From a virus (lineage: Duplodnaviria > Heunggongvirae > Uroviricota > Caudoviricetes): 64,000 nucleotides of DNA. This document shows, one piece after another, positions 1 through 64,000 of this stretch. The notes under the pieces are model-generated. The model ran no database searches, had not been told where the DNA came from, and was given only the letters and a program-made list of their open reading frames with translations. The stretch lies in the IMG/VR virus record IMGVR_UViG_2778261224_000007; one strand, given 5' to 3'. Made by a program: the position numbers and the translations under genes. Position 1 is the stretch's first letter, and the number at the start of each line of letters is the position of its first letter.

Positions 1-65
1 TGCCAACAGCTAATGAAAACCGTCCTCGTAATATTGCCTTTAATTATATCGTAAGGGCGGCATAA
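1..65 (+). other. 3' end of a promoterless tail-fibre C-terminal cassette (cassette A, cut by window start)
   Basis: Frame ending at TAA 63-65 encodes ...NETRPRNIAFNYIVRAA, the same C-terminal motif as the expressed tail fibre on the minus strand. Confidence 0.6.
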
Positions 66-84
66 AAACGTTGGTTTAGGGGAA
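59..84. promoter_or_regulatory. hix/cix-like crossover site at 5' end of cassette B (GGCATAAAAACG-TT-GGTTTAGGGGAA)
   Basis: 26-bp site with AAAC..GGTTT core; right half matches the inverted site inside the tail-fibre gene (2079-2104) at 11/12. Confidence 0.4.
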
Positions 85-504
85 GGCTCGGCGCTGCCCG
101 TTGGTGTACCTGTTCCATGGCCCTCCGCCACACCACCAACGGGGTGGCTGAAATGTAACGGAGCAGCATTTTCTTCTGAAAAGTACCCAAATCTGGCAAA
201 GGTTTACCCCACTAATAAATTGCCGGATCTACGGGGCGAATTTATTCGAGGTTGGGATGATGGACGAGGTGTGGACAATGGGCGAGCATTATTAAGCAGC
301 CAAGAGGCTACAAACTTTTCTCAGCGTGCCGGAAATATAGGCGATGGTGCAGGGCACGCAATTAATTTTCATGATGGCATCGTCGGAAATCAGCCAGGAT
401 TTTCACGATTTAATTTCACCAGTAACTCTGTAGGTGATGGTATAAATTTTGTTGCTGTCAGGCCGCGAAATATCGCATTTAATTACATCGTAAGGGCGGC
501 ATAA
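73..504 (+). other. promoterless tail-fibre C-terminal cassette B
   Basis: Frame open from 55 to TAA 502-504, no ATG before 220; encodes GLGEGSALPVGVPVPWP...LPDLRGEFIRGWDDGRGVD...RPRNIAFNYIVRAA, homologous to the C-terminus of the expressed fibre. Confidence 0.6.
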
Positions 505-523
505 AAACGTTGGTTTAGGGGAA
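498..523. promoter_or_regulatory. hix/cix-like crossover site at 5' end of cassette C
   Basis: Identical 26-bp sequence to the site at 59-84. Confidence 0.4.
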
Positions 524-1012
524 GGCTCGGCGCTGCCCGTTGGTGTACCTATTCCATGGCCCTCAGCCACACCGCCAACGGGGTGGCTGAAATGCAATGG
601 TGCAGCATTTTCTTCTGAAAAGTACCCAAATCTGGCAAAGGTTTACCCAACGTTAAAATTACCTGATTTACGCGGTGAGTTTATCCGTGGCTGGGATGAT
701 GGGCGAGGGATTGACTCTGGTCGCTCTATTTTAAGCGAGCAAGGATATGCAACGGAGGATCATGCTCACGGATTACCGTCAAAATCAACCGTAGCAACTG
801 ACCGCTCAATTAATTTCTACTTTGACGAGGCATGGGCTACTAGTGGTAATACGGGAGTTATCAGATGGGGGAACACAAGCGATGCAGGATTGCCAGCCCC
901 TAATTATGGAACTTTTAAAACATATAAACAGTCCGTAGCTAATTTAGGTACTGCTGGCTTAGAAACCCGCCCTCGTAATATTGCATTTAATTATATTGTG
1001 AGGGCGGATTAA
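512..1012 (+). other. promoterless tail-fibre C-terminal cassette C
   Basis: Open frame to TAA 1010-1012; shares the N-terminal junction (GEGSALPVGVP, LPDLRGEFIRGWDDGRG) and C-terminal RPRNIAFNYIVRA motifs with a different central segment. Confidence 0.6.
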
Positions 1013-1017
1013 TTATA

Positions 1018-1629
1018 TCAACTGGCTGTAGAAAGTTGTTTTTCAGGCCAGTTGAGATCTGGTGCCGTGGTTAAATCCATCGCGTTCAGCTCGTCTATAT
1101 AATCTAGCACGGAGTTAAGCTGCGTGGTTTCTGCCTGCGTCAACTTCCGTCCAGCCCGTAATTTCAACTGAATCAGACTAATGGAATCCATCGCAGTATC
1201 AATCAATGACTGACGTTTTGTTTCTGCTGCCTCTACAGCTGCACTATGTTGAGCCTCAGTATCAACCACCCATTTCTCTCCATCCCATTTGTCGTATGGT
1301 GTTAGCGGGGCGATAGTGGTTGTATTTTCCGGATAGTCACCCAACACCGTGATTTCTTCGGGATTCCCAGTGTCAATGCTATAGACAGTTTCGCCACGAT
1401 GATCTGGCACATACTCCCATGAACTTAAATCCTCTGAACGGAGAATCGCATAACCTGCTTTATGTGAGCCTGGAGCATCCAAACAAGAATTTGCCGGAAT
1501 ACCAACGCCAACAGCAAGATATTCAGTTGATGCAGAAATATATTCCCGATTACCACCATCATAGTTATAAACGATAATGTTTCCTGCCTGTATGGCTATA
1601 AGTTCGCTATTTAATATCGCATTATCCAT
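1018..1629 (-). CDS. tail fibre assembly protein (U/Tfa-like chaperone)
   Basis: 203-aa ORF directly downstream of the tail-fibre gene with overlapping stop/start (ATGA); size and position typical of tail fibre assembly proteins. Confidence 0.7.
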   Translation of the reverse strand: MDNAILNSELIAIQAGNIIVYNYDGGNREYISASTEYLAVGVGIPANSCLDAPGSHKAGYAILRSEDLSSWEYVPDHRGETVYSIDTGNPEEITVLGDYPENTTTIAPLTPYDKWDGEKWVVDTEAQHSAAVEAAETKRQSLIDTAMDSISLIQLKLRAGRKLTQAETTQLNSVLDYIDELNAMDLTTAPDLNWPEKQLSTAS

Positions 1630-3608
1630 TATGCTGCTCTCACAATATAATTGAAGGCAATGTTACGTGGGCGGGTTTCATTCCCCCCAGATAACTCCGT
1701 TCTGTATTGACTGGTAAATTTACCATTAATCGCTCCTTGCCGGACGGCGTTATCTGTCGACAACAGACTATCCCCCCCTCTGTCATTTGGCACCAATACC
1801 GTGTTATCCCACGCGTCCCATGACCGAATATTATGATAATGACTTCCTGTTAACCACCCCTGTATGCTTAAGATGACCCTTCCCGCATCCACACCTCGCC
1901 CATCATCCCAACCACGGATAAACTCACCGCGTAAATCCGGTAATTTATTGGTGGGGTAGGCCTTTGCCAGTTTGGGATACATTTCAGAAGAAAATGCTGC
2001 ACCATTGCATTTTAGCCAGCCCGTTGGTGGTGTTTCTAAGGGCCACGGAACGGGCACACCAACAGGCAGTGCAGAGCCTTCCCCCAAACCAAGGTAATCA
2101 AGAACGCTCTGAATACTGGTCTTACCAAGAATGGCGCGTCCAACACTTGTCAATGCAGTTAACGCGGCACGATCAACACCTGTGAAATAAGGGAGTTTAT
2201 CTGCTGCTGTAGCTAGTGCCGCTAGAGCAGTGAGCGTAGCGTCTGCCGCTTGCTTTCCATTAGCCAAATCATATGCAGCCTTGACAGCTTTCGGTGTGGC
2301 GGCCAGCACTTCAGACGTGCTGTTAGTGGCACTACTGAGCTGAGTGATGCCTTTCGCTGTCAATGAAGCTGTTGGCACACCAGTGATCTGATTCCAGGGA
2401 TGTGTATGACTGGATGGTGCCTTTCCGGCTGCTAGATCGTATGCAGCTTTAACCGCTTTTGGAGTTGCAGCTAATGTTTCAGAAGTGCTGTTGGTGTCGC
2501 TACTGAGCTGAACTATCCCTTTTTGTGTCGTGGTTGCATCCTGGGCTGTATACTTCCCGTTAGCCAGGTCATATGCAGCCTTGACAGCTTTCGGTGTGGC
2601 GGCCAGCACTTCAGACGTGCTGTTAGTGGCACTACTGAGCTGAGTGATGCCTTTCGCTGTCAATGAAGCTGTTGGCACACCAGTGATCTGATTCCAGGGA
2701 TGTGTATGACTGGATGGTGCCTTTCCGGCTGCTAGATCGTATGCAGCTTTAACCGCTTTTGGAGTTGCAGCTAATGTTTCAGAAGTGCTGTTGGTGTCGC
2801 TACTGAGCTGAACTATCCCTTTTTGTGTCGTGGTTGCATCCTGGGCTGTATACTTCCCGTTAGCCAGGTCATATGCAGCCTTGACAGCTTTCGGTGTGGC
2901 GGCCAGCACTTCGGACGTACTGTTAGTGGCACTACTGAGCTGAACTAATCCCTTTTGCGTTGTGCTTGCATCCTGCGCCGTATATTTGCTTTTCGCCAGA
3001 TCGTAGGCTTTTTTAACTGCCAGCGAACTCGCAGCAACATCACTTCTGGTACTGGTTACAGAGTCTGAAATATCAATGCCGATCGTGCGGTTGATACGCT
3101 CGGATGTATCAATCATCTCTTGAGTAATGGTAGATACGCCAGCAGGGATATTCACCGTACAAACCAGCAGTTCCCCATCACCTAACTGATATGAATCGGT
3201 ATAGGTTCTGGCAACAAATTCAGCTGCATGAATATGTGACGCGGTATTCACCTGATAGGTATCTTCTCCAAGAAGGTATCTTCCCTTCAGCACAATTGCA
3301 TATTTCTTGCCTGCGTTAAGTGCAAGAGAGATATCCTTACGATGCTGAATAGTTACCTGGTAGAATTCACCAATATCCACTGACGCCGCGCCAGCGGTTT
3401 TATCTCCATCCACTGAGGTGATTAACAGGTTCATTCCACCGCCAGGCTTAGGCAAGAAACCAGCATAAAATCCCGGGTCAACAATTCCCCTGAATTTTCG
3501 GTTTAGAGCGGCTGACAGATATGGTTCGTGGTATTGCACATCAGCCACCAGAGCCAACGACTCGGGTGATGGGTAAGTAACCGATGTAACAACTGTAACG
3601 TCATTCAT
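1629..3608 (-). CDS. tail fibre protein (P1 S-like) with internal collagen/fibre repeats
   Basis: Repeated SSxTNSTSE(V/T)LAATPKAVKAAYDLA units; C-terminus RPRNIAFNYIVRAA; likely start is ATG at 3608 (MNDVTVV, RBS AAGGA) rather than the upstream codon at 3695. Confidence 0.85.
   Translation of the reverse strand: MNDVTVVTSVTYPSPESLALVADVQYHEPYLSAALNRKFRGIVDPGFYAGFLPKPGGGMNLLITSVDGDKTAGAASVDIGEFYQVTIQHRKDISLALNAGKKYAIVLKGRYLLGEDTYQVNTASHIHAAEFVARTYTDSYQLGDGELLVCTVNIPAGVSTITQEMIDTSERINRTIGIDISDSVTSTRSDVAASSLAVKKAYDLAKSKYTAQDASTTQKGLVQLSSATNSTSEVLAATPKAVKAAYDLANGKYTAQDATTTQKGIVQLSSDTNSTSETLAATPKAVKAAYDLAAGKAPSSHTHPWNQITGVPTASLTAKGITQLSSATNSTSEVLAATPKAVKAAYDLANGKYTAQDATTTQKGIVQLSSDTNSTSETLAATPKAVKAAYDLAAGKAPSSHTHPWNQITGVPTASLTAKGITQLSSATNSTSEVLAATPKAVKAAYDLANGKQAADATLTALAALATAADKLPYFTGVDRAALTALTSVGRAILGKTSIQSVLDYLGLGEGSALPVGVPVPWPLETPPTGWLKCNGAAFSSEMYPKLAKAYPTNKLPDLRGEFIRGWDDGRGVDAGRVILSIQGWLTGSHYHNIRSWDAWDNTVLVPNDRGGDSLLSTDNAVRQGAINGKFTSQYRTELSGGNETRPRNIAFNYIVRAA
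2079..2104. promoter_or_regulatory. hix/cix-like crossover site inside the tail-fibre gene (TTCCCCCAAACC-AA-GGTAATCAAGAA)
   Basis: Inverted relative to cassette sites; lies at the constant/variable boundary (codons for YLGLGEG); outer half resembles the Hin/Gin/Cin half-site TTCTTGAAAACC. Confidence 0.45.
2269..2945. repeat. perfect 300-bp tandem duplication (2 full copies plus a diverged partial third) inside the tail-fibre gene
   Basis: Sequence 2281-2580 is identical base-for-base to 2581-2880; 2881-2940 has 2 mismatches then diverges. Confidence 0.9.
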
Positions 3609-3619
3609 CAAGCATATCC

Positions 3620-4054
3620 TTATGCTGTAGTCGAGTTTATGGCCATAACTGCGGTATATGTTTTGCCCACATACAGCGAGTCTTCTTGGACACAAATAAT
3701 GGCGATTGGCTTATTCTCGTTATCCAGAACAACCAGAGTGTTGAATGGGTAGTTTTTCCCTTCCTGCAACTGACTTTGATCAAGGTCCATTCGGACAGTA
3801 ATTATCCCGCCTGAGTAGGTTGGGACGAGGTTGATGGTGCAAAATTGACTGGTCAGTTCTGCCAGATCGAAAGCCTTTGGCAGTTCTCCAATCTCATAAG
3901 TGCCATCTCCTTTCTTAGTAACCAGTGAACTGGTACCGAAAACGGCCTTGCTGATTAAAAATCGAGAGCCTTTGTTAATGGACGATTCAGCGCGCCGCTG
4001 ATAGTAATAGTCCAACAACTGACTCTTATAGAGGTTTGTTGAGACGTCAGACAT
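3620..4054 (-). CDS. tail/baseplate-associated protein (P1 R-like by position)
   Basis: 144-aa ORF immediately upstream of the tail-fibre gene in the same operon. Confidence 0.5.
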   Translation of the reverse strand: MSDVSTNLYKSQLLDYYYQRRAESSINKGSRFLISKAVFGTSSLVTKKGDGTYEIGELPKAFDLAELTSQFCTINLVPTYSGGIITVRMDLDQSQLQEGKNYPFNTLVVLDNENKPIAIICVQEDSLYVGKTYTAVMAINSTTA

Positions 4055-4132
4055 GATTTTCCCTAATCAATGTTGTGAAGCCTCATTGTAAGATAAGTAA
4101 CTTGTCACCCCGCCCTGCGGACGGGGTGATTG

Positions 4133-4972
4133 TCACGCATCGCTATCCAACAGCAAATCATCTGCGCGGGTGCGATCAAACGTAGGCGTTGCTTTCACAA
4201 TAGTGCCGCCCGGCGTTGCAGTGATCGGGGCGTTAATCGACGTAACTTCAGTAAGCGAAGTTGTATCCGAAGTTTCAAACCAGCAGAATGCTTTTTCGGT
4301 ATCAGAAATCTCATTCAAAGTGATCATGTCGGCCTGTTCATTTACAACAACCGACAAATAGAGCGTAAGCCCATCAAACACTATATGCAGTGGCAGTAGA
4401 GGCTTTACGAACTGATTAAACTTTCTGAGAATTTCTTCTGTAATTGCGGACTGATCTATCGTTCCAGTAATACCCATTGTCCGGGCCAAGTCGTTTATGG
4501 GAATACTGATCATTCCTCTGGAAGTCAGAAACATCTCGCCGAATGTGCCGCCGGTGGTTTCCAGTGTGCTTTCTGGAATCAGGACCGTGCCATAGGGATG
4601 ACGTTCAAAGTCCACCGGAGCATATATGGGATCCCATAAAACCGATATACCGTTAAATTCGCGATAAATTGTCTGGTTTATAGGGCGTTCAGTACCCTTA
4701 AAATGGATCTCATCAAACCGCTGTTGTAACAACATCGGAACGGAAGATGAATTCGACGTTCTGATAGTAAAAAACTGGCCAAGTTCATTTGTCCTAGTCT
4801 CCAGATCCTCCTTGCTCATGGAGAAAATAGACTTCCGGTTGGTAATTCGCTCCAACCATGGGTCAACAAAGGTGTCCATCATTGACTGAACCAAATCAGC
4901 CAATGATTTATAAAGTAATGACTTTTGCTTAGCTGATGTAAGCCGGTTATTAAACCAGGAACGCTGCATCAC
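4133..4972 (-). CDS. baseplate/tail protein (P1 gene 16-like by position)
   Basis: 279-aa ORF, translationally coupled to the upstream gene. Confidence 0.5.
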   Translation of the reverse strand: MMQRSWFNNRLTSAKQKSLLYKSLADLVQSMMDTFVDPWLERITNRKSIFSMSKEDLETRTNELGQFFTIRTSNSSSVPMLLQQRFDEIHFKGTERPINQTIYREFNGISVLWDPIYAPVDFERHPYGTVLIPESTLETTGGTFGEMFLTSRGMISIPINDLARTMGITGTIDQSAITEEILRKFNQFVKPLLPLHIVFDGLTLYLSVVVNEQADMITLNEISDTEKAFCWFETSDTTSLTEVTSINAPITATPGGTIVKATPTFDRTRADDLLLDSDA

Positions 4973-6402
4973 TCCTCCTCATACGAAATATTAAAGGTGG
5001 AGTTTTCTGTATCCAGATAAACGAAATCGTAAAAGCCGTTGGACTCATTCCACTCGACAAATTCCAGATAAAAGTCGCGGAAATAACCCAGCGTTTCGAT
5101 AAATGCCCAAACGTCTTTTTTCTTGATTAGGATGTACTTGCCGACACGGTTCGGATCAAAGAAAGTTGAGTCACGCCCAAATTTTGTTTCCAGTGCCGAC
5201 TTCAGCTCATCAGTCACGTTCTCAATGGTCAGGCTTGCCGATATCCGCCCAGTGATGGTGATCTTAAAGGGTAGTTTTCTGACCTCTTTATACGAGAATT
5301 TCTTGTTCAACTCATTCGGCACCTTCTTAAAGGCGGCTAGGATCATTTCTTCAAGCTCTGACTGGCTTTTGTTTGGATGCCATCCTGAAATAAATATCTT
5401 ATTGATATTCCGAACATTATAAGCACCATCTAATTTCTCTTGCTGGCCTTCGCCCCATGCCTTTACCCAGGACAGTCCCGGGATGTTACGCACCAGAAAA
5501 TACGTATAGTCCCCGCCCCATACGACCTGATCATCATAGGCAAGGTAATATTGTGCACGGTTACGTGTGATCTCCGTTGTTTCAGCATCGGTACCTGCGG
5601 TTATAGGTGTCGTTGTCTTAACTGAAATCAAATTAGCTAAATTAGCCGCAGAATCAACAGGAGTCAGGTTTTGGCCAGCAACCAGGGTTATATCGCCGTT
5701 GGTGCACCATACCTTAAGCGTAATTGTCGAGCCTTCTGGCGGTATTTGCCCAATTAGCCCATCGCCGAATCGGACACCCAACTGTTCGGATGGTTTATAA
5801 AACTCAACGTAGACCTGGCTTTTACTACCAGCTAACCGGAACATTGTGCTGGAAGACCACTGCGTGGTCTTACCATCGGTCGTCACGAATACTTCCAGCT
5901 TATAGCAGACAGCAGTGAGAGCCTTTGATAACACGACTTCCAGAAATTCTTTGGCAGCCGTAACGGTATATGTCACCTCCTGGATTTCCAACTGTGCCAC
6001 TTCTACCGTACCGGTGCCGTCAACCAACCTGCATACATCCATAGTCATGTAAGGGTACTGGTCGTCAGATATTAAAGGCATGTTTTTGGGAATTACCGCT
6101 GGGGCATCTTCACTTGTGGCGGTGATCTCAATCATCCCCGATGACGGTGTTGGCTTGGTACCAACGTAACTATTCGTTTCTGCCGCTGCCAGGATAGAGG
6201 AACGCCGCGTCGCGGTCGATATAAAGCCTTCAGCCAGCGCCGCATCGGCATACTGAAAGCACCTGTAGACAATCTGGGTAATAAACAATGTCAGCATCGA
6301 GACAAATTGAGAGCCGACAAACTTCGACCAGAATGAATCTTTCTCGACAAGCTCTTCAAACTCTGCACGAATACTGTCTTTAGTCGGTGTTGTTTTACTC
6401 AT
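4969..6402 (-). CDS. baseplate protein (P1 BplA-like by position)
   Basis: 477-aa ORF in the tail operon, overlapping stop/start with neighbours. Confidence 0.5.
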   Translation of the reverse strand: MSKTTPTKDSIRAEFEELVEKDSFWSKFVGSQFVSMLTLFITQIVYRCFQYADAALAEGFISTATRRSSILAAAETNSYVGTKPTPSSGMIEITATSEDAPAVIPKNMPLISDDQYPYMTMDVCRLVDGTGTVEVAQLEIQEVTYTVTAAKEFLEVVLSKALTAVCYKLEVFVTTDGKTTQWSSSTMFRLAGSKSQVYVEFYKPSEQLGVRFGDGLIGQIPPEGSTITLKVWCTNGDITLVAGQNLTPVDSAANLANLISVKTTTPITAGTDAETTEITRNRAQYYLAYDDQVVWGGDYTYFLVRNIPGLSWVKAWGEGQQEKLDGAYNVRNINKIFISGWHPNKSQSELEEMILAAFKKVPNELNKKFSYKEVRKLPFKITITGRISASLTIENVTDELKSALETKFGRDSTFFDPNRVGKYILIKKKDVWAFIETLGYFRDFYLEFVEWNESNGFYDFVYLDTENSTFNISYEEE

Positions 6403-6758
6403 AGCACCACGTCCTGTGTGATAGTTATATCCCTGATACGAATGGATATTTTCAACTTATCAAAAGCATCTCCCTCGGCTACTGACAAGCCAGAAATCGG
6501 TATGTCAGGTAAATCTACCGTCAGTTTTTGCAACAGCATTGCCTCAACCGCAATTTGAACATGCGACAAGTTGGTCGGTTCGTGTTTAAACTGCGGTAAA
6601 ACATTGCCCCATGACGGATCCCCGTATACCTCACCCTGATAAGTGTTTAGCCACTCATATAAACGAGCGCCCCAGGCCTCCTCCTGGGACTCATACGTTT
6701 TTACGCCGGATAACTCCAGCGTCAGCAAAGGATCAATTTCGTTATTGTTGGCCATCAA
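6399..6758 (-). CDS. small tail morphogenesis protein
   Basis: 119-aa ORF coupled between the tape measure and baseplate genes. Confidence 0.45.
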   Translation of the reverse strand: MMANNNEIDPLLTLELSGVKTYESQEEAWGARLYEWLNTYQGEVYGDPSWGNVLPQFKHEPTNLSHVQIAVEAMLLQKLTVDLPDIPISGLSVAEGDAFDKLKISIRIRDITITQDVVL

Positions 6759-9700
6759 TCAACTCTCGCGTAGTCATTCATCAACGGATCATCAATTGAC
6801 AGTGGTACCGTGCGCATAACGCCCGGCTGAGGCGTGCTGACCTTTACGACAGTTCCCTGGCCTTTCGCCGAGTCTTTGGTGTGCTCTTCAATCCTGGCAA
6901 GCAATGAGGTCATCTGCGCAAACAGCCGCTTCGTTTCACCATCAAGTGAAACGGTATTATCAGCCAACTGCATTGTCGGCTTGGCACCGGAGCCGCCAAG
7001 GTCACTAATAACCTGTCCGTCTATCTGCATACGACCGGTTGGTTGCTGCAAATCGTTGGCGGCAGTCGTCACCTGGGACGTGGAGGCTGGTTGAGGAGAG
7101 TTATTTGAGCGCATTCCCCGGGCATTAATGAGTTTGTCATACAGCCCATCAATCCCCATTTGTGCACCGAGTTGGTCAAAGTAACTTGAGTTGTTTGCTA
7201 CCGGACGTGCCTCTTCAACTGGCATAGGTGTATCAACATACACATTGCCAGCAGCCGTTGCGGTTCCCCTTCCTCGTGCACGTTCTTCGAGGGTTCCCTG
7301 AACGACTTCCCGACGCATCCCCCGACCATTCATGAATTTGTTGACCAGATCGTTAACGCCAACAGCATTACCGATTTTGTCTACCAAACCGCCTTTCTCA
7401 AACGGGCTATCACCAGGGGTAAACGCCAGACCAGTAGACTGATCGATAACGGCGTTATCAGGTATCTTTTCGTAAATTGCTGGTGCGCTATGATCTACCT
7501 TAGAGCCATAGACGGCACCATTATTGAGCATCTGCTGATACCCTCTGACACGAGTCACATATTCGCCGGTACCGGCGACTACTCTCCCCTTATCAACATG
7601 CCCCATACCAGCATGATAGGCAGCTATTGCACGCCCCTGATCACCGTTATAACGGTTCATCAGCATACTTAGGTATCTGGCGGCACCATCAGCTGCTTTT
7701 CGTGTATCCATGGCATCAGCATCGCTGAGTCCAAGATCCTCCCTTGTACCTTTAGTGATCTGAAAAGCCCCAAGGGCAGATGAAAGTTTGTTTCCGTTTT
7801 TGTCTACTGGATTTCCAGTTCTCTGGCCAGCACTAGACTCTGCGGATGCAACTGCTGACAGAATCCCTTTTTCAAGCCCATACTTACGTTCAAGCTCATC
7901 AAAATAATCGGCATTGTCAGAAATCCATTGGTATCCGGCAGCATTTAATTTTGGCAAAGAAACATCCTTGCCGTTGTTAAATCGACGTTTATCTATCTCA
8001 TATGCACTTAATGCTTCCTCCTTGCCTGTAGCAGACTGGCCCAAAGCAGCATCAATTGTTTGTGCCGCTTTATTTCCTGTTTCTACAGCATTTGCATTGA
8101 TAATCTGATTGGCTGTCTCTTTAACTGTTTTATTGCCATTCTGAGCCGTATCCAGGGATGCATTTACAACACGAGTGACAATATTAGCCTTTTTAGGGAT
8201 ATCTTCAGACTTAGGAGTATTCCTCTCCTGACTTTCTTTAGCAGGTGTTTTTAATTCAGGCGTGACCTCTTTCGCATTCGCTTTATTGACTAATGTTGAT
8301 GCAACTAAGCCAAGAGGGGTACTCTGAATAACAGCATCTGCTGTCTTATCCATTGCCTCGCCCGCATGTTCTTTTACGGTATGCCATAAATTACTGCCAG
8401 CCTCTTTAATGTATTTCCCAGGGTTCTTAATGAAATCAATTGCACTATCAATTGCATCACTGAAAACCTTTTTCAGGTTATCGACAGTAAAGAAGTCTTT
8501 GATGGCGTCTAATTTTTCGTTCAGACTCTTGGTTGTGTCACTGAACCAAGCTGAAATAGCATCGCCAATCTTGGCTGTGTAATCGTTGAATGTTGTGGAT
8601 ATGGTGTCACCAAGGTTAGAAATGTATGTTTCTAAATTGGTAATCCCACTATCAATGGCCTGTGCAATACTTTCCGTCGAAAATGATTGCAACATATTGC
8701 CGATATCCTCAAATCCAAGTGATTTGAGAACGCCACCAATGGCACTGCTAATACCAGATACCAGTCCTCCCATATCGAGAACGTTAGCCAGTGTATAAGC
8801 CGCTTTTTGCTGAAAAGATGGATCTTCCCCATCCTTAAGCCCAAAGGTCCGACGTTGTGCTTCTGTATCATTCCAACCGGTTACCGCATCATAGATACCT
8901 CCAGCCACCGTGCCGACTAGCGGAATTGCGCGTAAAGCCCCCTTTGCAAGTGCCTTAACACCTAGTTTCCCCAATCCCTTAGTTGCAAGTTTTCCGGCAC
9001 CACGAGTAGCCAATTCGCCAGCTTCTTTGGCAGCAGCTTTTTTCCCACCAAAGCCCAATAAGCTTGCAACTTTTTTTATACCTAAAGCGCCTAGTGCCAT
9101 CGAGCCAACTTTCTTTAGTCCCCCACGGCCAAAAATAAGGGAAGCAATACCACCGGCCCCCTTCCCTAACAGGCTAAATAATTTGGACAGCAAGCCGCCC
9201 TTCTTTTTCCCGGTGTTTTTGGCTATCTGATCAAGGGCGCTGAGAATCTTGTCATTGCCCTCTTTAATTTCGCTGGTCTGATCCTGAAGTTCCTGAACCG
9301 TCCGTTTTTGGGTGTTAACCTGAACGACATCGGCACTACTTTGCGATTTACGCCTAAAAAAACCTTTTCTACGGCTGTTATCGTCATTACCACGAATCAC
9401 ATCGGCAATTGACTTTCTGGCACCATTAAGCGATCCGCCAACTTCTTTTGATATCCCGCCAAGCTCCTTTCCTGCCGCCCACAATGGACCAGCAACGGCA
9501 TAACCTAAAGCATCGACGGCACGAGTCTCTGAAGGGTTACCTATGCCTTCAGCTACTTTTGACAGTTTTTTTAATAAACCTGATTCAGCATTTAGACGCT
9601 CATCATCCTCTTTGCGCCTAGCTTTTTCAGCACGTTCAGCACGGGCATCTTCCGCTGCGGCCTTACTCCCTGACTTCCCAATAAAACGACCACGCGCATC

Positions 9701-10147
9701 GCGTTGGTTTTGGCTTTTTTGCGCACCGCCTTTTTGACCGAACATTTCGCGAGCGTGTTCGGCTGCTTCGGTCCGTTGTGCCTTTACATCCTCTGGTATA
9801 GCCTTCCTGCGTCGTTTTTTACCCTTTGGTGTGGTTGATTTGGCCCGCTGTTCCTGTTGAGCAACATCTTCCTGAACTACACGAGAAACGTCCCCTAAGT
9901 TAAGCCGTTTCATTGCCTCAACAATAGGGTCCACTGATGGCGCATTGGCCACAAAGTCTGGCCGTGAATTTTCGATTGTGCGATTTAATGCCGACACACT
10001 GCGAGAGACAGGATCAACAGTTGCAACGCGCCCCCCTTTCAAATCTTCAACAGCTTCCCGAATACCTGCAAGCTCTTCCAGCTCTTTTGCGCTGGCGGTT
10101 TCAACCGTCCTTATCACATCGTCAATGTTGGCGTTTTTTCTTTCCAT
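6755..10147 (-). CDS. sit: tape measure-like protein with internal soluble lytic transglycosylase domain (P1 Sit-like)
   Basis: 1130 aa; Gly/Ala/Lys-rich repetitive middle; SLT-type motifs (AESSAGQRTGN...AYHAGMGHV); size close to recalled P1 Sit. Confidence 0.75.
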   Translation of the reverse strand: MERKNANIDDVIRTVETASAKELEELAGIREAVEDLKGGRVATVDPVSRSVSALNRTIENSRPDFVANAPSVDPIVEAMKRLNLGDVSRVVQEDVAQQEQRAKSTTPKGKKRRRKAIPEDVKAQRTEAAEHAREMFGQKGGAQKSQNQRDARGRFIGKSGSKAAAEDARAERAEKARRKEDDERLNAESGLLKKLSKVAEGIGNPSETRAVDALGYAVAGPLWAAGKELGGISKEVGGSLNGARKSIADVIRGNDDNSRRKGFFRRKSQSSADVVQVNTQKRTVQELQDQTSEIKEGNDKILSALDQIAKNTGKKKGGLLSKLFSLLGKGAGGIASLIFGRGGLKKVGSMALGALGIKKVASLLGFGGKKAAAKEAGELATRGAGKLATKGLGKLGVKALAKGALRAIPLVGTVAGGIYDAVTGWNDTEAQRRTFGLKDGEDPSFQQKAAYTLANVLDMGGLVSGISSAIGGVLKSLGFEDIGNMLQSFSTESIAQAIDSGITNLETYISNLGDTISTTFNDYTAKIGDAISAWFSDTTKSLNEKLDAIKDFFTVDNLKKVFSDAIDSAIDFIKNPGKYIKEAGSNLWHTVKEHAGEAMDKTADAVIQSTPLGLVASTLVNKANAKEVTPELKTPAKESQERNTPKSEDIPKKANIVTRVVNASLDTAQNGNKTVKETANQIINANAVETGNKAAQTIDAALGQSATGKEEALSAYEIDKRRFNNGKDVSLPKLNAAGYQWISDNADYFDELERKYGLEKGILSAVASAESSAGQRTGNPVDKNGNKLSSALGAFQITKGTREDLGLSDADAMDTRKAADGAARYLSMLMNRYNGDQGRAIAAYHAGMGHVDKGRVVAGTGEYVTRVRGYQQMLNNGAVYGSKVDHSAPAIYEKIPDNAVIDQSTGLAFTPGDSPFEKGGLVDKIGNAVGVNDLVNKFMNGRGMRREVVQGTLEERARGRGTATAAGNVYVDTPMPVEEARPVANNSSYFDQLGAQMGIDGLYDKLINARGMRSNNSPQPASTSQVTTAANDLQQPTGRMQIDGQVISDLGGSGAKPTMQLADNTVSLDGETKRLFAQMTSLLARIEEHTKDSAKGQGTVVKVSTPQPGVMRTVPLSIDDPLMNDYARVD

Positions 10148-10228
10148 GATCTTATCGCCTACCGCTTCGGTTTAAGTTTTTCTTCCAGTTTCTCCAACAG
10201 GAAAAACGCATAGGATTCAGTAAGCCTT

Positions 10229-11110
10229 TCAGCGTCCTGAATCGGTATACCCCCATACAAAACCAGGTTGGACACTAAGGTCTGATAGCTTTTCAATCCC
10301 CACCTGTGGAATGAAGTCGGTAGCCCGAAAGGGCACCCACAGACGGGTATATGCACCCTCTGTGGACTCCTTTTTATCCTGATTTGGGCATTTATGCGGC
10401 GGGAGACGAAGACGCATTTCACCTTTATCGATGTAGCACGGCAAACCATGTTCGAGCTTTTCATGAGCCAGTCGGATGTGTGCCGCCAGCTTCATAAATT
10501 CAGTATCAATGGCCATCCGTTTGATCGTTTCATAACGACGCTCAGCCTGCTCTTCACGAGTACCGCTAACATCGTTATAAAGTTCACACTGATAAGCGAA
10601 TTCCCAAAAACGCAAATCAACGATCGCTTCTTTGAATTCCGCGTCGTCTTCAGGTGGCAATGCTGCACGGCGCATCTCCAGCATTTCCATTGCCCAACCA
10701 TCAAGCGGCACGATACGCCATTGATAAGGCACTCCCTCTACAGACACCTCAATATCGTCAATGAAAGGTTCCACTTCCAGGACCTGGATATCTTCAGCCA
10801 GAGCATTCATATCGCAATCGTAATAATGCTCTTTACCGCAATGTTTACAGGTGTAGGTGAATGTCTCGACCGGTGTTTCACGGGAGCCGGTAAATATCCA
10901 CCATAACGCGGTAATCCGGTCCTGCGCCGTCCATGTCAGGGGATCATGTTTCGCGGGTTCAGCCAGCAAGGCTTTTAAATACGCCGTTGTCTGTTGTTCT
11001 TGTTCCTCCGGTGTTATCGAGTTAAAACGCATCGCATCAGCAATATTTGGCTGACGGAACTGGATCAATTCAGTTGGCCGCGATGGTAGCGGGAAAAGAG
11101 GTAAAAGCAT
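10229..11110 (-). CDS. tail morphogenesis protein (P1 PmgB-like by position)
   Basis: 293-aa ORF upstream of sit. Confidence 0.45.
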   Translation of the reverse strand: MLLPLFPLPSRPTELIQFRQPNIADAMRFNSITPEEQEQQTTAYLKALLAEPAKHDPLTWTAQDRITALWWIFTGSRETPVETFTYTCKHCGKEHYYDCDMNALAEDIQVLEVEPFIDDIEVSVEGVPYQWRIVPLDGWAMEMLEMRRAALPPEDDAEFKEAIVDLRFWEFAYQCELYNDVSGTREEQAERRYETIKRMAIDTEFMKLAAHIRLAHEKLEHGLPCYIDKGEMRLRLPPHKCPNQDKKESTEGAYTRLWVPFRATDFIPQVGIEKLSDLSVQPGFVWGYTDSGR

Positions 11111-11124
11111 CCTTGCTCCTTAAT

Positions 11125-11736
11125 TCAAAGAGAAAAGCTAAAGCCCAGAAGGGAAGCCAAAGAACTTGAGGATTGGTTAAACGTGCTGTGCAATGCGAAG
11201 GTCATTGGGAATGACTTAAATTCCGTAACCTGATCCCGCGCATAGGTGACATCGCCGGTAGTGACAGGGAATACAGTCATCTCATTTTCCAGTTTGGTTA
11301 AACCGGAGGACAGCAACCGATAAATACGCACATTGAGCAAATATTTAGATGGTATGTTCCCGGTGCCGTCAGGATTGATCACCCGACTTTTTGCCGTCTT
11401 AAACCAGTCCAAAACGAGGCCATCAACGGTATCCCTAACCATCATTGTTATCTGCCCTGGCGAACGCTCCGTTGGTTGAAGGATATTCCCTCCGCCGATT
11501 TTAATCGTTTCATATTCGATGCTGTAATCGTGGTAGGTAATATCTTTGGCAAAGAAGTCTGCCCCCTCCAGTCCATCAACTTCGACAGAGAACTGCCATC
11601 CTTGCGCGAACAGCATTTTGTTCATGATGATTGACGTCAGCTTACCAACTTCCCGCTCACCAACGCCGGAGCCAAATAATGTCGTCGTTAATGCCGAAGA
11701 TACATAAGACTTTACTGAAGCAACATTAAACCCCAT
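11125..11736 (-). CDS. putative tail tube protein (P1 Tub-like by position)
   Basis: 203-aa ORF in the tail operon. Confidence 0.4.
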   Translation of the reverse strand: MGFNVASVKSYVSSALTTTLFGSGVGEREVGKLTSIIMNKMLFAQGWQFSVEVDGLEGADFFAKDITYHDYSIEYETIKIGGGNILQPTERSPGQITMMVRDTVDGLVLDWFKTAKSRVINPDGTGNIPSKYLLNVRIYRLLSSGLTKLENEMTVFPVTTGDVTYARDQVTEFKSFPMTFALHSTFNQSSSSLASLLGFSFSL

Positions 11737-11746
11737 ATCAGCTCCC

Positions 11747-12337
<591 letters not shown>

Positions 12338-12457
12338 TTAACCGATTCTACGAGTAGTCATTTGTTCATCGTGTAACAATATTGCCATTGGATAAAATAA
12401 CTACAGCGCCCACAAACGGGCGCATTCTGTACATGACTTGAGATATATTATGTTGCA

Positions 12458-13240
12458 TTAAAGCTTTTCAAGATAATCAGCCAAGCCTTTCGCATTATCG
12501 GCATAGTATTTTGTTGCATTTACTATTATTGACTCATAATACGATTTGCATTCTTTCTTCCATGGAGTGCACGAATTTATTTTTTCCATATCGTTTTTAT
12601 TTTTAGAAATACCAACAAGCATAATGTACCCGATAAATCTTGTTGTCAACGCGCCAATCGGTAGCGTTCTATTCTCGGCTACTGTCTTTATTAAATTATC
12701 TTTATATTGAGGAATGAAATAGTTACCAACATATTCCAGATTTGCTTCAATAGGATTAAGATAGAATGAGCAATACTGAAAAGTGGGAATTTGTCTAAAT
12801 TTAACACCAGAACATAATGAATAAATTTCTTGTTCTTTTGTTAGTTCTTTTACTATGTGACTGTTGTCAGTCGTATCTTCTAATCTTATATAGTTCAAAG
12901 ACGATTTTGCTTGTCCTGGGCTTACAAGCTCAATAACAGGATGCCCATTAGACAATGTTATTCTTTCGATCTTACCCCGAATTCTAGAAGTTTGACTCCA
13001 TTCATCTAAGGCTGCTATTTCATTTTTCTTGAATGAATCAACAATATCTGATGGCAAGCTAAAAACAGTAGCTTTCGTATTCATAGTATATGCAAGCGAA
13101 GCAGATACCATATAGTTTCTGACTAAATTATAGTCCTTCTCGGAAACAGAATACTCATTAGGAATAGCTATTGAATTTGCAAATGAATAGCTGCTAACAA
13201 AAGCAAACGGCAACAATAGTTTAAACATTAATTTTTTCAC
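12458..13240 (-). CDS. secreted protein with N-terminal signal peptide, candidate superinfection-exclusion factor (sim-like position)
   Basis: 260 aa; MKKLMFKLLLPFAFVSSYSFANS signal sequence; lies between tail genes and the c4/icd/ant region where P1 carries sim. Confidence 0.5.
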   Translation of the reverse strand: MKKLMFKLLLPFAFVSSYSFANSIAIPNEYSVSEKDYNLVRNYMVSASLAYTMNTKATVFSLPSDIVDSFKKNEIAALDEWSQTSRIRGKIERITLSNGHPVIELVSPGQAKSSLNYIRLEDTTDNSHIVKELTKEQEIYSLCSGVKFRQIPTFQYCSFYLNPIEANLEYVGNYFIPQYKDNLIKTVAENRTLPIGALTTRFIGYIMLVGISKNKNDMEKINSCTPWKKECKSYYESIIVNATKYYADNAKGLADYLEKL

Positions 13241-13269
13241 TTATCACTATCCTTCGAATATCTTTACAT

Positions 13270-13908
13270 TTAAAGCCCGTCTTTGCAGAGACTAGTTGCC
13301 GTAGCGGTAAGTTGTGAAACAGGAATGTTAGGGCTGTCCCGTTTCATTAGAGCTAACTTAGTTTCAACACATTTTTTTATTCCAGGGGGCAAATTATCAG
13401 TATCATTTGTATCAGCGATCCCTAAAGCCCTCCGCTCAAGCGCACCTTGAGTATTTTGAGTACGCATGCCACGCGCATTCAGAAATTGTTCGCTATTTAT
13501 ATAGCTACTTAAAGATTTTCCTTGGTCTTCTTTGCGAATTTTTCCATTAGCCACTAATACAGCCCAACTAGGAATCATCATATCTGGTGCAGTTTCACAA
13601 TACGCTACCATCTGATTAAAAGCCGAACGGTTATATTCATTAAGATTAGGATTAAGAAATTTCGAATAATACATTTTTGCAGCGTCATCTGTCGCAACCT
13701 TATACATTTCTTGCTGAACCATTGCTTCAGACAAACTTAAGCGTGTCATATCATTCTGGAGAGCTTTTTTCATTTTGCCGTCCTGACTGACAGTGAAACC
13801 GTAAACGTGCCCAAGGTATTTCGTATAATCTGTACAAATCTCCTTTACACTTGATGCTGCATTAACAGTCCCAGCCATAAATAATAACGGTAGTAATAGT
13901 TTTCTCAT
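13270..13908 (-). CDS. secreted protein with signal peptide (sim-like position)
   Basis: Likely start MRKLLLPLLFMAGTVNAAS; about 212 aa. Confidence 0.5.
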   Translation of the reverse strand: MRKLLLPLLFMAGTVNAASSVKEICTDYTKYLGHVYGFTVSQDGKMKKALQNDMTRLSLSEAMVQQEMYKVATDDAAKMYYSKFLNPNLNEYNRSAFNQMVAYCETAPDMMIPSWAVLVANGKIRKEDQGKSLSSYINSEQFLNARGMRTQNTQGALERRALGIADTNDTDNLPPGIKKCVETKLALMKRDSPNIPVSQLTATATSLCKDGL

Positions 13909-14004
13909 TAAAACCTCACCTGCCTTATACCCCATTTAGGGTACATATTTTCGCCTTTAAAAAAAAGAGGTTATTAGATCCATTTGTGTATTTATTATAC
14001 AATT

Positions 14005-14021
14005 AATGCTCTAATAAATTT
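14005..14021 (+). promoter_or_regulatory. C1 repressor operator-like site (AATGCTCTAATAAATTT) upstream of the c4/icd/ant operon
   Basis: 16/17 match to recalled P1 C1 operator consensus ATTGCTCTAATAAATTT. Confidence 0.7.
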
Positions 14022-14199
14022 GTATTTTTAAGTCGCGAATGCTATCTTTTCGCATCATATTGACCTTTTAATCGTTCAGGCTTATAGTTCCGCCGTCGTA
14101 GCAAATTCTGCGACCGGGTTTGACAGCCTGAATGTTAGTGCGGACAACCGCTGATTTCCGATATTGCGGTATTTTTGTGTCCGTAAACCGCGTTACGCC

Positions 14200-14300
14200 C
14201 GAATTATGGTGGGGCGTGATGGGGAGGCTTCGGCCTGCTGGTTTCACTAACGCCAGTCTGTCAACCCTGTCACGTCCTGCCACCTGTTTGACAGCGGGTA
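14200..14300 (+). ncRNA. candidate c4-like antisense RNA / target region upstream of icd (boundaries approximate)
   Basis: Non-coding, GC-rich, UUCG-loop hairpin 14225-14236, internally complementary 7-mers CTGTCAA (14258-14264) and TTGACAG (14288-14294); position matches P1 c4. Confidence 0.35.
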
Positions 14301-14334
14301 GCAGGTTGTTAAACCTGTTAGTGAGGCCGTAACT

Positions 14335-14556
14335 ATGGTTAATGCCAATCCTTGCACACGCCAAGAATTCATCTGGCGTTTCTATTCCTGTAAAAAACAC
14401 CACTATCACTTCGTTATCGCAGCAACTGAAGACGAAGCACGCTCTCAATTGCCTGATGGCCCCTGCATTTTTACTGCCCGTTTTTCTACTAACTCGCGCA
14501 ATTCACTTAGTTACTGGAACCTCCCCTTCTCTGCCGACGTTCAGGGGGTTTTATGA
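14335..14556 (+). CDS. icd: Icd-like small protein (interference with cell division)
   Basis: 73 aa, translationally coupled (ATGA) to the downstream antirepressor as in P1 immI. Confidence 0.55.
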   Translation: MVNANPCTRQEFIWRFYSCKKHHYHFVIAATEDEARSQLPDGPCIFTARFSTNSRNSLSYWNLPFSADVQGVL

Positions 14557-15938
14557 AAAAACCTCTCGTCACCCGTAATGAAATTGCCGAAGCGATCGCT
14601 TTGCATACAACCTGTATGCCGACACGGGAGATCCCCGGCGCAATTGCCAACTATTTCATGATAACCAGACGTTTTTATACCCGAACAGATAAGGCGGTGA
14701 TCAACAGGCTACTGATAGCCGAGATCAGGGATTATTTGATTGAACAAGGACGTCTACGTTACGCAACAGTGGCAGCAGAAATGAGAAAGGAGGCACATAG
14801 AATGACCAGTAATAATTTGAATGTTAAAAAACCAGCATCTGTTGCTTCAGCTACGCCATCACCAGCTGTGAATGTCATCCCCACCACCGGAGACACAATC
14901 GACAGCCTGACACTGTTAAAGATGGTCAATGAAGCGCGTAAGTTATGTGGGGAACCAGAGGTTCGGAACAACAAATTCATCGAAAAAATACTCGATGAGC
15001 TTGATGGTGAGCACTACACAAAAAGTGTAGTGGAAAAAATGAACAGAACATCAATGCTTGTCATAACCATGACCTACAAACAAGCCCTGCGAGTTGCCGC
15101 ACGCGAATCAAAAGCGGTCCGCCGTTCGCTACATACCATGATTCAGTCATTGGAACCTATAAATGTAGAAAATCAGCCTGATGAAATTCCCGTTCTGGAA
15201 TGGCAGGGAGTACGCGTCGTGACAACCGAGACTCTTGCTAGAGGGTATGGCACTACACCTATTCGTATTCAGCAGAACTACAATCGCAATGAAGAACGAT
15301 TTGTAGAGGGTAAACACTTCTTTAAAATCAAAGGAGATGAGATAAAAAGTTTGCGACTATCTTTTAGCGAGTTGCAAATTTCCCCCAAGACCAGATCCTT
15401 AATACTCTGGACCGAACGCGGAGCGGCACGCATGTCTAAGATCGTAGACACAGAGCAAGCGTGGGCATTCTTTGAAAAACTGGAAGACAGCTACTTCCGG
15501 CAAAAAGAACAGCAACCGGTCACAATCCCCCAAACATTACCAGAAGCTCTACGCCTGGCTGCCGAGTTGGCAGAGCAGAAAATGCAGTTGGAACAACAGC
15601 TGGTGGCCGCAGCCCCTAAAGTCGAGTTTGCCGACCGGGTATCAGTGGCCAATGGAATCCTGATCGGGAACTTTGCAAAGGTCGTTGGACTTAAGCAAAA
15701 CGCCCTTTTCTCATGGTTGCGCCAGAACGGCATTCTCATGGCTTTTGGTGCGCGCAAAAACGTACCGCGCCAGCAGTACATTAACGCCGGGTATTTCACG
15801 GTGAAAGAAGTGGTGCTGGATGATGAAAATGGCTATCAGATACGGCTGACGCCCCAATTAACGGGTAAAGGCCAACAGTGGTTAACTCGCAAGCTACTTG
15901 ATGCTGGTTTGTTAAAACCAGTGGCGTCCTTGTCTTAA
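14553..15938 (+). CDS. ant: antirepressor Ant with C-terminal KilA-C type domain
   Basis: 461 aa; C-terminal region homologous to the KilA C-terminal domain (LPEALRLAAELAEQK...GKGQQWL). Confidence 0.75.
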   Translation: MKKPLVTRNEIAEAIALHTTCMPTREIPGAIANYFMITRRFYTRTDKAVINRLLIAEIRDYLIEQGRLRYATVAAEMRKEAHRMTSNNLNVKKPASVASATPSPAVNVIPTTGDTIDSLTLLKMVNEARKLCGEPEVRNNKFIEKILDELDGEHYTKSVVEKMNRTSMLVITMTYKQALRVAARESKAVRRSLHTMIQSLEPINVENQPDEIPVLEWQGVRVVTTETLARGYGTTPIRIQQNYNRNEERFVEGKHFFKIKGDEIKSLRLSFSELQISPKTRSLILWTERGAARMSKIVDTEQAWAFFEKLEDSYFRQKEQQPVTIPQTLPEALRLAAELAEQKMQLEQQLVAAAPKVEFADRVSVANGILIGNFAKVVGLKQNALFSWLRQNGILMAFGARKNVPRQQYINAGYFTVKEVVLDDENGYQIRLTPQLTGKGQQWLTRKLLDAGLLKPVASLS

Positions 15939-16114
15939 CGTATTCAGACCAGGATTTGCCATAAATTACAGGCATGTGTACGATATGCCCAACCCTGTTT
16001 TTCAGGGGAGGCGCAACGTTATGCGGGGGTTATGAACTCCTGGATGCGTAGCCTCCAGACAGAAAAAACCCTCGCTACAACGTTGCATGGAGGCAACCAG
16101 CGAGGGCATTCCTT

Positions 16115-16177
16115 ATGTCTGAACAACAAGAGGATAGCCGCAAGCAGTTGCTGTTGCAAGTATGCGGAGCTTCGTAA
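16115..16177 (+). CDS. possible 20-aa leader ORF
   Basis: GAGGG RBS 8 nt upstream; stop overlaps start of next small ORF (TAATG). Confidence 0.15.
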   Translation: MSEQQEDSRKQLLLQVCGAS

Positions 16178-16293
16178 TGACTCTTCAAAAAGCTTGCAAG
16201 TGGATTGTGACCAACATCATTGTTCCTGTCATCATCGGAGCTTCAAGTTCTGTGTTGGCATCAGTGATTGCCTCACTTCTCCACATTGCATAA
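16177..16293 (+). CDS. possible 38-aa hydrophobic peptide (MTLQKACKWIVTNIIVPVIIGASSSVLASVIASLLHIA)
   Basis: GGAG RBS 7 nt upstream; single predicted TM helix; followed by strong terminator. Confidence 0.2.
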   Translation: MTLQKACKWIVTNIIVPVIIGASSSVLASVIASLLHIA

Positions 16294-16347
16294 CAACATT
16301 GAAGGGCGTTAGTTCGCAGTGTAACAGCAGCGCGTTGCGCCCGAACA

Positions 16348-16382
16348 GGCCACAGGGTAAAACCTGTGGCCTTTTTCGTTTT
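16348..16382 (+). terminator. intrinsic terminator (9-bp GC-rich stem GGCCACAGG/CCTGTGGCC followed by a T-run)
   Basis: Perfect hairpin plus TTTTTCGTTTT. Confidence 0.7.
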
Positions 16383-16491
16383 ATCCAGCCACAAATCCAC
16401 ATTGAAAAACGCCTTATACAAAAAAACCTGCCAGCAAACTGGCAGGTTTCTGAGCAGATCGACCAACCCGATCTGGATCGAGTCAGAAAAA

Positions 16492-16508
16492 TTTGCTCTA
16501 ATAAATTT
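16492..16508 (+). promoter_or_regulatory. C1 operator-like site (TTTGCTCTAATAAATTT) upstream of kilA
   Basis: 16/17 match to consensus. Confidence 0.7.
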
Positions 16509-16577
16509 CGTTTTCTAAGTGCAAAGAATCACCATTTCGAGCTGGTGATTGAAGGTTGATGCAAATTTGGAGAAAAA

Positions 16578-17378
16578 ATGCAACAAACATTCAATGCGGA
16601 TATGAATATATCAAACCTTCATCAAAATGTCGATCCTTCAACCACTCTGCCCGTTATTTGTGGTGTTGAAATTACGACCGACCGCGCTGGCCGTTACAAC
16701 CTTAATGCTCTACACAGAGCGAGCGGACTCGGTGCCCATAAAGCGCCAGCTCAATGGCTAAGAACGCTGTCAGCCAAACAGCTCATCGAAGAGCTTGAAA
16801 AAGAAACTATGCAGAAGTGCATAGTTTCGTTCGAAGGCCGTGGCGGCGGCACTTTTGCCCATGAATTGCTCGCTGTGGAGTACGCAGGCTGGATTTCTCC
16901 CGCATTTCGGCTGAAGGTAAACCAGACATTTATCGACTATCGAGCCGGAAGATTACAACCTGCTATTCCGCAGAGTCTCCCTGAAGCTCTCCGTTTGGCT
17001 GCCGACCTGGCAGAGCAAAAGCAACGGCTGGAGCAAAAAATGCTTATGGATGCACCTAAAGTCGAATTCGCCGAACGCGTTGCTACCGCCAGCGGGGTTC
17101 TAATCGGCAACTATGCCAAAGTGCTCGGCCTGGGCCAAAACTATCTCTTCACCTGGTTGCGTGATAACGGAATTCTGATCGCAACCGGTGAACGCAGGAA
17201 CGTCCCCAAACAAGAATACATATCCCGTGGGTACTTCACCCTCAAAGAAACCGTGATCGACACAAGCAACGGAAGCAGGATTTCTTTCACGACTCGTATA
17301 ACCGGCAAAGGTCAGCAGTGGCTAATGAAGCGATTGCTTGATGCTGGTGTGCTGGTACCTGTCGCAGCTACGCGCTAA
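16578..17378 (+). CDS. kilA: KilA-like protein (KilA-N/KilA-C)
   Basis: 266 aa; C-terminal half closely related to the Ant C-terminus; followed by repL-like gene as in P1. Confidence 0.7.
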   Translation: MQQTFNADMNISNLHQNVDPSTTLPVICGVEITTDRAGRYNLNALHRASGLGAHKAPAQWLRTLSAKQLIEELEKETMQKCIVSFEGRGGGTFAHELLAVEYAGWISPAFRLKVNQTFIDYRAGRLQPAIPQSLPEALRLAADLAEQKQRLEQKMLMDAPKVEFAERVATASGVLIGNYAKVLGLGQNYLFTWLRDNGILIATGERRNVPKQEYISRGYFTLKETVIDTSNGSRISFTTRITGKGQQWLMKRLLDAGVLVPVAATR

Positions 17379-17407
17379 CAGACGTAGTAAAAACCACCAG
17401 CATTGCA

Positions 17408-18250
17408 ATGCTGGCTAAAGTCACTTTCCTGAGCTGTATAACGATGAGCGATTTTACTTTTTCTGGCTATGAATTAGCCTGCTTTGTAACACACTCCGGT
17501 CTATCCCGTAGTGCTGGGCATATCCTGTCGCAATGTGCAAATCTCGCGGCAACAACCAGTGAATACTTCATTCACAAGCCTCACCGCATGATCGCGGCAG
17601 AAACTGGTTATAGCCAATCAACCGTCGTTCGCGCATTCCGTGAAGCTGTAAACAAAGGAATCCTGTCGGTAGAGATTATTATCGGCGATCACCGTGAACG
17701 CCGCGCTAACCTGTACCGGTTTACACCATCCTTTTTAGCCTTTGCTCAACAAGCCAAAAATGCGCTAATTGAAAGCAAATTAAAGATCTCTTCAGCCGCA
17801 ATAAAGGTTAAAGCTGTTCTCGCTAAGACATTGGCTTTATTTGATTTTTTATCCACACCCCCATGTCAAAATGATACCCCCTCCCCCTGTCAGGATGACG
17901 TGGCAATAAAGAATAAGAAGTCACAAATTAAAAAAACAAAAAGATCAGTTTCCGGCGGTGCCGGAACGACCAGGCTCAAAAATTTGACTTCCTGGATCGC
18001 TGAGGCAAAAGCAAAGGCTGACAATCTGCGGTTATCCAAAAAACGCGTTCAAAAACATGAGTTCAAGCAGAAAGTAGAGGCGGCAGCACGGAAATATGCT
18101 TACCTGAAGAACAAGCGTTCTCCTGATATGGGCGGGATATCAAACTTCGATAATCTGCCGCATTGCATGACGGTAAACGAGGCTCTGGATATGGTCCTAT
18201 CTACCAGAAAAGAAAAGGAATTTTATATTCCAACTGGTTTTCGCGGCTGA
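17408..18250 (+). CDS. repL: lytic replication initiator (RepL-like by position and size)
   Basis: 280 aa ORF immediately after kilA; basic Lys-rich central region. Confidence 0.5.
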   Translation: MLAKVTFLSCITMSDFTFSGYELACFVTHSGLSRSAGHILSQCANLAATTSEYFIHKPHRMIAAETGYSQSTVVRAFREAVNKGILSVEIIIGDHRERRANLYRFTPSFLAFAQQAKNALIESKLKISSAAIKVKAVLAKTLALFDFLSTPPCQNDTPSPCQDDVAIKNKKSQIKKTKRSVSGGAGTTRLKNLTSWIAEAKAKADNLRLSKKRVQKHEFKQKVEAAARKYAYLKNKRSPDMGGISNFDNLPHCMTVNEALDMVLSTRKEKEFYIPTGFRG

Positions 18251-18345
18251 TCGCGAATGATAGAATCTTTACGTGTATTTAACGCTCAATACACGCTATT
18301 TTGTCACCAGTATTATTTTTAACGTTTTTATAGGTAACTTTTTCC

Positions 18346-18861
18346 ATGAAAAAAGTAGTTTTAACGGCCCTTCTGGCATGTGCCTTGGGGGTTGCTGGGA
18401 CTGCCTCCGCATATCAGCACACTCTTTCTTTAGACTTTGCCCAAGGAAGCGCAACGATTAAAGGCGGAGATATAAAAGATCCAAAAGGCGTGAATATTAA
18501 ATATCGCTACGAAATGGATCCTACGTGGGGTGGATTAGCTTCGCTCACTTACGAAAAGTCAAACACAAACCTATGGAATGCCGCCAAAGCCAAGGTTGAG
18601 TATGCCTCATTTACTTTTGGTCCATCATACAGATTCAATGAATTGCTGAGTGCATACGGTTTGGTGGGTTTAAGCCATGCGGATGCAACAGCAAAACTGA
18701 ATGGACAGTCATATGCTGGCTTTGGAACCGATTTTGCTTATGGACTTGGGCTTCAATTTAACCCAGCTCCGCAGTTTGCAGTTGATCTCTCGTATGAACG
18801 TTCTAAACCAGGTGATCTAAGCAATAGCATTTGGATGCTTGGTGTCGGTTACCGATTTTAA
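18346..18861 (+). CDS. Ail/Lom/OmpX-family outer membrane beta-barrel protein
   Basis: 171 aa; signal peptide MKKVVLTALLACALGVAGTASA; alternating aromatic strands; C-terminal GVGYRF. Confidence 0.75.
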   Translation: MKKVVLTALLACALGVAGTASAYQHTLSLDFAQGSATIKGGDIKDPKGVNIKYRYEMDPTWGGLASLTYEKSNTNLWNAAKAKVEYASFTFGPSYRFNELLSAYGLVGLSHADATAKLNGQSYAGFGTDFAYGLGLQFNPAPQFAVDLSYERSKPGDLSNSIWMLGVGYRF

Positions 18862-18870
18862 CTATTTAGT

Positions 18871-18897
18871 CCCTCTGCCCGGCGCAGAGGGATTTAT
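18871..18897 (+). terminator. hairpin terminator after the Lom-like gene
   Basis: CCCTCTGC-CCGGC-GCAGAGGG hairpin; weak T-tract. Confidence 0.45.
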
Positions 18898-18920
18898 ACA
18901 TTGCTCTGGCGATATTCGTT

Positions 18921-19172
18921 ATGCTCATTGAGACTAACGCTATGACTATCCTGGTATCTATTCCCATCTATATACTAATCGGTGGGCTGATATACGCATT
19001 AAGTCGATATATTTTGCGAGCTAATGCAGAAATGGCCTGGTGGGATCGTTTTTGGATAATGATTTTTTTTGGCATATTCTGGCCATTAGGGATCATGTTT
19101 GCTGCAACGTTTCTTCTGATGTGGGTATTCACCCTTCCAGGTGATTTCTATAGAAATAGAGTCAAACGCTGA
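18921..19172 (+). CDS. small integral membrane protein
   Basis: 83 aa with 2-3 predicted TM segments. Confidence 0.4.
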   Translation: MLIETNAMTILVSIPIYILIGGLIYALSRYILRANAEMAWWDRFWIMIFFGIFWPLGIMFAATFLLMWVFTLPGDFYRNRVKR

Positions 19173-19351
19173 TGTAGCCGCAGCCGATGCCAAATACTAC
19201 GGAATTCAGGATTATCCCAAAATAGATAAAAGAAAGCCCCAGTAAACATTATGCGTCCCGCACAACGCTTAACATTAACCGGGGCCATACCTATGCTTAG
19301 CGTACTTAGATTAATCCTCTCCTCTGTCAAGGAGCAAGGAATTTTTTACTG

Positions 19352-19948
19352 CTATGCCGCCTTTCCAGTTATGGATTCTGCGACAAGAACAACCCCATGC
19401 TTACTTCGATCCGGATGTTCACTCCATATCTCGGATTCAGGAATACTTTTCCCGTCATAGCAAACACGTTCGCCATCAAATGGGTAATACTGAGCAGTAT
19501 CGGTGTCCAGGATAAAAACTTTTAGTTCAGAAGAACGACGAGCGATGTGCTGCCAAAGAGCCTTTCCGCCTTCGTATTGCTCATTGTCACTTAGCAAAAC
19601 AACTCCGGCTTTTGAAGCTACGGTTTCATAAACAAAAGTGGCTAAACCGACATCCCGGACGATTCCATCAACCACGATACCTTCAATCTGGGCAACATCG
19701 TTATCTTCCCAGAACTTCCTCACCAGTACGCCTTCAAGCTGTGGGCGACGTTGAAGTTCAAGAGTAGCGACAACCTTATGGCGCATATCACCATCGATAA
19801 CAGAAGGAGCAGCCTCTATTACGGCAGCAAATGGGGTTTTGGAATCCCATATAACCTGGTAAAGCACACCCTGGATGGTAACTCCGTCCAGGATCGAAAA
19901 TCGACGAGCGACAGTACCCGGGGAGTACGACATTGGAATCACAGCCAT
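19352..19948 (-). CDS. hypothetical protein (morphogenesis block)
   Basis: Start chosen at MAVIPMSYS with GGGGGA RBS; about 198 aa. Confidence 0.45.
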   Translation of the reverse strand: MAVIPMSYSPGTVARRFSILDGVTIQGVLYQVIWDSKTPFAAVIEAAPSVIDGDMRHKVVATLELQRRPQLEGVLVRKFWEDNDVAQIEGIVVDGIVRDVGLATFVYETVASKAGVVLLSDNEQYEGGKALWQHIARRSSELKVFILDTDTAQYYPFDGERVCYDGKSIPESEIWSEHPDRSKHGVVLVAESITGKAA

Positions 19949-20076
19949 TTTAGAGTCCCCCTTTAACAGTACAGGCACAAACATCTACCTCAATAATTGT
20001 AGTTTATTAGAACATTAATAATCTAACATAAAACTCCAGACAATGTTATCGATGCATTTTTATATAAAAAGGTTAT

Positions 20077-20098
20077 AAAAAAAGCTCCCGAAGGAGCT
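20077..20098 (-). terminator. intrinsic terminator for minus-strand transcripts
   Basis: AGCTCC-CGAA-GGAGCT hairpin with T-run on the minus strand. Confidence 0.6.
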
Positions 20099-20119
20099 TT
20101 AAAATACAAGGGATGACTC

Positions 20120-20629
20120 TTAATCCCACTCAATCCAGTTGTAGACGATACGAAGTGACGGGCGCACAGCGGCAGTCACATCTTCGGTACTAAAGTCGAT
20201 TGCATCACTGTAGATTTTGCAGTCCAACATTTCAATTGTTGTAGCAGCTTTTGTCACAGCGTTAACCCCGGAAGATTTGGATTCAGGGGTAGCAGCCATC
20301 GTGATATCAACATAGTCCTTCGCCGCAATGCGATCCTTAATGAACTGAAGAATATCGCCTTCGATAGTCTCCACGCACTGGACCTGGATTTCCCCAGAGT
20401 TTCGAATTGGTCCGTGCTGGTTGAACTTCACACCATTCGGACCATAGTCTTCCACATCCTCGCGAGTCATTTCAGGGATTTGCGACGTGCGAACCAGTAC
20501 GCTGATATCTTCATGGCCTGCAAAAGTGAGCTGGAATTCAGAAGATACCAGTCGTTCGCCTTTGGCCGCGTTGGCAGTATAGCGGCCCTTAATAAATTTA
20601 CGGTTTCCCTTAGTGTTATTGTGCCCCAT
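20120..20629 (-). CDS. virion structural protein (possible tail tube-like)
   Basis: 169-aa ORF in late operon with sheath and capsid-like genes. Confidence 0.4.
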   Translation of the reverse strand: MGHNNTKGNRKFIKGRYTANAAKGERLVSSEFQLTFAGHEDISVLVRTSQIPEMTREDVEDYGPNGVKFNQHGPIRNSGEIQVQCVETIEGDILQFIKDRIAAKDYVDITMAATPESKSSGVNAVTKAATTIEMLDCKIYSDAIDFSTEDVTAAVRPSLRIVYNWIEWD

Positions 20630-20640
20630 ATAAAATCCTT

Positions 20641-21222
20641 TTACTGGAACGCCCGAACAATATCGGAGCTGTTATATATCGAAGAACCGGTCAACTGGAG
20701 GTTGACGGTGTTTTTCAGGAAATATCCATTACTGTCCCTTGGCGCATCGAGATCAAAACTTAAGTCCTGGATAGCGACATCGGTGATGTTGATCCGGCGA
20801 CCAATGTTTAGCGTCACACGCTCCGGGATTCGACCACCAACATTGGCCGCTTTTAGTTCCGGGCTAATCATGGCTGTCAACGCGGCGATAGCGCCTGAAA
20901 CTTCAATGAATGGATTGTTCAAAGCAATGAAAGTTACGGGCAGCGTGAACGTCGGCGGTGTCCCCCCTTCCCAAACCATTAAGCTATTCCAACGGGCAAC
21001 CGACGTTGTTTCAGTACCTACTTGCACAAAACCACCCAGAGCACCAGAAACAGACCCCATGGACATACCGGTAAACGGCGCTTCCCAATTCTGGGCCATG
21101 TTCATTGCCGCCCCCTGGCTGATATATCCGGTAACCTGGTACTGAGAGTTCGTTAAAGTAACTTTCAGATATGGCGATACACCGTCAGCCTGGCTGTAAA
21201 CCCCATAAGCTATAGGAGCCAT
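20641..21222 (-). CDS. virion structural protein
   Basis: 193-aa ORF in the same operon. Confidence 0.4.
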   Translation of the reverse strand: MAPIAYGVYSQADGVSPYLKVTLTNSQYQVTGYISQGAAMNMAQNWEAPFTGMSMGSVSGALGGFVQVGTETTSVARWNSLMVWEGGTPPTFTLPVTFIALNNPFIEVSGAIAALTAMISPELKAANVGGRIPERVTLNIGRRINITDVAIQDLSFDLDAPRDSNGYFLKNTVNLQLTGSSIYNSSDIVRAFQ

Positions 21223-21257
21223 TCAAGTTAAAGGCCGGAGTTCTCCGGCCTCCTCCT

Positions 21258-22073
21258 TTAGCCAAGGCGCTTACGGCGCAGTTTCATTGACTTTTTGCGG
21301 GCAAGTTTTGCCGCGCCGGTCTGGGCTTTTCGACGCGCTTTTTTCAGCGCCGATTTTTGAGCCGCAGTCAGACGTTTTTTACGCAGGCGTTTACGGATGA
21401 GTTTGATCTCACCGTTACGAACAACCTTCTTAAATGCTTCAGTCAGCATTTCATCAGAAGTGCCAGCAACAACAAACGCCGCTTCCAGTTCGTCGCGGTC
21501 GTCGCTATCTAAACCAGCGATAGAGGCACCAACATCAGCAGCTGCGTCGTCGTCTTCATCGTCAGCCAGTGCTTCGATCAGATCATCATCTACACCGCAT
21601 GCTGCGAGGAAGTCAGCAACATTTGCCCATGCTTCGTTATAGGCATCGTCCTGTTCTTCTGTAACTTCGGAGTCGTCGTCATCAGAGATACCAGCGATAG
21701 CCTGAACGAAACCATCAAGGGAGTCGAAAGTCAGATCACCGCTATCAGCCCAGGCGAAAACGGCGTCGGCCGCATCACTCAACGCATTCTGCATAGCACT
21801 TCGATTTGCAGCTTCCAGAATCATCTGGTGCGCCTGTTCGACGGTCCATTCTTTACCTTCTTTCCCTTCCAGGATTTGCTCAGGAGCCGGGTCAGATGGA
21901 ACGTTATCGTTAGTCTGTGCCGCCGGTTCCGGATTATTATTAATAACCGGATCTGTTGGCGGTTCGGCGCTTGCTCGGGCAGACTCCATCAGCTGCACAG
22001 GATCAGAGTTCAAAGCGAAACGGGACAGTCCATTCCCCAAAAATGCCCCGGATTGAAAAAAGTTTTTGCTCAT
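21258..22073 (-). CDS. virion-associated protein with acidic core and highly basic C-terminal tail
   Basis: 271 aa; Asp/Glu-rich middle; C-terminal KRLRKKRL...RRKAQ...LRRKRLG. Confidence 0.45.
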   Translation of the reverse strand: MSKNFFQSGAFLGNGLSRFALNSDPVQLMESARASAEPPTDPVINNNPEPAAQTNDNVPSDPAPEQILEGKEGKEWTVEQAHQMILEAANRSAMQNALSDAADAVFAWADSGDLTFDSLDGFVQAIAGISDDDDSEVTEEQDDAYNEAWANVADFLAACGVDDDLIEALADDEDDDAAADVGASIAGLDSDDRDELEAAFVVAGTSDEMLTEAFKKVVRNGEIKLIRKRLRKKRLTAAQKSALKKARRKAQTGAAKLARKKSMKLRRKRLG

Positions 22074-22082
22074 TGTATTCCC

Positions 22083-23672
22083 TTACTTAATAAGCAGCGG
22101 TACGCCCTGGATACGACGGGCTACGCCAGTCGGGCAGCAGGCCCAGACTACTTCCCATTTATCGAATTCCGCCTGCGTAACTTTCAGCACATACGGTTCT
22201 GTACCGTCAGCATCAGGATCACGAGGAGCCACCAGAGCGCCAGAGGCGACAAAGCGATCTAAAAGTTTGGTCATCCCTTTAGTCAGGCCAGCCGCAGTAA
22301 TACCGTCCGGGCTATGCTTCATCTGTCGGGCTAATTGGACAAAGAAACGGCTGATTGCATTCATCAGAGATGGGACGTGCTGGAAGTGCAGATAGTTATC
22401 CTGCGTGCAGCAAGTTAGAGCGTCGTCGATGATCATCTGGCCAGAGGTGCCCACAGATACTTTATTGAGACGGCCCTTAACCATTGCTTCTTCGTCCGGG
22501 GTATCTTCCGGATACAGCGGTTGAATTGATGCACGAGCAATGATGGCGCGTTCTTCTCCAGCAGGAGAATAATGCCAACCGCCGACATCGGAGTTTTTCT
22601 TAACGCCACGAGCTTTCGCCGCATATGCCACGCCAGACAGACCAAAGACCACACGGGATTGGGTCCATTTGTCTTTGCAGGAGAACGGATAGTGATAGAC
22701 AGCACAGCTTACATAATCGGTACCAAGTAAACCGGTATCTTCAACAGCAGAGAGCGCTTCCGTATACGTCAATGTCGGTTTGACATCAAAGAAGCCATCA
22801 ATCAGGCGATCAGAACAGATATTACCTAACGCGGTGATCGCCGCATTGTCATAGCAACCCAGGCCGAGAACAGCGGTGTACATGTACGGCGCATTGTTCA
22901 GCACCTTAACCGCACGCAGGTAGGCTTCGGTGGAGATTTTCGACTGATCGCCGTTGGTACCGCCAGTGAACGCCAGCGATTTTTTATTTGTTACTTTCGC
23001 CGTCGAAATCAGCTCTTCATTAACAACCGCGCGCAGATATTTAGAACGGGCTTCCAGAGCCGTAGGCAGATAACACAAGCGGCCCATATCATCTTTCGCT
23101 TCTTCCGCCAAAGACACAGTGTGTGTCTCCAGGGTCGTTACCACGCCGAGCGAAGTCGTCTGGGTCAGTTTCAGGAGGAAGCGTTCATTACCTGCGCTGT
23201 CCGCTGTTGCCGTTTCGATGGTTAACTCACGGGTAGGTGAAATACACGGATCACCATCATCAACGTAGATAGCAAAGGCTTCGCCGCTATCAAGTTCAAT
23301 TTCAGAACCGTATGGCAACGCACTGTAAGCTGGTTCGCCTGATTCATCGAACATAATAATCGGGAACTTCGCATCATCCGGAACAGCACGAACAACATAA
23401 CCAGACGTTTGCTGAATAGCTTCGTACACATGACGAATTGGTTCGAACTGTGAGCCGGAAGACGGCTTCAGCGGTTCGCCGAGAACATCTTCGTAATTGG
23501 ACTCAGTAACCGCCAGAACAGTAAACGGCTTGCCACGCGCAAATACGCCAATACCAGCCCACAAGCTGCTATTTAATGCAACACCGGTAGATAACGTCGC
23601 ATCGGCATTGATCGGGCTAACCGCGACGCCGGATGCATTACCTAATGACTGTTGAATTGAATATTGAGACAT
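22083..23672 (-). CDS. tail sheath protein (P1 gp22-like)
   Basis: 529 aa; size and position match a contractile sheath protein. Confidence 0.55.
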   Translation of the reverse strand: MSQYSIQQSLGNASGVAVSPINADATLSTGVALNSSLWAGIGVFARGKPFTVLAVTESNYEDVLGEPLKPSSGSQFEPIRHVYEAIQQTSGYVVRAVPDDAKFPIIMFDESGEPAYSALPYGSEIELDSGEAFAIYVDDGDPCISPTRELTIETATADSAGNERFLLKLTQTTSLGVVTTLETHTVSLAEEAKDDMGRLCYLPTALEARSKYLRAVVNEELISTAKVTNKKSLAFTGGTNGDQSKISTEAYLRAVKVLNNAPYMYTAVLGLGCYDNAAITALGNICSDRLIDGFFDVKPTLTYTEALSAVEDTGLLGTDYVSCAVYHYPFSCKDKWTQSRVVFGLSGVAYAAKARGVKKNSDVGGWHYSPAGEERAIIARASIQPLYPEDTPDEEAMVKGRLNKVSVGTSGQMIIDDALTCCTQDNYLHFQHVPSLMNAISRFFVQLARQMKHSPDGITAAGLTKGMTKLLDRFVASGALVAPRDPDADGTEPYVLKVTQAEFDKWEVVWACCPTGVARRIQGVPLLIK

Positions 23673-23732
23673 AACTTTCCCTGTTATGCGCCCCGCACGG
23701 GGGCGCTATGTTAAACGGAGAACTTCCCCTGA

Positions 23733-25460
23733 TTACTCAGAGTCACCGGCATCAATCGTGTCGCCGCTTATGAAGTTAAGCCCGCCTTTTTTGGCCATTG
23801 TCAGCGTTACACGAGTGAAGTAATCAGCGCCGTTGCGTGGGTGCATATCGTTGATAGCCGAACCCCACAGCGTGGTACGGTTGACCAGCGCCGGAGTGGT
23901 CGGATGCTGGAACGGGATAGCCGGGACTGCATCACCAGTTACGAAGCCCGCTTTGCCCGGATTTTCATCACGGACGTAGCACAGCACATCCATTGGGCTG
24001 AACTGGATACCGTCGGCGGTCAGGTTCGTACAAATACCTTCTGGTACTTCGAACACTTTGACGTTGCCGAACAGAGTGCCAATGTAGTGGACGTATGGGG
24101 TCTGGATGTAATCTTCTGCTGGCTGGAAGAAATCCTTCGGCAATTGTTTGAAGAAAGATGCCGCATCAGCACCGGCATACATCCCCATCGCACCAGAAGA
24201 TTTAACACGCTCAATAATACCGCGATATACCGTCTGGAATTTGCCTCGAACGATAGTTGCCCACACATCAAAGGACTGGTTAGCTGGCAGAGCAATATCA
24301 AAGGTGTCGGTCGCAAGAGTGCGCCAGATCATGATGCGAAGACGCAGCATATCCTGTTCATGAGACAGGTATTCCTTCAGGGTGCGGAACTGTAGGGAAC
24401 CCAGGTCCAGACCAAATTCACGCTGTGCTTCATACGCCGCCTGTACCGTGTGCTCAGCCGCGATAACGAACTGACTTGGGAACAGGGTGTATTTCTTCAT
24501 TTCGTGGTTGATCAGCGGGATCAGCTCAGGAGCGGCTTCAATATTGATTTCCGTCTCAATCGCGATCTCAGTGCCTTTATCCGGCGCTTTGGAGAACGAC
24601 AGGGCAATCTGACCAATGTTGTAGTTCAGAGAGCAGGTAACAGTGATTTGCTCACCAGCAGCATTAGTAAACGAGTGAAGTAGGCTGCCGGAACCGTTAT
24701 CAACAACAGACTTAATACGGTTAACGTAGATGTTAGTGCGACCTTTTCGGATTGGAACATTCTGGCCTTCGAAGTCTTCCATCTTGAAGGTTGCGGTTTT
24801 GCTGGTGCCATCGGAGCTTGCCACCAGCACATAGCGGCGACGTAACTGGCTGTACACACCGACGGATTGCATGTCCAGAACATCACCAGCAGCATAAGAA
24901 CCAAAAGAGGAACCTGCCACGTTAAAGACTTCATAGATGTCGGACTGGTCACGCGTAACCGGAATGAAGGTACACGCATCAGCGGTAGCTGCCCCCAACT
25001 GAACAGGCAGGATCATCGCGAGGAATAAAGGCAGACGCATAACACCGTCAGAAACGCTCATCATCTCTGCTGCGACGGATTCCAGCATCGCTTTATTAGT
25101 GGCATCCATGCTATTGCGGGTGGACTCAATCAGGCAGTTTTCCAGCGTCTGGTGGCAGGAGGCCAGAATTTCCGGACGCGGCATAGATTTATGTGCTGCG
25201 GCGTAGTCAGCCAGTGCACTTGCCCACGCTGTAGCGATTTGAGCGGTGGCATTATCAGAGATACCCGCAAAAACCGGGTCTTTACGTGCAGCTTCAAGGA
25301 TAGATGCGGCACGCGCGGCATCATCTTTAATGAATTGGTTATCAGTACCGAACTGCGCAGAGCTTGCCCAGCCAAGCACAGCTTTAGAGCGTTTTGCGAT
25401 ATCTGCAATACGATTCTGGTATTCGCGTAAGTTACTCAATTTACTCTTCCTTAAACACAA
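23733..25460 (-). CDS. major capsid-like protein (P1 gp23-like)
   Basis: 575-aa first gene of the operon; placement by recalled P1 gene order. Confidence 0.45.
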   Translation of the reverse strand: MCLRKSKLSNLREYQNRIADIAKRSKAVLGWASSAQFGTDNQFIKDDAARAASILEAARKDPVFAGISDNATAQIATAWASALADYAAAHKSMPRPEILASCHQTLENCLIESTRNSMDATNKAMLESVAAEMMSVSDGVMRLPLFLAMILPVQLGAATADACTFIPVTRDQSDIYEVFNVAGSSFGSYAAGDVLDMQSVGVYSQLRRRYVLVASSDGTSKTATFKMEDFEGQNVPIRKGRTNIYVNRIKSVVDNGSGSLLHSFTNAAGEQITVTCSLNYNIGQIALSFSKAPDKGTEIAIETEINIEAAPELIPLINHEMKKYTLFPSQFVIAAEHTVQAAYEAQREFGLDLGSLQFRTLKEYLSHEQDMLRLRIMIWRTLATDTFDIALPANQSFDVWATIVRGKFQTVYRGIIERVKSSGAMGMYAGADAASFFKQLPKDFFQPAEDYIQTPYVHYIGTLFGNVKVFEVPEGICTNLTADGIQFSPMDVLCYVRDENPGKAGFVTGDAVPAIPFQHPTTPALVNRTTLWGSAINDMHPRNGADYFTRVTLTMAKKGGLNFISGDTIDAGDSE

Positions 25461-25577
25461 GGCACTTGTGTGAATCCCTTTTCGGAAGAGATTTTATTGA
25501 AAGTCACTTGTTGACTTTCTCGTGACAAGAAATTTTTTTTTATTTTTTTCGGGAGGAGGGGAGGAAGGTAAAATCCA

Positions 25578-25662
25578 AGGTGAAATCGTGGCGATTTCAC
25601 CTTGAAATTTTAGATGAATTTACTTTAAAAACAGTAAGTTAATAGTGAAATTTGAATGGCGA
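25578..25662. promoter_or_regulatory. parS partition site
   Basis: ATTTCAC-type heptamers and TCGCCA-type hexamers (as reverse complements GTGAAAT / TGGCGA) flanking an AT-rich IHF-like core, immediately downstream of parB. Confidence 0.8.
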
Positions 25663-25666
25663 AAGT

Positions 25667-26668
25667 TTAAGGCTTCGGCTTTTTATCGAGGCTCTTTCTA
25701 AGGATATGCCCAATCATCCTGTCGAGTTCTTCCTGTAACTCTTTTGAGAGTCGATTAAACTCATAAGAAAATGCACGGCCTTTCACGCGCTTCCTTGCAA
25801 AGCGATCCTTGTCCTCAAATTTCCATAATTCAGTAACTACGGACTTATCTTTAGAACCTTTATCCGTGAGTAGTGAGGCTTCCTTTGTTATCAAGCGCAG
25901 GATTTTATTTTTAACTTCATCTTCGGCCATTTCTTCAATGGATAAGATGTCGTTTATTTCCGGGGATATGTTTTGAATAAGCTGATCAAACTCTAAATTC
26001 TTGTTCCCCATTTCGTCGCCAACAGCACAAAGCGTTTTGTAGTCCGAAAAGGTTAATTCCGACTGCACAGGGAAAAGGGCGACTAATTCTTCCGGAGCAC
26101 TCGCTGCCTGGAGAGCACGCGTGACCTTCGCCTGAGACAGCCCTTCTTTGGCTGCAATATCCTTCTGACTCATCCCATCATTTTTCATTCGCATCAAACG
26201 CAGACCTATTTCTCGAATGCTGTGCTGCAATGCTGTCTGAACGTCTTTCGCTAAATTTTGCGCTTCCTGAACGCTGATCTCCTGGTCCGTGACTAAAACC
26301 CGCAACCCTACGTTCTCTAAGATGGCAGAAGCTCGACGCCGGGAACCATCCAAAATTTCAATTTTCCCTGTAGCCCGTCTAACACCTATTGCAGGGTAAA
26401 ATTGCTGATGCTTAATAGTGCTTCGGATACTTTTTAATGATTTTGGCGTAAGAGATGCCTGGTCACGCCCGTTGTTATGCTGATCAACAAAGGTATCGCT
26501 TTCTACCTGGTTCGGAGGTATTACCTCTTCAATAAATGTGGCCTGGCGACCAGTTGATAACTTGAATACCTGCTCGACTCGATCGCCAGAGGCTGAAGAA
26601 CTATCAAATCCGCTTAATATTGAAGGATTAAGGGTTCGCCCAATTGTTGGTCTGTTTTTCTTTGACAT
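25667..26668 (-). CDS. parB: plasmid partition protein ParB
   Basis: 333 aa; recognised as P1 ParB family. Confidence 0.9.
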   Translation of the reverse strand: MSKKNRPTIGRTLNPSILSGFDSSSASGDRVEQVFKLSTGRQATFIEEVIPPNQVESDTFVDQHNNGRDQASLTPKSLKSIRSTIKHQQFYPAIGVRRATGKIEILDGSRRRASAILENVGLRVLVTDQEISVQEAQNLAKDVQTALQHSIREIGLRLMRMKNDGMSQKDIAAKEGLSQAKVTRALQAASAPEELVALFPVQSELTFSDYKTLCAVGDEMGNKNLEFDQLIQNISPEINDILSIEEMAEDEVKNKILRLITKEASLLTDKGSKDKSVVTELWKFEDKDRFARKRVKGRAFSYEFNRLSKELQEELDRMIGHILRKSLDKKPKP

Positions 26669-26684
26669 GGGGGTTTCTTACTCC

Positions 26685-27881
26685 TCAGTTAGATCTGATA
26701 AATTCAATACGGTCAAAAACTGCTTTAGCAAAATCTTCCGCGGCAATTCGCGCGTTCTTCAATGCATCAGCACTACCAACATACGTTGCCGGGTTAGCTG
26801 AAATAACAGTGTCAAAAGACTCGCCGCAACGTTCAAAACCGTCAAGGCGAGGGAGGACGACATCAAGCATATCCCCACCGAACACTTCTTTAGCCAGGCT
26901 ATGGCAATACTTATGATCTGCCTTGTTACTCAACTTGGACATAAAACCAATGTTAGTCGCAAGCTGGCACTCGCAGCCTTCATCCGAAATGAGTTTCACC
27001 AACTCAGGAAGGCGGGCAACGTATTTAAGCGATGAGTGGAAATCAACCGTTGCAGGCGGCAGAGGTGTAAACAGTATATTGGCCGAGGCCAAAGCATTTT
27101 TCAGGAAGGCGTCAAGGTGAGGACCACTATCAACGAGGATAAAGTCATAATCGCTCTTCAGCTTATCAATCACATTTTCTTTCAGGACAGCATGGATGTT
27201 CTGCCCCGGTAGATGCTCATTGCACAGATCTCTCCAATCGGATGCAATAAAGGCATCGTCAATCGACGCAGGCATAACGTCAACCCCAGGTACAACAGAA
27301 GGAACAATAAACTCCTCTAACAGCTCTTCACGGCTTACATTCTGCAACATAGCCTGTGCAGATGTTGCGTTTACGATACCAATAGAGTGTTTATGGCTTA
27401 AAAACATCGTTGCTGAAGATTGCGGATCAAGGTCAATAACCAGAATCCTTAAATCTTCCATCAGAAGATGAGGGTGAGCACGCATTGCATGCGCCAGAGA
27501 AACCGTCGATACAGTTTTTGACACACCGCCTTTAAGATTGGAGATGAAAATCACATACGCTTCGCTGTAGCGATCCCGGTATTTTGGCACTCCGCGATGT
27601 TCATATATGTCAATGATGTTCTGAATTGACATCGCATATTTCATTGAAGAGCCAGCAGGGCGTTTATCGAAAACATAACCCTTTTCTTCCATTTCACTTA
27701 CGGCATAGTCAACGTTCGCTCGAGTCAGTAGAGGCAATTTTGCCAGTGCCGCTTTCGCATAGACCTGGTAAAACTCGTTCGCGTGTAGCTCATCCTTTTG
27801 CAACTGTACTTGTTCAGTCAGAACATTGAGCATTCTGTTTGCTCTTTGAGCAACCTTGTGAAGCTGGCTGGAATCACTCAT
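26685..27881 (-). CDS. parA: plasmid partition ATPase ParA (type Ia, with N-terminal regulatory extension)
   Basis: 398 aa; deviant Walker A KGGVSKT; recognised as P1 ParA. Confidence 0.9.
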   Translation of the reverse strand: MSDSSQLHKVAQRANRMLNVLTEQVQLQKDELHANEFYQVYAKAALAKLPLLTRANVDYAVSEMEEKGYVFDKRPAGSSMKYAMSIQNIIDIYEHRGVPKYRDRYSEAYVIFISNLKGGVSKTVSTVSLAHAMRAHPHLLMEDLRILVIDLDPQSSATMFLSHKHSIGIVNATSAQAMLQNVSREELLEEFIVPSVVPGVDVMPASIDDAFIASDWRDLCNEHLPGQNIHAVLKENVIDKLKSDYDFILVDSGPHLDAFLKNALASANILFTPLPPATVDFHSSLKYVARLPELVKLISDEGCECQLATNIGFMSKLSNKADHKYCHSLAKEVFGGDMLDVVLPRLDGFERCGESFDTVISANPATYVGSADALKNARIAAEDFAKAVFDRIEFIRSN

Positions 27882-28049
27882 CGAAAGTCATCCTTTATGC
27901 TGTATTTTTGAATTTAATTAAAAATGCTGCATAAAATAATAATGTATGCGTAGATGCTTGTACATAGCATTCTCTGCATGTTTGGTTCATTTTGCACGAT
28001 AGAGAGTTGCAAGGAGGGCACAAAAAAGCCCCGTTCAGGGGCATCAGTG

Positions 28050-28859
28050 TTATTTGTTAAGAGCTGCGAATAATCGTTCGAAATCGATAGTATCTATAGC
28101 ACGCGTTAGCGCCGGAAGTTCAGCCTCAAAGCACCCGTTTCGATCGTAAAAGAAGGGACCGAAGAGCGAGGCATGTTGGATTCTACTTCGCCCCAGTCCG
28201 GACACACAGTTAAGCCCATTACCGGCTAAAAGGCTAAAAAACTTCTCTGGATTATCGTGGTAAAGCTGGGAATCAATGATGGCGGTTAACTCTTCCATAG
28301 GGAAGCACACCCGCCCTGTCTCCCAGGGATATTTAGTCCGAAGCGTAAACATCGCTTTCAGCAATTCACATTGAGCGCGGATCGCGTCAGGTTCATAGCC
28401 AGATATGGAGACATAAGCCACATCCCTCATTCCTGCGTCATCTTTGAAAGTCACGATAGAAGTAACATCCAGTTCTTTTTCGAAAGAGCGAGCAGCATCT
28501 ACTGGACGCTGAAGTAAATCATTCGACTTAATTCGCTCGAGAATCCCTCCCCACATATCATTTAGATATTCGATATGAGCCAAAACCTTATCAAGACACT
28601 CTCGTGTAAACCATTCAGTATGCCCGCCACCGGCGCTTTTCTCCCACGGCGCATTCCAGGGGAAAAAGGTTGCGTGTAAAGCCCGCTCAAGATTAACTAT
28701 TGCCAAACGCGTACCACGATAGACCCGTGAAAGCGCAAAATCGGGACTCACTTGTAGCCCTTTAAACCGTGCCAATGGACCACATGAAATGCCGATTTTA
28801 AAAGTATCTCCGTTCTCCGGCACCAGAACGTAGAGGTAGTGTTGTTTCTCTTCTTGCAT
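28050..28859 (-). CDS. T5orf172/GIY-YIG-like domain protein of unknown function
   Basis: 269 aa; N-terminal YLYVL...FKIGIS...R...GHTEWF motifs typical of the T5orf172 (MUG113) branch of the GIY-YIG fold. Confidence 0.5.
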   Translation of the reverse strand: MQEEKQHYLYVLVPENGDTFKIGISCGPLARFKGLQVSPDFALSRVYRGTRLAIVNLERALHATFFPWNAPWEKSAGGGHTEWFTRECLDKVLAHIEYLNDMWGGILERIKSNDLLQRPVDAARSFEKELDVTSIVTFKDDAGMRDVAYVSISGYEPDAIRAQCELLKAMFTLRTKYPWETGRVCFPMEELTAIIDSQLYHDNPEKFFSLLAGNGLNCVSGLGRSRIQHASLFGPFFYDRNGCFEAELPALTRAIDTIDFERLFAALNK

Positions 28860-28893
28860 ATCAATACCACTGCTTGATGAGAACCGCGCAAAT

Positions 28894-29032
28894 GTTGACT
28901 ATGCGCGAAGGTTAATGTGAATAGTTGACTATGCGCGATGTGACTACAGTCAAAAGTTGACTGTAGTCGATTTAACTCCACCAAAGATCGACTATGTAAG
29001 ATATTGTCGGGAGAAACGTTGACTATACGCGA
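28894..29032. repeat. iteron cluster downstream of repA (incA-like copy-control locus)
   Basis: At least 4 copies of GTTGACTRTRCGCGA plus a palindromic variant GTGACTACAGTCA...GTTGACTGTAGTCGA. Confidence 0.7.
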
Positions 29033-29151
29033 TGAAATGACCCTAAAAGCCATCTCAATAGCGACTTGCAGAATATTGACACCAGCAAAAATCCACCAGC
29101 GTCAACGAATGTCGCCTATAGTCAACTTCTCGCTATCGAATATAGTCAATA

Positions 29152-30036
29152 TTATGGATTGCGCTTATGGATCTGGAAGCCGATTTTCCTGCCGTTTTTT
29201 ATCTCTGAAAATTTAAGATATTCAATAGCTTCCAAATCTTTCATGGCTTTTCTGATAACGCTATTTTGCACGCTAACGGATGATTTGAGATTAAGCCTTG
29301 CTCTAAGGCGCTCAATGCTGACAGGTGCCGGGTTGGCGGGTAGAGCCTCAAAGAATGTATACAGCACCTTGGCCGTCTCTTTGCGCCCGAGCTTATCCAG
29401 CATCTTCAGCTTCAGGATTCGCTTATAGTCAACATAGTAAAGTTCAGATAGCTGTTTTTGCGGCTGGATCTCGATAACATCAAGCTCGGTATTCAGGCTG
29501 CTATATGCCAACAAGTTGACGTTAATGTTATTGAGATGACCTTTTGCCGCCGGGAAGCGGAATTTGACAACTGTCTGCTGAATGCGTGTCAGAGAGTCAT
29601 CAATACTTTTACGGAACGCCTTTGAAAGGCGCTTACGTGGATAGCCGCATCGATCGGCAAACTCGGAGAATGGCAGGGTGATTATGCCGTCATCATCAGG
29701 AGCATAGTCAAACAACGCGGAGGTTATGCCCACCCACACCTTAAAATCAGTATCCATATCCAGGCGTGGACCATGAATTTCAATTCCCTCATAGCCTTCC
29801 TGCTCAACAATTTTGAGGCTTGATAGTTCTTCGGTTGCGTTCGTTGTGTTTGTTGTAACTGACGATCCGCGACGTAGCGCCACATTGGTAGATTTTAAGG
29901 TTGGCACAAACACACCTAAGCGCAACAAAGCTATGGGTTGTATAGTGCTGTTGTTATTGGGCTTCAGGCTGTGGATTTCTCCTGTATTTCCTGCAACTTC
30001 TTCAACGCTAAGGAAGCCTTTACTTTCTTCCGGCAT
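29152..30036 (-). CDS. repA: iteron-binding plasmid replication initiator
   Basis: 294-aa ORF flanked on both sides by iteron arrays. Confidence 0.75.
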   Translation of the reverse strand: MPEESKGFLSVEEVAGNTGEIHSLKPNNNSTIQPIALLRLGVFVPTLKSTNVALRRGSSVTTNTTNATEELSSLKIVEQEGYEGIEIHGPRLDMDTDFKVWVGITSALFDYAPDDDGIITLPFSEFADRCGYPRKRLSKAFRKSIDDSLTRIQQTVVKFRFPAAKGHLNNINVNLLAYSSLNTELDVIEIQPQKQLSELYYVDYKRILKLKMLDKLGRKETAKVLYTFFEALPANPAPVSIERLRARLNLKSSVSVQNSVIRKAMKDLEAIEYLKFSEIKNGRKIGFQIHKRNP

Positions 30037-30116
30037 CGTGGTTTCTCCATGTGTGGCGCGGCCTGGCGTTAATTTAGATGACTGTTATCAACAGCTGTGA
30101 ATATTCAGGCTCTAAA

Positions 30117-30330
30117 ATCGCATACAGTCAACGTTTCTGTCGCGTATAGTCAACAATAAATCGCGTGCAGTCAACATAAAATCGCACACAGTCAACATAA
30201 AATCGCGTATAGTCAATGTTGATCCCGTTTCAGGCCATGAACGGCGCGGCTTACAGCGATCCGGGATCTTCTTTGGATCTTCCTAGGTTCTCTTTGGGAT
30301 CTGTTTATTGGATCTATGCTGTGGATAAGT
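30117..30330. promoter_or_regulatory. plasmid replication origin (oriR-like): 5 iterons at 21-bp spacing, GATC cluster, DnaA box
   Basis: TCGCRYRYAGTCAAC repeats at 30117, 30140, 30161, 30182, 30203; five GATC in 30257-30315; TGTGGATAA at 30320-30328. Confidence 0.75.
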
Positions 30331-30371
30331 TGAATAAACCGGCCAACATAGCCGGTTGGAAGGAAGCCGTA

Positions 30372-51982: not shown

Positions 51983-54900
51983 CTATATTTTTCCGCCTAC
52001 GCCTTTAAACTTCTCAATAAACGAGACGATTTTCTGGAAAACTGCCTGTTTTTTCGTTTTATATTGCGGATTTAACGGACTAAGTTTTGGTAATGTTTCG
52101 TTTAATTCTGTGCCATTTTCGGTGGCATATTCGCGTTTTAAAGACGTGCGAATATAGCGTTTTGCTGCATCTTCATTGAGATTTTCTTCTTTTATCAATG
52201 CTTCTGCTTCACGTTGCTGTTCGCGTTGAGCAAACGTAAAGAATGCGTCAATGATGCTGGCTTTGTCCGGTAAATCATCCAGGTTCGTTTGCTGAATAAA
52301 ATCGACCACCAGGCCCTCTTTAGCACGGTTCCCTAGGCTTGAACGAATTAAGCGTTTGACCTCTTCGATCATTTCGCCCTTGCCTTTATTTTGTCTGTTG
52401 TGTTCGAAAATCAGTCCAAGGATATAATCCAGGTTTATTTCCTGAGACTTCAGCAAATCGACCTCAAAAACTACGTCATCCCAGTCAGTGGTTGATTTCT
52501 CTTTTTTCTCAGCTTCTTTCTCACGGCGCTGCCAGTCGCGAATATCGTTATAGGCAGAACGATAATCCTGAATCTTGCGATCAGCAGGGAGACGAATTGT
52601 TTGCAATTTAGCGAACTTTTCATCATCCACATAATGCTCTGCTTTGAATTTTTCTACCGCAACAGGATCGCTAAGATCGATTTGTTGCAGGGCTTTTAGC
52701 GTGGCAAATTCATCATAGTTTTGCAGGATGTTCTCGGCACGCAGGTATTCGCCAAACAGTTTAACGAAGTCTTTCTTCTCTTTTTCACTTTCAATACTGG
52801 CAGGGTCAGGGAACCGTTGTTCCAGTTCTGAAACTACTGTCATAAAGCCGCGTTTAGCTTCACCAGTAGCAGCATCAGTAAAGCCTTCCATATACTCTGT
52901 ATAACTCTTTTCTAACACCACATTTTTGGTGTTTTTGTCACCAAACAGCGTTATGGCATCAATAGTTGAGCGTTCCAGATCCCGGAAAGTGACGATATTA
53001 CCGAAGGTTTTAGTAGCGTCATAAATGCGGTTGGTGCGGGAAAATGCCTGCATCAGGCCGTGAAAACGCAAGTTTTTATCGACGAATAGCGTGTTCAATG
53101 TTGGAGCATCGAAGCCGGTTAAAAACATCCCCACGACGATTAACAAGTCAACATCCTGATTTTTAACCCGCTGAGCCAGGTCCCGATAGTAGTTCTGAAA
53201 ACCCTTGCTATCAGTACTGAAATTCATTTGAAAATGGTCGTTATATTCACGAATTGCAGCATCCAGAAACTCTTTAGCACTGCTGTCCATTGCGCTGGTA
53301 TCAAAAGTTTCATCGGAAATTTCACCAATGGCATTTTGTTCTTCATTAGCGGCAAAGGAGAAGATTGTCGCAACACGCAGCGGTTTATAGGTAGCCGATT
53401 TATTAGCGGCTTCTTCTTGTAACCGTTTAAACGTCGCATAATAGGCTTTCGCGGCATCCACGCTGCTCACTGCCAGCATGGCATTAAAGCCTTTGGAGCC
53501 TGGGAAGGTACGGTGGGTTTTCTGGCGGAAGTTGTTCAGGATATATTGCGTGATTTCCTGAATACGCATGGGATGAAGAAACGCCTGCTGATTTTCAGCC
53601 GCACTCAGTTTTTTCTCGTCAGTTTCTGTCTCTAAAGACTTAAACTGTGGCCGCACATCGTTGTAGTCCACCTTGAATTTGAGCACTTTTTCGTCACGAA
53701 TCGCATCGGTAATTACATACGAATGCAATTCACGACCAAATACGCTGGCGGTTGTTTCTGAGCCTAAGGCGTTTTCCGGGAAAATAGGGGTGCCGGTAAA
53801 ACCAAACTGATAATAGCGTTTGAATTTCTTCTTCAGGTTTTTCTGCGCTTCTCCAAACTGGCTGCGGTGGCATTCATCAAATATAAACACCACTTGCTGA
53901 TTATATACAGGCAGGTCGCTTTCTGCTTTCATCAGATTATTGAGTTTCTGAATAGTAGTGACGATAATTTTGTTATCGTCCTTATCCAGATTTCGTTTAA
54001 GGCCTGCGGTATTTTCCGAGCCGTTGACGCTGTCTGGCGAAAAACGCTGATATTCCTTCATGGTCTGGTAATCGAGGTCTTTCCTGTCGACCACAAAGAA
54101 GACTTTATCAATAAAGTCCAGCTCTGTTGCCAGACGCGCGGCTTTAAAGCTGGTGAGGGTTTTACCAGAACCGGTAGTGTGCCAGATATACCCACCGCTT
54201 TCCGGTTTTGACCAGTTCTTCGCTGTAAAGGAACTCTTAATTTTCCACAGAATGCGCTCGGTGGCGGCAATCTGGTACGGTCGCATCACCAGTAGCGTCT
54301 GACTACTGTCAAAAACGCTGTAGTTCACCAGAACATTCAGCAGAGTATGTTTCTGGAAAAAGGTAGCGGTAAAGTCTTTGAGGTCTTTAATCAGCGTGTT
54401 GTCTGATTTCGCCCAATTCATGGTGAAGTCAAAACTGTTTTTATCGCGCTTTGTCGTGTTGGCAAAATAACGGGTATCGGTGCCGTTAGAAATGACAAAC
54501 AGTTGCAGATACTTAAACAGGGAATTTTCGCTGTTAAAACTCTCTTTACTGTAACGATGTATCTGGTTGAAAGCCTCACGAATCGCCACCCCGCGTTTTT
54601 TTAGTTCGATTTGCACCAGCGGTAAACCATTAACCAGGATCGTGACGTCATAACGGTTAGCATGAGAACCCGTCTGTTCAAACTGCTGGATAATCTGCAC
54701 CTTATTGCGCATGAGATTCTTTTTATCTATCAAATAGATGTTCTCAAGTCGCTCGTCATCAAAAATAAAGTCGCAAATATAGTCGATATGGATTTTACGG
54801 GTCTTATCCAGAATGCCATCGCTCGGGTTGTCCAGATACTGCTCCGTGAAACGCCGCCACTCGCTGTCATTAAACACCACACCATTGAGGCTCTGAAGCT

Positions 54901-55099
54901 GTTGTCGAACATTGGCCAGCATCGCCGACTGAGATTTTACGGATATAAATTCATAGCCCTGATTTCGCAGGTCCTGAATCAGTTCACGTTCCAGGTCCGA
55001 TTCGCTCTGGTAGCTGTCGCCTGTTGGCTCAGCTTTGATGTACTTATCAAGAACGATAAAGTTATTGGATTCAGCAATGGTGTGTGTCTGATGAGTCAT
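51983..55099 (-). CDS. hsdR: Type I restriction enzyme R subunit (helicase/endonuclease)
   Basis: 1038 aa; SF2 helicase motifs; organisation typical of Type I HsdR. Confidence 0.85.
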
Positions 55100-55220
55100 A
55101 GCGCATCCTTTGTGCCGTCTGGCAAGGGCCGGAAGGGGGGTAATGGTGACTTCCGGCGCGTAAAAAATAGTCTATATACTGACCGGGTGTTAAGGTGGTC
55201 CGATCGGTAGCAATGATCAA

Positions 55221-55847
55221 TTAATTACTGACAGTTTCAGGTTTCGGGAAACTGAACAGTAAATCACGGTAGTATTCGTATTGTTTCTGGCGCAACTCGA
55301 TTTCACGCGGAAGACCTTCGGTGATGGAGTTAGTCAGGGTGTCGAAATTATCCAGAATCCGAACGATTTCAGACTGGATGGCAAGGGATTTTTCCGGATT
55401 ATCCGGGCAGGGGATTGGGATTTTTTTTTGAGAATAATTACTAATCCATTGGCGTTTATGGTCTCCCTCTGCGAATTCACTTGGTAATGTATTGAGCCAA
55501 TAGTAAACATATTTCAGTAAGGTTTTATTATCATCACATGATGTAACCATTTTCATAGCCGATGATTTTGCCTTAAAGTCAAAATCCACCCATTTATTAG
55601 CGGTGGTGAAATCATCAAAAATTATTACAGGTGCCTTTGATGCCTGATAAATACCATGAGTCTCATTTGTGTATCCAAGAATAAATGTTTTTCCGGCAGT
55701 AAGAACCGGGATGGTATATGTGTCGTGATAATCTTTTGCTTTTACCAAATACTTTGTTGGCTGTTCATATTTGGTTATTTCCCCCAATGGCAACCACTCA
55801 ACCTCAACCCCATCCAGCAATTTTTCCAGATAACTTAACTCGCTCAT
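55221..55847 (-). CDS. hsdS: Type I specificity subunit HsdS, half-length (single target-recognition domain)
   Basis: 208 aa; one TRD followed by conserved C-terminal region ([22 protein letters not shown]); coupled to hsdM. Confidence 0.75.
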
Positions 55848-57406
55848 TTTTGCACCTCGCAGCCTTCAATTTCAGCCACAATCGCATCAATATCTTTACG
55901 CAACTGGTCGATTTTGCTGACCGTGGTTTTCAGCTCAGCATTCAGCTCAGCAATATCGATAATTTCGCGGTTATCTTTCGCTTCCACATAGCTGCTCACC
56001 GACAGGTTATAGTCATTAGCAACAACGGTCTCAAACGCGACAGATTTCGCCAGATGAGCAACATCTTCCTTGCTGGCAAATACCTGCATAATCTGTTCGA
56101 TATGGGTATCGGTCAGGATATTGTTGTTAGTCTCTTTTTTGAACAGTTCGCTGGCGTCAATAAACTGAACGTTGGTATCCGTTTTATGTTTGGACAGAAC
56201 CAGAATGTTTACTGCAATGGTGGTGCCAAAGAACAGGTTCGGTGCCAGTGAAATTACGGTTTCGACATAGTTATTGTCAATCAGATACTGACGGATTTTC
56301 TGCTCCGCGCCGCCACGGTAAAAAATACCCGGGAAGCAAACAATCGCAGCACGACCTTTGGCAGAAAGATAGTTCAGCGCATGTAGTACAAAGGCGAAGT
56401 CAGCTTTTGATTTGGGGGCCAGAACGCCAGCCGGGGCAAAACGCTCATCGTTAATCAGTGTCGGGTCATCGCTGCCAATCCATTTCACCGAATACGGCGG
56501 GTTAGAAACGATGGCATCAAACGGTTTTTCATCTCTGAAGTGCGGCTCAGTCAGTGTATTACCCAGCCTGATATCAAACTTGTCGTAGTTGATGTTGTGC
56601 AAAAACATGTTCATACGCGCCAGATTATAGGTCGTATGGTTGATTTCCTGACCGAAAAAGCCTTCTTCGATGATATGGTTATCAAACTGCTTTTTCGCCT
56701 GCAACAACAGCGAGCCGGAACCCGCTGCCGGGTCGTAGATTTTGTTAACGTTGGTCTGCCCGTGCATAGCCAGTTGTGCAATCAGCCTGGAGACGTGCTG
56801 CGGTGTAAAGAACTCACCGCCTGACTTACCAGCATTCGCCGCATAGTTAGAAATCAGGAACTCATAGGCATCGCCGAACAGGTCAATCTGATGTTCGTTA
56901 AAGTCGCCAAGCTTTAAGCCTTCAACCCCTTTCAGGACCGCAGCCAGGCGGGCATTTTTATCCTTAACGGTGTTACCCAGGCGGTTACTGGTGGTATCGA
57001 AATCAGCAAACAGACCTTTGATGTCTGCTTCTGAAGGATAACCGTAAGCAGAACTTTCGATAGCAACGAAGATGCTGTTTAAATCTGCATTCAGTCTGTC
57101 ATTGGTATTTGCTTTCGCCGCTACGTTGCAGAAAAGCTGACTGGGGTAGATGAAGTAGCCTTTAGTTTTGATGGCATCGTCTTTAATATCATCAGTAATT
57201 ACGCTGTCATCCAGTTTCGCATAACAGATACTGTCATCACCGGCTTCAATATAGCTGGAAAAATTTTCGCTGATAAAACGGTAGAAAAGTGCGCCCAGAA
57301 CGTATTGCTTAAAATCCCATCCATCGACCGAACCCCTGACATCGTTAGCAATTTGCCAGATTTGACGATGAAGCTCTGCACGTTGTTGAATACTTGTCAT
57401 TTTCAT
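55844..57406 (-). CDS. hsdM: Type I N6-adenine DNA methyltransferase subunit HsdM
   Basis: 520 aa; NPPY motif and AdoMet-binding region. Confidence 0.9.
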
Positions 57407-57582
57407 CCACTTATTTCAGGCTTATGTAATTGGATGTGATTCTACAGCAACTTGGATGCTTTAGCAGTTCGGATATTAGGCTACGAATGACCTGCCTAGA
57501 GGTTTGTTAAGCCGCAAAGTGCTGGTGCTTTATGTCTGTGAAGTTTATAATTGCGTACACATAACGAGTACACGAGGTATTT

Positions 57583-57804
57583 ATGCAATCCATTAACTTC
57601 CGTACCGCGCGCGGCAACCTTTCTGAAGTGCTCAACAATGTTGAAGCCGGGGAAGAGGTTGAAATCACCCGCAGAGGCCGTGAGCCAGCAGTAATTGTCA
57701 GCAAGGCTACTTTCGAAGCCTACAAAAAAGCGGCGCTGGATGCTGAATTTGCATCCCTGTTTGACACCCTGGACTCCACCAACAAGGAACTGGTTAACCG
57801 ATAA
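57583..57804 (+). CDS. phd: Phd antitoxin
   Basis: 73 aa, recognised as P1 Phd ([39 protein letters not shown]...). Confidence 0.95.
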
Positions 57805-58184
57805 TGAGGCATATATCACCGGAAGAACTTATTGCGCTTCATGATGCGAATATAAGCCGCTACGGCGGCCTGCCGGGAATGTCAGATCCGGGTAGGGCAG
57901 AGGCCATTATCGGGAGAGTTCAGGCCAGAGTTGCCTACGAAGAGATCACCGACCTTTTCGAAGTCTCCGCCACCTACCTGGTGGCTACAGCGAGAGGGCA
58001 TATATTCAATGATGCCAATAAGCGTACCGCGCTAAACAGCGCGCTGCTATTTCTACGCCGTAACGGGGTGCAGGTATTTGATTCACCTGAACTGGTAGAC
58101 CTTACCGTAGGGGCTGCGACCGGAGAGATATCTGTATCTTCTGTCGCCGACACGTTACGTAGATTGTATGGTTCTGCGGAGTAG
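57804..58184 (+). CDS. doc: Doc toxin (Fic-family kinase)
   Basis: 126 aa, recognised as P1 Doc; overlapping stop/start with phd. Confidence 0.95.
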
Positions 58185-58188
58185 ATTA

Positions 58189-58368
58189 ATGGCACGTAAA
58201 TACAACAAGTTGTCCCGTGAAGCGTTAAAGATGCTTCTTGATGGCGTGAGCCGCCGCAAGGTAAAGCAATACCTGGTTGGTAAGCAAATTGGAGTCAGGA
58301 CCGCTATTGCTGTGTTATGCCGTCAGGAAATGGTTGTGCTTAAACAGAGAATGCCGGGCAGCAGATAA
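58189..58368 (+). CDS. small basic protein downstream of doc
   Basis: 59-aa ORF starting MARKYNKL. Confidence 0.3.
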   Translation: MARKYNKLSREALKMLLDGVSRRKVKQYLVGKQIGVRTAIAVLCRQEMVVLKQRMPGSR

Positions 58369-58395
58369 AGCCCAATCAGTGATTAAAGGTGTGAT

Positions 58396-59439
58396 GTGAA
58401 AGCCATAATTACTCCCTTTGTACAGAAAGAGCTTGGCCTCGCCACGTTCAAAGTGGATCAGGAGGTCAGAAAGCTGGTGGAGGCTGGCCGTAAATTTATT
58501 ATGGAGCCGGTGCCGCGTGAGTTAATCGAGCACATGGAAGACGGCCTCGTTGTTACCGAGCAAACCATGGCAACAAATGAGGCGTTGCAGCCGTTTTTTA
58601 ACAGCGATGAACTGTTTCGCCGTATTGGTGGAATTGACGCGCTGGTGGCGTGGTTGCGTAAGAAAGAGGGTCAATGCCAGGCCGCAGATCGTAGTTGGTG
58701 TGACAACCATATTGTCCACGCTGAACGAGACAATAGCGCGGTGTTGTTGTGCTGGCATCACGATAACCATTATCGGATGCGTGGTTTTAATGAGCTGAAA
58801 GAAACGCTGCACAATAATCGCGTTAACTGGATACTGGATGTCGCCCGTCAGGAAATGGGCCTTTCAAATAGCCATGATTTAAGTATTCAGGAGCTGTGCT
58901 GGTGGGCTTTCATGCGCAACATGATGCACCTGATGCCGGAAGAAGTCTGCCGCATATCAATAAATAAGATGAAGGCTACTCCGCAGGATAGCGGACCTCT
59001 GAAAGAGGCGGATATTCGCCCGTATGACGATCGCGCTACAGCATATGTTCAGATGATGGAAGAACGCGCCGCGCCGATGCGTGCAAAAGTATGCCCTGTG
59101 GATGTTGACTCCGACCCTGGCATGGCGCATTTCAAAATACCAAAACTGCAATCGCTAAAATTACCTGAGTACATGGACTTTGTTGCTTCCCGTCCATGCT
59201 GTGGGTGTGGAGCTGCGGGAGCTGGCGCTCACATTACGCCTCATATCGTTCGTCATAGTCGATTATGCGCGCATGACATTTACGCAATTCCTCTGTGCCA
59301 GTCATGCCAGCGTGATATTGAGCGTGACCGCGATAATTGGGAGAAGACGCACGGTAGGTTGGCGATGCATCAACGATTGTTCTTTGATTACGCGCTTGGA
59401 GTCGGCGCTATCACAAGTCACTCGTCGAACGTTAGGTAA
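58396..59439 (+). CDS. Cys/His-rich protein (possible zinc-binding nuclease-like C-terminus)
   Basis: 347 aa; C-terminal CCGCG...HITPHIVRH...C...CQSCQRD motif cluster. Confidence 0.5.
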
Positions 59440-59440
59440 A

Positions 59441-59457
59441 ATTGCTCTAATGTATTG
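59441..59457 (+). promoter_or_regulatory. C1 operator-like site (ATTGCTCTAATGTATTG)
   Basis: 14/17 match; upstream of the candidate late-activator gene. Confidence 0.5.
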
Positions 59458-59527
59458 CTATTTATTTAATCTATGGTATTATATTCCACGTTGATTAGTT
59501 GACATGGGCTAATCAGTAGGTGACAGG

Positions 59528-59980
59528 ATGTTACTTAACTGGCAGGGACGCCACTTCATGGAAATAAATCACTTACGAATAACATCGTATGAGATTGCGG
59601 ATTACATGATCCGCACCAAATCTCTTCTATCAGCGAAAGAACTCGCAGCAATCCTTGAAAAGGAATACCCGCATCTGGATGTCGATAAGCGCGACGTTTA
59701 TCTGCGCTTAAAGGCTATCGCTGTGTCTAAGTATTCGTCTGTTTTGATTGATGACAGTACACGCCCACGTAGATTTCAGATCCACTCTCTGAATCCTGAA
59801 TTCTTTCGCCGCAGCCGCGCGCCGCGCCGGTTTGATGAAAAACTCCAGAACGAACTCTATATGACGCAGGACGAAAAGGAACGCCGGGAACACCAGCCTT
59901 GGGTAATGGCGCGTCAACTTTTCAATAAGGTAGCCCGTCAGCACCGTCATTACGGTAATGCCACATCCGCACGTATCTGA
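59528..59980 (+). CDS. small basic regulator, candidate late promoter activator (Lpa-like by position upstream of pacA)
   Basis: 150-aa ORF. Confidence 0.4.
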   Translation: MLLNWQGRHFMEINHLRITSYEIADYMIRTKSLLSAKELAAILEKEYPHLDVDKRDVYLRLKAIAVSKYSSVLIDDSTRPRRFQIHSLNPEFFRRSRAPRRFDEKLQNELYMTQDEKERREHQPWVMARQLFNKVARQHRHYGNATSARI

Positions 59981-60065
59981 TTGATTGCTTGCCCGTTCCG
60001 GGCCTTTTGACATGTGACTTTCGTTACCCTCGCGTCAAAAAGAGTTTTTACGAAAGGAAGCATAA

Positions 60066-61259
60066 GTGACCTGGGACGATCACAAGAAGAATTTTGCTCG
60101 CCTGGCGCGAGATGGTGGTTACACCATCGCACAATATGCCGCCGAGTTTAATCTCAACCCAAACACCGCACGTCGTTATCTCCGTGCATTCAAAGAAGAC
60201 ACCAGAACAGCGGACAGCCGTAAGCCAAATAAGCCTGTCAGGAAACCACTAAAAAGCATGATCATTGATCACGCTAATGATCAACGTGCAGGTGATCACA
60301 TTGTGGCTGAAGTGGCTGAAAAACAAAGAGTTAATGCTGTTGTCAGTGCCGCAGTCGAGAACGCTAAGCGCCAAAATAAGCGCATAAATGATCGTTCTGA
60401 TGATCATGACGTGATCACCCGCGCCCACCGTACCTTACGTGATCGCCTGGAACGCGACACCCTGGATGATGATGGTGAACGCTTTGAATTCGAAGCTGGC
60501 GATTACCTGATAGATAACGTTGAAGCGCGGAAGGCCGCGCGCGCTATGTTGCGTCGGTCCGGGGCCGATGTTCTGGAAACCACTCTTCTGGAAAAGTCTC
60601 TTTCTCATCTCCTTATGCTGGAGAACGCCAGGGATACGTGCATTCGCCTGGTGCAGGAAATGCGCGATCAGCAAAAAGACGATGATGAAGGTACTCCGCC
60701 TGAATACCGTATCGCGAGCATGCTAAACAGCTGTTCCGCGCAGATAAGCAGCCTGATCAACACCATTTACAGCATCCGGAATAACTATCGAAAAGAAAGC
60801 CGGGAGGCGGAAAAGCACGCTTTATCTATGGGGCAAGCTGGCATTGTTAAGCTGGCATACGAACGAAAGCGTGAAAATAACTGGTCAGTGCTGGAAGCGG
60901 CTGAATTCATCGAGGCGCATGGAGGAAAAGTGCCGCCCCTGATGCTGGAGCAAATCAAAGCCGATCTGCGTGCTCCTAAGACCAATACCGATGATGAGGA
61001 AAATCAAACAGCATCTGGCGCTCCATCACTTGAAGATCTGGATAAAATCGCGCGAGAACGGGCCGCCAGCCGCCGCGCTGATGCCGCATTGTGGATTGAG
61101 CATCGTAGAGAAGAAATTGCCGATATCGTCGATACAGGTGGTTATGGTGATGTCGATGCGGAAGGCATATCAAACGAAGCATGGCTTGAACAGGATCTGG
61201 ACGAAGACGAGGAGGAAGACGAAGAAGTTACCCGCAAACTGTACGGGGATGATGATTAA
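60066..61259 (+). CDS. pacA: terminase small subunit PacA (contains pac site)
   Basis: 397 aa; N-terminus [28 protein letters not shown] recognised; acidic C-terminus; pac GATC clusters inside. Confidence 0.85.
60255..60420. promoter_or_regulatory. pac packaging site: two clusters of TGATCA/GATC hexamers
   Basis: 4 GATC at 60260-60297 and 3 GATC at 60390-60416, the arrangement recalled for the Dam-methylation-regulated P1 pac site. Confidence 0.8.
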
Positions 61260-62743
61260 TGGCCAGAAGTTGCGTAACGGATCCACGTTGGCGCGAGCTG
61301 GTGGCGCTATATCGTTATGACTGGATTGCGGCCGCTGATGTGTTGTTTGGGAAGACACCAACCTGGCAGCAGGATGAGATCATTGAGTCCACGCAGCAGG
61401 ACGGCAGTTGGACAAGTGTGACCTCCGGCCATGGTACTGGTAAATCGGATATGACGAGTATCATTGCAATACTCTTCATCATGTTTTTCCCCGGCGCTCG
61501 CGTCATTCTGGTCGCTAACAAAAGACAGCAAGTCCTTGATGGTATTTTCAAATACATAAAGAGCAATTGGGCTACTGCTGTTAGCAGATTCCCGTGGTTG
61601 TCGAAGTATTTCATTCTTACAGAAACGTCTTTTTTTGAGGTGACTGGCAAGGGTGTTTGGACAATATTGATAAAGTCCTGTCGCCCCGGAAATGAGGAGG
61701 CGTTGGCTGGTGAACACGCCGATCATCTCTTGTATATCATCGACGAAGCGTCGGGGGTGAGTGATAAAGCATTCAGTGTGATAACAGGTGCGCTGACCGG
61801 TAAGGATAACCGTATTCTGCTTCTTTCCCAGCCTACGCGACCTTCAGGCTATTTCTACGATTCACACCACAGACTAGCTATTCGCCCGGGAAATCCTGAT
61901 GGATTGTTTACTGCGATAATACTGAATAGTGAAGAATCTCCGCTTGTAGATGCAAAATTTATACGAGCAAAACTTGCGGAGTATGGCGGTCGTGATAACC
62001 CCATGTACATGATCAAAGTACGTGGTGAATTTCCCAAATCTCAAGATGGCTTTCTTCTTGGTCGTGATGAGGTTGAGCGGGCGACGCGGCGAAAGGTCAA
62101 GATTGCCAAAGGATGGGGCTGGGTTGCATGTGTTGACGTTGCTGGTGGCACAGGACGAGATAAGTCCGTTATTAATATCATGATGGTGTCCGGCCAGCGA
62201 AATAAACGCCGTGTAATCAACTATCGTATGCTGGAATACACAGACGTTACAGAAACGCAGTTAGCCGCCAAGATTTTCGCAGAATGTAACCCAGAACGGT
62301 TCCCGAACATAACCATAGCTATTGATGGCGATGGCTTGGGGAAATCGACGGCTGATCTAATGTACGAACGCTATGGCATTACCGTCCAGCGTATCCGCTG
62401 GGGTAAAAAGATGCACAGCCGTGAAGATAAAAGCCTTTATTTCGATATGCGCGCTTTCGCGAATATTCAGGCGGCAGAAGCTGTAAAATCAGGGCGTATG
62501 AGGCTTGATAAGGGGGCTGCGACTATAGAGGAAGCATCAAAGATACCGGTAGGGATAAATTCCGCAGGTCAATGGAAGGTGATGTCAAAGGAAGATATGA
62601 AGAAAAAACTCAACCTGCACTCACCGGACCATTGGGATACATATTGTTTCGCTATGTTGGCGAACTATGTTCCCCAAGATGAAGTGCTTAGCGTCGAAGA
62701 CGAAGCGCAGGTTGATGAAGCTCTGGCATGGCTTAACGAGTAA
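61259..62743 (+). CDS. pacB: terminase large subunit PacB
   Basis: 494 aa; Walker A-like GHGTGKS; coupled to pacA. Confidence 0.85.
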
Positions 62744-62746
62744 AAA

Positions 62747-62763
62747 CTTGCTCTAATAAATTG
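62747..62763 (+). promoter_or_regulatory. C1 operator-like site (CTTGCTCTAATAAATTG)
   Basis: 15/17 match; immediately after pacB stop, upstream of second icd/ant-like module. Confidence 0.65.
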
Positions 62764-62959
62764 TGTTTTTTGACTGCCGATGTTACATTGAACCTGACCT
62801 CTTGCGCCTTGAGGCATTTTCGGTTTATGCTTATCAGGCACCTCATTAAAACGGGTGCCGGGATTGAGACCCCGGATAATGTCAAAGGCGACACAGACGC
62901 CGAAAGCGTCTTTTTTTGTGTCATGCCATCGCACAGCCATACGTAGCGTTTAGCTCCGA

Positions 62960-63062
62960 AATCAATGGTAGTGCTGGCTGGGCTGCCGAAAGGCAGGCCG
63001 GTTCCCTTTGACGCCGGTAGTCTCAACCCAGTCAGTGCTACCGCCATTGAGATTGAGACCTC
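62960..63062 (+). ncRNA. candidate second c4-like antisense RNA / target region (boundaries approximate)
   Basis: GAAA-loop hairpin 62983-62996; complementary 7-mers GTCTCAA (63020-63026) and TTGAGAC (63053-63059), paralleling the first module with compensatory changes. Confidence 0.3.
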
Positions 63063-63102
63063 ACGCGGTAGCTCCTTAACTTAGTCAAAGGAGGCTGCCA
63101 TT

Positions 63103-63324
63103 ATGGCTACTGTCCCTACCCCAACTCATCCTGAATTCATCTGGCGCTTCTATTCCTGCCAGAAACGTCACTATCACTTCGTTATTGCACCGACAGAAGA
63201 TGAGGCCCGTTCTCAGCTTCCTGACGCTCCCTGCATTTTCTCTGCCCGCTTTTCCACTGATTCGCGCAACTCTCTCAGTTACTGGTGCCTCCCTGTTAAC
63301 GCTTCTGCTCAGGAGGGACTATGA
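63103..63324 (+). CDS. second Icd-like small protein
   Basis: 73 aa; shares EFIWRFYSC, HYHFVIA, TEDEARSQLPD and SRNSLSYW blocks with the ORF at 14335-14556. Confidence 0.6.
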   Translation: MATVPTPTHPEFIWRFYSCQKRHYHFVIAPTEDEARSQLPDAPCIFSARFSTDSRNSLSYWCLPVNASAQEGL

Positions 63325-64000
63325 GAACGTCATTAGTCACCCGTGAAGAAATGATTGAGGCAATTGAACAGCACACATCCTGTATCAGTACCAGGGATAT
63401 ACCGGGCGTTATTGCCAACTACTTCATGATCACCAAACAACTTTACCGGAGAAAGGACAAGAACGCTGTTCACCGCATTCTGTTGTCTGATATCCGCGAA
63501 TACCTGCTCGAACAGGGGCATCTGAATTACGCAACCGTCGCAGCCGAAACACGCAAGGAGGCACACAGAATGAAAGCAACTAACGTTAAATCAGAAAAAA
63601 CTCATGCACCTTCAGTTCAGGAATCGGAGCTGGTGGTTGTTCAGAATCAGTCTGATGAAATTCCCGTTCTGGAATGGCTGGGAGTGCGTGTAGTGACAAC
63701 TAAGATCCTTGCTAAGGGGTATGGGACAGATGCGGATAACATCAAGAAGAACTTTTCCCGTAATGCTGAACGTTTTTGTGAAGGCAAGCATTTCTATAAA
63801 GTTATTGGAGATGATTTGAACAATTTGCGGGTGACTTTAAGTAACTCACAAAATCCTATCTCTCCTAAAGCCCGCTCACTCATCCTCTGGACGGAACGCG
63901 GCGCAGCCCGCCACGCTAAAATGATCGAAACCGATCAGGCATGGGCATTCTTTGAAAAACTGGAAGACAGCTACTTCCGACAAAAAGAACAGCAACCGAT
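63321..64000 (+). CDS. second antirepressor (Ant-like), 3' end beyond the window
   Basis: ATGA overlap with upstream gene as in the first module; N-terminal and central regions homologous to Ant at 14553-15938 but lacking a segment of roughly 90 aa. Confidence 0.65.
   Translation, partial: MRTSLVTREEMIEAIEQHTSCISTRDIPGVIANYFMITKQLYRRKDKNAVHRILLSDIREYLLEQGHLNYATVAAETRKEAHRMKATNVKSEKTHAPSVQESELVVVQNQSDEIPVLEWLGVRVVTTKILAKGYGTDADNIKKNFSRNAERFCEGKHFYKVIGDDLNNLRVTLSNSQNPISPKARSLILWTERGAARHAKMIETDQAWAFFEKLEDSYFRQKEQQP

Follow-up and report, generated by a model that had tools for sequence, protein, structure and literature searches.

Among the described systems closest to the locus analysed here is Min of plasmid p15B from E. 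coli 15T-, which was reportedly described by Sandmeier, Iida, Arber and colleagues in 1990-1992 and is said to have six crossover sites, with 240 isomers published. Phage P1, whose C segment is inverted by Cin, has two sites and two states, and its segment is built from two convergent pairs, each a Mu-like fibre end of about 520 codons with a chaperone gene of its own (U or U'). The P segment of e14, served by Pin, is two-state as well and has two chaperones, TfaE and TfaP. The R64 shufflon (Rci) and the Rin shufflon of bifidobacterial prophages use tyrosine recombinases and short asymmetric repeats. In both, multiple inversions shuffle several alternative 3' cassettes onto a constant gene (PMC6109161).

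Here we analysed a window of 64,000 nucleotides, bases 1-64000 of contig NLUW01000019.1, in which base 1 of the window is also the contig end. We conclude that the region described below is very probably part of a serine-invertase shufflon carried by a P1-like phage-plasmid, and that it forms the tail-fibre end of a multiple-inversion system of the p15B Min type; the system is an already known one, of the Min type of E. coli P1-like phage-plasmids. An earlier, sequence-only reading of this DNA had likewise preferred Min of p15B to the two-state C segment of P1, and the P1-like backbone, the cassettes of plasmid pMCR_SCKP-LL83 and the invertase of a sibling contig all bear this out. The authors of pMCR_SCKP-LL83 give the identity of its array to the p15B min region as 99%, at 92% coverage (PMC5786510), and our link to p15B runs via this plasmid and the annotation of P1, not via the p15B sequence (X62121).

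Results

The backbone of the window is P1-like, with the late promoter LPs followed by R, S, gp16-like, baseplate and Sit-like genes. LPs itself (4085-4103, minus strand), comprising a -22 box plus a -10 element, is identical to that of P1 and lies upstream of R-S-U, which would be transcribed from it as a minus-strand operon. The first fibre-operon gene is the P1 R homologue (3620-4054, minus strand; R in the P1/P7 annotation; PF26881, Phage_P1_tail_fiber_R), and it precedes the constant part of the tail-fibre gene S, Sc (2093-3608, minus strand; Pfam Phage_fiber_2, E = 8e-109), in which Phage_fiber_2 repeat units of 300 bp stand in tandem at 2253-2852. Both Sc and R share 97% DNA identity with their P1 and P7 counterparts. 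The variable part that S expresses (type B; 153 aa on translation) occupies 1629-2090 on the minus strand, and the tail-fibre assembly chaperone gene U (1018-1629, minus strand; 203 aa, TfaE-like) lies beyond it in the position of P1 gene U, with its ATG overlapping the S stop codon (TAATG). Scanning for P1 late-promoter boxes showed that LPs is the sole late promoter serving the region, boxes being found otherwise only at LPdar. Within 1-4200, sigma-70-like promoter matches and terminator-like matches were no more numerous than shuffles would lead one to expect.

The plus strand carries silent cassettes, of which the sequence-only reading had counted at least three. Two are complete: cassette 1 (73-504, plus strand; type D, 143 aa), with a Collar domain (Pfam Collar, E = 8.9e-15), a variable centre and RPRNIAFNYIVRAA before its stop codon, and cassette 2 (512-1012, plus strand; type E, 166 aa), which is convergent with the chaperone gene and ends in RAD and a stop codon. 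The third, cassette 0, is just a 63-nt 3' tail (1-63, plus strand) encoding PTANENRPRNIAFNYIVRAA and a stop codon, and its own site is not visible because the cassette is cut by the start of the window and contig. Its C-terminal peptide is the same as the end of the invertase-proximal cassette in the sibling contig L004, described below. The conserved terminus that had been ascribed to the cassettes in general was found in cassette 1, but cassette 2, which adjoins the chaperone gene, terminates in RPRNIAFNYIVRAD rather than in RAA and has no site after its end; the nearest relative of this type E cassette is e14 StfE (the variable part of stfE). In all, the window shows at least four variable parts, and a tblastn search found no further cassette or chaperone gene, and no invertase, in the 64 kb.

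We scanned the 64-kb window with the site pattern TTCCCCNAAACCAASGT, tolerating up to two mismatches, and obtained three matches, at 68-84 and 507-523 on the minus strand and at 2079-2095 on the plus strand, against a chance expectation of 0.05; none of 100 shuffles gave three. The sites are 26 bp long and of 12-2-12 form, with two 12-bp half-sites around a 2-bp core that is TT in all three, and they agree with the consensus quoted in PMC4134206. Site a (59-84) consists of GGCATAAAAACG, the TT core and GGTTTAGGGGAA, and site b (498-523) is identical to it; both lie on the plus strand and are inverted relative to the third site (2079-2104, minus strand; TTCTTGATTACC, TT at 2091-2092, and GGTTTGGGGGAA), which falls inside S at the constant/variable boundary. 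This S-internal site had been described as an inverted copy of the others. Its core does match, and its cassette-side half is alike at 11 of 12 bases, but its outer half matches at only 5 of 12, so it is their inverted partner and not an exact inverted copy. With more than two sites the invertible segments overlap, three sites being present in the window and a fourth being implied by the truncated cassette 0.

At each site the TT core stands immediately 5' of a GGT codon, and the cassettes read to the conserved terminus in that frame; because the core always directly precedes this codon, the silent cassettes can all be fused in frame to Sc. Translated in the S frame from the cassette-side half-site, the silent cassettes are open throughout (143 and 166 aa), so the out-of-frame arrangement that would have counted against the earlier reading was not found, and cassettes 1 and 2 and the expressed variable part all start with GLGEGSALPVGVP. 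The end of cassette 0, comprising its last codons and stop, overlaps the outer half of site a, and the inner half of this site encodes the G-L-G-E of cassette 1.

In the mechanism we propose, S consists of Sc plus one of a set of exchangeable 3' cassettes, each about 145-170 codons long and attached at the 26-bp site, and a Pin/Min-like serine invertase would cut two inverted sites at their TT cores and flip the DNA between them. Each silent cassette opens with the same half-site encoding G-L-G-E, and most close with a half-site that overlaps their last codons and stop. A single-cassette segment would be bounded by a cassette-start half-site on one side and by a cassette-end half-site on the other, and one 'double-headed' segment, with cassette-start half-sites at both ends, would carry cassette B and then U facing the convergent cassette E. 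The number of isomers with n single cassettes would be n! x (n+1) x 2, and when this rule is applied to six sites, our own combinatorial derivation arrives at 4! x 5 x 2 = 240.

The cassettes match the tip of T4 gp37 (2XGF, E = 6e-16), including its C-terminal NIAFNYIVR, and also the short tail fibre 9CUY (E = 4e-18). They are miniature forms of the gp37 fibre tip, in which the collar would form from the conserved Collar domain together with the conserved C-terminal RPRNIAFNYIVRAA, and in which the variable centre would serve as the tip that binds the receptor, with a presumed receptor specificity of its own, so that inversion would change host range. When types were separated at 85% identity in the variable centre, the loci examined yielded 51 of these cassette types, all having one collar scaffold in common.

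A serine invertase gene was not found by tblastn in the 64-kb window. The source contig ends at base 1 of the window, and for that reason the gene would be out of sight. The sibling contig L004 encodes an identical S protein (659 aa) and has six sites and five silent cassettes, with a gene for a Pin-like serine invertase (Resolvase+HTH_7) located 54 bp past the last site, and this layout recurs in NZ_CP012491.1, NZ_CP122494.1, NZ_CP103469.1 and CP088846.1. The sibling invertase (190 aa) is 82% identical to e14 PinE and 74% identical to P1 Cin. Between positions 19-90 of the L004 gene and the enhancer annotated in P1 cin the identity is 80.6%, compared with 66% for the rest of the gene, and sequence comparison revealed one conserved Fis-consensus match. 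Beside the invertase gene of L004 lies a truncated cin remnant (psi-cin), in a position that fits the coordinates of p15B as listed in the P1 annotation. From synteny, we infer that the invertase of this plasmid would be encoded at the opposite end of the contig, which is circular.

A window that lacks an invertase would also be expected of a frozen relic, a once invertible array whose enzyme has been lost or inactivated in this plasmid, leaving the silent cassettes as dead DNA or as nothing more than a store of sequence for homologous recombination. In some P1-like plasmids, both invertase genes and arrays are reported in truncated or altered form (PMC6906374), and one relative has a partial tfa pseudogene. 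Against this, the two silent cassettes have intact ORFs and perfect sites, and the sibling with the identical S protein has an intact invertase, which is repeated as exactly the same protein across several plasmids. In addition, the contig breaks exactly inside the array, as would be expected of reads with conflicting arrangements or repeats, although repeats alone could do so too. We therefore consider a relic unlikely, and infer that the inversion system is probably active in this strain.

Comparison with pMCR_SCKP-LL83 bears directly on inversion. The three complete cassettes of the window are 100% identical at the protein level to cassettes of that plasmid. A block containing cassette E, U and cassette B (463-2095) aligns with it on the same strand at 99.9% DNA identity, and Sc (2736-4100) aligns on the opposite strand. 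Cassette D, which is silent in the window, is expressed in pMCR_SCKP-LL83 because it is fused to Sc there, and cassette B, the expressed one in the window, is silent there and lies on the invertase side. Judged by this alignment, pMCR_SCKP-LL83 is an inversion isomer of the window.

Such an exchange might instead be produced by RecA-dependent homologous recombination between inverted collar-coding repeats of about 230 bp, without site-specific inversion. Inverted repeats of 230 nt are indeed present, but their identity of 81-82% makes them a poor substrate for homologous recombination. Moreover, the inverted-block alignment stops at 2095, at most 3 nt from the TT core, sites with an identical core are placed exactly at every cassette boundary, and a dedicated serine invertase adjoins the array in every complete related array. 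We regard the RecA-dependent route as highly improbable, and site-specific inversion remains our preferred reading.

We additionally carried out a census of 34 loci, each with a single U and with an invertase of at least 90% identity. On the Sc side the sites were all in one orientation and on the invertase side all in the other, with no violations of this rule, which is the one expected for site-specific inversion. The number of sites per side varied; complete arrays in the census had from two to nine, the siblings six to nine and relatives as a whole two to nine or more. In different loci, the same cassette types were found on both sides of U. U was in the sense orientation in 18 loci and antisense in the remaining 16. 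Between-strain comparison thus indicates that inversion isomers occur, and isomers, whose absence would have counted against the sequence-only reading, are found among relatives such as pMCR_SCKP-LL83 and the census loci.

That reading had also pointed out that there is one chaperone gene and that it would flip with its segment, which agrees with U being the sole chaperone gene in the window and with both of its orientations being represented in the census. U matches Pfam Caudo_TAP (E = 3e-30); its identity to e14 TfaE is 78%, and no similarity to either U or U' of P1 was detectable. A sequence search of the PDB with the chaperone gave no match. The Tfa N-domain co-varies with the C-terminal motif of the fibre and not with the variable centre, and since the fibre C-terminus is shared, this suggests that one TfaE-type chaperone could fit all cassettes. 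Cassette E can never sit upstream of U.

The P1 late-promoter box scan found no late promoter able to drive U in its flipped orientation. For a single flipping U that serves all cassettes, we have four readings of the flipped isomers, which even jointly are tentative. The small gp37-like tips might fold without a chaperone; the tfa genes of resident prophages might supply one in trans; the chaperone might be expressed from an unrecognised promoter; or about half of the induced cells might make fibre-defective particles, a built-in cost of the shufflon. The cin promoters are kept in the truncated cin remnant, pointing through the invertase gene into the array, and are a candidate for the third reading.

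Discussion

The region is a phage host-range switch of textbook type that is common in sequenced plasmids, with matches in more than 500 plasmid records. Assemblies break or mis-join in such arrays, which is why the contig ends at this point, and annotation pipelines give the silent cassettes the label 'phage tail protein', when they are in fact gene ends with neither a promoter nor a start. As a natural library, the catalogue of cassettes offers small receptor-binding tips that can be interchanged and that apparently use one type of chaperone, and it is relevant to the engineering of P1-based delivery vectors. Phage vB_EcoM-673R5 was uninformative as a characterised comparator, its record being broken up by frameshifts.

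Set beside the P1 Cin system and its C segment, and beside Gin and the G segment of Mu, the locus is alike in its genome position and LPs-R-S-U operon, and in its chemistry, with a putative serine invertase, 12-2-12 sites and in-frame exchange of the fibre C-terminus. It differs in having at least three sites and one chaperone, and in carrying Collar cassettes arranged in tandem without chaperone genes, unlike the paired ends of the C segment. Transcription of P1 cin runs towards the segment, and that of the sibling's min-like gene runs away from the array. A two-state C segment is ruled out because there are more than two sites.

The resemblance to e14 is one of parts. PinE is the closest named invertase (82%) and TfaE the closest named chaperone (78%), and stfE contains a Collar cassette of the cassette E type, ending in RPRNIAFNYIVRAA. 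The alternative end of the two-state e14 segment, StfP, is not a Collar cassette.

With the R64 shufflon and Rin, the locus shares the shuffling of 3' cassettes onto a constant gene by multiple inversions, but it has 26-bp quasi-palindromic sites and would be served by a recombinase of the serine invertase family. A tyrosine-recombinase shufflon, such as Rci acting on 19-bp sfx repeats, is ruled out by sites of the hix/cix type and by the serine Resolvase-family protein that siblings carry.

Taken together, these comparisons place the locus with Min of p15B. The two have in common a P1-like backbone, a constant 5' fibre part with internal repeats and alternative 3' parts at 26-bp sites, as well as one TfaE-like gene within the invertible DNA and, in siblings of the window, a Pin-like invertase with a truncated cin remnant alongside; the segment rule also yields the same 240 isomers at six sites. 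Between them we found no difference in kind, the variation being confined to the number and order of cassettes and to how many copies of the 300-bp repeat Sc contains.

Layout of the array at the contig end

The plus strand of the window begins with the last 63 nt of a tail-fibre cassette (1-63, read from the sequence; cassette 0), followed by two complete cassettes identified by translation, D (73-504, 143 aa) and E (512-1012, 166 aa). The minus strand carries the tail-fibre assembly gene U (1018-1629, 203 aa) and the expressed tail-fibre gene S (1629-3608, 659 aa), which ends in cassette B. The sequence-only reading had described at least three tandem silent cassettes sharing a start site and a conserved terminus; two are complete as described, the third is a cut tail with no visible site, and the cassette adjacent to the chaperone gene terminates in RAD with no site after it. 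Beyond S lie P1 R, gp16 and baseplate homologues and a Sit-like transglycosylase, and the remainder is P1-like, reaching the pac/c1 end of the P1 map. P1 immunity C4 antisense RNA is present in two copies, one at 14082-14287 with its own a1/b1 target and one at 62838-63048; this second copy adjoins an isrK-like sRNA, which suggests a second immI-like module near the window end. Three tRNA genes (Asn-GTT, Thr-TGT and Met-CAT; 36771-38431) are of a kind known from P1/P7-like plasmids (PMC5786510).

The S protein is encoded by two public contigs, NLUW01000019.1 and the sibling JAJOGC010000015.1. Base 1 of NLUW01000019.1 (92,412 bp, GCA_002232855.1) coincides with base 1 of the window and the two are identical from there on, so window base 1 is a contig end within the cassette array, where a break is expected from repeats, from mixed inversion isomers among the reads, or from both. 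A search of the 64-kb window recovered no invertase, second chaperone gene or further cassette; judging by synteny, the missing 28 kb should finish with lydB, lydA, lydC, the invertase and more cassettes. In addition, the constant part of S (Sc) contains two near-identical 300-bp tandem Phage_fiber_2 units (2253-2852, minus strand), and S proteins among relatives measure 559, 659, 759 or 859 aa, steps of exactly 100 aa that imply repeat copy-number variation altering fibre length.

Crossover sites and cassette structure

Three 26-bp hix/cix-type sites occur at 59-84 and 498-523 (plus strand) and, inside S, at 2079-2104 (minus strand); over the 64 kb scanned, a 17-nt site pattern matched three times against 0.05 expected. 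Each site comprises an outer half (12 nt), a TT core and an inner half (12 nt). The inner half, GGTTT(A/G)GGGGAA, encodes G-L-G-E, the opening residues of all cassettes, and the outer half is of two types, one consisting of the preceding cassette's final codons and stop (GGCATAAAAACG) and the other, within S, of the end of the constant part (TTCTTGATTACC). Because the core lies directly 5' of a GGT codon at all sites, exchange at the core preserves the reading frame, and the silent cassettes translate without interruption from that codon in the frame of S. The sequence-only observation of the cassette region is thereby confirmed, apart from the two small corrections given above. The S-internal site differs by one silent base (GGTTTG vs GGTTTA) from its counterpart at 11505-11530 of the sibling contig, the two contigs encoding identical S proteins. 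This could be a plain SNP or localised conversion at the crossover site, a process known for Cin (cited in PMC4134206).

Each cassette opens with a conserved N-terminal portion of ~72 aa containing the Pfam Collar domain, continues with a variable centre of roughly 55-80 aa and closes with a conserved C-terminus (RPRNIAFNYIVRAA). The expressed cassette matched the T4 gp37 tip (2XGF; E = 6e-16) at the collar and the C-terminal NIAFNYIVR, and the short tail fibre 9CUY along its full length (E = 4e-18). In the gp37 tip the chain runs out of the collar, makes up the distal, receptor-binding region and then re-enters the collar; by analogy with this path, the conserved cassette ends would form a shared scaffold and the variable centre the receptor-binding tip. 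Several variable centres contain H-x-H motifs resembling the metal-binding motifs of the gp37 needle.

Complete relatives and the invertase

The array of the sibling contig is complete, running Sc, cassette B, U, with five silent cassettes and six sites in total. A gene for a 190-aa Resolvase+HTH_7 protein starts 54 bp past the last site and reads outwards from the array. The layout recurs, with 5 to 9 sites, in complete E. coli plasmids, and the region has matches among 550 plasmid records and 1,695 of the 5,426 complete E. coli genomes; the weaker matches are to prophage relatives. A further plasmid locus (NZ_CP135665.1 82899-95909) holds at least 16 cassettes, with protein accessions repeated in both orientations (WP_001376655.1, for example, three times); either the array has truly expanded or a long-read assembly has strung different isomers together.

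The sibling's invertase shares 82% identity with PinE of e14, a prophage whose stfE encodes a cassette of the array's type, and 74% with P1 Cin. Just past the 3' end of its gene, and convergent with it, lies a truncated 5' end of cin (the first 177 nt; sibling contig 15782-15958), adjoined by the P1 cin promoter region (~15959-16056) within an 83% P1 match spanning 15782-16500. Transcripts from the remnant cin promoters would cross the invertase gene in antisense and continue into the silent cassettes.

Evidence for inversion

Comparison with the plasmid pMCR_SCKP-LL83, whose invertase is identical to the sibling's, revealed an inversion isomer of the window. Positions 463-2095, spanning cassettes E and B with U between them, align at 99.9% identity without a change of strand, the match to Sc (2736-4100) switches to the other strand, and the boundary of the inverted block falls no more than 3 nt from the core. 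Cassette D, silent in the window, is joined to Sc in the plasmid, and cassette B, expressed in the window, is silent there.

If inversion is site-specific, cassette orientations should obey a strict rule. Single cassettes have half-sites of different types at their two ends, cassette-start and cassette-end; the double-headed B-U/E segment has cassette-start half-sites at both, and the two fixed flanks present end-type half-sites. Given these half-site types, every cassette on the Sc side of U has to be oriented away from Sc, and every cassette on the invertase side the opposite way; cassette order, how many cassettes lie on each side and which way the double-headed segment faces would be free. 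The 34 loci that have a single U and an invertase of at least 90% identity show no violation of this rule. Counts per side vary, identical cassette types occur on both sides among different loci, and U runs in the direction of S in 18 loci and against it in 16. Isomers under the rule would number n! x (n+1) x 2, or 240 for six sites; abstracts on p15B reportedly give 240. This evidence for site-specific inversion consists of comparisons between strains.

One chaperone gene, possibly for all fibre ends

The earlier claim of one chaperone gene for the array, flipping with its own segment, proved correct. U is 78% identical to TfaE of e14; no similarity to P1 U or U' was detected. A comparison of the 38 distinct U homologues present in 50 cassette-U pairs contrasted five loci (L015, L034, L075, L076 and L078) with the others. 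Homologues whose N-domain is 73-100% identical to that of the window U are preceded by cassettes with many unrelated variable centres, all ending in N(Y/F)IVR followed by two small residues, and a 205-aa variant, 59-60% identical in both domains, follows a cassette ending in NYIVRAT. Cassettes ending in NFLVRAK, one of which has the variable centre of cassette D, precede a chaperone with an N-domain 39-40% and a C-domain 71-75% identical. The N-domain thus co-varies with the final residues of the fibre protein (NYIVRAA-type vs NFLVRAK), independently of the variable centre. This pattern fits the Mu Tfa model, reportedly from North et al. in 2019, in which chaperones of this type bind the C-terminus of the fibre through their variable N-domain, and suggests that one chaperone can serve all cassettes of this array.

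LPs, upstream of R, is the only late promoter for the region, and a scan of the array turned up no conspicuous promoter or terminator signal. With the segment co-oriented with S, U could be reached by read-through past any intervening cassettes; one plasmid has U as far as five cassettes downstream of Sc. With the segment flipped, U would be antisense to the fibre operon, and in neither orientation could cassette E precede U. In half of the isomers, then, U may be expressed by some other route or be dispensable.

Relationship to the p15B Min system

All three complete window cassettes show 100% protein identity to cassettes of pMCR_SCKP-LL83, whose 5-kb array reportedly shares 99% identity with the p15B min region at 92% coverage (PMC5786510). 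According to the p15B coordinates given in the GenBank annotation of P1, p15B has the same cin remnant at the same position, and the invertase of another P1-like plasmid is reported to be 98.5% identical to Min (PMC6906374). The link to p15B is indirect, running through pMCR_SCKP-LL83 and the P1 annotation. The region is a genuine p15B-type Min shufflon on a P1-like phage-plasmid, as the sequence-only reading had recognised; the Min-type system has already been described, and neither its kind nor its sequence is new.

Follow-up and report, generated by a model that had tools for sequence, protein, structure and literature searches.

The immI regions of phages P1 and P7 are the closest described systems to the locus analyzed here, and the mechanism of the P1 C4 switch has been summarized in PMC12197685 and PMC8201110. 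The C4 RNA of P1 is a trans-acting repressor (Citron and Schuster 1990, as cited in PMC12197685). In the available portions of two further reports, a related region is noted at another place: Venturini et al. 2019 mentioned 'two short hypothetical orfs' and the antirepressor gene ant between pacB and c1, as in RCS47, and PMC6799933 mentioned that the D6-like prophage pYU39_89 has a second region with an antisense RNA and icd. The second RNA, its targets and its specificity are not described in those portions of the two reports, and a literature search, with most subscription journals outside its scope, found no analysis of the targets or the specificity of this RNA. As for Gifsy-1, the region considered below as C4 was modelled in PMC4825925 as coding for 'orf45', with P1 and C4 unmentioned, and a 2025 review presents IsrK and c4 as separate entries.

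The window, i.e., the whole stretch of 64,000 nucleotides that was analyzed (IMG/VR virus record IMGVR_UViG_2778261224_000007), is part of a P1-family plasmid prophage of the RCS47-like kind. Positions 62000-64000 presented 100% identity to the E. coli plasmids NZ_CP043218.1 and NZ_CP016549.1 (IncY) and 95% identity to phage RCS47, and the immI of phage P1 was 99% identical to positions 14040-14560 over 521 nt. Three tRNA genes, as in the P1 tRNA cluster, were observed at 36771-36843, 36849-36921, and 38356-38428. A consensus scan revealed 12 C1-operator-like sites in the window versus 0.33 expected; they include sites at 16492, 32567, 36089/36100, 45951, and 51716, with an overlapping divergent pair at 36089-36116.

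It is very likely that this window contains the P1-type immI switch twice, each copy being complete and having its own specificity. The first one (module 1, 14005-15938) is, judged from its sequence, the classical immI with P1 specificity, and it is composed of the following features:

14005..14021, plus strand: C1 operator at the 5′ side of the module (Op51/Oc4 equivalent), with one mismatch to the consensus and in the position of the curated P1 Oc4
14060..14088, plus strand: sigma-70 promoter TTGACC-17-TATAGT, the P1c4/P51b equivalent, coinciding with the curated P1 promoter
14120..14126, plus strand: a1 target, TTGACAG, found as a complement word, curated in P1 and placed inside the Rfam c4-a1b1 match
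14134..14141, plus strand: b1 target, GTTAGTGC, in which 7 of 8 nt pair with b′; complement word, curated in P1
14208..14284, plus strand: C4 antisense RNA (Rfam RF01695; mature ends taken from the P1 annotation)
14244-14251, plus strand: b′, UCACUAAC, in the loop of hairpin 2 of the predicted fold
14258-14264, plus strand: a′, CUGUCAA, in the linker of the predicted fold
14288..14294, plus strand: a2 target, TTGACAG; complement word, curated in P1
14317..14324, plus strand: b2 target, GTTAGTGA, overlapping the GAGG ribosome-binding site of icd; complement word, curated in P1
14335..14556, plus strand: icd, an ORF of 73 aa curated in P1, whose stop codon overlaps the ant1 start (ATGA)
14553..15938, plus strand: ant1/ant2 antirepressor, an ORF of 461 aa corresponding to P1 Ant1 with an extra ORF6N domain

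The C4 RNA of this module was identical to that of P1, and the curated P1 annotation of a1, b1, c4, a2, and b2 mapped one-to-one onto it. Its location between sim and kilA-repL is also that of a P1-type immI. The Ant1 protein has 461 aa versus 347 aa in P1 and contains an ORF6N domain inserted at around residues 210-300, which is also present in the antirepressor of the second module.

The second module starts at 62747 and extends beyond the window end, as a cassette of ~2.7 kb located between pacB (61259-62743) and c1. The full record places c1 and coi on the opposite strand, 33 nt past the ant paralogue. The similarity of P1 and P7 to the window stops at the pacB stop codon, and the insertion is absent from both. 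Since module 2 sits between pacB and c1 and not between sim and kilA-repL, it is regarded as an immI-like paralogue and not as immI itself. Its features are:

62747..62763, plus strand: C1-operator-like site, CTTGCTCTAATAAATTG, with two mismatches (15/17), 4 nt past the pacB stop codon
62838..62916, plus strand: isrK-type leader (Rfam RF01394, 60.2 bits versus a gathering score of 50)
62864-62870, plus strand: a1, TTGAGAC; complement word
62881-62888, plus strand: b1, GTCAAAGG; complement word
62895-62911, plus strand: intrinsic terminator of the leader plus a T run, from the terminator scan
62961..63048, plus strand: C4-like antisense RNA (C4-2) with the 3′ tail GCCA, from Rfam RF01695, the fold and 11 compensatory pairs
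63005-63012, plus strand: b′, CCUUUGAC, in the loop of hairpin 2 of the predicted fold
63020-63026, plus strand: a′, GUCUCAA, in the linker of the predicted fold
63053..63059, plus strand: a2 target, TTGAGAC; complement word
63084..63091, plus strand: b2 target, GTCAAAGG, continuing into the GGAGG ribosome-binding site that precedes the icd paralogue
63103..63324, plus strand: icd paralogue of 73 aa, 77% identical to the Icd of module 1, whose stop overlaps the ant start (ATGA)
63321..64000, plus strand: ant paralogue (Ant-2), cut by the window end, of 371 aa in the full record, with ORF6N and KilAC domains

The distance from the C1-operator site to a1 was nearly preserved (117 nt in module 2 and 115 nt, counted from Op51, in module 1). 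In both modules c4 precedes icd, whose stop codon overlaps the start codon of an Ant1-like antirepressor gene, which is the arrangement of an immI operon. Ant-2 was 72% identical to the Ant1 of the window over the C-terminal ~300 aa, both proteins having ORF6N and KilAC domains, and ~92% identical to P1 Ant1 across the last ~140 aa. The leader of module 2 scored above the gathering threshold of isrK, a family of Hfq-binding RNAs, and ended in an intrinsic terminator. The consensus scan found no sigma-70 promoter in module 2, and a weak TTGCGC-18-TATGCT was read by eye at the position equivalent to P51b. Because a strong terminator lies between b1 and c4-2, the expression of c4-2, icd, and ant would need read-through or another promoter. 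The mature form of C4-2 is predicted, by analogy with P1, at ~62967-63045. In RefSeq, a 39-aa CDS named 'ash family protein' is placed on the C4-2 RNA at 62965-63084 (L001 9966-10085), and its translation matched Pfam PF10554 (Phage_ASH) with 28.3 bits versus a cutoff of 26. This CDS is probably spurious, and part of PF10554 may have been built on translated C4 genes.

In the proposed mechanism, the promoter region preceded by the C1 operator would drive one transcript comprising the a1/b1 leader, the C4 RNA, a2/b2, icd, and ant, with a1 and b1 in the leader acting as decoy or target sites. C4, a tRNA-like RNA of ~77-79 nt, would be cut from this leader transcript, as RNase P does in P1, and would expose b′ as part of a hairpin loop and a′ as part of a single-stranded linker, which could then pair with b2 and a2. 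This pairing would cover the icd ribosome-binding site and block Ant synthesis by means of icd-ant translational coupling, and Ant released from C4 control would inactivate the C1 repressor. The processing of P1 C4 by RNase P was reportedly described by Hartmann et al. 1995, and Biere et al. 1992 are said to have described Rho-dependent termination caused by C4 in P1. Hints of a release by RNase P were also present in the window, namely an acceptor-like stem followed by ACC in module 1 or by GCCA in module 2. By analogy with P1, C4-2 would be processed and would repress its icd and ant in trans, and Ant-2 would bind C1. A lysogen producing both RNAs would then be protected against derepression by incoming relatives of either specificity and, as an invader, the same element would bring an ant gene that a resident prophage of a single specificity could not silence.

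The assignment of both RNAs to the C4 family was supported by the Rfam model RF01695, which matched 14202-14287 with 68.8 bits and 62961-63048 with 75.4 bits (gathering score 45), while the c4-a1b1 model (RF03163) matched 14082-14134, upstream of the module 1 C4. In the predicted minimum free energy fold of each RNA, two hairpins lie within a long closing stem, and the z-scores relative to shuffled sequences were –4.7 (module 1) and –5.3 (module 2). In both predicted folds a′ and b′ were unpaired and the 7-mer was held by the same linker; in module 1, a′ was exactly the 7-nt linker joining hairpin 2 and the closing stem. The first-pass annotation of this DNA had reported a complementary 7-mer pair in each module and proposed its own tests, a C4 family search and structure prediction, both of which came out in its favor: the pairs lie where it had placed them (CTGTCAA at 14258-14264 with TTGACAG at 14288-14294, and GTCTCAA at 63020-63026 with TTGAGAC at 63053-63059), inside or beside C4 matches, with the RNA-borne 7-mers in the unpaired linker of a C4-type fold whose stems present compensatory changes. 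Its reading of the 7-mer pair as a signature of co-variation was correct in that this is the real a′/a2 pair of the curated P1 annotation, but it is only part of a six-element system. Each module has a1 and b1 upstream, b′ and a′ in the RNA, and a2 and b2 downstream, in antiparallel order, with b2 placed on the icd ribosome-binding site in both modules and in every specificity type. The a′/a2 difference between the modules had thus been recognized, whereas the b elements, the upstream a1/b1, and the far larger difference in b than in a had been overlooked.

Other complementarities in the window were also considered. TTGACAG together with GTTAGTG recurs every 300 bp at 2281-2922, and these sites were discarded as extra C4 targets, as they lie on the antisense strand of a tail-fibre coding repeat and represent chance multiplied by repetition. 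The tail-fibre gene itself (1629-3695, minus strand) contains a tandem coding repeat of 300 bp at 2253-2943, with 2.3 copies that are 98% identical. A possible third helix was noted between the 3′ strand of the C4 closing stem and a segment of the a2-b2 spacer (63037-63044/63065-63072 and 14274-14282/14297-14305). In the module 2 family, one change in this helix is compensated, but the changes in the P1 family are not; the complementarity exists in Gifsy-1 as well.

Comparing the modules with each other, a′ differs in 2 of 7 nt and b′ in ~5 of 8 nt, the b words being unrelated, and the targets change to match in each module, which is the pattern of a heteroimmune pair. A word search in the window found no cross-module complementary word involving the a/b elements. 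Duplex energies were calculated as the sum over the two unpaired elements, with random 60-nt windows as background. C4-1 paired with its own leaders at –17.8 and –15.0 kcal/mol and with the module 2 leaders at –6.2 and –7.7 kcal/mol (random mean –7.6, sd 2.5), and C4-2 reached –20.3 and –20.5 kcal/mol on its own leaders and –13.8 and –9.3 kcal/mol on those of module 1 (random mean –9.3, sd 3.0). Non-cognate duplexes (–6.2 to –13.8 kcal/mol) were therefore within the random background, in contrast to the cognate ones (–15.0 to –20.5 kcal/mol). As both the a word and the b word differ, each RNA should silence only its own ant: no action of C4-1 on leader 2 is expected, and C4-2 may exert a weak one-way cross-talk on leader 1, where the value of –13.8 kcal/mol is ~1.5 sd better than random. 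Orthogonality of the two switches in vivo and functional heteroimmunity would be predicted from their sequences.

The conservation of these pairings was assessed in 160 loci from IMG/VR, anchored on the two Icd proteins. A covariance model was seeded on the window RNAs, P1, and P7 using a MAFFT seed in which the 3′ half of module 2 was misaligned, and all sequences were realigned by Infernal. With this model, C4 was found upstream of icd at a constant distance in 166 places. The one exception was L061, in which a deletion (1200-1520) joins internal pacB coding sequence to b2-icd, removing the C1 operator, the leader, and c4; with c4 lost, its icd-ant would be without C4 control. Word typing, performed on 164 loci with full flanks, revealed 16 combinations of b′ and a′ made from nine b words and five a words, including those of P1, P7, and P1/P7 hybrids. 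In all 164 loci a1, b1, a2, and b2 paired with their own RNA at fixed positions, and the earlier statement that the pairs differ between modules and stay complementary within each one could thus be extended to 16 types, all of whose targets follow their own RNA. One common type (L024-like) uses single G·U pairs; an exact-word search had pointed to the lack of b1, a2, and b2 in this type, and all of them were present once G·U was allowed.

In the P1 family (30 distinct leaders), the a′/a2, b′/b2, a′/a1, and b′/b1 helices were 100% paired with eight pairs changed on both sides, none of 500 shuffles reached the covariation score, and pairing fell to 26-39% when the partner was slid by one column. 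The internal stems of this family were nearly invariant and consequently uninformative on compensation. In the module 2 family (18 sequences including one from an Stx phage), the target helices were also 100% paired, nine target pairs had changed on both sides, again with 0/500 shuffles, and 11 pairs inside the RNA fold had changed on both sides and were 100% paired. Across both families, the one-column slide control gave 26-56% pairing. Loss of pairing in related loci, looked for together with slid and shuffled controls, was not what emerged: the pairing was kept and the controls dropped. Moreover, the six elements were far more diverse than the rest of the sequence, with a mean pairwise diversity of 0.282 versus 0.032 in the P1 family (p ~6e-11) and of 0.137 versus 0.025 among close relatives of module 2 (p ~2e-5).

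The two-module layout was found in two complete plasmids (100% identity), in phage RCS47, in 258 PLSDB plasmids, defined as those holding at least 80% of the query (pacB end plus module 2), and in 24 contigs of the IMG/VR locus sample with at least two modules. Its recurrence in complete circular plasmids and phage genomes indicates that it is not an assembly artefact. The module 2 leader was present in 421 of 5426 complete E. coli genomes (~8%), and 439 of its 456 places were on plasmids. Two modules were also observed in phages RCS47, JL22, 673R5, and D6. The first-pass annotation had stressed that two specificities occur inside one genome; both modules are indeed there, but these 24 contigs and 421 genomes reveal that the situation is not unusual. 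The usual pair consists of a P1-family and a module 2-family module ~49 kb apart, and some contigs of the sample hold three modules. As the two slots hold different RNA sub-families, the difference between the modules need not reflect selection for orthogonality. In the four contigs with two P1-family modules b′ differed in 4/4 (~29% expected by chance) and a′ was sometimes shared, which, for these four contigs only, suggests that specificity is determined mainly by b. The IMG/VR contigs 2534681832_000017, 2703718869_000013, 2698536372_000019, and 651053023_000001 contain three modules or two P1-family ones. In a 42-kb contig (L007), a C4 gene of the module 2 family occurs as two identical copies spaced 1.5 kb apart (1359-1446 and 2925-3012), the second copy being again preceded by a pacB 3′ end and a C1 operator, which represents either a tandem duplication or an assembly artefact; this contig also holds two more P1-family modules.

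In Gifsy-1 (L165, NC_010392, 34131-34329, minus strand), an Rfam C4 match of 69 bits lies 25 nt downstream of isrK, the c4-a1b1 match overlaps isrK, and an antirepressor-like gene follows C4. The a/b rule holds there, with a′ ACGCCAA and TTGGCGT found twice, and b′ CGGUGAU and TCACCG and ATCACCG; it also holds in an Stx2 phage. When the Gifsy-1 transcription start was set at ACGCCAGC, the 11 nucleotide identities given in Hershko-Shalev et al. 2016 all fitted, and in the numbering of that study a1 corresponds to nt 26-32 and a′ to nt 158-164. From these positions, the compensatory mutants G28A/C162U and G31A/C159U reported for Gifsy-1 in PMC4825925 are a1:a′ pairs. The conserved AUGG of the C4 5′ end provides the first AUG of 'orf45'. 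The IsrK of Salmonella is, by this correspondence, the a1/b1 leader in a C4 module and 'orf45' is a C4 homologue, and the ~80-nt processed RNA of Hershko-Shalev et al. 2016 is probably C4. The comparison also suggests that the a1/b1 leader is a decoy titrating C4. An isrK and a C4 without icd were further seen to precede Rha/Ant-type regulators in more than 100 Stx1- and Stx2-converting lambdoid phages, such as LC710660.1 (L166 1200-1387), each with its own a and b words.

Three other explanations of these data deserve consideration. The complementarity of the 7-mers could have arisen by chance, as a by-product of local repeats or by chimeric assembly. Each of the words occurs 5-8 times in the 64 kb of the window along with other chance 6-8-mers, so that a lone 7-mer complement near an RNA of ~85 nt is weak evidence, and the target words of module 1 recur in the tail-fibre repeat. 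Nevertheless, the population co-variation and the recurrence of the layout in complete circular plasmids and phage genomes leave this explanation with a negligible probability. Another one, which is very improbable, sees in module 2 a duplicate, decaying or silent, that has ceased to regulate anything. The scan found no strong promoter in it, a deletion variant without c4 exists (L061), and its absence from P1 and P7 indicates that it is dispensable; on the other hand, its ORFs for icd and ant are intact and the domains complete, 11 compensatory pairs in the RNA fold and nine in the target helices accumulated across the family, and the specificity words diversified and were still matched, in a module carried by 421 complete E. 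coli genomes. The related loci examined did not reveal a majority of module 2 copies with frameshifts or with target mismatches lacking compensation.

An action of the module 2 elements mainly in cis is the most serious of these alternatives, although unlikely. According to it, a1, b1, and their partners would produce alternative leader folds, as the structures A and B of the Gifsy-1 isrK-orf45 transcript, the short terminated leader RNA would be an activator, and C4-2 would not be a diffusible repressor. A strong terminator is part of the isrK-type leader of module 2, a1/b1 are conserved and co-vary as well as a2/b2, and in Gifsy-1 the a1:a′ pairs form inside the long transcript, as revealed by compensatory mutation, with the short IsrK activating anrP translation in trans (PMC4825925). 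However, such an action is compatible with trans repression, and the same study also detected a processed RNA of ~80 nt from the 'orf45' region. The module 2 RNA, in addition, keeps the tRNA-like acceptor stem and the RCCA-like tail expected for release by RNase P, its P1 homologue represses in trans (Citron and Schuster 1990, as cited in PMC12197685), and b2 lies on the ribosome-binding site in every type. The reading of the window as two complete and independently specified immI switches is preferred.

Beyond the window, a wider proposal can be made tentatively, with a chance somewhat short of balanced for the reading as a whole. An RNA 'immunity barcode' would be common to P1-family phage-plasmids and many lambdoid prophages, with a and b each present in three copies per module, one in the RNA and two in the leader, and diversifying and recombining independently. 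Genomes would stack two or three differently barcoded ant modules, widening both their immunity and their derepression range, and a1/b1 would represent a dedicated decoy sRNA (IsrK in Salmonella) that flips the switch, and not a relic. If this were the case, the IsrK/orf45 mechanism would be a C4 sponge and the long-unexplained a1/b1 sites of P1 would gain a function. Likewise, if the modules were orthogonal in vivo, coexistence, mutual induction, and superinfection resistance among P1-like elements should be predictable from how many C4 barcodes they carry and of which type. In E. coli, phage-plasmids have an important role in carrying resistance genes, and the module data provide a context for their competition. 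The specificity words are the fastest-changing positions of the leader and are reshuffled between elements, and the public annotation of 'ash family protein' and 'orf45' CDSs hides an RNA gene. The IsrK link ties a well-studied Salmonella sRNA to the C4 system. The main value of these findings lies in the population-level barcode picture and in the IsrK connection, the mechanism itself being textbook P1 biology.

In relation to the systems already described, the mechanism is known from P1 and P7, and the insertion and a second c4/icd region had been noted before, with the RNA specificity system not analyzed in the available text of those reports. The ant insertion between pacB and c1 also occurs in RCS47 (95% identity) and in pTZ20_1P, and the RCS47 record annotates only ant there. 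Unlike module 2, Gifsy-1 and the Stx phages have no icd. Module 2 shares with the immI of P1 and P7 the order of the parts, the fold, the six-element logic, the operator distance, and the icd-ant ATGA overlap. It differs from them in its location, between pacB and c1 rather than from sim to kilA/repL, in its a and b words, which are distinct from those of both phages, in its isrK-type leader with a strong intrinsic terminator, unlike that of P1, and in the ORF6N domain of Ant-2, which P1 Ant1 lacks. The analogy with P1/P7 heteroimmunity, drawn already from the 7-mers, is apt: between the two phages, a′ and b′ each show a 2-nt difference and all four targets have changed to match, and the modules of the window are likewise matched. 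In P1 and P7, however, two specificities with b words 2 nt apart reside in two phages, whereas the window gathers in one genome two whose b words are unrelated, and against the two combinations represented by P1 and P7 the sampled population presented at least 16.

Follow-up and report, generated by a model that had tools for sequence, protein, structure and literature searches.

Odn (ICP1 Gp88) is an origin-directed T5orf172 nuclease that cuts iterons and is thought to drive the swapping of replicon modules (PMC8263062). CapR of PLE, a repressor that comes from the T5orf172 homing-endonuclease lineage (PMC8096241), demonstrates that members of this lineage can become sequence-specific DNA binders. 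In T4 SegA–G and I-TevI, an N-terminal catalytic domain is connected through a flexible linker to a C-terminal DNA-binding domain. Free-standing GIY-YIG homing endonuclease genes (HEGs) are found between conserved genes, are present or absent in collinear genomes, evolve fast and are frequently inactivated. As for replicons, P1 IncY and the RepFIB of F/P307 share a cassette layout in which origin iterons, a Rep_3 gene and a second, control iteron array are followed by par, and no gene separates the control iterons from the next operon. In the 64,000-nt stretch of viral DNA analysed here (the window; IMG/VR record IMGVR_UViG_2778261224_000007), a gene for a 269-aa protein of the T5orf172/GIY-YIG class occupies that place. 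The protein is designated ORF269, and the gene together with its counterparts in other elements is designated X.

ORF269 lies on the minus strand at 28050–28859, between the iterons and parA, just where the original prediction had placed it. Nearby on that strand are parB (25667–26668), parA (26685–27881) and the gene of a Rep_3-family initiator, repA′ (29152–30036), and the flanking genes gp23, upfA, mlp, ppfA and upfB match those of P1. When the window is compared with P1 by blastn, about 98% identity is found at 23001–27983 and at 30243–33734, and nothing between the two matches P1. On the left side the homology stops at 27983, the end of the par promoter/operator region (27882–27983, minus strand). 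This region is common with P1, its last 81 bp being 100% identical, and contains a promoter-like site (27964–27936, minus strand) that is the counterpart of P1 Ppar. The 2,259 bp in between (27984–30242, minus strand) stand in place of P1 61316–62815, which holds the spacer, incA, repA and the incC iterons.

The 2,259-bp segment is ordered as origin iterons, repA′, downstream iterons, ORF269 and a terminator-like hairpin. The five origin iterons (30118–30217, plus strand) have the core TCGCGTATAGTCAAC and a spacing of 21–22 bp; in the window as a whole the core is present 13 times, where 1.33 occurrences would be expected. TTGACT is present on the minus strand of these iterons, and the repA′ promoter probably lies within them, as in P1. 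The minus-strand repA′ encodes a p0111-type initiator of 294 aa, and a lone iteron copy with 14/15 bases is found within its coding sequence (29419–29433, plus strand). In the downstream, "incA-like" array (28894–29150), the copies at 28894, 28924, 28956 and 29018 run opposite to the origin copies, and those at 29112 and 29136 have the origin orientation; the closest copy is 35 bp upstream of the ORF269 start codon. The intrinsic terminator-like hairpin (GCCCC-TGAAC-GGGGC, then TTTTTT; 28028–28042, minus strand) follows 8 nt past the ORF269 stop codon. P1 RepA and the initiator share 42% identity, and where P1 has 19-bp iterons of GATGTGTGCTGGAGGGAAA type, the core here is TCGCGTATAGTCAAC. The segment 27984–30242 is a complete alternative replicon cassette, not the IncY cassette of P1, and belongs to p0111, a known replicon type of P1-like phage-plasmids (PMC9603915).

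Next to the cassette, the P1-type half of oriR (30243–30371, minus strand) is kept at about 98% identity, with GATC-rich repeats at about 30252–30316 and the DnaA box TTATCCACA at 30320–30328. The oriR of the window is a hybrid, in which the P1-type DnaA box and GATC-rich repeats stand beside p0111-type iterons, and the recombination joint at 30242/30243 therefore lies inside oriR.

ORF269 had been taken to be a single gene inserted into the maintenance core of a P1-type plasmid. Comparison with other P1-like plasmids supports one half of that view. The reference P1 is non-coding between Ppar and incA and has no homologue at the locus, and no remnant of ORF269 was detected in its incA–Ppar spacer by tblastn or blastn. 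The other half has to be given up: ORF269 is not a lone insertion, because the swap takes in all of the replicon that lies between Ppar and the GATC/DnaA half of oriR. ORF269 is instead a constant part of the p0111 cassette. X is present in 397 PLSDB plasmids and the p0111-type Rep, at 80% identity or above, in about 398, and the gene order is constant across 48 p0111 cassettes sampled from IMG/VR, GTDB, phages and plasmids. A 1.26 kb segment is 98–99.5% identical in the phages SJ46, RCS47, JL22 and phi456 and in some 390 plasmids.

The presence of ORF269 is already on record. The gene is annotated as "GIY-YIG nuclease family protein" in about 400 plasmids and 12 phages, and its counterpart is listed as the unknown gp57 in the JL22 paper (PMC9603915). 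In the literature searched, four aspects of ORF269 appear to be undescribed: the cassette-level view, its recurrence beside three types of Rep (one of them IncY-like), the possibly initiator-like fold of its orphan domain and its population-genetic profile. Several database records bear on the naming of these elements. In phi456 (OR339795) the ORF269 counterpart is annotated "terminase small subunit", which is very probably wrong. MH422554, MH445380 and MH445381 are named "P1" yet have the p0111 cassette, with the gene left unannotated. The E. albertii plasmid p06-3542 (L013, NZ_CP034163.1) is typed "IncHI1B" by PLSDB/MOB-suite though it is P1-like with a p0111 cassette, an apparent mistyping.

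No sigma-70-like promoter or terminator was found between repA′ and the ORF269 start, and low-level co-transcription of ORF269 with the autoregulated repA′ is therefore likely. Manual inspection of the region in four lineages for a promoter of its own revealed weak Shine-Dalgarno sequences only.

The assignment to the T5orf172/GIY-YIG class, made originally from motifs, is borne out by profile, residues and fold alike. Pfam T5orf172 (PF10544) matches aa 8–85 at 26.8 bits, above the curated cut-off of 20 (E = 7.9e-6), and PHROG 2876, of unknown function, matches over the full length. All the conserved catalytic positions are kept in the N-terminal nuclease domain (aa 1–105; 28545–28859, minus strand). 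The residues sought were a Tyr in strand 1, K-I-G in strand 2, an Arg, E..LH and G.TEWF with the catalytic Glu; they are present as Y10, K21, G23, R31, E58, H62, G79 and E82-W-F, each of which is kept in 135–145 of the 145 subfamily sequences. E82 is at the same position as the Glu mutated in Odn E180A. The structural model has the GIY-YIG alpha/beta fold and consists of two domains with a disordered linker at 116–126. The inter-domain linker as a whole (aa 106–127; 28479–28544, minus strand) has low pLDDT and is 18% identical between the window and the related locus L003 described below.

The C-terminal domain (aa 128–269; 28053–28478, minus strand) belongs to no sequence family. Residues from about 90 to 269 have no Pfam match, and the domain has no sequence homology to Pfam, to PDB sequences or to the tails of 141 other T5orf172 proteins. 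Fold prediction, which had been proposed as a check on this domain, gives a modelled winged-helix core (H157–173, E183–187, H188–194, H204–211 and the wing E215–220/E227–231). The best PDB matches of the model outside the GIY-YIG class are Rep WH1-type domains, a moderate fold match, and from this model the domain would be expected to bind DNA. Comparison with Rep sequences gave an hhalign probability of 0.15% and a Smith-Waterman z of 1.5 or below for all 20 pairs of X C-domains and Reps. ORF269 matches nothing in NCBIfam and no family of the PADLOC-DB v2 defence models at E ≤ 1, and its assignment to a known defence system was rejected on this basis.

Relatives were sought by word-indexed searches over 5.8 billion proteins and by an exhaustive HMMER profile search over 1.84 billion representatives. 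Only three other full-length lineages (P0004, P0009 and P0011) were found among the 1.84 billion representatives; about 160 further matches of the profile search, T5orf172 proteins, cover the N-terminal 100 residues or so only. No new members emerged from a second word-indexed search with a four-lineage profile. The family is truly small, and the alignment for structure prediction could not be deepened in this way. All three lineages come from P1-like elements that are more divergent (loci L003, L004/L005 and L006), and in each of them X occupies the same slot, in the order rep–iterons–X–parA–parB. At L003, the Rep is of p0111 type and about 84% identical (83–85%) to that of the window, with the same iterons. 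At L004, X goes with P1-type iterons and a Rep of IncY type that has 83% identity to P1 RepA. At L006, a third Rep type, 42–48% identical to both others, is accompanied by yet other iterons. Since the same slot is filled beside three Rep types including an IncY-like one, an occupied slot is a recurrent feature of P1-like cassettes, and the reference P1 is one lineage without a gene in the rep–par slot.

A second pair of elements delimits the unit of exchange. Between L003 and L004 the flanks are 96–99% identical, the Reps 41% and the X proteins 28%, and the homology breaks at the same two places as in the pair of window and P1. The breakpoints being shared by two independent backbones, the exchange unit comprises the origin iterons, rep, the control iterons and X. 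The position of the joint within oriR, 30242/30243, is seen again in this pair.

Full-length relatives are confined to the single rep–par slot throughout the 1.84e9 representatives, PLSDB, INPHARED, IMG/VR and GTDB. Within PLSDB, X is found in none of more than 4,600 RepFIB-type replicons (Rep about 45% identical), and ORF269 relatives are absent from the IncY P1 plasmids. Neither PLSDB nor the phage collection contains the P0009 or P0011 variant. T5orf172 proteins that are more distantly related but of similar length are found in unrelated contexts. A replicon linkage across the wider T5orf172 subfamily was ruled out, P0013 being chromosomal near Mrr/WYL genes and P0016 lying near a relaxase. 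The database gene call of P0004 begins 41 codons too early (L003 10001–10123) and translates the iteron array, as seen from the repeated "AYSQH"; its true start lines up with the ATG of ORF269 in the window.

ORF269 resembles Odn in several respects. Both have a T5orf172 domain with the conserved Arg and Glu, joined in Odn to an initiator-type DNA-binding domain and in ORF269 to a putative binding domain that may be of that type, and both occur in a setting where Rep and iteron modules swap between otherwise similar elements. In Odn, however, the binding domain is N-terminal and has 42% sequence identity to PLE RepA_N, whereas the putative binding domain of ORF269 is C-terminal and has a moderate WH1-type fold match only, to an initiator family other than RepA_N, without sequence similarity to Rep. 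Moreover, Odn is encoded by an enemy phage and ORF269 within the replicon cassette itself. Because its binding domain lacks Rep homology and the domain order is reversed, ORF269 is not of the Odn lineage; by analogy, it may work like Odn. CapR represents the DNA-binding part of T5orf172 endonucleases, whereas ORF269 keeps the full catalytic domain and has an unrelated C-terminal domain.

The two domains and linker modelled for ORF269 follow the arrangement of T4 SegA–G and I-TevI, with DNA binding by the C-terminal domain as a prediction. ORF269 also shares with free-standing GIY-YIG HEGs their position between conserved genes, fast evolution and frequent inactivation, and resembles them in part in its presence or absence among collinear genomes. 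The effect proposed for it below, preferential inheritance of adjacent markers, is likewise that of the T4 Seg proteins. Unlike Seg and I-TevI, it belongs to the T5orf172 subclass (KIG for YIG), and the several loci or paralogues of homing endonucleases are not seen, as ORF269 is found at one locus and has no paralogues. Its presence also follows the cassette type, unlike that of Seg genes, and is not sporadic within a type: it is in the window and not in P1 although the flanks are 98% identical, it accompanies an IncY-like cassette in L004, and it is constant within the p0111 type. ORF269 is on these grounds no more than a candidate member of the free-standing homing endonucleases.

X is intact in 39 of the 48 sampled cassettes, ended by a contig edge in one and disrupted in eight, that is, in about 17% of the 47 countable copies. 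At least four disruptions are independent: stops at codons 68, 112 and 228 and an IS200/IS605 insertion. The codon 228 stop is that of SJ46, an inducible phage-plasmid. No nonsense mutation was found in rep, parA or parB of the sampled cassettes. The pN/pS of X is 0.31 (N-domain 0.27, C-domain 0.29), as compared with 0.02 for rep, 0.00 for parA, 0.06 for parB and 0.15 for upfA. Between the window and L003 the N-domains are 65% identical and the C-domains 33%, with the same iterons and Reps at 83–85%; between L004 and L006 the N-domains are 61% identical and the Reps just 43%. X and Rep have thus not had strictly congruent histories. Purifying selection acts on X, which is a real gene, has a fast-evolving C-domain and has been repeatedly lost; its fast evolution relative to rep and the disrupted copies show that it is dispensable.

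Disruptions were counted directly in DNA and not from truncated protein clusters. The clusters P0002, P0003 and P0005 were dropped as evidence of decay, the P0003 representative coming from a contig that begins inside the gene. Five contigs (L024, L025, L029, L032 and L034) have a common nonsense mutation at codon 112, between the nuclease and C-terminal domains; this is the probable reason why many ORFs in databases (cluster P0003) are called from Met102. In an IMG/VR P1-like contig (L056 4295–6058), the IS200/IS605-type element lies inside X in place of nt 295–523 and encodes a Y1 TnpA of about 144 aa and a TnpB-like ORF of about 392 aa.

The functions offered for ORF269 at the outset, namely defence or exclusion, a homing-type selfish element or a replication accessory, still bracket the plausible ones. 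Our preferred explanation, a tentative one, is that ORF269 may act as a site-specific nuclease that gives the cassette it is linked to an advantage over rival P1-like elements, in a way similar to Seg or Odn. The catalytically intact T5orf172/GIY-YIG domain, the flexible linker and the winged-helix DNA-binding C-domain would together form a sequence-specific endonuclease, carried as a dispensable, semi-selfish passenger of the P1-like phage-plasmid replicon cassette. Its expression would be low, probably by read-through from the autoregulated repA′ promoter over the iteron array. Where one cell receives two P1-like elements that share a backbone but differ in cassette, ORF269 would cut a site of the rival cassette that is missing from its own. 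The cut rival would then be lost, or would be repaired from the flanking, about 98% identical DNA with the nuclease-linked cassette copied in. The outcome would be a localized marker exclusion or homing, like that of T4 Seg and conceptually near that of Odn. Because the immediate flanks are identical in elements with and without X, the target that discriminates self from rival would have to lie inside the non-homologous cassette.

Nuclease activity, DNA binding by the C-domain, the target, co-transcription with repA′ and the effect on cassette inheritance are the parts of this passenger reading that we infer. The reading agrees with the exclusive and recurrent linkage to the cassette slot, with the rapid evolution of the putative binding domain and the repeated inactivation, and with the frequent replicon-type switching reported for close P1-like relatives (PMC11165635). 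T5orf172 homing endonucleases and Odn provide precedents for it. Counting against it are the presence of the family at one locus only, the about equal frequency of IncY and p0111 cassette types, and the lack of a sweep signature, as no sign of a recent cassette sweep (dS below that of the flanks) was found. The sharp cassette boundaries do not favour it either, as they are expected for any swap of non-homologous modules.

Of the other explanations, the one that survives best, though we consider it unlikely, is that ORF269 is a replicon accessory or regulator, which would bind its own iterons or RepA′ and modulate initiation, copy number or handcuffing. The T5orf172 domain would then be a DNA-binding or nicking module, as in the HEG-derived repressor CapR, and domesticated proteins of the T5orf172 lineage do have a precedent (PMC8096241). 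That the gene is physically linked, and strictly so, to rep and the iterons throughout four lineages agrees with such a role, as do the iteron so near the ORF269 start and the fold match to Rep WH1, also a Rep dimerisation domain. Nevertheless, the IncY replicon of P1 works without ORF269, the SJ46 allele has a premature stop, and disruptions affect 17% of the copies sampled. The retention of all catalytic residues is not expected of a pure binder, the C-domains of the window and L003 share no more than 33% identity despite the same iterons and Reps at 84%, and ORF269 has no sequence similarity to Rep.

It is rather unlikely that ORF269 would be an initiator-fold nuclease encoded by the cassette and directed at rivals, whose iterons or control region it would cut as a self-encoded counterpart of Odn. 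A stand-alone defence nuclease, anti-phage or anti-plasmid (for instance a modification-dependent GIY-YIG enzyme like PD-T4-3) and next to the replicon by chance, is improbable: no PADLOC model matches, in elements whose Rep types share only 42% identity the slot is either empty or taken by one family, and that family is found nowhere else. Defence hotspots normally house unrelated, rapidly replaced genes. Least probable is a relic passenger, once a homing endonuclease or accessory and now functionless, decaying slowly and kept by its linkage to the essential replicon; the four or more independent inactivations in 47 copies, a pN/pS about 15 times that of rep and the maintenance of P1 without the gene and of SJ46 with a nonsense allele would suit it, but pN/pS at 0.31 is well below 1 in both domains, and an intact ORF with invariant catalytic residues across lineages whose C-domains are 15–33% identical requires long-term purifying selection.

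Some views are corrected even if the nuclease reading of ORF269 is wrong. ORF269 is no lone insertion, and since other P1-like cassette types fill the rep–par slot with a gene, the reference P1 replicon cannot stand as the general model of these elements. In E. coli and Salmonella, ESBL and other resistance genes are commonly carried by P1-like phage-plasmids. The typing of these phage-plasmids distinguishes two replicon classes, IncY and p0111, which often switch between close relatives. If a cassette-linked nuclease does bias the survival of cassettes, this would provide a mechanism for the switching and for the diversification of replicons, and an example of a plasmid replicon with its own weapon against incompatible rivals. 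Were the rather unlikely cutting of rival iterons or control regions to hold, incompatibility would come to mean that the competitor is actively eliminated or gene-converted. This would drive the frequent IncY/p0111 switching as well as the diversification of Rep and iteron specificity in otherwise near-identical P1-like genomes.

Follow-up and report, generated by a model that had tools for sequence, protein, structure and literature searches.

In E. coli and Salmonella, resistance and virulence genes are often carried by P1-like phage-plasmids, whose co-existence, exclusion and induction depend on immunity systems. In P1 and P7, a known heteroimmune pair, the immI cassette lies between sim and kilA. 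It has a C1 operator upstream, a C4-family RNA, a 73-aa Icd whose Shine-Dalgarno sequence is covered by the b2 target, and an ant gene that is coupled to icd through an ATGA overlap and contains an internal start. The role of the upstream a1/b1 sites of P1 is labelled only 'putative' in the P1 annotation.

For the Salmonella prophage Gifsy-1, Hershko-Shalev et al. (2016) reported that the short IsrK RNA activates translation of orf45-anrP about 100-fold in trans (PMC4825925). Spontaneous induction of this prophage requires the isrK promoter, residues G28/G31 of IsrK pair with C162/C159 of the downstream segment, and the c4-like stretch is interpreted as orf45, which is translated and coupled to anrP, with no antisense repressor role established (PMC4825925). 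In the same paper IsrK is described as structurally homologous to SeqA, and the CI RNA of P4, which is likened here by its description, acts through premature transcription termination of replication genes in a system without icd or ant (PMC4825925). A second c4/icd region has been reported on the D6-like pYU39_89 (PMC6799933), and Venturini et al. (2019) mention an ant insertion at the pacB-c1 junction, 'as in RCS47' (PMC6906374).

The window analysed here is the whole 64,000-nt stretch of DNA. An earlier note had claimed that it carries, immediately after pacB, a complete second copy of the immI architecture, and that c1 follows pacB in P1, where only one immI exists. This layout of P1 is right: 24 bp separate the pacB stop from the c1 stop in P1, which has a single immI. 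Alignment of the window by megablast places the end of P1 identity at 62743, the position of the pacB stop codon, and that of P7 identity at 62750; the homology does not extend past the end of pacB, and neither genome has the module at that position. A second immI-type cassette starts downstream of this point, between pacB and c1, and all of its claimed parts (operator, non-coding region, 73-aa Icd and coupled Ant) are in place, with an ant that is not disrupted past the window end. In a plasmid 100 % identical to the window, the c1 gene is located 3' of the cassette in convergent orientation. The C1 protein encoded beside the cassette is 99 % identical to that of P1. The anatomy of the stretch after pacB, its RNA and protein families, orthogonal complementarity, covariation, conservation and prevalence are all seen directly, and the stretch is probably a second functional immI-type cassette, resembling that of P1 but differing in RNA specificity. 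Its features are as follows.

62747-62763, + strand: C1 operator-like site, CTTGCTCTAATAAATTG, 4 nt past the pacB stop codon
62761-62789, + strand: candidate C1-controlled promoter (-35 TTGTGT, 17-nt spacer, -10 TACATT), read from the sequence
62802-62831, + strand: candidate leader promoter (-35 TTGCGC, 18-nt spacer, -10 TATGCT), read from the sequence
62838-62918, + strand: isrK-family leader RNA (Rfam RF01394 plus terminator), which carries the upstream c4 targets
62864-62870, + strand: leader a1, TTGAGAC, in the loop of hairpin 2
62881-62888, + strand: leader b1, GTCAAAGG
62895-62911, + strand: intrinsic terminator, followed by a T7 run (terminator scan)
62961-63048, + strand: c4-2 antisense RNA (Rfam RF01695)
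63053-63094, + strand: downstream c4 targets, a2 TTGAGAC (63053-63059) and b2 GTCAAAGG (63084-63091)
63103-63324, + strand: icd-2, encoding a 73-aa Icd paralog (open reading frame list)
63321-64000, + strand: first 680 nt of ant-2, whose start overlaps the icd-2 stop (ATGA)

The site that opens the cassette is a predicted C1 operator, as found in immI. It agrees with the C1 operator consensus at 15 of 17 positions, the mismatches being confined to the two end positions, and operator-like sites with at most three mismatches occur 12 times in the window versus 0.33 expected by chance. Both its strand and its position relative to the operon match P1 Oc4/Op51. In the scorable pacB-site loci (about 44 of about 62) the operator is kept at -335/-356 from the icd ATG, mostly with two mismatches. 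The -35 box of the candidate promoter at 62761-62789 overlaps the 3' end of the operator, beginning at operator position 15, which is the geometry of the annotated Oc4/P2c4 pair of P1. For the candidate leader promoter (62802-62831), the predicted start at about 62838 falls on the first position of the Rfam isrK match, and this stretch is unchanged in the related locus L006 despite the diverged c4 region of that locus. A strict sigma-70 consensus scan found no promoter in cassette 2, so both promoters are proposed by analogy with the P1 annotation only, and it is by this analogy that both would be used.

The leader matches the isrK family (RF01394) at 62838-62916 with 60.2 bits (gathering score 50), over model positions 1-77 of 77. 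In its predicted fold (z = -2.25) a1 lies within an 8-nt loop. The Rfam c4-a1b1 family (RF03163) matches module 1 only (14082-14134) and not the leader of module 2. The c4-2 RNA is a full-length match to the C4 family (RF01695), with 75.4 bits (gathering score 45), and its predicted fold (-46.5 kcal/mol, z = -5.26) comprises the long outer stem and two inner hairpins of C4. Of its recognition elements, a' (GTCTCAA) is in a single-stranded segment and b' (CCTTTGAC) lies in the loop of hairpin 2. Among homologs, 11 of the 23 consensus pairs of c4 show compensatory changes.

The first cassette of the window, which is of P1 type, is the resident term of comparison.

14005-15938, + strand: first immI cassette, P1-type, 98.5 % identical to P1 immI
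14005-14021, + strand: Oc4
14120-14126, + strand: a1
14134-14140, + strand: b1
14202-14287, + strand: c4-1 (Rfam C4 match)
14288-14294, + strand: a2
14317-14324, + strand: b2
14335-14556, + strand: icd
14553-15938, + strand: ant

This cassette is matched by both c4-a1b1 and C4, and its targets agree with the curated P1 features. A recent duplication of it as the origin of cassette 2 is rejected, because the second leader belongs to another Rfam family and shares no blastn similarity with the first; blastn similarity (71-77 %) extends over icd and ant only. Judged by its sequence, the second cassette is a diverged mosaic with a leader of D6/lambdoid type, not a duplicate of the resident immI. 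The description as a second copy of the immI architecture therefore holds for the complete c4/icd/ant set but not for the leader, which is isrK-type and no copy of the P1 leader.

The a1/b1 and a2/b2 elements of cassette 2 have exact complementarity of 7-8 nt to a'/b' of c4-2, and b2 overlaps the Shine-Dalgarno sequence of icd-2 (AAGGAGG, 63088-63094), an arrangement identical to that of the curated a2/b2 of P1. The icd-2 ribosome site is also predicted to lie inside a local hairpin. The a2/b2 elements of cassette 2 show no complementarity to c4-1: the duplexes of a2 and b2 with c4-2 have energies of -10.0 and -12.7 kcal/mol, versus -4.9 and -2.8 with c4-1. All cognate duplexes range from -8.7 to -13.4 kcal/mol and the non-cognate ones from -1.5 to -6.8. 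By complementarity search and duplex energies, the c4-2 loops are left unpaired with the cassette-1 targets, and likewise c4-1 with the cassette-2 targets. The two c4/target sets are thus mutually non-complementary, and since c4-1 and c4-2 would be unable to cross-pair, the two switches are expected to be independent. Searches at the level of single elements were used for this comparison, instead of duplexes between whole c4 and flank, which ignore intramolecular structure and are hence uninformative. The same script recovers the curated a1, b1, a2 and b2 of P1, and finds that P1 and P7 differ at both a and b.

The products of the two structural genes are related to, and diverged from, those of module 1: Icd-2 is 77 % identical to the module-1 Icd, and Ant-2 is 72 % identical to the module-1 Ant over 299 aa and 74 % identical to P1 Ant1 over aligned columns. 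The PGAP name for the icd-2 product is 'host cell division inhibitor Icd-like protein'. The ant-2 reading frame runs past the window end; in the 100 % identical plasmid (NZ_CP016549.1) it is 1116 nt long and encodes 371 aa. It is also intact in phage RCS47, and the ant reading frame at 4578-5693 of the related locus L003 is identical to the window over the overlap. The full-length protein of L003 matches PF03374 (ANT/KilAC) with 107.7 bits, against a cut-off of 25.3, and ORF6N with 66 bits. An internal in-frame start at 63570 (codon 84), preceded by a Shine-Dalgarno sequence AAGGAGG at 63555-63561, corresponds to ant2, and its offset of 249 nt equals that between ant1 and ant2 of P1. The order known from immI, namely a 73-aa icd followed by a coupled ant1 with an in-frame ant2 start, is consequently present. 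In Ant-2 the central segment of P1 Ant1 is exchanged for an ORF6N domain, so the target of Ant-2 could differ from C1. The cassette-1 Ant of the window contains ORF6N too.

Although the earlier note implied that such an arrangement is rare, the module is widespread. It occurs in phages RCS47 (99.7 % identical), JL22 and vB_EcoM-673R5, and at the pacB-c1 junction of at least 258 PLSDB plasmids, and the empty P1-type junction is kept in only 314 of 703 P1-like plasmids. The insertion is a common, little-studied variant present in about half of the sequenced P1-like plasmids and, as a sequence feature, the cassette is already deposited, annotated and mentioned in the literature. A scan of genome contigs with Icd-2 returned three near-identical loci only.

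Covariation was followed in 79 related loci and, for the IMG/VR loci and named phages, in the modules with a locatable c4. The c4 pattern was relaxed and G-U pairs were allowed, its first version having missed 28 loci with a third scaffold; the G-U-allowing filter hides the P1-type b2, where three G-U pairs extend the run, and this element is visible under the first pattern. In every module with a located c4 all four targets match their own a'/b', and the a/b combinations number at least 11. Variation is concentrated in the specificity elements, within a nearly invariant c4 scaffold. Where a contig carries two or three cassettes, their types are always different. Icd has 73 aa in 62 of the 63 loci with an assignable start codon, a further 16 loci having no ATG. 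The 44 scorable pacB-site loci all have the operator, a 73-aa icd-2 and the ATGA overlap, and Ant (340-372 aa) is intact in most; among related loci, a few have a truncated ant (80 aa in L014, 254 aa in L048). The idea that a cassette type is bound to one site is rejected by isrK-type cassettes at the canonical immI site before kilA (L035, L042) and by a P1-type cassette that adjoins a homolog of window positions 38990-41073 (L083).

These observations suggest how the second cassette might work. Transcription would begin downstream of the C1 operator, and most transcripts would end at the leader terminator, giving a short isrK-like RNA that displays a1 and b1. Read-through transcripts would carry c4-2, icd-2 and ant-2. 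Once c4-2 is processed, the a'/b' elements of the mature RNA would pair with a2/b2 of the read-through mRNA and cover the icd-2 ribosome binding site. The ATGA overlap would couple ant-2 translation to that of icd-2, so that the block of icd-2 would keep the antirepressor off in the lysogen. The long and short forms of Ant-2, if made like Ant1 and Ant2 of P1, are expected to inactivate C1, the product of the neighbouring gene. A prophage with both cassettes would silence incoming ant of both types and have a wider superinfection immunity, and on infection a dual-cassette phage would escape a lysogen that makes one c4 type only. The cassette would in this way add a second, orthogonal specificity acting on the same C1, widening immunity and breaking that of single-cassette relatives. 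The suggestion of the earlier note, that a second antirepressor under its own antisense control might counter the immunity of related elements, is plausible on sequence grounds, because the c4/target sets are non-complementary and the adjacent C1 is so close to that of P1.

A possible, though doubtful, alternative is that cassette 2 acts mainly as a positive switch of the Gifsy-1 type. A short isrK-like RNA would accumulate under particular conditions and pair with free c4-2 or with the c4-like segment of read-through transcripts, turning on translation of icd-2 and ant-2; this signal-dependent route of induction, independent of cassette 1, overlaps with the preferred reading. The full-length isrK match with its terminator, the display of a1 in a hairpin loop and the local hairpin at the icd-2 ribosome site speak for such a switch, and Gifsy-1 provides the precedent of trans-activation by short IsrK, the requirement of the isrK promoter for spontaneous induction and the G28/G31-C162/C159 pairing (PMC4825925). 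However, module 2 has an icd and P1-type a2/b2 elements over the Shine-Dalgarno sequence, both absent from the Gifsy-1 description, and the upstream C1 operator suggests that C1, not an environmental signal, gates transcription.

It is unlikely that Ant-2 targets not the C1 of its own phage but foreign repressors, for instance those of D6-like plasmids or lambdoid prophages; the cassette would then be a weapon against unrelated prophages in the same cell, which it would induce or override. The leader and c4 are of D6 type (90-94 %), and over 100 Stx/lambdoid phages have a leader and c4 of this type, at about 69 % identity, beside ant. However, the D6 Ant behind the same leader is unrelated (23 %), so the target cannot be told from the type of leader. 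A foreign target could be indicated by the ORF6N domain that stands where P1 Ant1 has its middle segment, but this domain is shared by the cassette-1 Ant of the window. Ant-2 is P1-Ant-like (74 %) in its first 83 residues, its internal start and its KilAC domain. The position of the cassette, next to c1 and behind a C1 operator-like site, also argues for C1. That cassette 2 was left behind by recombination among P1-like elements and has no function is highly improbable: P1 and P7 are fully viable without it and ant is truncated in a few relatives, but a decaying remnant is rejected by the intact reading frames, by the coupling and operator conserved in scorable pacB-site loci, and by the perfect three-way covariation of RNA and targets over many specificity types, with variation concentrated in the recognition elements.

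If cassette 2 works as a second, orthogonal immI, P1 would poorly represent about half of its relatives in nature, which would have a two-key or three-key immunity. As a tentative extension, P1-supercluster phage-plasmids could carry a combinatorial 'immunity code' of reassorted c4/target cassettes, stacked as an arms-race strategy and with the leader as a sponge. Its repertoire may include 4-5 or more a-elements and 8 or more b-elements that reassort freely, and genomes may hold one to three mutually orthogonal cassettes at several sites. Each added c4 would then silence one more class of incoming antirepressor, and each added ant would break the immunity of lysogens without the matching c4. 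The a/b code would allow superinfection and induction relationships to be predicted from genomes alone. If each leader acted on the c4 of its own cassette as a sponge, or anti-antisense RNA, the long-unexplained a1/b1 of P1 would gain a function too, and the link with IsrK makes this function testable.

Among known systems, the immI cassettes of P1 and P7 share with cassette 2 the order of parts from the C1 operator to ant, and their proteins are 72-77 % identical to those of cassette 2. They differ in location, in their a/b elements (TTGAGAC/GTCAAAGG in cassette 2, TTGACAG/GTTAGTG in P1 and TTAGCAG/GATTGTG in P7) and in the leader, which belongs to the c4-a1b1 family in P1 and to the isrK family, with an intrinsic terminator, in cassette 2. 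The same pacB-c1 element, 99.7 % identical and followed by c1, coi and imcB, is found in RCS47 (NC_042128) and in plasmid pTZ20_1P; the first cassette is P7-type in RCS47, in contrast to the P1-type of the window. The portions of the RCS47 annotation and text covered here make no mention of a c4-like RNA, an isrK-like leader or an operator.

In D6, a module made up of an isrK-like RNA, c4, icd and ant occupies another genomic site, between ref and pmgF. From the leader through c4 to the start of icd it is 90-94 % identical to cassette 2, and the a element TTGAGAC is common to both, whereas the b element is GCAAAAGG in D6 and GTCAAAGG in cassette 2, and the Ant proteins are only 23 % identical. 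D6 also has two cassettes of differing specificity, the second of which adjoins repL. The isrK-orf45-anrP region of Gifsy-1 likewise combines a terminated leader of the isrK family, a c4-like processed RNA (STnc1160) and a coupled antirepressor, and its leader pairs with the downstream c4-like segment, as predicted for cassette 2; the Gifsy-1 description includes neither an Icd gene nor P1-type a2/b2 over the Shine-Dalgarno sequence, both of which are present here. In the immunity system of P4 (CI RNA, seqA/seqC), a processed antisense RNA lies between upstream and downstream targets on one transcript, the same layout as that of the cassette after pacB.

The window represents a P1-like (Punavirus) phage-plasmid, with doc, pdcA, pdcB, lpa, pacA and pacB in its 3' part. 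Identity with P1 (99 %) stops at 62743 and identity with P7 at 62750 (megablast), just beyond the pacB stop codon. An earlier note had described a second immI-type unit (cassette 2) at this point, in addition to the P1-type immI copy (cassette 1). It is present, with the following parts:

14005-15938: cassette 1 (Oc4, a1, b1, c4, a2, b2, icd, ant)
60066-61259: pacA
61259-62743: pacB
62747-62763: C1 operator-like 17-mer CTTGCTCTAATAAATTG, matching 15 of 17 consensus positions
62838-62916: isrK leader RNA, full-length Rfam match (60.2 bits; gathering score 50)
62864-62870: cassette 2 a1, TTGAGAC
62881-62888: cassette 2 b1, GTCAAAGG
62895-62911: intrinsic terminator at the end of the isrK leader, then seven T
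62961-63048: c4-2 antisense RNA, full-length Rfam C4 match (75.4 bits; gathering score 45)
63053-63059: cassette 2 a2, TTGAGAC
63084-63091: cassette 2 b2, GTCAAAGG, overlapping the icd-2 Shine-Dalgarno sequence
63103-63324: icd-2, a 73-aa ORF preceded by an AAGGAGG ribosome site
63321 to beyond the window end: ant-2, with an ATGA overlap with the icd-2 stop
63570: internal in-frame ATG of ant-2, preceded by a further AAGGAGG

P1 itself has a single immI operon, located between sim and kilA, and only 24 bp separate its pacB stop codon from that of c1, on the opposite strand. The same module is thus absent from P1 at this position. The concern that ant might be disrupted past the window end is equally unfounded: in plasmid NZ_CP016549.1, 100 % identical to the window across 62744-64000, ant-2 is an intact ORF of 371 aa, followed by 32 bp, convergent c1, coi and cre. 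The 32 bp between the convergent stop codons (5694-5725 of this plasmid locus) contain a hairpin, ATGCCCGG...CCGGGCAT. Since the two genes converge, ant-2 read-through would be antisense to c1. Elsewhere in the window, megablast finds no counterpart in P1 or P7 for about 29 % of 40000-62743; this part is matched in vB_EcoM-673R5, where the annotation includes HsdR and restriction subunit S, and is probably a non-P1 restriction-modification insert. Three tRNA genes (Rfam) lie at 36771-36843, 36849-36921 and 38356-38428 (+); P1 itself encodes tRNA genes, and they would therefore be expected in a P1-like genome.

Cassette 2 belongs to the known immI (c4/icd/ant) kind, here with an isrK-type leader; P1 relatives commonly carry it, and its insertion is already on record. 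The module occupies the same site in phages RCS47 (99.7 %), JL22 (93 %) and vB_EcoM-673R5 (89 %), where PGAP names its products 'Icd-like protein' and 'phage antirepressor Ant'. Venturini et al. 2019 (PMC6906374) describe an insertion between pacB and c1 of pTZ20_1P that consists of an ant gene and two short ORFs, as in RCS47, and icd-ant homologs at a further site in pSvP1; a second c4/icd region was also reported in a D6-like plasmid (Silva et al. 2019, PMC6799933). At least 258 PLSDB plasmids carry the pacB end plus the module (at least 80 % of the query covered), and only 314 of the 703 plasmids with pacB/c1 ends have a contiguous, P1-type empty junction. Matches covering at least 80 % of the query occur in 289 of 5426 complete E. 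coli genomes, 592 of the 611 matching places being on plasmids. The literature surveyed, which did not cover the RCS47 and D6 genome papers, mentions neither the c4-like RNA, isrK-type leader and operator of cassette 2 nor an orthogonal a/b code, and contains no experiment on this cassette.

Cassette 1 is 98.5 % identical to P1 immI. Icd-2 shares 77 % identity with Icd-1, and Ant-2 shares 72 % with Ant-1 across the C-terminal 299 residues, the N-terminal 83 being also clearly related. At the DNA level the cassettes are 71-77 % identical across icd/ant, but their leaders give no blastn match to each other and belong to different Rfam families, c4-a1b1 hitting cassette 1 only and isrK cassette 2 only. 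Because of these divergent genes and different leader families, a recent duplication of cassette 1 was rejected as the origin of cassette 2, which by sequence is an old mosaic relative. The Ant proteins of this group are indeed domain mosaics: P1 Ant1 combines the N-terminal 83 aa, a middle segment and KilAC, the window Ant-1 has these parts plus ORF6N, and Ant-2 has the N-terminal 83 aa, ORF6N and KilAC (Pfam domains ORF6N and ANT/KilAC in both window proteins). The extra ORF6N of Ant-1 (14553-15938, +; 461 aa vs 347 aa for P1 Ant1) sits between the P1-type middle segment and KilAC. The internal start is offset by 249 nt in Ant-2, exactly as in P1 ant1/ant2. A third KilAC-domain protein of the element, KilA (16578-17378, +; KilA-N plus ANT/KilAC), has a C-terminal domain clearly related to those of both Ants.

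The window contains 12 C1 operator-like sites with at most three mismatches, vs 0.33 expected from shuffles, and the fold of c4-2 has z = -5.3. RefSeq places an ORF for a 39-aa 'ash family protein' (62965-63084, +; Pfam Phage_ASH, E = 2.5e-6) wholly within the c4-2 RNA gene, where the Gifsy-1 isrK locus has its 'orf45'. Members of the ash family may for the most part be conceptual translations of genes for c4/CI-like RNAs; another possibility is that the stretch is both an RNA and a short ORF.

For the pairing analysis, exact complements of the hairpin-2 loop (b') and the subsequent single-stranded segment (a') of each c4 were sought in the flanks. In cassette 1 this recovered TTGACAG / GTTAGTG upstream and again downstream, exactly the curated a1, b1, a2 and b2 of the P1 record; in cassette 2 it yielded the sites listed. 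Both the anatomy and the pairing potential of cassette 2 are shown by the sequence itself. The predicted leader fold presents a1 in the loop (8 nt) of its second hairpin. No complement of at least 7 nt links either c4 to the opposite cassette. At the level of single elements, cognate duplexes have energies of -8.7 to -13.4 kcal/mol and non-cognate ones of -1.5 to -6.8 kcal/mol. As a calibration, the classic heteroimmune pair P1/P7 likewise differs (TTGACAG / GTTAGTG vs TTAGCAG / GATTGTG). A partial tandem copy (TTGAGA TTGAGAC; 63047-63059, +) precedes a2, and a predicted local hairpin, GGUAGCUCCUU...AAGGAGGCUGCC (63067-63099, +), buries the icd-2 Shine-Dalgarno sequence, which would add another level of translational silencing.

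Searching IMG/VR with Icd-2 gave 79 loci. In every one with a locatable c4, all four targets match their own a'/b' (at least 7 nt, at most one G-U pair), with at least 11 a/b combinations overall. The pacB site has five types: TTGGCCT / GTCTAAGG (26 loci), TTGAGAC / GCAAAAGG (14), TTGAGAC / GTCAAAGG (8 plus the window), TTGGAAC / GCAAAAGG (10) and TTGGAAC / GTCAAAGG (4). Each of three c4 scaffolds is nearly invariant outside a' and b', the sequence pattern expected of specificity determinants, and 11 of 23 helix pairs show compensatory changes. All 44 scoreable pacB-site loci (some 16 more, in which no ATG start was found, were left out) have the operator and a 73-aa icd with the ATGA overlap; their Ant measures 340-372 aa in most, exceptions being L014 (80 aa) and L048 (254 aa).

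Where a contig carries two or three cassettes, the types always differ (L008/L078/L083, L020/L074, L054/L080, L063/L081). The first set is one 42-kb contig with three cassettes; three are also found in plasmids NZ_CP077509.1, NZ_CP013030.1 and NZ_CP077546.1. Cassette type is not bound to one site: isrK-type cassettes (L035, L042; 91 % identical to window 62744-63732) lie directly upstream of kilA, the canonical immI position, and the P1-type cassette L083 adjoins a homolog of window 38990-41073. The two leader types can thus swap sites.

In papers by Citron, Biere, Heinrich and Schuster, ant expression reportedly depends on icd translation. In P1, c4 RNA prevents the Ant proteins, antagonists of C1, from being made (curated P1 record; PMC8546580). 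By analogy, transcription of cassette 2 would start at a C1-gated promoter (-35 TTGTGT, 62761-62766; -10 TACATT, 62784-62789), with the operator/-35 overlap of P1 Oc4/P2c4, and also at a leader promoter (-35 TTGCGC, 62802-62807; -10 TATGCT, 62826-62831) whose predicted start is isrK position 1. The leader terminator would end most transcripts, read-through giving c4-2 and icd-2/ant-2 mRNA; occlusion of the icd-2 ribosome site by c4-2 would keep Ant-2 off. Ant-2, if made, would inactivate C1; the product of the adjoining c1 gene is 99 % identical to P1 C1. A dual-immunity function of the two cassettes is plausible: with orthogonal c4/target sets, an element carrying both should keep either type of incoming ant gene repressed and should escape a lysogen making one c4 only. 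It seems quite possible, if tentatively, that stacked cassettes make up a combinatorial immunity code written in RNA, in which leader RNAs serve as sponges.

A rival, or complementary, possibility, to which we give rather less weight, is that the leader is an anti-antisense RNA. The analogy is Gifsy-1, where the short isrK leader RNA pairs with a c4-like segment downstream, activates antirepressor translation in trans and is required for spontaneous induction (PMC4825925). Action of Ant-2 on a different protein target is improbable. Several independent sequence criteria indicate that cassette 2 is almost certainly functional, and a dead remnant is very improbable.

The leader-c4 part of cassette 2 shows about 69 % identity to ant-adjacent stretches in more than 100 Stx/lambdoid phages. 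One cassette of phage D6 is 90-94 % identical in this part; its Ant is unrelated to Ant-2 (23 % identity). D6 also carries two cassettes, TTGAGAC / GCAAAAGG and TTGACAG / ACTTACG.
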